Below are positions 1 through 64,000 of a stretch of 64,000 bases of DNA, piece by piece. This stretch comes from Podarcis tiliguerta. Its lineage: Eukaryota. The position numbers were made by a program, and so were the translations under genes. The stretch is from NCBI GenBank assembly GCA_965153285.1, contig OZ229113.1; one strand, written 5' to 3'. The notes beneath the pieces are model-generated. The model ran no database searches. It worked only from the letters and a program-made list of their open reading frames with translations, and was not told the origin of the DNA. Positions within the stretch are counted from its first letter, which is position 1, and each line of letters starts with the position of its first letter.

Positions 1-76
1 GCGAGATGAGCGCCGCAACCCCAGAGCCGGTCACGACTGGACCTAATGGTCAGGGGTCCCTTTACCTTTACCTTTT
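1..76 (+). mobile_element. Sauria SINE 3' end, cut by the window edge
   Basis: Near-identical to 48738-48808; (ACCTTT)n tail. Confidence 0.9.
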
Positions 77-299
77 TGCCCTACAGTTATTAAGTAATGC
101 TGGTGTTGGGAGAGGCTCATGCTGCAGTTTTGTAATACTTCCGAGTACATGTGCATTGGATTGAACACTTTACATCTTTAGATGAATTCCTTGCACTGCC
201 TTGTCTATGTTTTACTGGCAAGTAGGCCTTCCACGGAACTTTCAGATATAAGCGGGCCAATAATTGCTGTTACAGATATTTAGCCCTGATGCATATATA

Positions 300-723
300 C
301 AGGCAGCCCTCCCCCACTTAAGTGGGGGTTACGTTCCAGGCCCCCACGCGCAAAAGGGAAAATCGCGTAAATGGGGAGCACCCTCTGAAAAGACTATAAG
401 CGCCAGTTTTTTCCTACCATACAGCTCTCTCCAATCCAATCCTCTGGGGGGAGGCTGGAGGACGTGCAAAAAAGTGGCTGTGGGTGTTGTTGCGCTACCC
501 ATGCATCAGCTGTTAGGCAGGGAGGCTGAGCAGCCTAAATAAAGCCCCGCTGTGCCTCGGATCTCTTCGGGGCTGCCTCCAACCTCACTGACGTCCCCTT
601 TGGACGTCCTCATGAGCCAAGAGGGCTCTCCAGCTCTTTCCTGGTACTACTCTATTTATTTCCCAGTGCCGTGCGTATAAGCAGTTGCATGCGTGTGATC
701 CTGCATAAGTGTGGGGATGCCTG
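300..723. mobile_element. Tc1/mariner-type non-autonomous DNA transposon
   Basis: TA|CAGGCAGCCC...CCCCACTTA ... TAAGTGTGGGGATGCCTG|TA: imperfect TIRs with TA TSD. Confidence 0.7.
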
Positions 724-3700
724 TATTTCAACTCACGAGACTGCTTGAAAAAGTGGCTTATTTGTATCCCTTTGTGTTCTTTGCCTTCAGTATAATTTTA
801 TTTAGTGTGAGACCTTCCCAGTAGTCAGGAATGATTTAATTTTGACTTTTAAAGCACTTCTTAGAGTGTTAAAGAGGAAAAATGAAATATTTCTTCTGTA
901 CAGTTAGTGGGTTACTGTGACACAGAACCTGGTTATGGAGTGAGTAAAAAATGGTGATGTAATGGAAGAGCATGCAGCTCTGGTACTCTTCTCAGAACAG
1001 GAATAATGATGTCATCTGCTGGAGTGCCAGGGTCATTAAGGGGCGTTCCTTTCTTTGGCAAGTGAAGGAGATTGTAATGGGTCTAGGAATTTTGTGACAT
1101 TTGTCTGGAGGTAGTTCGAGAATGAGGGAAATAATCATAGGCTGCTTACTACTTTCTTTTTCTTTGATAGGATTCATGCTTCACACCAGTAACTTAAATG
1201 GCAATGCTTCTTTGCAAGATAATCTTCATTTCTAATTAAAAATTAAAGGTTGCATTTCAGCTAGTGGAATATCTTACGTTAAAGTTAAATGGTTTAACAT
1301 GTTGACTCTATGCAGTTAGAAAGAAGCATTGCTGAGTTACATAGTTTACTTTGGTTCCCAGGAAACTAGGTGTGTAATATAATAATGTAGTGGTCAGTGA
1401 TTGCCTGGGGTGTGTAACATTGAATTAAAAATTCAAGCATCTAGCATGGTGCATTACAGTTGCTTAAATTGGCAGAAAACCTTTAAGTGGTCCTCCAAGA
1501 CCCTCACCAATTTTCAAGAAGCCTATGTGGGAGTGGAATTTGGGAACCAGTTTAATAACAGCACAACACAGCTGCCTGTGCCCTTTGGACTCTCCTTGGG
1601 AGTGCGACTGTGGGGATAGCCATAATAAGGTCCTGAACTTCAAAATTTCCCCCCACTCTGCTTTCTGAGATAGATGTTCTAGTGGTGAATGCATAGTTGT
1701 CTGAGAGACAGAGGAGGATATGAAAAGAAGCAGAAAAGAAGGTGTGTGCATGTGCATGTACATACATTATTGTAAAAAAAATTGAATTGAATTCCATCTT
1801 ACATTTGTCCCAAGACTGAAATAGCTCAAGACCGCTGGCTTAAGGCCAGTTGGTGTGGGCTTTTGACTACCAAAATATGAGAATTCTCAGCATTTGGAGG
1901 TTTACTAGCTGTCTTTTAGATAAATTCATTTTCCAGGTTACTTGTTGTATAGGTTGATCTTGTTTAATATATAGCACTTACCACTCTTGCTCATTTAACA
2001 TTGCCATATGTTACCTATGTTTGAATGGTAAGGACACATAGAGGACTTGCTCAGTGGCTGCCCACAATGATGGAACTGTTTCCCTGGCATTTCACCAAAG
2101 CCAATGTATGTAGATTTTTTTAAACAGCAGAATATATTTTCTAGGGGGCTGGAACTAAGCCAATAGGAAGCTACTTAAAATTACTGCCTATTTTGTTTTA
2201 TGTGTTCAGTTGCCTATCCGTATAAGCATATTAGTTGTCTTGTGCTTTTAGGATTGGGTGACATACACAATCATTTAGCATTTAGGAGAAAATGCTTCCC
2301 CATTGTTTGTCTTTTTTCAAAAGGCTATAACTGATATATGCCTTATGCTGTTGAAGTGATTTTAATTTAAGGCATCTAAAAGCAATAATTGTCAACTGTC
2401 CTCTAACACAGGCTCTGGTTATTTGTAAAATAAGATATACTGTATTGAAGAGCTTTGTTTTCACAGTCATATTGGTGGGGCAAAGAACATAAGATGCAGC
2501 ATTCTTGCTCAATGTAGTGAGTTAGCACAGTGCTGAGGAACACAAATAATGCTCTTGATACAAACATATGGTTGAGGTTTCTAGCAGAAATAGGTCAGCC
2601 GTAAGCTCCACATAACCAACACTGCCCCTGCTAAACTAAAAACAATTTCCTCTAGTTATATATGCCCTCCTATTTATTAATGCAGATTTTGAGCGTAGAT
2701 TGCAAGTAACAAGATTTTGTTAATTTTTTTCGTGCTCTACTTGAAAACTGATGTGCTGAAAATGTTAAGTTGTTGTTAAAAAACCCCTGAAATTGTGTCT
2801 GGTGCACTTTCGCTAGATTTCACAGCTCTACCCATTCAGGTTTTTTAAAAAAAGTGTGATGTAACCTTTCTACAGAACTGAACATTAATTTTTTTTCAAT
2901 CTAGACGGTTACGGACTTCACTTACGCTAAAAGTGATGGAGCCAACAATTTCATTAACTAAAGATTCAAGTAGGGCTTCTTAATAAGAACATAACATCTG
3001 TTGTTTAATCCCTCTTTGGGCCTGTTAGGTTGTTCTGCCATCTTTGTCATGAGATTAGGAGTAGGTTATGGGTTCAAATGGTCCTCACCATAACTCCTCC
3101 CCCACATCCAGAAACTGGTATCTCAACTGGCAGAGCCTATGGGTATTTTAACACATGTTCTCCTTACCCAGGATAATGAATCGTGGTGATGAGTGAGACT
3201 GGGATAACACCTGAACAGGCTCTTTGTTTCCTTCTCCTGCTGTTGCCTTTTGCTGTACTATTCCAAAACAAGCTCCATTGTCTCATTTGTCTCCCTTTCT
3301 TTCTTTAAAACCTACTTCTTCAACAGCACTTCAGCAGGTACCTTCAGTAGCAGGTATTTCCTGAACATTATCTCTTCCGTACATCCTGCCGTTAGCTCTT
3401 TCTCACTTTCATTTGCTGTGCTTAGTAGTTAAAATTAACATTTCTACTTTTTCAATATGTGGTGAAAAGTGCATTTCTACTTGAGACCCTTAAACACATT
3501 TCTGACCCTTTACTTAATTTCATCTGTACCACCAGTCACATGGTGCATGGTTTTCCTTGTTTCGCTTATTCATTTCTATTTGTCCCTGCGGCATAGGGAC
3601 AAGCAGCCCTGGAGGCTTTAGGTTTGCACATGTGTTCCCTTCCTTCACCTGGTTAAAGCAATATTGATGCTGAGGGGTGTGTGTGTGTGAAAGAGGCATA

Positions 3701-4120
3701 TGTTCAGGCTGCACATTTTGCTAAACAAAACGCAGCACAGTGTTACCTGTGCATATAACTATTGTTGTGGTAGGACATTTGTCATTCGTATCCTGCCCAG
3801 CACAGCTGCTTTTCACTCCCAAGTTGGTGAGAAATAGCAAAGTAGTCATCCTTATTTAGTGACCTACCACAGCAGCTTCTTCCTGTTTCACAGAAGTGTG
3901 TGTGTGTGTATTTAGGCAGGCAGAAGTAAAAACATTACATTACACATATAAAAGATCACATAGAGATCATTACAAAAAAAAAAAAAAGCTTCACAGCACT
4001 ATTAGGGTCACTTTTTTAAGGGCTGATTCTGAGAAGTAAAACCTTTTTGCGTCTTACGTTCCTGGGGTCAGGGAAGGGTCTGCAAAGCTGATAGTTTTAA
4101 ATGATTATTCTTTTTCTTAG

Positions 4121-4242
4121 TTGCAGGCATGGATGGAGGTGCCCTGGCTGAAGCTAGTCTTACAGACTCCTACTTCAGCACCAGCTTCATCGGAGTTAAT
4201 GGGTTTGGAAGTCCTGCTGAAGCAAAGTATCCTATGATGCAG
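4121..4242 (+). CDS. PAN3: PAN3 coding exon 2 (xAGMDGGALAEASLTDSYFSTSFIGVNGFGSPAEAKYPMMQ)
   Basis: ttcttag|TTGCAGGCATG...ATGCAG|gtaata; 122 nt; translation matches vertebrate PAN3 MDGGAL..SLTDSYFSTSFIGVNGFGSP. Confidence 0.96.
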
Positions 4243-5476
4243 GTAATATTTCATTTGGTAAGCAGCTAGGTTAAAATGTACCAAGGATTAAAAATATTTC
4301 TGCAGCAAAAAAGTTTACTTCTAGCAGTTTTCTGCTAATTTTAGATTTCTCTGGATTGCTGTATTTTATTACTTCACAGGGAGCAGCAGTAAATCAACTC
4401 TTCCAACCAATCTAGGAATCAACACTGTGTTTCTAGGAGCCCAATGCAGATGTTGAATTCACAGAATATCTCCCCTCCTATCCCTTACTGCATGTAAGAG
4501 GCAATGGCTCCAACAGGAGATCCTATGTGAGTTTCATCATGGAATCTCCTTCATTTAGGAAATGGGAGAAGTACAGTGCCCAATGAGGGAATTCTCAAGC
4601 CAGATACTGGTTTATGATCACTCTATATGCAGAGGGTTAGGAAAGGAGACATAGTAATTGAAAAAGGCCTTGGTAGGTTGGTTACTTTTGTGGCCTTTTT
4701 TATTTGTTTCCCAGAGTGCAAATGATGATGCACCACCTGTATACACACACTTTCCATCTGGTTCAGTCTGGGCTTTTTTTCTGCCCTTAAGCAGATCTGC
4801 AAAAGTGCTAGTTCTCTTACTTAGGAGTACTTCCCTCCCACAAAGAAATTGTCTTGTTGTCTGGTGGTACATAGGGATAATAAGTGCTGGACATTTGACA
4901 GCCTGCTGTGTAGTGGTTAGAGATAACTTTCTGTAAGAATTTTTTGTGTAATCATGTAGGCACCATCTGGTTTGAGTCCTTACAGCTTTGGATAGTTTTG
5001 TTTTGTTTTTTGAAGGGAGTTGGCACTTATCTTGGCTCACACTGCTTCTGGCTATACCCATCCATTCTAACATATTGCAAACATTGGAGAGGCAGCAAGA
5101 GGTGGAGTGCAAGGGTTTATCCAGATCAACAGTTTTAAATATCAATTTGCTACTTGTATGTGGTAGGGGAAGGCACAGTTCATTTTTCATCTCAGAATCT
5201 ATCAGTATTCACATTCTTGCTTTTATATGTGTGTGAGCATGTGCATAATCTTGTAAGGAATTAAACAGTGGGGGGCTTGGGTGTGTTTGGTCTGGACTAA
5301 AGCCTTTGTTGTCTCATTTTCTGTAAATTTTCCTTTTCCTGTATATAACACACAGACACCCCACACACTCCAACTAAGCATTTATGGCATTGCATCCATC
5401 CTTCAAGCAGCTTGTTAACCTTATTTATTTTTTAATAAAAAATATTAAACCTGGCATTTAGTTCTCCCTGTTCCTA

Positions 5477-6070
5477 TCATAGAATTCTAAAGGGACCCTG
5501 AGGATCATCTAGTCCGTCCCACAGTAATGCAGGCATCTCAACTAAAGCATCCAGGACAGATGGCCATCCAACCTCTGCTTAAAAACCTCTAAGGAAGGAG
5601 AGTCTACAAGCTCCCAAGGGAGTCCCTTCCACTGTTGAACAGCTCTTACTGTCTGAAAGTTCTTCCTGACGTTTAGTCGGAATCTCCTTTCTTGTAACTT
5701 GAATCCATTGGTTCAGATCCTATCCTCCAGAGCAGGAAAAAAGAAGTTTACTCCATCATCTATATGACCTTTATATTTGAAGATAGCTATCATATCTCCT
5801 CTGTCTCCTCTTTTCCAGGCTAAACATACCCAGCCCCCTCAAACATTCTTCATATAAGGCTTGGATTCCAGACCCTTGATCATCATGATTGCCCTCCTCT
5901 TCACCCTTTCCTGCTTGTCAATATTCTTTTTAAATTGAGGTGCCCAGAATTGGATGCAGTATTCCAGGTGTGGTCTAATCAAGGCAGAATAGATTGGTAC
6001 TATTACTTCCCTTGACTTGGACACTATACTTCTGTTGATGCAGCCTAGAATAGCATTAGTTTTCCATCCA
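5477..6070 (-). mobile_element. CR1 LINE 3' fragment
   Basis: ORF 5839..6075 reads NAILGCINRSIVSKSREVIVPIYSALIRPHLEYCIQFWAPQFKK, the CR1 ORF2 C-terminus; CR1-type 3' tail. Confidence 0.92.
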
Positions 6071-7146
6071 CGCAAATAAGATCATGTGGGTTTGAAGGTG
6101 CACTTGTGCATTTCCAGTGTTTATCCCAGAAAATTTGTCAAAAAACAAACACACCCCGCAAAAGCCTTCAGTTCCAGGGACAGGGTGCACATGTGTACAG
6201 GAAATGTGGAAAGACTTGTTGAAGGACAGTGACAGATAAAAATGAAATGAAAAGTTGTGACTGCCAGTGCAAACATATCCTAATGAAGAGGTCATGAAAT
6301 CCTCTGAAAGGAGAGGTAAATACAGTTGCATTGAGGATTTAGAATAGGGAGTCAGTTCATAAAAAGTACACAGAAGGATAGACTGCATCAAGTAAAAACA
6401 CCATTTTTGGAGTTTGATGTTACAAAACTGGTACCACACTACATCCTGAGGCTAGGCTAAATCATCTTGGATCATCCATTTAACTAAAGCCATGTTTCTT
6501 CCTCCCATCACATCACTGGTTCCCTCTGCTAATATAAGGAGAAATGTAGGTTGTTAAGTTGCTGACACAAAGATTCCCAATATGACTTTGGTTTATCCAG
6601 ATAGCTTTTTGCCTTGTTATTCAGACAGATTTGTCCTTTAGCAGCAGAGACTCGCAGCATTTTAACAGACCTGTGATAAAGTCTCTAGGGTGTACTATGT
6701 CACTAGCTCTGACGTTGGTTCATAGATCTACCCAGTAACATCAGTGAGGTTGCAGATTCACCATTGGTCTGATTTCTGAGACAAATTTATGCTGATTGGC
6801 TAATTACTTCATGCTTTCTTGCTTGTTGCTACTTGGTGGATCTGCTTTGCCATTAAGGTCGCATCAGGGCAAATGTTTTGTGTTTTGTGTAATTTTGTTC
6901 TTAATTTCATGTTTCTGTGCAGACTGAATTTTCAGAATTTTGTTCTCTAAAATATTTGTTCACTCTCTACCTAGATTGTTTGCCCTGTATGGTTAAATAC
7001 AGCGAGGGCTAGAAATCTGATATCACAGCTTACTGTGTTTGAATAGAAAGATAATATAAAGTAGGTGATTGTCAATTCAGTACTAATGTCAGTAATTTCG
7101 TTAGTTGAATTGGCATAAGCAATCTGTAGTGTGTAGCAGTAATTTT

Positions 7147-8603
7147 TTTTAAAAAATAATTTTTATTAACTGGCCAATCAAATCAAATTAAATCACATCA
7201 TATAAATTCCGAATTACAAAGCCGAATTTTAAATTTTGTTGGGGGGACCCATATTTCAAGATCTGAAGGGGGATTCTGATCATCTACTTAAAGGTAAAGG
7301 TACCCCTGCCCGTATGGGCCAGTCTTGACAGACTCTAGGGTTGTGCGCCCATCTCACTCAAAGAGGCCGGGGGCCAGCGCTGTCCGAAGACACTTCCGGG
7401 TCACGTGGCCAGCGTGACAAGCTGCATCTGGCAAGCCAGCGCAGCACACGGAACGCCGTTTACCTTCCCGCTAGTAAGCGGTCCCTATTTATCTACTTGC
7501 ACCCGAGAGTGCTTTTGAACTGCTAGGTTGGCAGGCGCTGGGACCGAACAACGGGAGCGCACTCCGCCGCGGGGATTCGAACCGCCGACCTTTCGATCGG
7601 CAAGTCCTAGGCGCTGAGGCTTTAACCCACAGCGCCACCCGCGTCCCATGATCATCTACTTGCTACTGCGTTAATGTCCAAATCAGTCCAAACAGTCTTA
7701 TCTTGCTGTTTCCACATCACATCTTGTTCATATATTTTCTCTTTTTTCTTTATGATCTCTTCTGATAGTCTCCTTAAGCCGATAAACACCAATAATATGC
7801 CTGTGTGAATTTTTCCGTTCTTCCAATCCTCAAATCGAGATGGTTTCCATATATCATCGCCTTCATAGATAACATCGCTTTTCCCATCATTAATCTCGCA
7901 AAACTGTTGCTCTTAAGTCCCTCTGAGGAGTTTCACCCACAATATAAAAACAGCTCTATTTCTCTCTTTCTCCTCCCAGACTCAAGACCTCCGACAGAAC
8001 TTCCCAATATGGCGACGGCATTTTTAACTGCGTCATTCCAAAGCTCTTATACATTCCACACTCTTCTTAAAACATGCTTTGGTTCGAAAGTTTATCTCCG
8101 CACAGCCTTAAATCCACAGCTTAAGTCCTTAAAACGACATTTCTGACTCGTGAGAGGAGGGGATTCTTGTTTAATCACAGGAAAGTTTTTCCCCCTCCCC
8201 CATCAGTCATTTGCCATACCGCGTCTTGGTGTATCTTCTCATGATTTATTCTTGTCTTGTTTTATCAGAGATCTCTTCTGTTAGCAGTCTTTACTCCCCC
8301 TCCTTCCTTGAAATATGTGCGTTCCTTCATCCAAATTGTTTCTTTTGAAGTTCTTGCAGATAGTGGCGCGGATCAGGGACGGTGTCCAGGAGCACCGGAA
8401 TCCCACAGGAGGGCTTTGTGCCTAGTGCCCCCATCCCCACAAATTCGGGGGTGGTATAGGGCACAGCAGGCAAGGCAGTCCCCCCACCATCCGGGGTGGG
8501 GGTAGGGAGGCTAATTACTCCCATCATAGCCTCCAAATTACCTCGTGTGGGTCGGAGAGATGTTATTGTCAGCCATCTTCCGATGCGCCCCCTAGTGGCC
8601 CCC
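7147..8603 (-). mobile_element. Non-autonomous polyadenylated retroposon (probably L1-mobilised) with a nested SINE
   Basis: 16-bp TSD GTGTAGCAGTAATTTT at 7131-7146 and 8604-8619; AATAAA (7162-7167) plus A-tail on -; G-rich 5' end. Confidence 0.82.
7290..7647 (-). mobile_element. Full-length Sauria SINE nested in the retroposon
   Basis: tRNA-like head (GGGACGCGGGTGGCGCTG...GGTTCGAATCC) and ACCTTT tail on -; 13-bp TSD TGATCATCTACTT at 7277-7289 and 7649-7661. Confidence 0.95.
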
Positions 8604-9789
8604 GTGTAGCAGTAATTTTAGATGATCTCAGTTGGAATGCAGGTTTTATAATGGATTTATGTGCCCATAATAACACTGACCATTTGGTGACTTATTTACG
8701 AGTGTAAGGCCACTTAATTGATAAGTAATACTGTTTTGTAGCTGAAAAGGGACTGGTGTGAGTTTTCTGTCATAGGTTACAAGATGGTGGGTAGGGGAAG
8801 AAAGACAGCAGTAGAGCCATGACCCATAGTGAGAGTGGGTCCTATTTATGTGGTAGTGGCAGGCAATGCTCCCAGGTGAGACCTTACTGTTTCTGAGAAT
8901 GAGTGGCAAAGTAAGAAGTCACCTCTTGGACTAAGGGATACAAGGCTAAGAACGCAGGGGAGAGGCCACTGTTTCCGGAGGAGCAAAATATTGGGTGTGC
9001 TATGAAAGAGTCTGCAGGTAGGATGTGCTTGGGTGTGAAATCGAGGTGTGAAATTGAAAGATACTGGGAGGGTTGGTCTTGTGTGGGTTTTGCAAGGTTT
9101 TTTTGGCTTTGTAAAGTCTAAAACAAGACATACTGTACGCCACGTTGAGACTTTTGGATAGTGCATCCCAAAGTCAGTTGACGTTTTTACAAGTGTCTAC
9201 TGTACTCCCAATATTTAAGCATTTTAGAAGTCTTAATTTTAAGTATTCTTTGCAATAATTTTATTTAGATTTGACTGCTTAATAATACTGAATAGGAGAA
9301 ATTATGACTTTTTCCTCTACCAAAGAGTGAATCCCAGAAAGATTTGCATCCTTGGAATAATTTGCTCTTTCACATGACATTTCTCATGTCTCTAATGTGG
9401 CCTGTTCCATAACATGCCTTTTTCTATGGTCACCTAATGACTGCTGATAGTGTCTGCATTTCAAATAATAATCTGATGTTATGGAATAGCAGCCTGGCCC
9501 TATTGCATAAGAAGGCACTTTCAGACTCTGAGTCTGCATGCAAGGTGGGGTGGGCAGGATAAGGAAGTATCGTACAGTAGTAGTAGTTGTAACATCATCA
9601 TCATTACTCACCCTGTACCCTAAGGTACCAGGGCAGATGTCAAAGCAGTGTTTGATATTTTGGAATGTGTGTGTAAACTTCTGCAAGAAAAGTAGTTGGT
9701 AAAACATATATTTGCTGAAACCACCCTGATTCTTTTTCACAAGGGTTGTTCTTCTCTGTGAGAAATAATTCTACTTTAATGCTTTCTGT

Positions 9790-10500
9790 TAGTTTACATA
9801 GAATCTAAGCTAACTGTCCTGAAATGTTTTGACTTCTGTCTCAGTTTTTTTAGCTGCTTTATGATGGCCATTTCCCAGATTCCCAGTAAGAAGGTTGATT
9901 TTCCTGCCTCATTGTGAACTTTTGTTAGGATATCAGCAATGTTCACACAGATGAGTCTTGAGCAGTAGGGTGTATGAACATTAGAAGAGTGAGCTGGATC
10001 AGGCCCAGCAGCCCATCTAGTCCAGCGTCCTGTTATCACAGGGGCCAAGTGGATGACTATGGAAAGTCTGAAAGCTGGACCTGAGGAGAACAACACTCTC
10101 CACTCTTGTGATTCTCAGCAACTGACATTATGCCTCCAACTGTGGAGATCGCACCTAGTCATTGGCTAGTAACTGTTGATATCCTTATGCTTCATGAATG
10201 CTGTCTGGTCATGCATTTAGTATTTGTCAGTTAGCTGTAGAACTTCACCTCTGTTTGATTCAATTCTTCAGATGTTAGCCCTGAAAAGATGCATTCAGGC
10301 ATGGGTTTCAGTCAAGCATTTTCAGCAGTGAAGGCTGATGCAAAGATAAAAGCTTCTCTGCAATCACCCTGTTCTCCCTTAGCTTCTGTTTTGTCATCTA
10401 TCAATCCAGCTAGCTCCCTGGCTGTCTTAAATGTTACAGCAAGCCTTCCAAAGTTGAGGAAGAATCGTTTGGGTCTTCCTTTATTTACATTGTCTGCAAG
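9790..10500 (-). mobile_element. Old degenerate CR1 ORF2 fragment, interrupted by a younger CR1-type 3' end (~9977-10200)
   Basis: The - frame reads RPKRFF...FASAFTAEN...SEELNQTEV and, after the insert, IADILTK...WEMA...FRTVSL, resembling the CR1 pre-RT region. Confidence 0.7.
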
Positions 10501-11549
10501 GATAATCTATATTGTAAAATATAAACTCTGTGAATTAACTAATTTTCACATGCTGGTTATTTTGAATATTTTTAGGTAATTGGGGAGGGGGAAACACATG
10601 TATATTGAAGTCCCATTGCCCACTGGAACTCTGATTCAGCTCTTCACCTGTGGATTATACCAGCCATTTTCTACATATGTCCAAGCCTTTTTGAGCCAAA
10701 GAAAGAATAACTTGCTTTTTCTTAAAAAGAGCGGCATTGCTGTATCAACATAGAATTGCAGAATAAACATAGCTCTGTTCAAGGACCAATGATTTGAGAA
10801 ATTGCTAATTGGTACTTTTCTGGCTCTGTGTTGATTGGATAAAACTGTTAAACTTAATGAGAGCTATATGTGTAGAAAGCTGTTTTAGAGAAAATAAGAC
10901 CCCTTAAATGTTGGATCTTATATTTTGCCTGTAGCATCTGAATGATAGGCATTTTTTGAGGTTTTATTGTCTTTAGCCTGAAATCTAAATAGGCCATTAT
11001 GACCTATTTGGATCCATAGCAACAGTGTGTTGCATCCTGAATCATACAAATTCAGAAGGATCAACATGGAAGTGAGCGGTGTCTGTATGGAAGTTAAGAA
11101 AAGGGTTTGTGGTTTAGTTTTTGATGCAGATTTTTTTTTTACAGTATATGCTGACTAGTGGTGAACACTCTTGTCTTTTACTCTGATAGTCCCAAATAGT
11201 TCTAACTCTCTTAAAGTCCAGATCTACTTTCATTAGGATTCTAGGCCCCATTTTTCAACTCTGTTTTGATAAGGGAGTGCCCTTGGCTCAATAGAAAGTA
11301 GCACATACCCCCAACACAATTTCAGGAGTCTCACTTGGCCTTCTGTTGAACCTGTCTTCTTTTTATCTGGGTACAAGCAACCCCTGATTTGTGCGGGGGA
11401 TGCGTTCCGATTCATCACGCACAACGGAATAGCCCGCATAAGCCTGCTTGGCCTCTTCCGCCCCCACCTCCACTTCACCCCCTTTTCCAGCCACTTCCAG
11501 GTTACTGTGATGCTTGCATGTGAGGTCACACACATATTGAACATCTGTA

Positions 11550-11791
11550 CAGTGGTACCTCGGGTTAAGAACTTAATTCGTTCCGGAGGTCCGTTCTTAA
11601 CCTGAAACTGTTCTTAACCTGAGGTACCACTTTAGCTAATGGGGCCTCCCACTGCTGCCGCACCACCACTATGTGATTTCTGTTCTCATCCTGAGGTAAA
11701 GTTCTTAACCTGAGGTACTATTTCTGGGTTAGCGGAGTCTGTAGCCTGAAGCGTCTGTAACCTGAAGCGTCTGTAACCCGGGGTACCACTG
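11550..11791. mobile_element. Tc1/mariner (Tigger-like) MITE
   Basis: TA|CAGTGGTACCTCGGGTTA...TAACCCGGGGTACCACTG|TA. Confidence 0.92.
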
Positions 11792-12310
11792 TATATCAAT
11801 TGTTGCCTGTACTTGTAATGGATTCAGGGAAGTTTAGGATACATATCTGTCTACTGATACATGGGATTTGTTTAGGCAATTTTCACTTACTCCTCCTTCT
11901 CCCTGTGACCCCTGAAAAACCTCTTCAGTAAATTAGGGGATCCTCCAGAATCGGAAGCAAGAATTAGCAAAACTTTCCCCTCCTCCAGCACGAGCTTCTC
12001 TTAGTTTAGAATCACATCTGTGGAACGAAAACCCTGGATCCAACTGGATGTTTACACAATGTTCTTGGCTAAATGAAAATCAGTGTTTACTTGGTATGAC
12101 TTTATATTAAATGTTTTAACTAGTAACTAAATGCTTCCTATAGCTTTTTATTTGGACACACCAATTTGTGGAGTCACAGAAAGCTAACACTTTGATTAGC
12201 ATTATATTTAACCATATATTTATTCATCCATTTTCAGTGTATGGGCTAAAACTGCACATGATCCCTATTGTTGTATTCACCATGCAATTTTTCTTTTTCT
12301 TTTTCTGCAG

Positions 12311-12377
12311 AGGATGACAAATAGCAGCAGTTCCCCTAGCCTTCTTAATGACAGTGCCAAGCCCTATGCAGGCCACG
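12311..12377 (+). CDS. PAN3: PAN3 exon 3 (RMTNSSSSPSLLNDSAKPYAGH)
   Basis: ttctgcag|AGGATG...CACG|gtaaga; 67 nt; phase 0 to 1. Confidence 0.96.
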
Positions 12378-12964
12378 GTAAGAAGTTGACTTTCTTAACA
12401 AAAAAATTTTAATATTTTAACAATATGTTTACGTTAATATTTAGCAATATTTATGTTAAGCTATTTTTATGGGGGCAAAGCTTTCAATCTTTAATGTGGT
12501 TGCAATATCTTTAGATTCTTATCTTGATTTTATTTAAAGTGTTTGTATCCAGCCTCTTTCAACAAGTGAGCTCAGTTTTAATTATCATTAATGCTTATAA
12601 TCACCATTTGTTTTGCTTGCTTTCCATATGTTACTCTGCAACATATGATATTAAAAAAAAGGCAAATTAAATATTTGAACAAAATTATTGGGAGCAATCT
12701 TGGGCCAGTATTCAAAGAGTTACTTGAGATAAACCTAAGGGCTTGGGCATGCACAGAGAAATTGCTGTAGTTAAGAGCATAGGCCCTACCTTCATAAATT
12801 ACATTTTAGAGCCACATAGTAAAACAGTCTGCTAACAAGCAAGACATGTTTCCTAAACAGTCATCCACTTTGGTTGAAAATGGAAAGCTATTTTGGTTCT
12901 TGTGACCATCTTTTCTAGATTCATCTCAGTTGGGGTTTAGGCCCAGCTGTATATGATGTATGGA

Positions 12965-13263
12965 GGATGGCAGCACGAGAGTGAGCCTTTTTGGTGGTGT
13001 CTCCCCATTTGTGGAATGCTCTCCCCTGGAAGGCTCACCTGGTGCCTACATTTCATATATTACATATATTCTCTGCAACCAGTGCTTTGGCTGATTACCA
13101 TTCTATGGTCTTTTAAATGTTTTTGTGGGAGGGGGTTTATTAGTTTGTTTCTGTGTTATTATGTATTTTGTGTTATCATTTTGTATTTTTATGTTGTGAA
13201 CCACCCTGTGATCTTTGGATGAATCAATCAGTCTATCAATCAATCAATCAATCAATCAATCAA
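12965..13263 (+). mobile_element. Degenerate L2-like LINE 3' end followed by (TCAA)n
   Basis: Similar to the 44112-44380 element (GCCTT...TGTGGAA..CTCCC...TTGTGAACCACCCTG); microsatellite tail. Confidence 0.55.
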
Positions 13264-14003
13264 ATACTCCTTTCCCCCTGGGCATTTCATTAAAACAATT
13301 TAGGAGGCAGACTGTCGTAGAGTCATGGGCATCCCATATAATCTGTTTGTATTTTAATGACATTTAATAATCACCTACGCAAGTGTTTGTTATAGGTGTA
13401 GCCAGTTCTGTCTGTAATCCTTTAAGCGCCTGTCCATGGGAAACATATGCCATCAAGTAGCTGTATGAATTTACTTTTCTAACAATTCCTACCATCAGTG
13501 CCAGGAACCTTCAGTTGTGCTTCTTTTCCACATGGGAGCCACTTATAAGTAAACAAGGAAGATTTTAAGGGATGTGTACATTAATTTTGAGAGCTTAAGA
13601 TTGCAGAGGACATCATGCAGAATTATCTGGTAGTTGATAAACTTTGACTTAATGCACACACAGCTGTGAATTAATTAACATATGCCCATGCTAAGTTAAC
13701 TTCTGATTTCAATAGGACTTAAATGCTGATATTGATAAAACATAGCCTCTATACAAGTAAACTACTAAACTAGCCCTTGTATTCCAAAGTCCAAAGAAAT
13801 TGATAAGCACCACAGTTTTACAGGGCATAGTGATTGTTAACAGAGGGGGAAAGTTAATTCCACTGAACATGCACAGTTCCTTAGGCACATGCCAAATTAT
13901 TTTCTGGATCTACTTTGCAGATTTCAAACACTAACAATGTTATTATATTATATTTAAAATATATTATTTATATCTGTATGTGTTTTGTAACCTTTTTTTC
14001 CAG

Positions 14004-14074
14004 ATTCTCTTACTTCACCTGGTTCATCCTTGTTCAACGATTTTGCTGCCCTCAGCTTATCTCAAAGGAGAAAA
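14004..14074 (+). CDS. PAN3: PAN3 exon 4 (DSLTSPGSSLFNDFAALSLSQRRK)
   Basis: ttttccag|ATTCT...AGAAAA|gtaggt; 71 nt; phase 1 to 0. Confidence 0.95.
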
Positions 14075-14307
14075 GTAGGTATTGCCAGAGTTTCTAGATA
14101 ACAAAAGAACCACTTGCTTTATTACATACAGCAACTGATAGCTTACAGAGTAGCATCAATTATATATATGGCCATATGTAATGCACATTTCTGGGCATGC
14201 ATTTCAGTTCATTTACACAATTGCTTGTAATTGTCCAGATCAGTGCACTCTAACTTGATCCTCTGCCCCTCACAATACAAGCAATGCCTTTCCACAATGT
14301 TCTATTC

Positions 14308-14435
14308 GGTGCAGTTTTTTTAGAAAAGGAGGTGTCGGAACTCACCATGAATGCCGCCATCATAAGAGAGAACAAGGGAAATGGCACTCACCTGAGAGGT
14401 GCCGGAACTGAGTTCCGGCTGAATAAAAGCCCTGG
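14308..14435. mobile_element. Short DNA-transposon-like repeat (MITE)
   Basis: Internal repeats of GAGGTG(T/C)CGGAACT and the palindrome CCGGAACTGAGTTCCGG; ends AAAAGCCCTG. Confidence 0.55.
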
Positions 14436-17400
14436 TTCTATTGCAATTTGTGGTAAAGACAACATCTTCAAATAGGTGTCTATCAACTTTTATTCCAAAC
14501 AACTCTTGATAAATCCGCTGTTTAAGGAGAAAACTTCCTGCAGTAGTCACATTACATAGAGCCATGAAAAATCTGTAAACCATAGACTGAGTAGTTTTTA
14601 CTCTACCCCCTGCAGAGAATTTTAAAATTGTGATCATTAAATGCCCACCAACTTATCAAAGCAGTCACTTTCCCTTTATTGAACTTCTGGGGGTTTCTGT
14701 TGTAAAATTTTCAAGATTAGTTAGCTTCTCTTTGCTTGTGAAAATTGCAATAAGAAACCAACATTTAAAATTTAATATTATGCCATGTCCTTTTTATTGC
14801 TTTCCCAAGTAACAATCTTTTATGTGCCACTTCATTAAACGAATGCTGTTCTTTGTTGATATTGAAGACTTCTGATCTCAAGACTTCACATTACAAAAAA
14901 AATAAGAGTTAAGACATTTTTGTCTTCCCTAGGCAAGGTTTGGCAAAGTCTGGGACATTGGCCAAAACTGATTGGTCCCCAAGCACCTTTTCCCTTACTC
15001 TTTTTGGCTGTAATATATTAAAGTACAGTAAAAAAAAAATGGTTCATTCTCAAGGGAACCAAAGTTTAACAGTAAAATTAGCAGAAGATTTTTATTGGCT
15101 GAATAGAGAATAACAAATAATTTGACTGCTGTCACAAACCGAAGTGACTTTGGGGCTTCTTGTTCTTTGGGTTGATACAGGCAGTAGTTTGTTTTAATGC
15201 CCCACTGTCCTATTTGTGTATATATAATTTTGCAGGTTTTTGAAGCATTGCAAAAACAAGTTGGATTTTTAGCAAAGACATATGGAGGGAAAATGCAAGT
15301 GTGTCTGTGCAGGTGGTGATTGCTTTATTATAACTTCAGGGAACACACAAGACCACTAACAGGGTTTTCATCCCATCTAAAAGTATGTGAAGGCATAGTT
15401 TGCATAAATAAATCCTTCTAAGAGAGAAATACACATGTGCTTGGATAATTGCAATTGCTCAAATAAAAGTCACTGTGATGTGCAAGTCATGATGACTGTG
15501 TGTACATCCCTAGGTAGGGGTGCTGACTCGTACAAATGAGGTTTTGACTCCTGGCCTTATTGCAAGGCCATCAACAGCCTCACACACTCAAGGAGGTGGT
15601 TGGATAATTGCCACTGAATGTACAAAGCCAGTTTGGGGACCCTGAACAATATACTCCCACACAAGCATTGCACCATTTACTTCATTCGCAAAATAGTTTC
15701 TGGGTAATACATTTCAAGATTAGGGCGTTAGGTTGTCAGCGATTTAAATAACAGGGATTTAAGAACAGTTAACTGTCAGAATGTTATACTAAGATCTGCT
15801 GCCACTGAAACAACGGGGATAATTAGCAGGGGTGGACTTTGGTAATATGGCACCATAAGTGAGGACATAATTTGGCGCCCTCCCGCATCTTGGTTTCCAT
15901 TCTGCACATCCTCTAAAGTGCAGTACGTCATAGTTTTGCTTCCTCCTGGCTCGGCTTTCCTGTGTAGGAGAGCTGCACGTACCACCCTAAATCCGGTGCT
16001 GTAATTAGCTGCCTGTTAATGTTGTACACTTAAGCCAGTAGAATATAGGAAGTTTTGATTGTTAAGCCCCTCTGTGGTGCATATGGCAGACTCAAGTGTT
16101 AAGTGCATTGCAGTTTTTGTTCTGTTACACTCTTGTTTTAATTTTGTAGGAGAAATTTGCTCTTCTGAGCAATTAGGGTGCACTGTTGTGGTTCGGAAGG
16201 CCGGAATTTTTTTTAAGATCTGAGGAGCTTTTCTGTAAAAACCGTCTTCTTTCCTTGTGGAAACATTTTGGATGGATGATTTTGCTTGAATCTCTTGTGT
16301 CCTAAAAGCTGGGCAAATAAAGCCTACAGGGATGCAATTAGCATTCTTTATAGTAGGAATAGTGGTGGGTCTTGGTGCAATAAAAGAGGCAAAAGGCATT
16401 TTTATTTTTATTTTAAAAGGGCTATTTGAGATTTAAAACATCACTGCAATAACATTCTGCTTTTCTGGTTATCTTTGTAGTTTGAGACTAGCGTGTACAA
16501 GTTTCAAGCAGAAGGAATATTGAAGTTACTTTAAGTTGTCTTTCTGGTCTGCGGTTTCACAGCAGTCAAAGTTTTTGTGGAACGATGGCATTCAAGTTTA
16601 TTAGTTAATGGCTTCAGCTGCCTGTGCGCCTTTACTCATGATTGAGGGATTGGGTCACAAAATTGTGCTATTTGTCTACTAGTCCCTTCTGTCTCGCTCA
16701 TGTACAGCCAGATTAGTGGTAAGAATGCTCAGTTTTGGTACAAAAGTAGCTACAAATTGTGCTGTGTGTGACATGCGGGATACACACACAAGAGAAAAGG
16801 GCATTATATTGTAGCCATTCCCATCCTTTTAATTATTGCTAATGACTGGTATGCATTATAGCTTCATTGAGTTTTCTAGGTGCAGCATAACAAAAGCCAG
16901 GATTTTGGTTGTTCAATCTGTTATGTCTTCAGTTACGTTGCAGATGGAGGAAGTACTGGTCACTAAGGATGTGTTGTGAAATTGAATTTGCATTTTTGAC
17001 TTTGCAATTTGTGTCTCAACATTTTAAAAATGTGGTCTTTTAAAGAATGTTGAACGAGGCAACTTTAATCTATTGTTCCATCAGTTAAAATGAAATATGC
17101 GGCATAGCCTAAGAGTTAAAATTTAACTCTACTTAAAAATCCACCAGAATTTAACTCTTTTCTCTGACTTCTAATATTTATCTTCACATTTTCAATTATT
17201 CTCTAACATTGGGGACATAGCTGTATAAGACATAAGACAGTGATAGCTAAAACCATTCCAGGTTTTGCAACTCTTGAGTAAATCGCCCCCACTCCAGTGT
17301 CTCATATTGCCAAATGCTGAGCAGCATAACACCATAGCATGGATGAGTAACTAATCAAGAGTTGATCAGCATGTTTCCCCTTTTTCACATTGGTGTTTTA

Positions 17401-18507
17401 CTGCTTCCTCTTTTCAATTGTATATATGCCGATTGTACCCCAGAATATAGGTAATACAAAGCATGTTAGAGTTCTATCCCCCCTTGGCATACATGTAGGA
17501 CTGTTTTTGGAAATGTGTCCAGTCATGTCAACACCTCACATGCAGTCTGAAGTGGCAAGACCAAGCACATTTTACCCCATCACCTATTTCTAGTGAGAAC
17601 AAGGTCACAATTTTAGCACTACTTATCCAGTGCTGTTGTTGGTTGTTTAGTCATTAACTACGAAGGTTGCTAAATTGGGCCATGTTATCACTTTAACCAG
17701 TTTAAGCTGAGTATTGGTTTTTCTACAGCTTTTGGGCTTCCAGCTTAATCATAGGTTAATCCAAGGCATAATTATTTGTAGTTGAAATTTCCCCATCTTG
17801 CATTGATACATACTTGTTACTGAATAAATATGGACTATGCTGAAATTGCCAAACCCAAGGCAAATCCAGTTTCTCATTTTATCTGTTTCTAAAACCATTA
17901 GTCACTGTTGGGACAAAACCAAGAAACAGGTGACCACAATGTGAAAAGATCCATGCAACTGGACACTCACTTCCCAGTCTCAATCTTGCCAAATCTACAT
18001 TTATTTAGGTTGAGTAATAAACGTATCCAGATATTGCAAGGGGGAGGAATGAGCTACCACATCCACTCATTTTCCTGTTTTTCAGATCAAAATTGCCCTC
18101 TCAGGGTGTGTTTCCCTTTTCAGATGGATATGCAGCTCTGGATGCAGTGATTTTGAGCTGAAAAATAAGTAGCAGGGAAAGAGTTAGGCAGTTCTTCTCC
18201 AGCCACTACTGACTAAAAATTGATTGAGCCTTGGAAGAGACATATATAATTGAGTACCTTGCTTTGAACAGAGTTGGCTTTATGGAAAAAAATCTTCAGG
18301 AGATCTGAATTGCTGCTTAAGTGCTTGCATAGCTGGTAATCTAAACTCTCATCAAGATCTGCATAAAACTAGTTGGGCACATACATTAGGTATTGTTAAT
18401 GTAGAAAGGCTTGGTTTCTTGTCTAATTTAGTCATGTTCTTTTAAGTTTAGCTTGACAAATGTAGATATGGTTTCTTTTGGCGTTCACCTGTTTTATTTG
18501 CACGAAA

Positions 18508-18545
<38 letters not shown>
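18508..18545. repeat. (GT)n(AT)n microsatellite
   Basis: Seen directly. Confidence 0.9.
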
Positions 18546-18869
18546 TTCAAAATATATCTTCTGTTTTTTGAAAATGAACTGTTTCAGTCGACATGCTTCA
18601 TAAGCACATGTTTGTCATATAAGCAATGGTGATTTCAATCTTCTGCAAAAAACCCCATTTAGAACAGGTTGGATGAAATTTCATTATTAGTTTAATATTC
18701 CTGTGTATGTTGTCTTCTGACCTTACTTAAATATTCAGAAAACAATTTCATATCTTTTTGCTCTGGGTAATGTTCTTACCTCTTGATGGTTCTTTGTAGA
18801 TACTGAACTTTGTGCAGCACACTTCTGAGATTTTACAATGGGTTGTTCATTCAGAGAGTAGATGGCCAT

Positions 18870-18964
18870 CTACCATGGATGCTTTAGTTGAGTTTGCTGC
18901 ATTACAGGGTGTTCGACTAGATGACCCTTGGCGTCTTTTCCAACTCTACAATTCTGTGATTCTC
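18870..18964 (+). mobile_element. CR1 3' tail fragment
   Basis: GACTAGATGACCCTT...TTCCAACTCTACAATTCTGTGATTCT, a typical CR1 terminus. Confidence 0.7.
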
Positions 18965-20875
18965 TGTGTGGGGAGAGGTGAACTGAACAAGTAGATATTG
19001 GATTCAAGCATCCATGAGATCTGTTTTGGAATTAATATGTCTTCAATGAGGAGCGTAAGCTAAGGTCTGCTTCCAATCTGTTCCTGTAAAAAAATAATGA
19101 GAAGTAATTTTATCATGGGTCCATCCTAGGATAACTACATTGCAAGTATTTTGTATGGGTAGTTGTACTCCAGCTTCATTGGAGCGTGTGGGGAAGACAC
19201 CCCTGGTTTAGAATAATTATGAGACAAGAACTTTCCATGGGTATTTTGAATGGAATGGGATATATACTGGAGGAGCAAGCAGTATATCTATATCCAGCTA
19301 ATTTTCTTGATGAGCCACTTAACTGAGCAATGGACAGTAAACCAGCTGTTCAGCTTCAATTTCTTAAAAGTTATCTGCTAGAAAACTTTATTGCTGCATT
19401 TAGTAGTAGGCACTGCACCTTAGGGCCAGCTTTAACCCAGTGTCAGACTTCTGCTGTAGCTTACTGAATACTTATTTTGATGAGCAGGAAGCTTCTCTAG
19501 TGACATGAGTTTATGGGTCATTAAGTAAGTGATTGCTTATTATATACAGCTCAGAGTTCATAATTTTATACTGTCTGAAAACTCAGCAGGGCTTTCTTCA
19601 CTGTCAGCAAGGATACAGCTTGTAAATAAGGATAGTTGCATTTCATAGTAAACCTTTGAGAGCCTATTGTGTGTGTGTGTTGCTGAATTGTTGAGTAATT
19701 ACTGTTCTTGGAATTACTTTTATTACTTCATATTTACTTTGATAGGCAAGATGATACCTTAATTTTATAAACACGTCTGGGGTTTGAATGTACACCTTCA
19801 AAGCTTAAAATAAAAAGTATTTCATTATCACCACCTGTGTGTACCAGTAAAAACAGTTGTAATAAGAGATTATATATATGCCTTTCTTTGTGACCAACTC
19901 TTTGCGACTAAATATGTTAACTTGACATGGACAACATTTCAAGGAAAAATTGTCTATCTCCTTTTGAGACATTTATGCCAGAACTTCCAAGGTTTCTATT
20001 TTGAACAGTTGGATTGTATTTAATGAAATCTTACTCAGAGTAGACCCACTGAATTTACTGGGCTTAAGTTAATCAAATCTACTGATTTCAGTGGGCTTAC
20101 TCTGCCTATATTTGTTCATTTACAACCCATTATTTCCAAACCCAGTCCTTTCTGTCCTCTGGAATCTGTTCATAAATTCAGGTGTAAGAATTTAGTATCC
20201 TGGTTGGAGGTATGTAGTAGGCAAAGCTTTTGGTTTGACCTGGCACTACATATTTCAAACAAGTCTTAGTTTATTTGAAGTGATATAGATATGACTTTTC
20301 TAATGAATTAGGACCAAACTGTACAAGCCAGCTTGTTCTGCAATCCTATTGGATTTTCCTGGGAGTGAGTCCTATTAAATTCCGTGGGACTTACGGTATT
20401 TCTGAGTAAATATGCACAGGATTGCACTGCGAGTCAAGGTGGAATCTAATTGGTGTCCCCAATTGGGAAGTGGAGGGAAAGTGATATTGTCTTCCTACTG
20501 CTCTCCATGCCACCCTGTTCTGGAGTGTTTCCCCCCATCTCTCTGGCACTGATGTTTTATGGGTGCTGCGGGGGGGGGGGGAATGCCTCCCTTTCTTTTA
20601 CATTAGTAGGGGTATCTGTCTGCAGGATCAAAAGTTCCTCAGTTAAGTGCAAGGGCACCAACTGGAATCCACTCCAAACTATTTTGGCTTGTTGACCTCT
20701 CTCAACTTCCTTTTCCAAGCCACGGCAAGTCAAATGACCAGAGTCAGAAATTTTACTTGCAAATTGTTTCCTATTCCACCAATCAAACCAAATATATGTT
20801 CTCATCTAGTTCTAGTTTGAGTTTCAGACTAAGGGATGTTGGGAGTGCCCTGGTTTTTTTCCTTCTTTTCCATAG

Positions 20876-21037
20876 CCAAGGAAGTATCGACTGGGGATGC
20901 TGGAGGAGAGAATAGTTCCGGTGGGATCAAAGGCAAGAAAATCAAAGAACACTATTGGCTGCTTGGCTGACAGGTGTAAAACAGGAGTACCCATCAATAT
21001 GGTTTGGTGGAACAGAGTCACAGAAAACAATTTACAG
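20876..21037 (+). CDS. PAN3: PAN3 exon 5, symmetric 54-aa cassette exon (PRKYRLGMLEERIVPVGSKARKIKNTIGCLADRCKTGVPINMVWWNRVTENNLQ)
   Basis: ttccatag|CCAAGG...TTACAG|gtaaaa; 162 nt; phase 0-0; matches the long-isoform insert of mammalian PAN3. Confidence 0.94.
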
Positions 21038-22395
21038 GTAAAATTACTTTTTTCTAGTCACTTTAATTAATTTTGGCTACTATTTTTATTTTTTCAAAAA
21101 TGCTGAAGTTAGATACATATGATGGGCAGAAATTTGGCCGAAATCTTCACAGGTCAAATGTACAAATGACAACAAAAGTGACTATCTAATAAACTACACA
21201 CTTCTCAACTAATGTTCTGTATCATCTAGTTTGGGTGGCAAGAGTAATCTATTTTAGGAAAACACCTTAGAAGTTGAAACTTATTTTCTTTGAAATAGCT
21301 GAAATAATTTGAACAGTATTTAGACCCTCCAGATGTTGCTAGACTGCAGCTCCTGTTATCGCTAAACATAGGCTGTGCTGGCTGGGGCTGTGAAAAGTTG
21401 AGAGTCCATCAACATCTGGAGAACCGCAGATGTTTCAGAGAGCAATCGTAGTGCAAAACTATGTTATCTTATTTGTACTCCTTATCCTGGCCCACAGAAG
21501 AAACTCACTCAGCATCTAGTGACTTAAATTGCCTTTGGTTATCTTTGACTCTACTGTGAGTAGGAATAGATGTCTGGCACTTTCTGCCCTGTGATTAGCA
21601 CCCTAGGGACTTTCAAAGGGCATTATTGCTATAAGTTGTGTTGAGGCTCTAGATGGGTACTTGTTCCAGTGGAATACAGAGGCACACTCAACCTCTAAGA
21701 TAAAAACAGACTGAGACAAGAGTAGTTCACAGAATTAGCATGAGACTGGGAAGAATGGTCACCCAGTGAATTTACCCCCCCCCCTTTCTTACAACTCTTG
21801 TTTGCTTCCGCTGTACATGGGAACAATAGCATTTTTACTGTTCTTTGTATAAATCATACTAATAGTTTTCTTGTGTAGTGCCAGGTAGTTAATGTAGCTT
21901 GTAGGCTATACTGTTGCACAAGTCAGAGGCGTTGCAGAGGATGTTTTCCCCTTTAGGACTTGACTTACTCAGTGTTTGCTTTGGCTGATCTTAGGGTTAG
22001 AACGACCTGATTTCAGTTAAACTGTGATTTGAAGTTAAGTGTGTCTTTGGTTTCACATCGGAAAAGTCATACAAAAAGAGAGAGAGAGAATGAACTCAAG
22101 CTGATTAATTTAGTGTTGCTGTTGTGTGGCGGTGTTTGTCAGTAGTTGAACTTAAGTATCCAAGAAGGAAGAATGGTTTACAGCATTCCATATTGTACAT
22201 TATATAGAGACATCACAATGCATGTGCAAAGGGTACGTGCTAAGTAGGTTGCTGAACTGAAAGGTTTTGTAGAAAAATGTGGCCACTTCAAGTTTGCATT
22301 GTCCTCCCCCCCATCTAGCAACCTGTGTTTCTCACTGCGTGTATACACACACACCTATATACACACACAGATTGCAACCTTGGTTATTTTAATAT

Positions 22396-22500
22396 ATGAA
22401 CACCACATTATCTGCTGCTTTTATGGAAATCATGGAAATTTTACTTCTCTATTCCACCGAAGAGCTCAACGTTGTGCGCTCCCCGCACCCCCCAAAAAGA
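22396..22500 (+). CDS. PAN3: Candidate PAN3 alternative first coding exon (MNTTLSAAFMEIMEILLLYSTEELNVVRSPHPPKR)
   Basis: 35 open codons end exactly at AGA|GTAAGT in phase 0, matching the exon 6 acceptor; strong Kozak ATG at 22432; in-frame TAA just upstream of the first ATG. Confidence 0.6.
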
Positions 22501-24590
22501 GTAAGTTTGCCTGAGAGAGTGTCACAACTGTTTTTAGTTGCTAGGTTTATGAATATTGAAAAGAGCCAGATTGATGTACATAAACTAAGCACGTTGGCCT
22601 TGTTTGTATGGATGTTGTACTTCAGTTCTTGCACATCATGTATGATTTAATGGAATTTGCAGCATTAAATCGCTGCGTTGTGGTATAATACACCACTTGC
22701 AGCAACATCTGCAGTAATTGTAGATTTGGCCTGTACATTCTGCAAATCTCTGTTTTATACATGTTGGTCCCTTAACATGTTTCCATTGCAGCTTGTAAAA
22801 CAAAGATGTAGGGTCTCATTGTTAGAACCCAGAGCCATTGCCAAAGGACCAGGCTTCAGCATCAGCATAGCAGCAGTGCTGTTTCAGTACAGAAGTGGGG
22901 ATAAAAGTCCCCCCAATGCAAGAATGATTTGACTTCGGAGAATCTCAAGCTAATATGGCTCTTACAGCCATTTAGACTGCACTAGGTGGCCTAACTTGCC
23001 TGTCCTCTCCCTCATGTTCACCTCCATTCTCCTTATCTGCAGCACAAATGAGCCAGGAAAGGGTGTGTGTACATTGTGTGGATTGCAGGATCTGCAGCCA
23101 GTGGATAAGAATCCAGCCCACTATCTCATGCTACTGAGCTCTTTTAATTGTCGTACTTTAATTTCACTATATTGTAGAGGTGGTTGATTTGTGGCCAGTC
23201 TGTAACCCTCCCGAGGATTCTGATACTGGGATTAGCCTTATACTGGGATTCTGAGAATCTTAGTGAGGTGGCAAAGCTGATGTTTATGATGTTTATTATA
23301 ATACATTTTGGCCTTATTCTGTAAACAAGACATAGAAGTCATGATCTGAGGCATAATGGGGTCACATTGTGACCATTGTGTTTTGAGTTTTTTAATTATC
23401 CATGTTGATCTCTTCTCAATATAAACTATTCTAGAAAGGAGCATGACTTGATGTTTCATAAGGTCAGTTAAAAAAAGGTCATGCATGTGCCATTAGCTAG
23501 GTTTTGATCAAGCAGAGTTTGTAATAAGACACATGGTTTTTTGCTGCTCTGTAAATTTAAATAATTTGTTAGTATAAACCTAACATGTACTAAAGTTAAA
23601 AAGGACCAAGCAGATTCCAGAAGTGTAGTTGTGTTAGTCTGTTATGATGCCACAGTCTCTTGACCTTCAAGGCACCGTAACATTCTTTGCTGAATCTTGA
23701 GAAATTCAGAAAAACACTTCCAGGATATTTCAGTTTTTTCCTGTATTTTAGAGTCTCATTTCAATTAAGCATTCAGATGTGTACATGATGACAGATTTGG
23801 CCCTTGTTTGGTAAATTGTTTACTCTTCCATCTAAAGAAGTATGTTGTGACCCTTAGTTGGAATTTGTGAATGTACTAGTTTGTTCCTGAACAGTTACAG
23901 CTTTGAGTTTTTCCCTTTTGTTGCTTCCTTAAACAGTAAATGCAATTCTAGAAAAGCAATTTGAATTTATTCTTCTAGACCATGAATGAAGAACCCAAGG
24001 TCTGTAGACAGTAAAAGACTCTTACACATCATTTCTGTGTAACCACTTGCAACCAGCTACAACATGTTATCTGTTAATTTGGTATCTCTCCCTCTTCCCT
24101 GGTCCAGCTGCAGCCCATCTTCAGTGAGGATGAGAATGTTGTACCTTAAGAAGATACAGAAGATGCTTGCCTTAAGGCTGTGTGTTGTGGGAGGAGCATG
24201 CTAGTAATAGACCTGACAATAGAAGCAGAGCCTGAGGATCATAGTGCTTGTTTGAGAAAACCTACGTTGTGGGGAAAGGTTTTGTGCCTGAGTTCTGGCA
24301 GAAAGGGGAGAAACAATGTCTGTCTGCTTTGAAGAAAATGTGTACATGTCTGTTTTAAGGAAGAGGGAGAATGTTTATTGCTGTGATAGGTGCATACATT
24401 ATGTAGAATATATTCAGGTATTTGTTGAGATTCCCTCAGGGTCCCTTCCAACTCTGCAATTTTATGATTCAATGTGGAAAAAGGAAATGGGAGTAGTGTA
24501 ATTTTTAACATGTGTGAAGACAGTTGGCTAATCAGCATTTTTATACTATGTGAACAACTTAGCTTTATATCTTTTAATTAAACTGCATAT

Positions 24591-24667
24591 GTTGTTGTTA
24601 GTTGTTTAGTTGTGTCCGACTCTTCGCGACCCCATGGACCAGAGCACGCCAGGCACTCCTGTCTTCT
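24591..24667 (-). mobile_element. 5'-truncated Bov-B (RTE) LINE 3' end
   Basis: GTTGTTTAGTTGTGTCCGACTCTTCGCGACCCCATGGAC...; 9-bp TSD ACTGCATAT at 24582 and 24668. Confidence 0.8.
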
Positions 24668-27622
24668 ACTGCATATATATTCTGCTAAATAAGTAAAAAT
24701 AAAATTGGCAATTTGGACTTTAAATGCTTGGGTTAACTGTCCTATTTATATCCTGTACTTGAGATTTTATTAATGGTATAAAGATGTAAAATGAGGACCT
24801 ATGCATTCATTTGAATCAAAGAGATAGTGAACAAAATATTTGTTCTTGATTGAATCAACAGCCAACTTGCCGATTTTTTAATTTATAAAAAACCAGAGAA
24901 GATATTCACTAATTAATTAACCTGATCAAACTAAAATGAAATCTTGTTTATGAACAAAACCCTTGTTTATGAATACTGCTTTTGTCTTAGAAGCCAAGTC
25001 TCCTACCTAGAACTCTTTTTTCTCCTTCGGAAAATTGCCTTGAAAGTGAAGGCTGACCTTAACATTAGCTGTAATACAACCACCTTGAATTTCCTCCCAC
25101 CACTTTCATGTGTATCTTTGGCAGACTATCTGGTATCCCAGCAGGGTTATCTCTCCCCCTTTATTGAAGAATTATCACACCAATCTAAAAACCATATATT
25201 AAAAAATCAAAAAGAAAAATTGTGATAGCGCTCATTTAACACGAATGGAAAGAGTAAATACTAAATGACATAAGTACATTGGGTAAGACAGATCCATGAG
25301 CACAACCACCAGATTTAAAATACACTCAAGCACAAGTAGGGGTGAAGTGAATTTTAAACTTTATTATTCTGCTAATGAATAAAAATGCTCAATTTAGCTA
25401 TATCTTGGTCATTTTACTGTTTCCCCTCTCTGACTCTAATTATGCTAAGCTTTTGTTAGCTAACTAATGACTAACCATACTGTGATTAATAGATCTATTA
25501 TCATTTCTCTGACATCTGGTAGTATTGTATCTTTTACATAGCCCAGTAGAACAACGAGTGGCCCATCGAACTTTTTTGACAGTTTAATGTTGGAAGTGTG
25601 GTGCTTAGTTGGTTGATAGGGTCAAAGGATACCCTAAATTTATCAGGCAGCAGGTTTTTTAAAGATAACTCTGTCCAAGCCATCTTAGGCGCTGACGGAA
25701 GGCACTCTTTACCATAGACAAAGCTGAACCCAGGAGTACACACAGACCAGGAACATAGTCCTTTAGGGGGAGTGCAGCCCATCCAGAACAGGTCTCTTTG
25801 CTCAGGTGAACCACCTAAACCTAGAACTTCTGTTTATTGGCCTGCATCTGTCATGTGATTCTTTCTTTTGCTTTACTAATTCCAGGCACTGGATAGAAGA
25901 GGCACTGCCGCTTTCTGCTTTCACAGGAGGAAGTGCCTGTTCTGAAATGATGCTTGCTATGAAATGTGTACGCATCATTTAAAAATCGTGTGATTTCTTC
26001 AGAATTACTTTATGACCATGAAAATATATGCAGATTTTATATCTACATGCCTTAAGGGAACTGTTTCTCCCGGTGGCTTAAACAAGTTTGTCCTGTTGTG
26101 ATGGATTTATTGTGGTTTTTCTCTTGTGTAAGCAGACCTGTTTGTCATATTTAACAGAAAGGCAGCATCTACATGTTCTGAATACTGAATTGATTTAATA
26201 GGTGTATGATCAACCAAGATGTCTTTAATTGGATGATAGCACTAATTAATATCAATGCAGAGTTTATCCCTCAACTCCAAAAACATGAGGGCAAAGTCAA
26301 AAATGTAAGTGAAGAATTTGCCACTTATTGGCTATATGCTAATATAGGAGAGGGGAATTGGTTCTGGCCAGTGGGCTGGATCCAGTATTCCCCCACTCTT
26401 CGTGGGCTGCTTTGATGGATGGGTAGGGCTGCCTACCTGTCAGTCACCTGGTGTCTTCAGGTGATTCAACGGAAGAATCAAAGGTGTGTTCTAAATGCAT
26501 TTCTGATACTTCCTTTCTTCTTCTGTAGCCATGCCTTGAATTGAAGCTGCAGAAGCAAAGGAAGAATCAGGAGCACCATCTAAATGTGCTCTGGATTCTT
26601 CCTTTCTGGTTGTAATTTGGTGTTTTTTGAATATGATGTCAGGTGATGGACAGGTGGATGTGGGCCAAATTGGGAGGCCTGGCAGGTACACTTAGGGGGC
26701 TTAAGGTTCCCCACTGTTGTGATAATGCTCTACATTTAGTTTGCTTGTTAATTTGTATTCTGCCTTTGGTCCAAGTTGCCCAGAACAGTGTTTAACTTCT
26801 CAACAACCTTGCAAGGATTGTTCTACTGAGAAATTGTCATTTGTCCCAGTTAGCTTTCTGACAGCATCAGGTTTTGAATTAAAATTTCCCAAACACAACT
26901 TCAGCTTGTTTAAAAGTATGTAATGTAGAAAATCCTTAGAATTAAGGGGAAATGAACATCTTTAAAAACAAACATGTGGAACAGAGATTAAAATGACTTC
27001 GCCAATAAAGTAGTTTTTGTAACTTAAAATAGGAAGCTTTCCTGAGAGCTGCTTACAATCTAGTTCCTCTTAAGCATAATTGATTGCTCTAAGAGCTGGC
27101 CATTATTAGCATAATTGATACTTCTAATTCCACTTATAAACTCATAGTATTCCCAGTTTCCTTGCCTCAAAATTTAGCTGAGCAGTGTGTAATGCAAACT
27201 TGTAGATTATGAAGGAAGTTGTATGGAAACAGAATTTCAAGTAGGTTTCCTATGACCAGGATTCAAGGAACTGCATATCTCCAGTCAAGGGAGCTGTACC
27301 TAGCTCATAGAATGTACAACTCTTTTCTTTGGGCCACAGAAAGCCGTGTCTTATTACAAACTCTATATGGTTTTGAAAGGTTTGCCATGCAGTATGCTGA
27401 GAATTGTCGGGGGGTGGGGGTGGAAACAGTTCTAAAAACCCCATTCAACTTTTGGAATTACCGGTAGTTGTAGTTCTTTGGGTCCTGGCCTACTATGTCT
27501 GTTAGTTTTTAATAACCTACTAAAAATGTTTGCGTTCTTAACTTTAAACCCACTAATTTATTCGGTAAACAAATCTATTTTCACACTTAACACATACTCT
27601 GTTTTAATTTTTTTTTAAACAG

Positions 27623-27773
27623 ACACCAAATCCCGCGGCAAGCGAGTTTATTCCTAAAGGAGGATCAACCTCCCGACTCAGTAATATGTCACAGTCAAAT
27701 ATATCTGCCTTCTCTCAAGCCTTGTTCTCTCATCCTTCCATGGGAGGTCCTGCAAACGCTGGGCTAGCTCCAG
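27623..27773 (+). CDS. PAN3: PAN3 exon 6, carrying the PAM2 (PABP-binding) motif TPNPAASEFIPK
   Basis: ttttaaacag|ACACCA...CCAG|gtaagc; 151 nt. Confidence 0.96.
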
Positions 27774-28266
27774 GTAAGCTTAGAGTAATTTATTTACACT
27801 AGCTTATGAATCACAGTAGCACTAGGGAAGCTTATTACATCTAGGAACCGACTCTTCCTAAGCTCTATTTATTTAAAGTCTTACATAGCAGCCGTGCCAT
27901 CTTTAGGCGTTTGCTATCAGTCTTGTACCTGCACTTTGCACATTTCAGCACCTTAAGTGTAATTCTTGCAGCCGTCAAGGTTTCCTGCAGCATCTTAGCA
28001 TTACCAAGTTTTAGAAGGAGCTTGTAATCTTTGTTTGCATCCGTTATTTAAGGGGTCTCTCTTAACTAAATTCATTTTCAGAATATTTAGAACTATCATT
28101 AACATTTTATCTGAAAAATGGAAGTACAAGATTATCTTGGAGGTATAAAAACACCGACCTACCAGGCAAAGGACAACTCCCCACCTCACCTCCAAAGCCT
28201 ATGAATAGTTCCCAGCAAAGATAATATGTGAACATGTTTAAAGCCTATAAACCAGAAAGACTAGAT

Positions 28267-28451
28267 CAGGGTAGTCAACATTTTTATACCAACAGCCCAC
28301 TAGTGCATCTTCCTTGATGGTAAAATTTCCTTACCGCCCACCAGTGCTCGATGGAAGGAGGATTCAGCTTGTGCCATAGAACCCCCTACCGCCCACCTAG
28401 AATCCTGAAACACCCACTAGTGGGCGGTAGGGACCAGGATGACAACCCCTG
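28267..28451. mobile_element. hAT-type MITE
   Basis: TIRs CAGGGTAGTCAAC / GATGACAACCCCTG; perfect 8-bp TSD GACTAGAT. Confidence 0.9.
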
Positions 28452-29856
28452 GACTAGATTATATGCATTCAGGGCTGTTGGAAGGAAGGAAGGAACTTCT
28501 AAGTAAAAACGATGGAGAAGAGCAGTGAACCGAGTGTGCGGGAAGCAGGACGCCGCCCTCTATAAAAGATTGACAAATGAAACATCACACATTGTTAAAG
28601 CAATAACGTGAAGAGAATAGTAAGTGAGCAAGAAGAATCTAAGCTTATGGGACCACCTGTTAACATGGAATAACCTGGCTTTGGGGGCAGAGTTGCTTTC
28701 AGAGTAGTACTAGGTACATTAATTTTCTAATTGTCAGTTTCATCTGCTATATCTTGTTAGATAATATCGTTGGGAAAGAGTCGTTTAACAAGCCCTGTAA
28801 GTGGAAGACCCCCCCACAATCACTTGCACTTGCACATGACTTTCTTAACTTCTCCCTTGCTCCCCTCCCCCCAAAAATATATGGCGTGGGGGGCGGGTTG
28901 GTTGGAAAAACTCTCAGGGGAGGGGAGATTGTTTCCATCGGACAAACTGAGATGCTTGCACAGATGTTAATGCTGGCCATATCTCAACTTTGAATTCCAC
29001 CCTTTGTTATATTGTGAACCACCCTGAGATCTTTTGACGAAGGGCGGTATGTAAATCTAATAAATAAAATAATTTGTTTCCATATGGTCGTTGCTGTAGG
29101 TCACATACATGACTGCAGAAACTTTAGCTACCTCAGAGTTTTTAGTACCCAGGTTTGGGGAAGTGGGTGGAGGTGGCTAAACAGGTTTATATTTGCAATG
29201 TGCAGTATGCAAACAAGTTCTCTAGATAGCATGGCTCTTAACTCCATGTACCATGGAAATAGCATCTCCGTTTTTCATGCTGCAAAGCAGCTGCCTTATT
29301 CTCTAGTGCAGACAAAAACTAGTTTCACTTTCAAGTTTGGGGCAACCAGCGACGTTTATTTTAAAAAGAGGTCTATTATCATACCCATCTTAGGGAAGCA
29401 ACCTTAGCCTGTCTTGCATGATGGGAAATAATTGAGGATTGAGGAGGAAAATTAAGCCTCAGAGTTTTATCATAAGTAGTTACCTTGAAAATATGAATCT
29501 GCCTTAAATGAAGTCCATTTATCTGCATAGTCCAGTGCTGTCAACTCTGGCAGTTTCTCTCCAGGATGATGCCTAGGATTTTTCCAAAGCCTTTCTGCCC
29601 AGAAATGTCATGGATCTTAAACCTGGATCTTGTTCATACCAAGGTTTTTCTTTAGCAGTGAGCTATGGCTTTTCCTGTGTGCCCCCTCCTTTCTGGGGCA
29701 GCACCTCATGCCTCATACTGCTTTAAGAAAGGGGCTGAGAAGCTTCTATGAATACCAGACATGGTGCTTTGAATCCTACAGTTTGTTTTTATTTAAGTTT
29801 GGAAAAAACACTTAACATCCATAATCATAGTCACAGGAAACATTGTAGTTTTATAG

Positions 29857-29906
29857 TATGTATGTATGTATGTATGTATGTATGTATGTATAAATAAATA
29901 AATAAT
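29857..29906. repeat. (TATG)n(TAAA)n microsatellite
   Basis: Seen directly. Confidence 0.9.
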
Positions 29907-30128
29907 AGATTGCACATCCTATTTTGTTTCAGTGCTGAGTAAGTAGTACCTAGTTAATAAATTTGTCTTGACACTGAGTATAGTATGGTTAGTTTGTGTA
30001 ATCATTGCAACCTGGTGGTGGTTTTTTTTTTAAAAAAAATTCTGTGTAGGTGTCTATATAAATCGTTACAAATTATATGGCACAGACCTCAGTATTTTCC
30101 TTTCAGATGATTCTAGTTTGGTTTAAAT

Positions 30129-30906
30129 AAGGCGTGGGGAATGTTTTTAGCCACATGGGCCAGATTCTTATAAGGATCTGCCTTGCAGGGCAAATTTGAC
30201 AGGTGTCAGTCAGCTGATACCAGGGAATTTGGTGCTTTGAAGTCCCAGGATTTCAAAACAGGCAACAAGGCTGTGAAAGTGAAGGCTTCTTCCTTCCTTT
30301 TGCAGGAGAAACCTTTCCTTTAGCAGCGCCTTGCTGTCTGCTACATGCACAGTCAAAATGAGCAGGTTAGGGGGCATGATAGTTGCCTGCAGGTAAACCT
30401 CATGTACCCAGACCAAGCAGGATCCCCCCTCAATACATCAGCCAATGCACCATTGGGTGGAGGGGATCATGCTTAGCAAAGGGGGGCGTTGCATAAGAGA
30501 GCTCCCTGCAGGTTGCTCTCTTGTATGCCTGGACCAAGCAGAATTGCCCTCCTTTCACATCAGGGTGGTTTAAGCAAGCGGGCAGGTGGTTGCAGTGGAG
30601 AAGTAGAGCAGACTCTTCTCCCTTACCCTTCTGCCACTGGCTCTTCTTAAAGACAAAGTGCAAGTTACTCCAAATAGTCCTTTTGCAAAGGGCTGTTATC
30701 ACTGCTCATCAGTGATGAGCAGGGATTAAATCCCGCTGCTTTGGCTGCATGATCCTGGTCCTTGCTTGGGAATAGGCCATACAGCTAATGTAGGTGGAAT
30801 AAACCATCTCCTCCCATCCATCAGCTGTCCGGTGGGTGGACGTGGTTTGGAGTAATTGGCCTGACAAGCCAATCTTGGCCCACCAATCGGAAGTTCCCCA
30901 TCCTTG
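30129..30906. mobile_element. Older hAT-type non-autonomous element (related copies at ~26345-26720 and ~59529-60050)
   Basis: Ends AAGGCGTGGGGAA / TTCCCCATCCTTG; 8-bp near-TSD GTTTAAAT / GTTTAAAG. Confidence 0.65.
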
Positions 30907-31237
30907 GTTTAAAGAGTACTGTGGCAGTACCCGGCACTTTTTGTCTGCCATAGCAAAGTGGCACAATTAGATGGAGTTGTAATTGAATAGCTTGAAAATG
31001 TTGCAAATATTTGCTGCTGCTTTTCTTACCCTTTGGGCAAAAGTTGGTATCTTTGTGGCTAACCATTTCACTTGAATCTTACATGTAAACTGGGAAGTTT
31101 TAAAACACCTTGTCCAGCTGTCCCAAGTCTGTTTTTATCTGCAAGGAAATATACCCCCCACCCCAAGCCTTGGAGTCTGTTATGGCTGCAAATGCCTTTT
31201 CACTGCAAGTCTTCTTTTTTCCTTTTATTTTCATAAG

Positions 31238-31485
31238 GAATGTCATTGTCAGCAGGATCTTCTCCCCTTCATTCCCCTAAAATTACTCCTCACACGTCTC
31301 CTGCTCCTAGACGAAGAAGTCATACACCAAACCCAGCAAATTACATGGTGCCTACTAGTGCCTCTACGCCAGTTACTAATGCTGTCTCCCAGCCGCCAGC
31401 TGCTGGCCAGGTGATTCAGAAGGAAACTGTGGGTGGCACAACCTATTTCTATACTGACACAACTCCAGCGCCTGTAACTGGAATG
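31238..31485 (+). CDS. PAN3: PAN3 exon 7 (GMSLSAGSSPLHSPKITPHTSPAPRRRSHTPNP...KETVGGTTYFYTDTTPAPVTGM)
   Basis: tcataag|GAATG...GGAATG|gtgaga; 248 nt; overlaps ORF 31240..31509. Confidence 0.97.
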
Positions 31486-33423
31486 GTGAGAATTCCGTTT
31501 TATTTATGAAGGTATTTGTTATAATCCATAAATTAATGCTGGTATTCCATATAGTAATTACCACATTTCCAAGCTTGATTTGCATCTTGGCTGTTACTGT
31601 TGACTGCCACTGTGGCTTCCTTTTCTGTCTTGCAAAGCTTTCCTATTTGCACACAGTAGGAGAAATAATTTATATACTGCCCTTTATCTCAGAATATTAT
31701 ATTATTATCAAGTAAATAATAAAACCACAGGGCAGTTTACAGTATAAACACACAGAAATACATAACATACCAACAAACTAAACAACCTGCACCCAATAGT
31801 TCATGAGGCCATAGACCATTTAATTAGCCAAAGGCCTGTCAGCAAAGGAATATTATAGCCTGGCACCTAAATATTTGTAATGAAGGTATCGGATTAGCCC
31901 CCCCTGGAGAGAGCATGGCACAGAGAAGGGCTCGGATAATGATCTCAGGGTCCAGGGCAGTTCATATGGGGAGAGGTGGTCAGAATAAACCATGGTTTAT
32001 CATGATGGGAATGAACCTACATGAGCCTTGGACTTAAGTCCTTTCCTTTCCTCCACAAGTATGGCTGCAAGTAAGAGTGGAAGCTTCCTATTTCAATTAA
32101 CTTCCATTTAGCATTCTATCCAAACCCTAAACTGGTCAATAATTATGGTTTGAAATTGGCTTTTTTCATACAAAGCTTAGTTTGAATGATATGAAAAACT
32201 CCAGAAACAGAAATGAAAGCTTCCAAACTCTTTCATCTGTGTAGTAGAAGAGTACGTGAGTCTGAGGCTTGTTGAGTCTCCTTCCTTTCATGATAAAGTT
32301 ATTAAAGAGCAGCATGGGGAGAGCCATAGGTCTGCTGTCGATCACATGCTTTTGCATACGCAATGTTCTAGGTTCTGTTCCTTACATCTTCATTTAAACT
32401 CTTTCTGGTAGCCAGGGAAGGATCTCTGGCTGAGACCTTGTTGCCTCCTGGAGTAGGCACTACTAGACCAGAAAGACCAATGATCAGATTCTGTAGAAGA
32501 ATTACACAGTTTCAGAAGAATTACACAGGCGGCTGATGTAAAGTAAAGTAAGCCCTTTATTCATGGGATGAATAGCATAGAAATCTAGGAGCCTAGACTA
32601 GGTGGCATCAGAGATTCCTTCTATGTGAGATTGTATGCGCAGCTTTGTTGGCTTTTTATTTTAAGGCCATTGCCCCCTAAGAAAACCAGACATGCTCTCT
32701 GACATGGCAGAATTTGTTGTATCTTGAGCCCTTAGGCCAGGTAACAGCAGTGTTTGGCAAACTTTGTGCATGACTTGGGTAGTTTGCCACCATGATGCTT
32801 TCATTAGAATGTTAGATACTTTCTTAAGTATAAGATAAATACTAGCCTAGATTCTCAGAATTAATGAACAATAGCAGCATCAGCTTAAAAAAATTAATTT
32901 CAAAAAATACAACACAAAAAGTTGAGTAAGTATCAGTTTAAACTTCAATGAAGGATTAAAGCCTGGGCTTGGTACCAATCAGTTTCAGCACCATACTCCT
33001 CCATGAATGGGGTGGTGCTACCACTGAAGACTCCCAAGCTGCCACCTGCCTTATCTCCCTCAGCCAGGGGCACTCTGAGAAAGGCTTTTGAGGATGGTTA
33101 TAGGACATGTGCAGGCTTGGGGTGTGCATTTTATGTAGCCCTTATTACCTAACCAGATTCTTATTCCTTATGCTGACCCTGTACTAATATTTTGCACACT
33201 TTCCATACAAACTTATTTTTCTCCCAGAATTTCAAGTTTGGATTTTGAAAGTAATTAATTCAAATGCTGATGACTTTGCAGCCGCAACCATAAGTATGCA
33301 CCCATAAGTGTGCTCATCCTTTTTTTGATATGGCTTCTGTGGAACCACTTCGGAGGGCTTTTAAAAGATCTCATAACTTTTCAAATCCTAAAAACTGTCT
33401 GTTCCAAATTTTATCTTCAATAG

Positions 33424-33528
33424 GTGTTCCCAAATTACCACATTTATCCTCCAACTGCGCCTCATGTTGCTTACATGCAGCCAAAAGCAAATGCACCTTC
33501 CTTCTTCATGGCAGATGAACTCAGACAG
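33424..33528 (+). CDS. PAN3: PAN3 exon 8 (VFPNYHIYPPTAPHVAYMQPKANAPSFFMADELRQ)
   Basis: caatag|GTGTTC...AGACAG|gtaagt; 105 nt. Confidence 0.97.
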
Positions 33529-33687
33529 GTAAGTTCTTTCTAGTAAAATCCTAACAGATTTCCTCCCACCACAAAATTTCTCTGCCACCTTCCGCTTGCC
33601 CAAAGTTATCTGCAATGCTGTATCATAAAAAAAGAACTTCTTTCCTGGGGAAATTAACAAGATCTAAGTTAGCAGGTAAAATAGGTA

Positions 33688-33936
33688 CGGTGGTACCTCG
33701 CAAGACGAAAAACTCTCAAGACGAAATAGTTTTTCGTTTTCTGAGTTGCTTCGCAAGACGAATTTCCCTATGGGCTTGCTTCGCAAGACAAAAACGTCTT
33801 GCGCCTTTTTTAAAAAAACCGTCAATGCATTCCTATGGGAAACCGTCAATGCACAGTGGTGCTTCGCAAGACGAAAAAATTCACAAGACGAAAAAACTCG
33901 CAGAATGAATTAATTTCGTATTGCGAGGCACCACTG
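33688..33936. mobile_element. Tc1/mariner MITE with internal GCAAGACGAA repeats
   Basis: TA|CGGTGGTACCTCGCAA...TTGCGAGGCACCACTG|TA. Confidence 0.88.
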
Positions 33937-35501
33937 TATATAAAAACAGAATTGATGGTGTTTGGGATATGTGTCCTCTTTGGCTGCAATCTTATGCACA
34001 CTTGCTTGGGAGTAAAAATACCTTTTACATCTTACCTTTGCCAACCACACCATGGCAGAAGTCTGTGCAAAAGTTATTCTTGTTAGCAGTAGGCCTAACT
34101 TTTTAAAGATTTCCTACACACACAGTATTGGCAGAACAGATGATGAATCAATTTGAAGCAGGGTTGGCTTACTGTTTCCTCTCAGATATTGTTGGAATAC
34201 AACCCCTATCATCCCTGTCTGTTGGTCATGCTGGCTGGGGCTGATGGTATCTTTGCTACAAGGTGACTTTTTCAAAGCCATCCATGCCATGGAAAATGCC
34301 TTATTAAAGAAACTTAACCCACTGCCTCTTTACCTTTTCCATATCTGCTTTTTGGAGTGGGCTGCCAAGTATGTCTGTTCTTGTTGTGATAGTTTGAAAC
34401 CTTAGGGCTCTTCCTGCAATTTGTCTTGCCTGCCTCACTGCAAATTTAAAGCACTTTCTGTCATATCAGACTCCATCTGGCGAGACCAAGTTAGAACTCA
34501 GAATCATCTCAGTAAATTGGAAACATTTTCAGCAAAAAGTAGAAACTTAATAAGGACAAATGCAAGTCTCTTCTTTACTAGAAACAGATTGCTGCCAAAG
34601 AAATGTGGGTCAGTCAAGTAACAATACGGAAAAGGGCCTTAACCTTAGTTTTAAACAAAGTTTGCCTAAGCATCACTATATGGCCTTGCAAAATAATCAC
34701 GAGGGATATAAAAGGCGACTTCTGTACTCTGTGCTGTATTCTGATTTGTTGAGACCTTTGGATTACCATGTTCAGTACATAGTTTACTAGCCTGCTTTTT
34801 ACTCATTAGAAGTCTGATGGAGAACAGGTCAGCCTGGGCTCCTTTGGGAGGAAGGTCAGAACAGAAATTTCATAAACAGAGTTCTGTCCTTCCCCCAGCC
34901 GCACACTCACTTTCCTGGATGCAATTCTTCATCATTTATCATGAATTCAAAGCCACTCCTGATTGCAGTGTGATAGAAGATAGGAGTTGTTAATGTCTGC
35001 CATTGAGCAGAGTAGATTGAGAGTAGCTTCATTAGTGTTCAGATGAAATGGTGGCTGCCCTGAGAAGGATAGAGACTGGCAATGTATATATGGGGGACAA
35101 GAAATAAAACTTGAACTGCAGTCTTGGCTAGGCTTTAGAAATACCATTCTACAATGAAAGAATAGCAGAAACTTGGTTCAGATTCCCCAGGATGCAAAGG
35201 TCTGTGGTGGAGTTACCTGAAGATCAGGTTTGACAAACAATTCGATGGGGCTGGTTCAGGCGGGTTCAGTAGATGAACTGACTGAGTGACTATAGGGTCT
35301 CTTAAGGGTTGCTTCCAGCCATGTCCTTAGACAAGGGTAGCTTTAGTTAGGGATTCTGCTTCTATAAGGGGGTTCTGATAGTCCAAGTCCTTTTTCAGGT
35401 CTGTTTCTATGGTTTTGTGATTAACCGAAGCAGCATATAAGAAACAGCAAACTAGAATTTCATGTCCTTATTGGTAAGACTGCCAAAATGTATTCCTATA
35501 G

Positions 35502-35559
35502 GAGCTGATCAACAGACACTTAATTACAATGGCTCAGATAGATCAAGCAGATATGCCTG
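35502..35559 (+). CDS. PAN3: PAN3 exon 9 (ELINRHLITMAQIDQADMP)
   Basis: cctatag|GAGCTG...CCTG|gtaagt; 58 nt. Confidence 0.96.
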
Positions 35560-35773
35560 GTAAGTAACTAAAGATCCTGAATTTAAATTGCCTTTTTAAG
35601 CCGGTCTTTTGCTTGCTGTGTTTGCTACCGCAGTTAGATATATGAATAATCAATTTGCATATTAAAGCAAAGCCATTCTGAATGCAAGATTGAATATAAT
35701 CCAGTGGAGTCTCTGTATTAGGTTCTTTCAAGCTCCTTTTCAATGTATTTATTCAGTAGTGCACAATCCAAAC

Positions 35774-35774
35774 T

Positions 35775-35813
<39 letters not shown>
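35774..35813. repeat. (TTTA)n microsatellite
   Basis: Seen directly. Confidence 0.9.
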
Positions 35814-35814
<1 letters not shown>

Positions 35815-36537
35815 ATAATTTGTATAATGCAACCCTGAGGAAATGTTTGTTATATGGATGACACAGTCTGTGAAAATAAGTACTGTACAAAATCTCTCGT
35901 GCTTCAGTGGATCTCTTCTGTCTTTTGTTTATTTGTTTTTCTTCTTCAAAAAACAAAATGCATCATATTTGAAATTCAAAGTGATATATAACAAAAAGTT
36001 TTGCAAAATGACATAATAATAACGTATGAAACTAGGTCTGCTGCAGACATGGCTGGGATCACTCCTTTGGGGTGGCCTGTCTGAATAAAAACGTCTTCAG
36101 TTCTTAATGAGTGCCAGTTACTGCACTTGATTTAGATGTGAACTGCTATACTGAATCTCATCAGGGTGCTCCCAAGACAAATTTAACAATGTCTCTGTGC
36201 ATAAGGCTCTGTCAGGTCTCCGATTTTCCCATTCAGTGCATCAAAGTCTACAATGTGTTCAACAAGTCAGGAAGAAAAGCTTGCCTTAAACTGGTAATGT
36301 AAAATTAAAACTCCCATAAGTATCTTCTAGTAGAGTTCACCCTTCAGGTTTACACACTCTTTCCTACCCCATCTATAAAATATGTGAATCAGTATCTTAG
36401 TGCAAATACTGAACACGCTTTTCTTCAGTATTGGAGATTTCTGAATTTTCCAAAGCAAACCTGTGTGTTGTGGTAAAAGTTGTATAGGATTTGCATCAAA
36501 GTTTGTTGTCAGAGCTTTGTTACAGTCTTCTAAACCA

Positions 36538-36565
36538 GTGTGTGTGTGTGCGCGCGCGCGCGCGC
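36538..36565. repeat. (GT)n(GC)n alternating purine-pyrimidine tract
   Basis: GTGTGTGTGTGTGCGCGCGCGCGCGCGC. Confidence 0.95.
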
Positions 36566-36660
36566 ATTGTCTTGTCTTGTCATTGAATTGCTTTGTCTAT
36601 AATAACTCTTTTCTTCATAATTTTAAGTAGTGTCTAATGTATTTCCGTAAACTGGTTTAG

Positions 36661-36822
36661 CTGTCCCAACAGAAGTTGACAGCTACCACAGCCTTTTCCC
36701 TTTGGAGCCACTGCCACCACCCAATCGGATACAGAAAACAAGCAACTTTGGGTATATAACATCATGCTACAAAGCTGTAAATAGCAAAGATGATCTGCCA
36801 TATTGCCTTCGGAGGATACATG
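36661..36822 (+). CDS. PAN3: PAN3 exon 10, start of the pseudokinase domain (AVPTEVDSYHSLFPLEPLPPPNRIQK...YCLRRIH)
   Basis: ggtttag|CTGTC...CATG|gtgagg; 162 nt. Confidence 0.97.
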
Positions 36823-37116
36823 GTGAGGGAAATTACAAATTCTCATATTTTAAAAATTCAGTTCTACCAGTACTTAAGCCTTAAAACATTTGTGTTTCTT
36901 TGTCAATAAACCTCAAACTGGATTTAAAATCAAATTGTTCCTTTTAAATAATGGAATGGAATTGGGTATGGCTAATAAGCCATAAAGGAGACTATGATCA
37001 GATGTGTGTTTTTTAGGGTTGTGTCTTTTGCTCGCACTCTCGTACTTTAGAATAAATGTGCAAGCGACATTAAAATAGTCAAAAATCTTTGAAATGTGAA
37101 AGATTTTCTTTCTCAG

Positions 37117-37233
37117 GTTTTCGTCTTGTTAACACAAAGTGCATGGTGCTGGTTGACATGTGGAAAAAAATCCAACACTCAAACATTGTCACATTGCGAG
37201 AAGTATTCACCACTAAAGCATTTGGAGAACATT
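37117..37233 (+). CDS. PAN3: PAN3 exon 11 (GFRLVNTKCMVLVDMWKKIQHSNIVTLREVFTTKAFGEH)
   Basis: ttctcag|GTTTT...CATT|gtaagt; 117 nt. Confidence 0.97.
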
Positions 37234-37326
37234 GTAAGTTTCTTATTTTTGAGATGTTAGCCAATCGTATTGGAAGACTTGCATCAATTGCATAGCTAAT
37301 TCTCACCTCGGACTTTTTTTGAAAAG

Positions 37327-37428
37327 CTCTTGTGTTTGCCTATGACTTCCACGCTGGAGGAGAGACTATGATGAGCAGACACTTCAATGATCCTAGTGCT
37401 GATGCCTATTTCACAAAAAGGAAGTGGG
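37327..37428 (+). CDS. PAN3: PAN3 exon 12 (SLVFAYDFHAGGETMMSRHFNDPSADAYFTKRKW)
   Basis: ttttgaaaag|CTCTT...TGGG|gtaagg; 102 nt; follows a 93-nt intron. Confidence 0.96.
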
Positions 37429-37994
37429 GTAAGGCCAGCAAATGAGATCTATGCTTTTGTTTTTCCAGTGGACAAAAATTAGGGAACTACAGTTGAATTA
37501 TTGTAACTTTGCATTGTACATAGCTTTGCTGCAATTTAGGCTTCTTGAAGTGTTCAGAACATAATGTATACATGGCAGTTGCGCTGGTTATTGCAAACTG
37601 GTTTTGATGCTGCATTCACATTGGGCTTTCAGTGTAATACTCTATTCCTGTAGGTAATATAGTTTGCTGGATCAGGTTGGAGGACATTACTCTCTTAGGG
37701 TATGGCACCCCCCTCTAGTGATGACAAGCAGGGTCCTAGAAAGCATTTAGCCTCCAAATGGGAGTCACCTCTTTTCCTTTACAGCAAAAAATCTAAAGGA
37801 AAGGGGAGAGAAAACAAATAACCCAAAGGGGAAAGCCTGCACTGACAAAAAGACGGGGGGAGGGAGGTATCTTGCACTGAAACCCCCACGTTGCTAGGGG
37901 GCAAGAGGAAAGAAAGGGGAATGAGAGGCAGTTCAGACATGCTAAAAGAAGATTCTCAGATTTAAGGCAAAAAGAAGGCCAGCAAACAAGCCAG

Positions 37995-38252
37995 GAAGAA
38001 GAAGAGGAAGAAGAGGAGGAGTTGATTTGATATCCCGCTTTATCACTACCCTAAGGAGTCTCAAAGCAGCTAACGTTCTCCTTTCCCTTCCTCCCCCACA
38101 ACAAACACTCTGTGAAGTGAGTGGGGCTGAGAGACTGCAAAGAAGTGTGACTAGCCCAAGGTCACCCAGCAGCTGCATGTGGAGGAGCGGGGACGCAAAC
38201 CCGGTTCACCAGATTACGAGTCCACTGCTCTTAACCACTACACCACACTGGC
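37995..38252 (-). mobile_element. tRNA-derived SINE (Squam3-like) with (CTT/CTC)n tail
   Basis: The - strand head GCCAGTGTGGTGTAGTGGTTAAGAGC...CCGGGTTTGCGTCCC has pol III A/B boxes; short CAAGCC flanking repeat. Confidence 0.85.
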
Positions 38253-38744
38253 AAGCCTCCGAGGAGAGCAAGCCAGACCCAGTCATTCCCAACCACAGAC
38301 TGGGGTGGCCTGATGAGTGGGGTGGCCGTCCCACCAGATAGGAGGCAAAAGACTTTCTAGGACCCCACCTGTCATCACCAGAGAGAGCTGTCATTCCCTA
38401 TCAGAGGAACGTCCTCCATCCCAATCCACAAACTAGAATTCACAGTAAGAATTCCCATGAAGACTAAGGTATTCAATGCATTCGTTTTTTCACCCTAAGG
38501 ACTTTTGACTGTACAGTGAAAGTTCTCTCCCCTCTTCTTTTTCCATTCACCCCATAAATCTGATCTGAGTTTCTCCCAACCTTTTGGAGCTTGGTGGGTT
38601 GAGTTCAGTTGATTGCAGTGTGGCTTGGGGGTTTTTTTTTGGGGGGGGGGGGTCCTAGGTTGTTGGGTCAGGTTAGCCATTTGTATTGGTAGTGCGGTTT
38701 TTTTAAAAGAAGCATTTGTACAAAGGGCAAAACTTACGGAATGT

Positions 38745-38747
<3 letters not shown>

Positions 38748-38776
<29 letters not shown>
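38748..38776. repeat. (TG)n microsatellite
   Basis: Seen directly. Confidence 0.9.
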
Positions 38777-38779
<3 letters not shown>

Positions 38780-40883
38780 AACAGGGTTTTGTTGTATTTT
38801 TCTCATTTCCTTTAATTTGCATTTGGCAGCACAAGGCTTTGTATTAAGATAGGGTTTCTTAGTACGTTGTGCTTTAAACAGCTTCATCACTTGTTAGTAA
38901 AACTGGTATTTGACAGTTAAAGGAAGAGAATTGTGGTTACATGGTAGTTTTTCCACATTGTATTCTGCTGTCACCATGTGGTTAGTCTTCTTTTTTTGCC
39001 TTGTCATTTGTTAACACCATCCAGAATTTTATTGTCTAGGATGTGGTATATTAAAGTTTTCTGACAAATGAATGAAGACATAACAGGTTCGGTTTATTTC
39101 TGCACTGAACACCTGTGAACCAGGGGCTAGTGGTGCCCCGGTTAACATCCCTTGAATGTGGCAGCCCCTGTTGGTTTGAGCAGGAAGTTGCTTATCTTCA
39201 AACCGGAACAAAAACCCAAACTACTAGAGTGGAGGCAGGGGGGAGATGCAGAATTGAAAGCAAACATTTAATGTGATCAGGCTTACTGAAAGAAACAAAA
39301 TCCATTTTTTAACCAGTTTCTAGATGTACTATTGATTTCACACAACGGACTGAACCAGTTTTCCACAAATCCACAGCAGATTGAAGGCAGCAGTGTGTGT
39401 TTCCTAAATTGCTGTGTTTTGTAGTTACTGAAAGTATTTCCTCATTCAGTATTGCTTGTGTAAAGATCTTCACTTTTGTCAGGCTAAAAGTAGAAAGCTT
39501 ATTCCGGAAATGCTGTATTTCTGAATGTACTCAAGAGGCATTTGTATGCACATCTGTGTGACCCATCAAGGTCGGTTAGATTATAATTGTTTGAAGACCC
39601 TCACACAAGTATGGCAAACTAAAGGGGGGGGGGGAATACTCCCTGCAGTTAAAAATGCACTTCAGGGGGGTAGTTGCAGGAGAAAGGTCATGGCAAATGG
39701 TATGTTTGCACTGCAAAGTAGCTAAACTGCTCTGGTACCAAACACCAAAGCTGCTCTTCAAACCTGGGGTACTAAAGAGCTATTTGTGGGAAGTGATCTT
39801 TGAGTGGAATTCCTCTTGAGGGCAATGTGCATGATACATGCCTTTGAATCACAACTCAGATCTACATTGTATTTGGGCTTCATTATTCACAGTTCTGGCG
39901 TTAACAAACACACCCAAACACCATTCCTTTTCTTCAGAACTCACGTCGTATTAACCTGCTTGGCTATCTTTGAAAAAGATGGGGAGTTTTTGAAAGATAA
40001 TAGCTGTAGTATATTGCCAGAAGTACATTATTTCCTCAGCAAAGTGCTTGATTCATTGAAAGGTTCTTAAAGGGTTACTGTCAAACGTCAGTCCTGAAAC
40101 AAAACCTTAGGACGAAAAATGTGAAGCGTTCCAAATCTAATGAGTCATAGTATTTGTTGCTTGTGTATTTGAGCATATGTTTTAAACATGCGATGGGATT
40201 TGGGTTCATTAACTTGGATACCTTTTTTGTTTTTATATGGAAATACAGAAACAACATTGATTCTGATGTAGTATGAATAAGGGCTTTGGCAGTGAATGTT
40301 TACTTCTTTGCTTGCTTGGTACATTTGAAGAGCCCTGCTCGCTGTCAGGCCAGTAGCCCATCTAATCCAGTCTGACATAATATATAACTAGAAATGCTTG
40401 TGATAAGGTCACAAGCAGGGCATGGTGCCAGTAATGCTGCCCCTTTGCTGCCATCCAGCAACTGGTGCTCAGTGGCACACGGCCTCAAACATTAATATTC
40501 TGCTAAGCCATCTTTGCTAATAGCAATTTATGGGTAAACAAATGCATAATCCACCTTTAAAGCTGCTTAAGCTGGTGGACGGTGCAACATCTTGTGGCAG
40601 CCAGTACCAAAAATTAATTATGATACACTAAGGGATTGTAGCTGCACAATAAAATTCCACCTTTATACAGTCTGTCTTACTTTTAGTACAATGAAAAGTA
40701 AAACAAAACGGCAGTTGTAATTGGGTTGGGTGGGTTGTTCTTACAATTGCCAGTTGCTTTGAAATAAAGCAGATAATGATTTTAATTAACTAGCATTTTG
40801 AAAGAACTTTTGTATTCATTATCCAAACACTTACACAGCTGAAAGTTGTAGATTTCATTCATTTTCTCCCATTCTTCTGATAG

Positions 40884-41049
40884 GTCAGCATGATGGACCT
40901 TTGCCACGGCAACATGCGGGGTTGTTGCCAGAATCCCTGATTTGGGCCTACATTGTGCAGCTCAGCTCTGCATTGCGGACCATTCATACAGCAGGATTGG
41001 CCTGTCGGGTAATGGACCCCACCAAGATTCTGGTAACTGGAAAAACAAG
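40884..41049 (+). CDS. PAN3: PAN3 exon 13 (GQHDGPLPRQHAGLLPESLIWAYIVQLSSALRTIHTAGLACRVMDPTKILVTGKTR)
   Basis: ctgatag|GTCAG...ACAAG|gtaaca; 166 nt. Confidence 0.97.
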
Positions 41050-41889
41050 GTAACATGAAACACGTTTTACCATTGCATTGTTGATAATCCAAGGTGGTGA
41101 AGCCAGCTAAATTTTAGGAACATAGATGCAGAGCTTCTCCCCAAGGGCAAGCTTGTTTTGGAGCGAGAAAATAGAAATGGTGCTATTCCCCTAGTTTGTG
41201 AAAACTGTAGCCACGAAACCTGCCAAAGTTCAGTTGAACAAAGCCAGAGGCTATCGTGCTAGGTGATTTTACATTCATTTTAAAATACTGGATAAGTCTT
41301 GTCTGGTTGTAGCTGGTTTTTTCTCGCTGTCTTTGCCCCTTCCTGAAAGTATGTTCTGTGAAATAAAATAAAAAAGGAGAGAGCTATGATTTTTGTTTGT
41401 TAGGGAAAAAATGATTTGAAAAGAAGGCCACCCAGATAGTCCAACTCTGCCACTTGCACGTTTATTCTCACAGTCAAAACACTGAGAATGACAGTCCATG
41501 TTTACTTCCACATCCCTCCCCCTTATCACTCTGATTGGAGGGCCCCCAGAAAATAAATCACCGTGATTCAAAGCTGCACCTGTTCATCAGAACAAAAGAT
41601 CCCCCACAGACACACTCAGAAACTTTGGGAGTCTCTTATCCGAATCAAGACACCTTGGCAATGCTCTGAGAACCTTTCCTGCATCATCCCAATTTTCCTC
41701 ATAATTTGGGGTGTGCACAGAATCAGTGCACCCTCATTCTACCCTCACAGATGGATAAACCATTGGTATTAATACCAGTTTGTTAGCAAAACTTTGCTGA
41801 TGTAACTAAAGAAGTCGCAGAGCAAGTCTAACAAGCAGACTAAGGAGTTTTATAATTCCCTTCTCCTATATAATCCTTCTCCCGTCAAG

Positions 41890-41977
41890 GTTGCGAGTGA
41901 ACTGCGTTGGAGTCTTTGATGTGTTAACATTTGATAACAGCCAAAACAATCCCCTGGCCCTCATGGCCCAGTATCAG
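41890..41977 (+). CDS. PAN3: PAN3 exon 14 (LRVNCVGVFDVLTFDNSQNNPLALMAQYQ)
   Basis: ccgtcaag|GTTGCG...TATCAG|gtaaga; 88 nt. Confidence 0.96.
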
Positions 41978-43563
41978 GTAAGATCACAATATTGTCCCCT
42001 TTACTTCGTGTTATTTGGTTAGTGAATATTCATCAATGATTGCATTATTTTTATGTTGCTTTTTCCCTTCCTTAAGAACATTTGGTGTTGACATGCTTTT
42101 CTTTACTTTGGATGAACTTTATTAAAGCAGCCTCCTCTACTGGTAGCATTAAAACATAAAATATTTGCCTTTGCATATAGGCAAGGACTGCTGTTCATTA
42201 GTTGCCATTACAATTTATGCAGCACTAGCAGTGCTTTGCAAAGTTTTGGAAGCAAAATGCAGGCAAGTCGCTGCCTCTGTAACGAACTTACAATCTAAGA
42301 TAGAGTGCATGGAAAACAGATTAGAGCAAAGGGTAGTGAGGAATACATTTGAATCAGTGCTATCAAACTTGGGTATATTGTGCATCAATTAAAAGAAATG
42401 TCTCATCCTTTCTAAAACCCTCTTCAACAATAACCAATAATGGGAGATGGGAGGAAGTCTAGCTGATTCTCAGAACTAAAGAAACACCTTAGCTTTGTCA
42501 ACAACAATCACACTAACTTCTTCCAGATGGAATAGAGAGCAAGCAAGTTTGCCATTAAACCAAGTTGTTTTTTCTTCTTTGTCCTTAACTTTCCACTAAA
42601 TGAAAAACACCTCAGTCCAGCCGGTAAAGCACAATATATATTGTTAAGTTTACAACTGTTTTACATGTTCACCTCTTTGTTTGGAAAGGATTCTCTTCAC
42701 CTGTTGGCAGAAAAGTGAGAGGGCTGTGTAGGTAGGCATACATACTTTGGACATCAACTTTAGGAAAATAGGGCCAATTGGTCCTGTGAAGTACTGCATT
42801 CAAAAAGCCAATTAATTGTTTTAGGACTTGAAACTTGAAGACAAAGTGCCACTATATGCTTTTGCAATGCATATATTTGTAAATTTAATTTTAAAAAGAA
42901 TCTGAAAAGAATATTTAGCTTTCCAAGCTATGTATAGTTGCTTGAAGTGTAAGTTAAGGGAGAGGGAGGGAGAAAGGAACCTGGATGTTGGGATTGATGG
43001 AGAATAGTGAATTGACCTGCTCACAGCCCTAGTAGCTTATAGTAAGTGTTCTAAAAGGGGAATAACGTTTGTGGGGAGGGACACATGTCCTGAGGTTAAT
43101 GTCCTTCCCGCCTTGCACTGTACACTTTCGGGTGGATTGAAAGAGAAAACGCCATGCTTCTCATTCTCCAAAGGCCTCCCCCTCTTAAACAACTATTTAA
43201 ATGCGCAGATTCAGGGCTGGCTGTCGGCACCAAACAAAGCCCTCTAGCTTTGCATAGCACAGCAAAGAAAAAAGTATCAGAACAGAAAAAATGAATTTTC
43301 TTCCTCTCTCCCCTCCCCCTCCATAGTGATGCAAATTGGGTAAAGGAGAGAGTTTTAAGTGGAGCTGAACTTGATTATATGGCATCATATTTCTTAAAAG
43401 AAACATACGTGATGAAGTGGTTTGTGATAATTTTTTTTCAGTTTTGAGCATTATGTTAAATTGGTCCCATCTAAGGTATTCTTATCCCCCCCCCCCCCCA
43501 TGCTAGGAAAGCTAATGATATTCTACTGACCCTCGTTAGACTTGTTTGTTCACTTTTCTTTAG

Positions 43564-43703
43564 CAAGCAGACTTGATCTCCCTTGGGAAGGTGGTGTTGT
43601 CTTTGGCTTGCAATTCTCTGGCAGGAATTCAGAGGGAGAATTTGCAGAAAGCAATGGAACTGGTGACAATCAACTATTCCTCTGATTTGAAGAATCTTAT
43701 TTT
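43564..43703 (+). CDS. PAN3: PAN3 exon 15 (QADLISLGKVVLSLACNSLAGIQRENLQKAMELVTINYSSDLKNLIL)
   Basis: ttctttag|CAAGCA...ATTTT|gtaagt; 140 nt. Confidence 0.97.
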
Positions 43704-44111
43704 GTAAGTTACTTTGAAATCAACTTATTTTTAAACTAGGCTAAAACGTGCCAGTGAGAATTTGCTTACGGTTTGTTCATGCACATTGTTAAATTGGGAG
43801 TGGCGGTTCATGGGATGTTTCTATATCAAATGTGTGTGCACAAGATCCTCTCTTCCGTGATTAGTTTGACCTTGGTACAGCACCTATGTGGAAGGATTTC
43901 TGTATGACTGTTCAGATATAGAGGGATGGCGGTGAGTGGGGAAGGTGTAGGAAGAAAATTAATTTACCCTCCTAATTAGGAACGTTGTGTAGCTGAATTT
44001 CTTGAGTTACTGTTGACTTGTGCTGAAATTAGCATGAACTTAAAAAAAAATTCTTGTCCTTAACCTCGAACTTAAGCATTTTTCAGATCCTAATATATTT
44101 GTTGTTAGTAA

Positions 44112-44331
44112 AAGACAGAGGGCCTTCTCGGTAGTGGCACCCACCCTGTGGAACACCCTCCCTTCAGATGTGAAGGAAATAAGCAGCTATCCTATCTTTA
44201 AAAGACATCTGAAGGCAGCCCTGTTCAGGGATGTTTTTAATATTCAACGCTGTACTGTTTTTAACACTTGATTGGGAGCCGCCCAGAGTGGCTAGGGAAA
44301 CTCAGCCAGATGGGTGGGGTATAAATAATAA

Positions 44332-44380
<49 letters not shown>
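44112..44380 (+). mobile_element. L2-type LINE 3' end with (TTA)n tail
   Basis: AGGGCCTTCTCGGTAGTGGCACCC...GCCGCCCAGAGTGG...ATAAATAATAAA(TTA)n. Confidence 0.8.
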
Positions 44381-44383
<3 letters not shown>

Positions 44384-44768
44384 CGGAGTTCAAATTCCCA
44401 TTCTGCCATGAGGCAGTCACAACCTAATCTTCTTTACAGTATTATTGTGAGGATAAAACATTGGAACCAGGTGTGCTGCCTGAAGTTCTTGGAAGAAGAG
44501 CAGGATAAAAGGAAAAATGGAAAACAACTTTGCAGTACATCATCAGCCAGTCACATAAATATAGCCTCGAATGTCACCTCCTAGTGGTGCTACTGTCTTT
44601 CACATAGCTGCAGTGGTGTTAAATGTTCAGTATATGAAGTAGAGCTTTGTGCCATAGTTTTGCTTTTATAGATTAATAAAATTAGCGTTCACAGATGGAA
44701 CCTCTCTTAAAAGAAACTTATTTCTTTAGCCCTGTTTCTAAAGTAACTTTTAAAAACTGCCTTGTTAG

Positions 44769-44898
44769 GTATTTGCTGACTGACCAAAACAGGCTTCGAA
44801 GTGTAAATGATATCATGCCTATGATTGGTGCAAGATTCTATACTCAGTTGGATGCTGCCCAAATGAGAAATGATGTAATAGAAGAAGACCTTGCAAAG
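44769..44898 (+). CDS. PAN3: PAN3 exon 16, coiled-coil region (YLLTDQNRLRSVNDIMPMIGARFYTQLDAAQMRNDVIEEDLAK)
   Basis: ttgttag|GTATT...GCAAAG|gtaaat; 130 nt. Confidence 0.97.
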
Positions 44899-46145
44899 GT
44901 AAATGTGAAGATAATGCACATTCATCTCTATTTTCTTAGTGAAGCTGATATTGCCAACAGGTTCCCAAAGTCTGTAAATGTAGTACGATTGAGACCTGCC
45001 CATCTTGCCATAGGGTGATGTACCCATCCCCCCCCCCCCATTGCTGTTTAAATGATAAGACATGTTGGAAGATACTGTGTTACAGATCAGTGGTTTTCCA
45101 GCCTCAGAGTCTCCACAAATTTCACTTTGATCCATACATATTCACATACCTCATTGGCTAATAATCCTATTTAGTGGAATGGTAAAGCAATTAACTTCTG
45201 CCCATTTTAGAAAGGCAATGGTGAGATGCAAGGTATCTCAGCTAAGATGCTAACTGGCTGGCAGTGTTTGAAACTCCCATTTTTCTAGACGCATTTTGAG
45301 ATAAACAATTGCATTAGCACGAGCAGTTTCTGAGCTGTGGATGCAGTACTGCGCCTAAGCTTTAGGTTTAAACTGCAGAGTGGAAGGAAAGGAGGACCTT
45401 TTCCTGCCTTCCCACTTCCAGCTCCTCGCTGAAGATTAGAGAAGAGACCCTCTTAAGAATATTAGGGGGGTGGGCAGGGGAAGGACTAGACCATGTGAAA
45501 AATGAACATAATATTTTAGCTGCAGTTCATTCATTTTCAGCTTCGTATTGTTGTTATGAAAAAGCGCGCCTAGACATTCCGTTGTTGTGCCCATACAACA
45601 TGGGTTTAAGGTGGCATTTAGCTCCTAGCTTTCATATCTCCGTTTCTAACACTGCCTGCCGCAGGGCACCTTGCCCTGCAGTGGTCTTCAAATAACAGCA
45701 CTGATTGGAGCTCAAAATGGATCTTGGAGGCATGATGGAAATCGCTGCCCAGTGTTGTGATACAGCCTTCTGAAAAATGAAGGCAAACCTACTACTTAGA
45801 TCATAAAGATGTGGAAGTATATGAAAGGATACTAGTCCTCCTCTGTTCTGTGATTATCAAGCAAGGTGTGATTGCCTGAAGAGTCTTTTTTAAGATTAAA
45901 AGTAGATAAGGAGGTCTCTCTCCATTTTGTATGGAGTGCAAAAACTTAAGTTAAACTAAGTTCTCATTAAAATCAACATGACAGACATTATTTAAGTCCC
46001 ATTGCTTTCAAGTGAAATGTAAGTTTTATTCCCTCCTCCCCTCCCTCCGGATCTAACTGTATGGTTATTTGATTATAATTTATACTTTTAACAGAAGAGC
46101 AAAATATAGTGATTGTCAAGCTTTTATTTTTCTCTTGTCATTTAG

Positions 46146-46210
46146 GAAGTTCAGAATGGAAGATTATTTCGGCTTCTTGCGAAATTGGGAACAATCAATG
46201 AGAGGCCAGA
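46146..46210 (+). CDS. PAN3: PAN3 exon 17 (EVQNGRLFRLLAKLGTINERPE)
   Basis: catttag|GAAGTT...CCAGA|gtaagg; 65 nt. Confidence 0.97.
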
Positions 46211-47030
46211 GTAAGGAATTCAGCATTTTCTGCATCAGTGTGTTATAAAGAGGCACCACAAAGAGTCTTGAATGTTCACGCATGATGATGGACTTGCAAA
46301 GTATAGAAGCCTCTGAAAGATGGGCTAGGTTACTTTGGTCAGTTTGGTAGCACACTGTCCAGAACTTCTTTGTATGTGAATATGTGTTTACCACTCACTT
46401 TTCAGTTGGATAATAGATCCTGGTTTGAGGCTTGTCTGAAGATAGAGAATTATTAGTGCAAGGTGATGTTTCATAAGTTGCAAGATTTCAAACGATTTTA
46501 AAACTCCAAACTATTGGTGCATTCTTGGGAAGGTATTTCAGTTTTTTCTCCCAACAGCAGCAAATACTCTCCAAGTGCATACAGTTGCTACAGTGCCAAC
46601 TCTGGAGACTGGGAACAGTAATTGATAATTGTAAAGATTGCATTCTCCTGGACACTGTAAGTCTGACCTCAATGACTAATGATGCCAAATGTAACTTTAA
46701 GCAATAGATTGTTTCATCCAGAGCATTAGGAACTGGTAGGGATTCCCCCCGCCCCCCGCTTAAAAACCTTATAAACCTGGATTTCAAAATCAGCTAAATT
46801 AGGATATCAGGAAAGAGATGTGCAGCATAGTTGCTTAAGATGCTTTTAGCCCCATGAAAAGTTTGTTTTTAGTTTTAAACTCTGGACTGAAGGGTGTATC
46901 ACACATTCCTCCTTCTTAAATTGTGGTGGGGAATAACTTGCTACAAAGCAGAAACTTCTTCAGAAAACACTTAGTCTGAGATGTTTATGAACTTGTACTA
47001 AGAAACACAAAACGCTCTGTTTTACAATAG

Positions 47031-47169
47031 ATTTCAGAAGGACCCAACATGGTCAGAAACTGGAGACAGATACCTCCTGAAGCTGTTTAGGGATCATCTT
47101 TTTCATCAGGTGACAGAAACGGGCACTCCTTGGATAGACCTCAGTCACATTATCTCTTGTCTTAACAAG
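47031..47169 (+). CDS. PAN3: PAN3 exon 18 ([46 protein letters not shown])
   Basis: acaatag|ATTTC...AACAAG|gtaaac; 139 nt. Confidence 0.97.
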
Positions 47170-47806
47170 GTAAACGAGTGACTGTATTTTACGTTTATTG
47201 CAGATAAACTATGTAACTAGTCTGTCTTTCCTCCTCCTGTTATTTTTAATTGGGCTGCAAGCAAGTTGTCTTAAAGCAGATATGGTTCTCAAATTGGTCT
47301 TCAGCTGTGTGTGCAGGTGAGTTCACACGGTGTGCATGGTGGCGCTGTTAAAATGCCCTAGGTGTCAGTGGTGCAAATGAGCGCTTCATTGGCTGCATCA
47401 GAAGCAATGTTTGCATGTGAGACACACTGGCCTGGCTCAGATAGGACACTAAACCCTAGCTTTGTGGTACAGTGATGCATTGCAGGGAGTCTTGGACTTG
47501 CCTGCTCCCCTCTTCATCTGTGTTTTAAAACTAACTGGCTCTACATCTGTCAAGGACAAATTGTTTGTAGTTTAAACTGTGGTTTATTGAAATATGCCAG
47601 GATCAAACCATAGTTTCTGACCATGAATTGTTTCCATAAAAACCGTAGTTTAAACCTACCGGTTTGTTTTTGTCAGATGTGACAAACTGTGCTCAGCTTA
47701 AAAAGCAAATTCTTCCAGTTTGGTGGCTGCACTGGAGGAGGAGAAAGGAGGAAGGGGAGCACGAGCTCAAAGGTAAACCAGGCTTTCCCCTGTTGTGCTG
47801 CTAAAC

Positions 47807-47941
47807 CAGCATCCCCAAACTTGGCCTTCCAGATGTTTTGGGACTACAACTCCCATCATCCCTGACCACTAGTCCTGTTAGCTAGGGATGATGGGAGTTG
47901 TAGTCCCAAAACATCTGGAAGGCCGAGTTTGGGGGTGCCTG
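47807..47941. mobile_element. Palindromic hAT-type MITE
   Basis: ~55-bp arms form a near-perfect hairpin; near-TSD TGCTAAAC / TGCTAAAT. Confidence 0.9.
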
Positions 47942-48444
47942 TGCTAAATTGTGGTTTAGCTTTACATCTGAACCCTGGCCTCTCTTGTACATATTCAGTG
48001 AAAATTCTATTGTTGTGTCTAGTTCAAAACGGTTGACCTCTTACCATTAAATTTAGGGATCTCTTCGTTCAATTTAGACTTTAAGGAACAAAATGCCTAA
48101 TGCACTTAGACTAGACCAATCCCTATCTTTTCCCAGTCCTCTTGCCCTAAAGCTATTTGTTGTGTTGTGTGATTTATGAATGATTGCCTGTTTGACTATT
48201 CCCACTTGTCGTGTAATCCCTGCATATGGAAAGCTACTACATGCTGAACCATTTTGAGGGTCCTTTCAGAGAATTCTATAGTTTTAACTGTGCACTGTGT
48301 GACAAAGTACTTTCTTTTGTCCTGAATCTTTCACTGGATGGCCCTGGGATCTAGTATTATGAGGGGGAGAAAAACATCTCCATCCATTCCCCCCTCACAC
48401 ACACAATTTTATACAGCTCTATCATAGGGGCACGGGACTATCTA

Positions 48445-48808
48445 GGGACACGGGTGGTGCTGTGGGTTAAACCTCAGAGCCTAGGACTTGCTGATCAGAA
48501 GGTCGGCGGTTCGAATCCCCGCGATGGAGTGAGCTCCCGTTGTTCGGTCCCTGCTCCTGCCAACCTAGCAGTTCAAAAGCACGTCAAAGTGCAAGTAGAT
48601 AAATAGGTACCGCTCTGGCGGGAAGGTAAACGACGTTTCCGTGCGCTGCTCTGGTTCGCCAGAAGTGGCTTAGTCATGCTGGCCACATGACCCAGAAGCT
48701 GTCTGCGGACAAACGCCAGCTCCCTCGGCCAATAAAGCGAGATGAGCGCCGCAACCCCAGAGTCGGTCACGACTGGACCTAATAGTCAGGGGTCCCTTTA
48801 CCTTTACC
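48445..48808 (+). mobile_element. Full-length Sauria SINE
   Basis: tRNA-like head with GGTTCGAATCC B-box; ACCTTTACC tail; CTATCATA flanking repeat. Confidence 0.95.
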
Positions 48809-49327
48809 TATCATAACCCCTCTTTACTTAATCCCCGCCCCCACTAATAAAAAGCTCCAAATATTGCAACCTTTCCTCCAGCCCCTTGATGGTTTTTGTA
48901 TACTTTTTGAGGTGTGGTGACCATTATTACACATCATTGAAATTGCAGGTATGCCATAGATCTGGATAATGGCTTTATGACATGGGCAGCTTTATTTTCA
49001 GTCCCTTCCCTAGCAACCCCTAATTTACCCTTTTCACAGCTGTCACATCCTGGGTCAATATTTTTATTGAGCTGCCCCCCCCTGCCCCCACCACGTTTCC
49101 TTCTTGTGCTGCCTCAGAGGGGTTCCCAGCCTCCTGGAGCAGATTTTTAGAGGGCACCCGAGGCTGCAAGGAGACGTTGGTCGGAGTTGCAGGCAGAACT
49201 CTATATTCAGGATGCTCCCACCACGTGAGCACACCCAGGATCCCAGCCCAAACCATTAGTTTTGTGAATATGGTATCATGTCCTACTATGTGAATATAAA
49301 TGGAAGTTTTCTGCCCTTTGATTTCAG

Positions 49328-49468
49328 CTAGATGCTGGTGTGCCAGAAAAAATAAGCCTCATTTCCAGAGATGAGAAGAGTGTACTTGTGGTGACGTATA
49401 GTGACCTAAAACGCTGCTTTGAAAATACTTTTCAAGAACTGATTGCAGCCGCGAACGGCCAGTTGTAG
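49328..49468 (+). CDS. PAN3: PAN3 last coding exon (LDAGVPEKISLISRDEKSVLVVTYSDLKRCFENTFQELIAAANGQL*)
   Basis: atttcag|CTAGAT...TTGTAG stop; matches the known C-terminus. Confidence 0.97.
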   Translation, partial: LDAGVPEKISLISRDEKSVLVVTYSDLKRCFENTFQELIAAANGQL

Positions 49469-52320
49469 TACTTGCTGAAAGCATGCAGGACGTTGCTGAA
49501 GAACATAACTAATAGCAAATTGCACTACAGCTGATTGTCGTCATCTCATTTCACATTTTGGGAAACAAAACAGCAGGAGATGTTGCACTTCAGTCAGGTA
49601 CACTGTTACTTGAAGGGAAGAATGTTTTTGCTTACCCTTGAGCTCTGGCTGCCATTGGAGGCTTTATCTGTGAAGAATTTATTTTAAAATAAGGAACACA
49701 TCAGGAGTATGATGTTCCTGCTTTTATTTTTTCCACTCGTATATGCACTAATTTTAATTTTTTAAAGACTTTTCTGATCTCTGATGTTTTGCCACATTGG
49801 ATACTTACTAAGGGAATCTCTTTGCAAGGACATTTCTGGGATTTTTATTTTATTTTTTGCCACTGAATATACTGCGGAATTTATTTGTTTTGATATTATT
49901 TGCACCCCAGAATACTATAAAGGACCAGGTGAATAATTTCATAGAAATTGTGTTCTGTAAATTTACAGTGTAGCTTGTAACCTCTGTAAAACCGTGTCTT
50001 ATGCCACCCACTGTTAGGTTCACCAATCAAAACCAGAAGATGCATATTTTTTAAAAAAGGAAGAAAAAAATCAAGTTGGGTATTATAGAAATCTCACATG
50101 TAAAATCCCCTTTTATTTGGCTGAAGCTTTGTCTAAGCAAAGCAGCACCATTTTGAGATCTGTAACTTTGAGAGCATATCCCAGTTGCTCTAAACACAAC
50201 CAGCGCCTTTTAAATAAAATACCTGTTTGTATATTTTACTGCTAGTCAGATGCATTCACATTTATGCAATTTTTAATAGAATTTTTAAAAGGAATTGTGT
50301 TACAGACCTGAGGATTCGGGAGTTTATTCATTTAATTTACTTATGGTATCCTTTTTTTGTATAAAGTTTTGTTCTTTGAACCACAGCTTTATTATGGTAC
50401 TTTACACTGGATACAGATACAAAGACACTGTTTGGAAGATTAACTACACACAGCAGTTGTCTGGCATCAAGAGCTTTTGAAGTTTTATAGCCTGATTCTG
50501 GAAGAATGGTGGTCTGCTGTGCCTTTGCAGTCACTGCTTAGCCCAAAGTAATATTACTTTTGATAATACTCAACACATGAATATTCAGTCTTCGAGCCTG
50601 GGATTTCTTTCCCCGCAATTAACTTTCTGATATTGGACCTGCATTTGTCCTCAAGCTTGGGTATTCAAGGGAATTTGTAGTGGAACACCTACACTTTGAT
50701 ACTGAAGACTGCCAAATACGTATAATTTCCCCCCTTTCTTAAAGCCGTAGTGAAGACTGTATATCTGCTTCCTTTTCCCAGCACTGAATGTTTTAATAGC
50801 ACTGGGTGCTCACCATGAAGACAATGTGGAAACTCTCTCCCAAAGGTGTCAGGACAGACTCAAAGCACTTGCAACCGATGTTACTGGCACCCATTTTATT
50901 AATTCTCAATATTTGTAATTTCAGGTGAATTTTTAATAATTCTGTCCAGTTTTATAAGCTTTAATGATGACACTCCTTTAGATTTGCCTCAAGGAAAGCA
51001 GTGCTCTTCAGAAGGAAGGCTGTGGAAGACTAGGGACACCTGTTGCGCCTCTAAATGAGAAATTGCAGAGCCTGCGGTTTGGTAGCATAAATAAAATCAG
51101 TTGTTTTATCTGGAAAAAAATTTAAACGGAGCATAATGTTTAATATTGAGAAGATAACAGTTGCCACACTGTTGTTCTTTTTTTTAATGTCCAAAGGAAC
51201 AGGGACTTTGAGATACGAACCTGGCAACCAGTCTTTTATCATTCGCTCATGTATATGAGGAAGAGCAGCTGTCTTTTTATATGTTTTTGAAAAATCATAT
51301 TGTAATTCTTTTGTACAAAAAGTAGTACTTGTATTCTAGAAGAAATATTGAATGCTTAATTTATATGCGGGCTGAGGCTTTTTCTTTTCTTTTCCCCACT
51401 GTTGTTTTCTTTGAAAATGAAAGGGATCATCTCTTCAGTTGCGGGAACTGGGAACCTTTGACAGATTATTTTGTGGACCAATATTTTGGGAAAAGCAAAA
51501 GCAAGGGGGGGGGGTGTTTGTAATGCAGGGCCTTCAGTCTCATCCTTGCTATACCAACATGCCCACCTCTGAAACGGCAAGTTGCATTTTGCTTATTTGT
51601 CTCATTCTGTAAGTGTACATTGCTTTAGCCCCAGTAATCTCAGGACTTGGTTTAAGGTTAAAAAAAATAATAATTTTGAAAAAGAGAGCAGAGAGCCAAT
51701 AAGTTTCCATAAGTAAACGCCATCCAAGAAATTTCTGCTGTTGGGTAATGCATAGAACAATGTGGAGTATTGTTTGTTTTTATTTGGTCTGTGTTTTGGA
51801 ATTTTCTGCTTTGGTGTTTTTTTGGGGAGAGCCCTTCTACTCCAATATAATTCCATTTAGAAGGCTGTCCAGAAACTAGCATGTTCCACTCATTGGAAGA
51901 GTTATGTATGTAATCCCTAAAACAGCGCAGCAATGTTTTTCTTAAACAAGGCATACTTTTTTCATGCGGGGAAATGATTCTGACCTTCCTATCTTTACAG
52001 CTGAAAGCACAGAAAGGACAACCTTTTGAAATCATGTGATGTTAGTCCATTTAAATTTTCTTACCTGTTCTTAGGTTGCTTGTTTGGGTTTTTGTTTTTT
52101 GCTACACTGTAAATACTTTATTCGGGGTACATAATGTCTTTCTTTTCCTTCTAATTTCCCCTTGTTCCAGTAAAGTTTTAGACGTGAACAGCTTCCCCTA
52201 AAAAGCACCAGTGTTACATTCTGATGTCATGATCCCACTCTGTGTTACCTTTTAATCTTGTTTTTCATTCTTTTCATGTGTACAGCAGTATTTTTAATAA
52301 AGAATACCAGAAATAACACA
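49469..52320 (+). other. PAN3: PAN3 3'UTR (approximate end)
   Basis: AU-rich stretch with no recognisable repeats after the stop, ending near AATAAA at 52296 with an upstream UGUA at 52279. Confidence 0.7.
52296..52301 (+). terminator. Likely distal PAN3 poly(A) signal; possible proximal AATAAA at 50213 and 51090
   Basis: TGTA...TTTTTAATAAAG with U/GU-rich sequence downstream. Confidence 0.65.
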
Positions 52321-52844
52321 GCCTTCTTTTGAGCATGCAAAGGTGTGGGTATTGTGTGCCACTTCTTGTGTAGTTGACTTAAACTATTTTATGGAGTTGT
52401 TTTCTTCATATTTTACTCCATCCCACTCTACTGCAGGGTTTGTGGAACAGTGTTTGGCTTGCAAGCATTGTTTATCTGGTGTTCAGATATAGTATACAGT
52501 CTCAAGAGAACAGTGATGTGCATTTCTTGCTGATAGACAAATGGCAGAGCTGGCCTGTTCGTTATCAAACTGACTCCAGATGCTGAAGTAGTTCGAACCC
52601 TCTGAAAAATGCTTTTAAAATAACTTTTGTTTGAGCTCCCATATCAGATTAAGATACATTTGTCAATTTACTTATTGGAAAATTACGCATGAGTTTTGTG
52701 TAGTTTTCCATTTTTTATTGATTTGAACTGTTAACTGAAAAAAAATATATATTAAGGCATGGTCAAGGCCTTTGTACCCTCAAACCTCCCTGTGATATGT
52801 TTTATATAAAGTGTAAAAAGTCATAGAACTTTATACAATTTTAG

Positions 52845-52899
52845 TGTTGTTAGCCGCCCTGAGCCCGGCTTCGGCTGGGGAGGGCGGGATATAAATAAA

Positions 52900-52940
<41 letters not shown>
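52845..52940 (+). mobile_element. Short L2-type 3' end with (TTA)n tail in the intergenic gap
   Basis: TTAGCCGCCCTGAGCC...GGGAGGGCGGGATATAAATAAA(TTA)n. Confidence 0.7.
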
Positions 52941-52942
<2 letters not shown>

Positions 52943-53710
52943 TCATAAAAGTGCCAGTATGGCTTTTTCTTTGCATAAATTAATCTGGACCACCTGTTGC
53001 TTGAAATGGATTTTGCTTAGAAAGTTCATTTTGCAAGTAGGCTAAAATGAAAGTTGCAGCAAGTTTTGCTTTGTACTCTTATCTCTGGCAGTCAGAGGGC
53101 AGAAAAAAACTTTAGGATCCTGCCAGGTATTTTTTTAAACCTGCAAAAAGTCTGCAAGAGCAGTTTTCATCTTTACACCTTCTAAAAGTGCATGCGTGGC
53201 CCTGCTGTTCATTGTCCCTGGGTTTTGTTTCTCAAGCTGGAGTATGCTTAACAGCTTGTGAGCATGTGGGTTGCAAAAGCATGCTTGCACATCACATTGG
53301 CCCATGTGCCAGAGGATAAGGCTTGACTTCAACTCCTTTCTACAGCTACACACGATGGCAAGCACATCTTTCCTGCTGACAGCTTTGAATTCAAACGATG
53401 CCTTGGGCAAGTACAGAATTCTGTGCATGCAACTGCATATAGACCATGGAGAAAAAACTCACCTTTAGAAGGGCCCAATGATCCACAGAATGAAGAAGCA
53501 TCTCTTTATCACACTACCAGTGACTTAGCTTGAATTCATCCCCTTGAAATAAGGTTGATCTTCTGACAGGCCTGGACAAATACTTTGGCTACTTGAAATG
53601 GCTGCTTCAAGCCAAAACCAACAAATTTGGTGAGACACTTCTGCAACATTATGGAATTATTATGAACTCAAGCAAAGCAATAATCTCTCAAATGGAGCTT
53701 GGAAATAAAT

Positions 53711-53716
53711 TTTATT
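53711..53716 (-). terminator. Likely FLT1 poly(A) signal
   Basis: TTTATT on + (AATAAA on -) ~1.5 kb past the FLT1 stop, at the end of an AU-rich block. Confidence 0.5.
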
Positions 53717-55200
53717 GTGAAACTTTAGGAAGCATATGTAAAAATAGACGGTAAAAGTTAAGGCACAAGTAGGAGATATTTACATCCAGTTAAAGAATGC
53801 TTTTTAAATTCCAGTTTTTTAAAAAAGGTTCGTTAAAAGCATTAGATTTGAATATAAAAAATATTTGTTTTTACAATTACTAATGCCCTACATGAAAATA
53901 AACCCAGGAGTTTCACTCCTCAGCTCTTTATAGATCCATTGGCTTTAATAATAGAGTCATGGCTGAATAGTTTGCTGATGTTCCATCTGATGAAAGAGCA
54001 CAAAGATTACAGACTTACGGCTTTAGAAACGGAGTGTTCTAAAATTCTCCAGCACCCAAACACTCTTCACTCTATTGGCCTTGATCCAGCTCAGGTTAAT
54101 TGTGACAAATTGTCATTGAAACCAATGAATCAAGTTTAGGCATAACCAACTTGGAACAGCAGGACCGACATCAGCTGCTTTTATAGAACAGCCATCGTGG
54201 TAGCTTACTGGTCGACCAAGGCAGTGGTTCACTACCATAACTACCTGCCCCTTGGCAAAAAGAACCTAGCAGCACACTCTTAGCACTAAACTAATTCAAT
54301 AGTTGCAATAGCAGCAGCACAAGATTCAACAGGTATTTCAGACAGTGCAAAGCTGCAGCTGGATGCAGGTTTTATTGCTGATTAGCTACAGCAGGTTGGC
54401 CCAATGCTTTGTGCCTCTGCTGTCACTTGCAGCTGGGAGTATAAAAGCAGACTAGTATAATAGATACATAGAGAACTGTGTGTTCTCTCATGGAAAATAC
54501 TAAGATGCTGCGCCAGGGAGTCCCCAGTATTGCCTCAAGAAAACCTGAATCCTACCTGTGTTTGTTGTGCAGATTTACTTTGTGCAGTGTATATGTTGCT
54601 TCAGCAAGCTACAAGGTAAAGAGCTATGCAGGGAGCTGAGGCCCCAACACCCTCTGTATGGTTTTGAAATGTTTAATAAGGTATTGCAGAGCTACCCTTG
54701 CCCCTGATGCATTCACTGTATCCCCGTTACGTCTGCTTGAACTGTTTCTACTGAACACACTCCTTCAAAAGCTGAAACAATTCCACAGCAGCATGAGAGC
54801 AAAATGGGTATGTATCTACAAAACTCTGTGGGTAAAATAAAAGTGCAATCTCCCTTAAGCATATAACTAAGTAGACCAGAAGCGCCTGGTCAGTTTCACC
54901 ATCCTCCCATAGCATTGCCTGAGACCAGTGTAAGGATCTGTATTTAGGAAGTGAGAGAAATACAGTGCACAGGGTTCTCTTCCTGCTGTCCCCCTCATAT
55001 TTGAATAGTTACTGGGTTCTTGTGGTTCTTGCTGTTGGGTGGAAGCTAGTGCTACAGCACAGAAATAGCCTGTACTCTACAGGGGTGCTGTTGGGTCAGT
55101 GAGTAGCAGGAAGGAGCGATCAGTATTTTAAATGGTGATAGTGGAGAGAGGCAGCTCAGTGGAGGACCAGCTGCTTTGAGTAGTTCAAAGTCCTTACTTG

Positions 55201-55402
55201 CTACACTGGAGGAGTGGAATAGCGAACCACCGAGTTATAGCTGGGAGGAGAGGAGCCCTGCATCTGCTTCCCTTCCCAGCCGGTGCTGCTGCGGGTAAAT
55301 GGCAGAGTCACATCGCTGATGTGGCCACAGCTGGAACTGTAAACCTTTGGCTTTGCGGTGTCACAAAGGACAGACTCCTTGCTTCGGCTGCCAGAGAGGA
55401 GG
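55201..55402 (-). CDS. FLT1: FLT1 last exon 30 CDS (LLSGSRSKESVLCDTAKPKVYSSSCGHISD...SSPPSYNSVVRYSTPPV*)
   Basis: gcttgtag|CCTCC...GTGTAG; SKES, SCGH and YNSVVxYSTPP motifs (human Y1327/Y1333 equivalents) are typical of VEGFR1. Confidence 0.93.
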
Positions 55403-56154
55403 CTACAAGCAAAAGCAGACGTATGTTAGATTAAAATTATGTATCATTAATATGGTTCCACTATCCTCACCAATGCTATAGAGCATGAACCTTTGTTTGG
55501 GAACTGCATTTAGGATTTCTCATGCCCCAAGCAAGACACAGTCTTTTCTTTTTGTCCTTTTAAGCAAGTCTGACCAACTTCCTTACTGTCCATTCACTGC
55601 TTAGAATAATTCCTGTTAATACAGCCTTTTCATGGGGAAGCCCTTATTCCCTAGACAGGAGCTAGGCAGAGGAAGGCGGCTAACACAACATGGCAGAGGG
55701 CAGGAGCAAAAATGACGCTCTTGCATCCCTCCATTGTCATGTTGCCATTTTAGTATCCTGATTATACCACGCTGAGTCATGAAAGGGAAGGGGCACTAAG
55801 AACAAAAGCCATACCCTGCCCCCAGCTCTATAATGTGGTCGTTTTTGTATATTGCTAACTCAAACACAAGGCAGGGACCAAATTGACCAGTGCTGTGGGA
55901 GGAGGTGTAAATTTCCCCCTTTTGCAATCCTCCACCTGCCCATAAAAGCCACCCCATAGAACAAGATATACCCATATGATACCTGAGACCCATAGGGCAA
56001 ACAGCAGGTGAATGGAGAGTGGTCTTTCTCAGGAAAATGGGTCACAGGAATAGGGTTAACACCCCCTTTAAGTGACAGATTCAATTAGATTCCTAGCAAA
56101 TGTCTCCACTTTGTGTCTCCACTTGCATCCTGAATAGTCATGGAAATCACATAC

Positions 56155-56246
56155 CCAAAGAAAGTTTGCTTTTGTTTGCTGCCTGTCCATGTAAAACGCT
56201 TCCGTTCTTCTGAAGACAGCACCATCCCACTGCTGGCCTGGTAATC
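56155..56246 (-). CDS. FLT1: FLT1 exon 29 (DYQASSGMVLSSEERKRFTWTGSKQKQTFFG)
   Basis: ttttcag|GATTAC...TTTGG|gtatgt; 92 nt; DYQ...KRFTW motif. Confidence 0.93.
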
Positions 56247-57013
56247 CTGAAAAAGAACACACCTTCGGTAATGCAACTTTGTTCCTTGTGTGTTCAAGTT
56301 TACTCCAGTTACACATTGACTCTGAATAACCCATCATCTACATGGCCCTAAATTGACTTTTTGGTAAAAGTGCAACCATGTAGGGTGTTCAACAACTGTG
56401 CAGAATGTGTACCTGTGTACGCAAAGAGTTGAGTTTGTACACCAATATTCACATGTAACATTCAATGGCCATAAAGTCTGTGTACACAACAGCTTAGCTG
56501 TACAAATCAACAAGGGTACACCCACAAATACTTGTATATTTTTAGAGACAGCTTGTACTTGTATTTGGGGTAATATGTGAATAAGCCTTATGTTAGCTGC
56601 AAGAAAAGTGGTGTATGAGCAGTGTCCCTGAAGCTTGTAACTGAGTCTACGCTCAGAGAACTCCAAGAATATCTCTGATATGTAAAGATATGCTAAACCA
56701 TAACACTAAAAAGTGCAGTCCTACTCAGTCTCAGTGGACGAAGAGTGTCAACTAAGAAGTAGTTATCAGTTTGATAATTTATCACTTTTTTGAGAACAGA
56801 AATACTTTTTTTTACCACTGCTCATACACTCATAGTTTACCTAGCCAACCACCTCACTCCATCAGCGCTCTTCCTTCCATAAATTAGACTTGGAGCCCCT
56901 TCAAATCAGTGGTGTTTTTTGCAGATGTATTCTGCAATGTGTTGGGCTCGTAGCTTCTTGCTGAAATGCTGTAACTTTTCATCCCACAAACGTTTATTTT
57001 TTAAAAATAAATA

Positions 57014-57040
57014 AAGCGTATGTAACCCGAGGTACCACTG
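57014..57040. mobile_element. Solitary terminal 27 bp of a Tc1/mariner MITE
   Basis: AAGCGTATGTAACCCGAGGTACCACTG|TA matches the right end of 11550-11791; the rest is absent. Confidence 0.85.
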
Positions 57041-57078
57041 TATGTATATTGAGCTGCTCTGTTTTATATTCTTTCTAC

Positions 57079-57088
57079 CTGTGAACAT
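57079..57088 (-). CDS. FLT1: Hypothetical 10-nt FLT1 microexon replacing exon 28 (G-C-S-Q)
   Basis: ttctcacccttgttcag|ATGTTCACAG|gtagaa; phase 2 to 0 exactly bridges exons 27 and 29; no transcript evidence. Confidence 0.25.
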
Positions 57089-57316
57089 CTGAACAAGGGT
57101 GAGAAACACACTCTAACTTTATGGGCGGGATTTAACTAAGTTGTTGCATGAGCAGAATGAGATCCAGTTGTGCAACAGGACTTTGCCCCATCTTTCCCCT
57201 CACATCCCCTAAATCTGTTCTGGATGGCTGGGGAAACTTTAGAGGGCATGCACGAAATCCATGCTGCTAGTCATTCCTTTGCTATATGGGTAAAATATCT
57301 TGGTATTCCATCATAC

Positions 57317-57459
57317 CCAGTGTTTTCGATGCTTGTGTAGTTCAAGGCTGGTACTGAATGATTTCCTCTCTCATGAGGATGAGGGGAAGTTGGAGAGGAA
57401 TGGTCAAATTCAGGATCCACTGATAATATAGTATTCAGAGGGATATAGTCTTTGCCATC
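57317..57459 (-). CDS. FLT1: FLT1 exon 27 (DGKDYIPLNTILSVDPEFDHSSPTSPHPHERGNHSVPALNYTSIENTG)
   Basis: ttatgtag|GATGGC...ACTGG|gtatga; 143 nt; DGKDYIP motif (Y1169 equivalent). Confidence 0.93.
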
Positions 57460-57624
57460 CTACATAAACAGAAGTATAAAAATTATCAAACAGATAGGAA
57501 TAGTGTAAAAACAATGCCAAGCATTGGAGTCCACAAGCTCCCTAGGGAGTCCATTCCACTGTCAAACAACCATGACCTCCCTGAAACACCATAAACATGA
57601 TGTATACTGCATTTTGCTGCTTGC

Positions 57625-57730
57625 CTGCTTTACGTTTGCTTGAAGTAGATCTCCCAATCTCTCCACCAGCTCTGAGAATCTTGGCCTTTCCTTTGGATCC
57701 CCTTGCCAGCAATCCAGCATGATCTGATAT
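57625..57730 (-). CDS. FLT1: FLT1 exon 26 ([35 protein letters not shown])
   Basis: ttttggcag|ATATCAG...AAGCAG|gcaagc (GC donor); 106 nt; kinase subdomain XI. Confidence 0.95.
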
Positions 57731-60700
57731 CTGCCAAAAGCAAAAGACAGTGTATCATGAGCACTACGTCTATGACCCACACTTGAACAGCAGACTTCAG
57801 ATCTGGGAGCCACCCTTAACACAAACTTGCAACATGGGATCCATTTTTAAATCATTTTCTATACACGTCCACCTCCCCTCCTCTCTTTTCTCTCCTACTT
57901 TCTAACTTAAACTCTCTCTTTTATGTGCGCCAAACAAAATACAGAAATGGTGAAAGTGCTACTGATACTCCCAGAGTTCAGAGCAGCATTTGTGTGCCTT
58001 GAAGAACCATCAGTGCCGTGCAGTAGAGAACACACCAAACCTCTTGTAGTATTTCAGGCATTTCTACAGAGTTAACTGTTGCAGTTTTAATTAGTTTTCA
58101 TAGGATTTAGGTTCTGAGGAAAGTGAGGAAGAAGTCAGTAGAGTTATGATGAAACTCCTGCTTTTTCATTCTTCCTCTTTCCACATGTGAACGATGAACA
58201 AATACTTAAACTCCTCACAAGGCTCCATAGCTTGGTTGCTCGCTTGCCAGACTAATCTCAGGGCTAGAAAAATCTCTGTTGCATTGAAATCTTAAAGCTT
58301 CTCTACTGCAGTGTAAGCCCATTATCTCTTGCCCTCCAAGCACCGGTTACGCCATTGCTCCCATCGGACTTTCATGTGTTTGAAAGGTTATCAAGCTGCT
58401 GCATCGACCTTCTCTGGCATAAGCCAAACATCAGGAGCCCTTTGGGAGCCTGCATCACAGATCTCTGCCCCCAATCTCTGATAACCTCTGCCGCTCTTCA
58501 CTGATTCCTCTCTCAGTTGTTATCCACACACCCACCCCAAAAAGCACACAGGCCTCACAATAGCCAAACCAGAAAGTTTCATTCTGTAGTCTTGCCATTA
58601 GTAAATGTGGTGGCTGAACAGAGTGATGCTGGAGCATCAAAGGGGGAATGGGATGTCGCACATCTCATGTGGTATCTCTTGAGAATCCTTGTTTTTATTG
58701 ACCAACCTCCCCATCCCACTTAAGATAGGATTAATAGTGTGTGGACAATGTCTGGTAGAGTCTCAGATGCAGGGCTTAGGGATTTGTATGTGTAACAAAG
58801 GAGGGTTCAGTTGGCTTCAGACAGGAATTTTAACCCTCACGCAACTTTTGGTTTCAGAGTTGAGGGCTATTGTTGTTGCAGTTATGACATTTATGAAGTT
58901 ACATCTGACCCGGGGTGTGTGTACAAAAATGCAGAAAAAGAAATAAAAGGGAGGGCCCATACTTTAGGAGGTAGTAGTCATGCATGTGCTACGCATTTGA
59001 GATGCTGGGGAACTTCTTCAAGCTCAGACTAGAAACCTACCTTGGGAGGCCTGTAAAAATCCCTTGCAAAAGAAGAGGTGAATTTGACAAGCCCTAAATG
59101 TCTTCTCCTACATAGATGAAAACCCCAGCAGGAGAAGACATCCCAGCTCCACCCAACTTCACACAGGTATCTTTCTGTCATTTGCCTCACCTGTCCCTGC
59201 TGCCTTCCCCATACCCAAAGGTCGCTCCCATTTTTCCTACCACACACACATATTCCCCTGTCCTACCAGTAGGGAGCAGCAGCAGTAGGAAAAAATGGTA
59301 GGTCTTTCCCCCCATCCTCTAACAGCATGGCAGGCAAGGAGGATTATTAGAGTTGTGGTTCTTCCAAGGGCTCCTGCAAATGCACCTGGATTTAAATTAA
59401 TCTGGAGCCTGTATTCACTGGGATTCCTAATACCACTGATCCTAACAGGCTTTTTTGGTGTCATCATATTGCATTGCCATCCATTTGGATTTTTCTGGGA
59501 ATATCCTGCATACAGGAGTCTGGTTTCATCAGCGGTTGGGAACCTCTAGTCCATGGGCTTCAAGATCAGCCCAGCAAGTCATTTTTGGGGCACCACACCC
59601 ATCTTTCTTAGCCTGACATCATATATGACATCAAGCATGGGAAAGTTCAAGAGGCAGCTGCTGCAGGGCAAGGCAAGATGTAGCACTTCTCGAATTTGTC
59701 ACTTTTTTCTTTTTCTCTGAACAAAGAAATGAAAAAAAAGCACAGAATTTTGCCTGCAAAAGAAGAAGGGGAAGTGCATTCTTAGTGCACTCCCAATTCT
59801 TCCTTTAAAGCCACTGCTTGAATTCAAGCTGATGATGCAAAGGAACAAACCATCCTTTGCAGCCATGGCTTGAATTCAATCTAGTTGCAAAGGAAGAATT
59901 GGGGATGCAACTGCGGATTGAAGCCACAATCCCCTGATGTCATGTGATATCAGGTGAATGGAGGATGTGCGGCCTCACCTGTCAAAGTAGTCTGTGTGCG
60001 GCTGGCCATTTCCAGACCTGGCCCTCTGGCTGAAGACAATTTCCCAACCCCGACTTACAGGATCACCACCCCAAAATCATTTTGATGTCCCTTTCTGATA
60101 TTATGTTCTCCGTGAAGGTGTCTCCATTGGAATTACACAAAATCATTCTGATTGTGAGATGTGCATAGGAACTAGTATACATCCTAAATTGTGTGTGTGT
60201 GGGCCTCCATCCTGTCTGGAGCTTAGGGGAGCTGAAGTCGAAAACATACGGAAGACCACAGCTTAGGCACCCCTGCCTTAAATCCCAAAACCCAGAGAGC
60301 AGATCTTAAGGATAAGTTCCTTTAAGGAAAAAGCTAGCTGAAGGCCTAACTAAAGCGAAAGCCAAATTATGTTTTTAAGGAAAGCGGAGGAAAATGATTC
60401 AGGAAGGGGTGACTTAAGAGTAGAGAATGCTGTGCTTAACCTTTTCACCACCTATAATTTCTCTGTTCCAGTTTCTCCCCCTTAAAACTAACTTAACTAT
60501 CTGCCTACAGCAGGGGTGGCTAAGCAGTGGCTCTCTAGATATTGTTGGACTACAACTCCCATCATCCCTGACCATTGGTCTTGCTGGCTGGGGATGATGG
60601 AGGTGGAATTCAACATCTGGATGGCCACAGATTAGCCACCCCAAATGAGTGTGAGGGTATGAAGACATTTGAAACCCTATGGCACGAAAAACAACAGGGA

Positions 60701-60892
60701 AAAGGGTGATGCCAAGCATAGAAGTAACAGGCTGGGGAGGTTTATGCACTGCTTCCCCAAATTCTACTGTTCTAAATTCCCAAAGCACTTTTATCCTAAT
60801 GAAGGTTGGTGGCATTTTGTTACATGTGCGCACTGTTTGCTTTGTCCCAAAGTAATGCATGCCAAAAATGATACTGTCCAAAGCACTCGTAC

Positions 60893-60992
60893 ATCTCTGG
60901 GGTTGCAAAATCTGGGGCTTTCATTCTTATGCCTTCTTTTAACTTGTTGAAAAAGTCTTCATCTATCTGAACACCTGGATAAGGAGATGCAC
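60893..60992 (-). CDS. FLT1: FLT1 exon 25 ([34 protein letters not shown])
   Basis: tcttttag|GTGCA...GAGAT|gtacga; 100 nt. Confidence 0.95.
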
Positions 60993-62610
60993 CTAAAAGA
61001 GAAGAATTTTAAAAAAACAAAACACTCTGAAATTGGAACGGAGAGAATAGCAAAGGAAACCACAAACACTTCTGACATGTGAACCTTTACAACATTTGCA
61101 TCCTGTTAGAGACTGAGCATTTTCTAAACTGAGTTGCTAACCTGTGCGGCTTCCAGAAGTTTTGGACTCCAACTCCCATCAGCCCCAGTCAGCATGGGAC
61201 CAGGTAGCCCATCAACATCAAGAGGCCACAGGCCAGCCACCCTCCTGCTCTAAAGTAAGCCTGAGATCTAGTTTGCTTCCCACCACTCTTCTGTTCTGTT
61301 TGGGTGATGGGCAATGAGTTCTGATGTAACGTAGGGGCATACTATTTTCTATATTCTTTTCTTTTAGCTTAGCTTTTCAAGTGTTCATTCTTTCTCAGGG
61401 TAGTAAGAGTTAATTATGAGGCAAGAACAATCCCAGCAACAAGTACTAAACAACCAAAAGACTGTTTGTCTAAGGAACTGCATGCATGGACCAATTTCCT
61501 CTGCTGTTGTGTCTGTCTCTTCTACCATTCTTCTTTGATGAATGAAATTGCTGCTTCCTTTGCAGGACAGATTTTGTATCCTGCATTTTTTAAAAAGATT
61601 ATTATTATTATTGTCTTGCTCAGCATTTCCATCCTAGATGGCATGCTCACCCGAAGATGATAATTTCAGTGTTTGTTTGCCTGTGAGCCCCATGGATTAT
61701 TAGTATGAAGAGGAAGCAGCTGTGAATGGCAATGGCCTGGCACTGCAAGATCCAAGGGCTGATTGTGGTTGTGCTGCTGAAAGTTGCTTGTTTGTTTATT
61801 ATTAAATTTGTATCTCACCCTTCCTCCCAAAGGAGCCCTGGGTGGCAAACAACAAGTGATAAAACAATAAGAACATCTTAGAACGTTTTGAAAAAACAAT
61901 TCCAGTACAGATGCAGACTGGGAAAGATCTCACAGACTTTACTGCTATTATGACCCGCAGAGAAAAGTGCAGGAATGGGTAAGGTCTATCTAAAGAAATA
62001 TTACACAGATAGACAGATTATCTGACAACAATTTTTAAACCTCTCCTTTCATGTGTCCTACTCTGTTCCCGACATGGTTCATAGTTTATTTGCTATTTAT
62101 AAATGCCATTTTTGTGCAGCATAATAAATACTGATTAACAAACTAATCCAGTACCACGGTTCTGATGTGAACAACAGTGAAGTCGCTAGATCCTGAAAAG
62201 CACAAGGACCTCCTCCTGCCCAGCCACGCATTGAACAAAGTGGTTTTTTCCTCCCCCTTTCCAGTCAATACCCCAGTACTGCATCATAACCAGCCTTAGA
62301 ATTTTCCATGCTGAAAGAGCAGCCTGCAGTGTGGCAAGGGAGGAGGCAAGCTGCCTCTTAGGCGCCACACAGATAACAAGGGCTTACTGCATCATTGCCA
62401 TTCCACTGCATTTCTGCCTTTCTGGGTTCTGTAAAATGGGGTTAAGCATGTAGCGGGTGATTTTAGATTGCACAATATAGAAAAGTAGGGGCTGGGAGAG
62501 AAGGTAGGGCAGGGTCCACCGGACAATTTTTGATGGGCCCCTTTACTGCCTGCTAGTTGCAGCCATTCAGGTAAAGAAAATATTCTAAGGTCTTGAGCTC
62601 TTGCTTTCTA

Positions 62611-62791
62611 CAGTGGTACCTCTGGTTCTGAACCCTCAGGTTATGTTTTTTTGGCTTATGAACGTTTTTAACCTGGAAGTGAGTGTTCCAAGTTCTCAGA
62701 GGCCTTGCCGCTGCCCGGAGCCAAGCCCGGAAATCCGCGGGGCCTGCGGAGGCTCTGCAACTGGGCTCCAGCAGCGATGAATTGGGTACTG
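62611..62791. mobile_element. Tc1/mariner MITE
   Basis: TA|CAGTGGTACCTC...GGGTACTG|TA. Confidence 0.65.
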
Positions 62792-62833
62792 TATCCAATT
62801 GATTTTGTTTTCAGAGATCTTAGGATAGAATCA

Positions 62834-62995
<162 letters not shown>

Positions 62996-63653
62996 TTACT
63001 TTTCAATCAAAATGAAATTAGCTGTAGATAGCAATGTAAGTGTTTTACAGCGCTAGAATTATTGTTTTAGGCTGCACGTGGAAGTTGCCTTCTGCTCACA
63101 GAAGGGCCAGAGTGTTGTGTTAGAAAAATGAGATTAAATCCAGAGATGCAGTTTGTCTTGCACATACAGTACTCCACTTTGACTTTACAGATCTGCCAGT
63201 TTCAAGCCAGCCATCACAAATATAAGACTAGAAACTTGGTTTTCAAAAGCTGAGAGTCTCAGGAAGCTCGGTGGGGTGCCTAGTACCAATTATGTTCTTT
63301 TTTCCTGCACTTCTACAAAAGCTAAATAGACAGCCCTGGATGCAGATAAGTAGGTATGCTGTGATTTCCCCGGTATTAAAGAAATGTGCTTTGCATGTCC
63401 CTAAAGTTCCTTAATGCTGCTCATATATTCTTCCAGAACATTAAGATCTTTTTTTCAAAGGGGAAGAAAGTTTTTTTTAAAAAAATTGGGTTTTATAAAC
63501 AAGAATAATGTTATGCAAATAAATATACCAAGTTTTCTTGTGTCATTTGTATACCACAAAAATAGCATAATAAATGTTGAAAAATATCTACAACATATGT
63601 TTCATTATTAGTGACCAATGTATTAAATTCTTGGTTTATGAATTGGTTTAAAC

Positions 63654-63789
63654 CAGGCATGGCCAAACGTGGCCCTCCAGCTGTTTTGGGACTACAGTTC
63701 CCATCATCTCTGACCACTGGTCCTGTTAGCTAGGGATGATGGGAGTTGTAGTCCCAAAACAGCTGGAGGGCCAAATTTGGCCATGCCTG
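63654..63789. mobile_element. Palindromic hAT-type MITE (same family as 47807-47941; degenerate copies near 21325, 34160, 60510, 61135)
   Basis: CAGGCATGGCCAAA...TTTGGCCATGCCTG hairpin; GTTTAAAC / GTTAAAC flanks. Confidence 0.9.
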
Positions 63790-64000
63790 GTTAAACAATT
63801 AGGAAAAAGAAGAGGAGGGAAGAGAGGAGTGGGGTGGGGTGGCTATGCCTCTATTATTCTACTTAGTGTGTATGAGGGGTTGAGCCAACGTTACTTTTAT
63901 ATATTAGCCATGTTCAAATATATAAAAGGATGTCACATAGAGGAGGGCGAAAGGTTGTTTTCTGCTGCTCCAGAGAAGCGGACACGGAGCAATGGATCCA

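Follow-up and report, generated by a model that had tools for sequence, protein, structure and literature searches.

The FLT1 tail in a Podarcis tiliguerta assembly lacks a recognisable exon 28, whereas transcripts of two close relatives include a 76-nt exon at the same position

Results

FLT1 and PAN3 are convergent in the window

The window, as we call the whole 64-kb stretch of DNA that was analysed, contains the 3' end of a receptor tyrosine kinase gene on its minus strand. This gene is FLT1, which encodes VEGFR1, and its orthologue class is FLT1, not KDR or FLT4. The peptide encoded by its last exon (...SRSKESVLCDTAKP...SPPSYNSVVRYSTPPV, followed by the stop) matched only FLT1 tails, all of them short fragments, in a search of 1.8 billion representative proteins, the best matches being those of the skink Lerista (66%) and of Phrynosoma (65%), followed by mammalian FLT1 fragments. 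Matches to the Pfam profile PK_Tyr_Ser-Thr, with E values of 1.1e-16 in exon 24 and 1.2e-5 in exon 26, show that the tail immediately follows the kinase domain, and tblastn with marsupial FLT1 placed exons 24, 25, 26, 29 and 30 in the window, with 97% identity in exon 24. The last-exon peptide, the kinase matches and the marsupial alignment thus concur in identifying the gene as FLT1.

PAN3 occupies the plus strand, tail to tail with FLT1, which is the arrangement found in amniotes. A PAN3 open reading frame at 44695-45015 (to 45018; plus strand) matches residues 672-720 of a solved PAN3 chain with an E value of 6e-22. A second plus-strand segment, at 31240-31509, reads SPLHSPKITPHTSPAPRRRSHTPNP... 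and presumably corresponds to the N-terminal region of PAN3, which it resembles.

Three profile searches seeded with exons of the window covered proteins of 65-208, 113-360 and 199-632 aa; they yielded FLT1 fragments from turtle, bird, snake, skink, iguanians and mammals and, within those ranges, no lacertid FLT1 protein. The fragments encoded by the relatives' contigs described below measure about 455 to 690 aa, as estimated from contig coordinates, so that the longer ones exceed the ranges searched. Among squamates, the tail of FLT1 has diverged strongly.

Exon-intron structure of the gene's end

Exon numbers follow the human convention, as in the preliminary description of this DNA. Eighteen RNA-like runs from four organisms hold 0.09-0.18 of the stretch's sampled 31-mers. 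Three RNA-like runs, two from one organism and one from another, belonging to three studies, and the best DNA run of the window's species were aligned to positions 53500-57800 at a threshold of at least 90% identity. In each of the three RNA-like runs, a single contig connects exons 26, 27, 29 and 30 with the 3' UTR, using canonical splice sites throughout, and stops close to the poly(A) signal. Since introns have been removed at canonical sites and the ends fall where a poly(A) signal would put them, we take these contigs to be transcripts. They are about 96-98% identical to the window, with differences amounting to about 2-4% in the UTR and to 1-3 bases per exon, which indicates close relatives, and not the window's own species, as their source.

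Exon 26 (57625-57730, minus strand), the end of the kinase domain, is delimited by its translation, by tblastn, by the Pfam match given above and by the relatives' spliced contigs. Intron 26 (57460-57624, minus strand) appears as a 165-nt skip in all three relatives' contigs. Its joint has 3 letters of slack, within which a GC-AG intron (CAG/gcaagc...tgtag/G) is the sole canonical placement. Part of this intron, positions 57527-57570, is a high-copy repeat; summed over its bin, the DNA depth is near 2,000, and its loose ends share one direction in 4 of 4 runs.

Exon 27 (57317-57459, minus strand) is 143 nt long and ends in phase 2, reading DGKDYIPLNTILSVDPEFDHSSPTSPHPHERGNHSVPALNYTSIENT + GG, that is, ...IENT followed by two bases of a Gly codon. 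On the other side of a 1,070-nt interval (56247-57316, minus strand), the expected site of exon 28, lies exon 29 (56155-56246, minus strand; 92 nt), which begins in phase 0 with DYQASSG and reads DYQASSGMVLSSEERKRFTWTGSKQKQTFF + GG. The coding part of exon 30 (55201-55402, minus strand) starts at 55402 and ends with a stop codon at 55201-55203. The phases at the two borders of the interval, as given in the preliminary description, were read again in the window, and the borders are identical in the relatives' spliced contigs; exons 29 and 30 likewise remain open in the canonical frame and are conserved in it, as had been stated. Within the last exon (55204-55401, minus strand), the RRFTY-type motif of mammals, turtle and bird reads LPFTR, so that its tyrosine is absent; the tyrosines of the PP.YNSVV.Y motif are kept.

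The 3' UTR extends over about 1.5 kb (53682-55200, minus strand). An AATAAA signal lies at 53710-53715, and the relatives' contigs end between 53682 and 53701; the signal thus precedes the end point by approximately 10-30 nt in 3 of the 3 FLT1 contigs.

Close relatives have a 76-nt exon 28

In every one of the relatives' contigs, 75 letters stand between the bases corresponding to 57316 and 56246 and align to neither side. The exon-27 piece of these contigs extends beyond the end of the exon by a single base (57316), and the insert therefore measures 76 nt. This length is 1 mod 3, exactly as the change of phase from 2 to 0 requires. None of the insert letters were placed on 53500-57800 at 90% identity or above. 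Pieces as short as 42-57 nt were placed for other contigs, so that a surviving part of exon 28 should have shown up in the same alignments. Hence, two close relatives own and use a 76-nt exon 28, known by its length only, of which the window's assembly has no recognisable copy. The length of about 85 nt that the preliminary description expected for the missing exon is consequently the wrong one for this group. Given that turtle, bird, mammals and snakes (six outgroups) as well as the relatives possess exon 28, its absence from the window is a derived condition and not a general lacertid trait.

The exon is missing from the assembled interval

The preliminary description had reported that the interval contains no intact peptide of the YVNAF/YINTF...KTFEEL type, and none is present in any of the 3 frames of 56247-57316. 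More sensitive comparisons were made with exon-28 peptides from turtle (P0156, YINTFKMKSPQRVNTFEELSPQDTFVFD), from a bird-like transcript (P0157), from a marsupial (P0082), from a whale (P0012) and from two snakes (P0006 and P0011), the snake queries beginning inside exon 28 (MKPFHRVFEESSSNNKFQPD). Single-frame local alignment of these peptides to the interval gave nothing that stood robustly above shuffled sequences; the best case, obtained with one of seven queries at 56545-56589, was equalled by 3 of 200 shuffles. Frameshift-tolerant alignment of protein to DNA over the same interval yielded scores equal to the shuffle means. The tblastn search that had been proposed as a check was run with the outgroup peptides on the whole window, and it returned matches at chance level only (best E 0.22). 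These results, together with the relatives' alignments, confirm that the canonical exon 28, the exon of Tyr1213, is missing from the assembled interval.

Two places that might have been taken for the exon were discarded. The best tblastn match, YVNMFKAYKPERL at 28225-28263 (plus strand), could have represented a displaced copy; its E value of 0.22 among six queries, its strand, which is the wrong one, and its position inside PAN3 mark it as a chance match. A putative decayed exon 28 at 57040-57112, reading VERI and KT-EQL across a frameshift, was not picked by the frameshift-tolerant alignment, where nothing rose above shuffles.

Candidate exons inside the interval

All AG...GT pairs in the interval with a length of 1 mod 3 and an open frame were listed, and their splice sites were scored with a heuristic PWM, which serves as a ranking aid only. 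No in-frame pair of 76 nt is among them.

One pair at 56890-56974 (minus strand) is exactly 85 nt long (79 nt if counted from 56968), open and in frame, and reads YSISARSYEPNTLQNTSAKNTTDLKGLQ, with a Tyr codon first. It is the obvious candidate for a diverged exon 28 that had been overlooked, the eventuality under which the preliminary description would have had to be withdrawn. The best alignment of the turtle peptide (INTFKMKS... against INVCGMKS...) falls on this very segment, and the divergence of squamate FLT1 tails also speaks in its favour. However, the score of that alignment is exactly the shuffle mean, and the splice signals are poor, with scores of -7 to -10 for the acceptor and of -3 for the donor, compared with 4 to 11 at real sites. 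Moreover, the length is not that of the relatives' exon, for which the interval offers no in-frame candidate, and the relatives' exon was not placed there even though the genomes are about 97% identical; an identity below 90% would need at least 8 differences in 79 nt. The segment, despite its canonical length and its initial tyrosine, is therefore probably not an exon: its splice signals are poor, its similarity to exon 28 is of the order expected by chance and no relative's contig lies on it. An overlooked diverged exon is in our opinion highly unlikely.

A second candidate is of a different kind. A 10-nt segment at 57079-57088 (minus strand), ATGTTCACAG, could act as a cryptic microexon, giving a Gly-Cys-Ser-Gln reading. 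Its length is 1 mod 3 and its frame is open; its acceptor, which scores 10.7, ranks first among the interval's 77 AG sites and resembles those of exons 26 and 27, and its donor (4.6) is similar to the real donors (4.2-5.9). Its use between exons 27 and 29, as a variant of the real deletion considered below, would rescue the frame and would explain why the frame downstream is intact. Yet recognition of an exon as short as 10 nt is usually poor, the scores just given come from the same heuristic PWM, and the relatives' transcripts do not include the segment, their insert being 76 nt and not 86. In addition, an intact downstream frame is to be expected simply from the recency of the event. A deletion rescued in this manner seems to us distinctly improbable.

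A truncated MITE next to an AT-rich inverted repeat

The interval contains one end of a transposable element that is present elsewhere in the window as a full-length copy. The latter (11550-11791, minus strand) is 242 bp long and is bounded by terminal inverted repeats of about 18 nt, CAGTGGTACC(C/T)CGGGTTA, which differ by one mismatch, with TA on both sides. At 57014-57040 (minus strand) there is a one-sided stump of 27 nt, consisting of the first inverted terminal repeat; it is identical to the first 27 nt of the full copy at 25 of 27 positions and is preceded by TA. Among DNA contigs of the window's species, the depths in the bin that holds the stump sum to nearly 5x10^5, as against about 16 for single-copy sequence. 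Inverted repeats, a TA target-site duplication, a short non-coding body and a high copy number characterise this repeat as a MITE of the Tc1/mariner type. The preliminary description, which had reported at this place the last 27 bp of a mariner MITE ending abruptly, was thus correct, both as to the remnant and as to the abrupt end of the match.

The same description had pointed to an AT-rich palindrome beside the stump. An imperfect AT-rich inverted repeat does follow the stump directly (56987-57018); its predicted hairpin (-6 kcal/mol) folds no better than shuffled sequences (z = -1.0), and in this respect it is unremarkable. Just downstream of the stump, 45 nt at 56949-56994 are about 90% identical to other contigs, both from low-depth DNA of the species and from an RNA-like run of a relative. 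They may form the edge of another low-copy repeat, of which the window holds no second copy.

The stump shares with other one-sided truncated Tc1/mariner MITE copies the inverted repeat (CAGTGGTACC.CGGGTTA) and the TA site, and the 242-bp copy supplies the complete form; what sets the copy in the FLT1 intron apart is its reduction to 27 nt of one end. When a MITE is excised normally, the footprint is a few bases long. A deletion extending into flanking DNA is therefore the likelier origin of a 27-nt stump, and the junction at 57013/57014 can be regarded as a putative deletion breakpoint, possibly linked to the loss of the exon.

A deletion in the animal or a dropout in the assembly

The preliminary description offered two explanations for the missing exon: a real, perhaps recent or polymorphic, loss with a compensating splice, or a collapse of the assembly. 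That framework stands and is sharpened by the relatives' 76-nt exon.

In the first, the sequenced haplotype would carry a deletion of fairly recent date that removed exon 28 from the tail region of FLT1. The same deletion would have taken most of the MITE in the same intron, leaving the 27-nt stump at 57014-57040. Several observations are in keeping with such an event. The one-sided truncation of the element is what a deletion running from inside it into flanking DNA would produce, and the open canonical frame of exons 29 and 30, combined with a divergence of about 3% from the relatives, fits a recent date. Against it speaks that conserved receptors, a priori, rarely lose a coding exon. We favour a real deletion on the sequenced haplotype, and with it the absence of the exon from the animal as well as from its assembly, tentatively, with a confidence that falls a little short of even.

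In the second, exon 28 would be present in the animal in its normal 76-nt form, a few hundred bases having been dropped during assembly beside the high-copy MITE and the AT-rich inverted repeat. The break falls exactly at a repeat of extreme depth, next to a stretch able to form a hairpin. None of the listed DNA contigs of the species bridges 57013/57014, and the only one among them that approaches the break, a Logan contig, ends at 57022, inside the stump. Exons 29 and 30 keep the canonical frame, which an artefact and a recent deletion predict equally, and draft gene models in which exon 28 is missing do exist, such as that of deer FLT1 (P0154), where ...SSDN passes to DYQ. On the other hand, a misjoin or collapse between two copies of the repeat should preserve the MITE in full, not reduce it to a one-sided stump of 27 nt, which makes a collapse of the classic kind unlikely. 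Furthermore, the window contains 0 N, and DNA runs of the species hold 0.99, 0.86 and 0.83 of the stretch's sampled 31-mers, although even the share of 0.99 in the best run allows a few words across a junction to be missing. We consider a dropout possible, if on balance unlikely.

Predicted consequences for the receptor

The preliminary description had predicted a frameshift, and a stop in the last exon, if exon 27 is spliced directly to exon 29. When the shifted frame is read exon by exon, with no joined model, exon 29 gives ITRPAVGWCCLQKNGSVLHGQAANKSKLSL and exon 30 gives ...SSLAAEARSLSFVTPQSQRFTVPAVATSAM before the stop, in agreement with that prediction. As the stop lies in the last exon, nonsense-mediated decay of such a transcript is not expected. 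In human VEGFR1, Tyr1169 binds PLC-gamma; Tyr1213 and Tyr1333 are binding sites for Nck, Crk, Grb-2, Sck, p85 and SHP-2, and Tyr1242 and Tyr1327 are of minor importance (PMC2773843). A receptor made from the direct splice would keep the kinase domain and the Tyr1169-type site, which is encoded by exon 27; it would end in about 62 unrelated residues and would lose the equivalents of Tyr1213, Tyr1242, Tyr1327 and Tyr1333.

The alternative would be inclusion of the microexon at 57079-57088, by which the frame would be kept and only the exon-28 segment lost. Cys-Ser-Gln would then stand in place of about 25 residues, and the Tyr1242-, Tyr1327- and Tyr1333-type sites would be retained. The full scenario, in which a recent natural deletion took the exon with the main SH2-docking segment and a newly recruited 10-nt microexon keeps the frame, is a long shot. 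If true, it would provide a natural VEGFR1 devoid of the exon-28 docking segment and a cryptic-microexon rescue caught in the act.

Discussion

The new evidence in this analysis is the 76-nt exon 28 of two close relatives, which sharpens the absence of the exon from the assembly studied here. Should the absence be real, it would amount to a natural loss or rewriting of the cytoplasmic tail of VEGFR1 in a vertebrate. It would then bear on the old question of the extent to which VEGFR1 signals and the extent to which it is a mere ligand trap, and would offer a comparative system in which congeners with exon 28 can be set against this species without it. Should it be an artefact, a local error in a chromosome-level assembly would yield an FLT1 gene model that is frameshifted or truncated. 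In both cases, the FLT1 model of this assembly is not to be trusted downstream of exon 27, pending reads or RNA.

The canonical exon 28 of amniotes, with 28 codons including that of Tyr1213, sits between the same two exons and bridges the same phases, 2 into 0. It is present in turtle, bird, marsupial and whale, and the snakes have a divergent version of it. Unlike in these animals, no such sequence occurs in the window's assembly, and the exon of the relatives, at 76 nt (25 codons and one base), differs from the canonical 85 nt.

A comparable arrangement is found in the draft model of FLT1 from Cervus elaphus hippelaphus (P0154), where the end of exon 27 is likewise followed directly by the beginning of exon 29 (...NSGSSDN/DYQLDSG...). 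The deer model differs in being the annotation of a draft assembly, and it may itself be due to a similar gap in annotation or assembly.

The nearest functional parallel is the Flt1 TK-/- mouse of Hiratsuka et al. (1998, as listed in PMC2773843), whose receptor, which has no tyrosine kinase domain, is reportedly compatible with normal development. The likeness lies in a VEGFR1 deprived of cytoplasmic signalling parts. The difference lies in extent and origin: in the mouse the whole kinase region was removed by engineering, whereas in the window at most the last 120 or so residues would be changed, and naturally. By analogy with this precedent, damage to the VEGFR1 tail would plausibly be tolerated.
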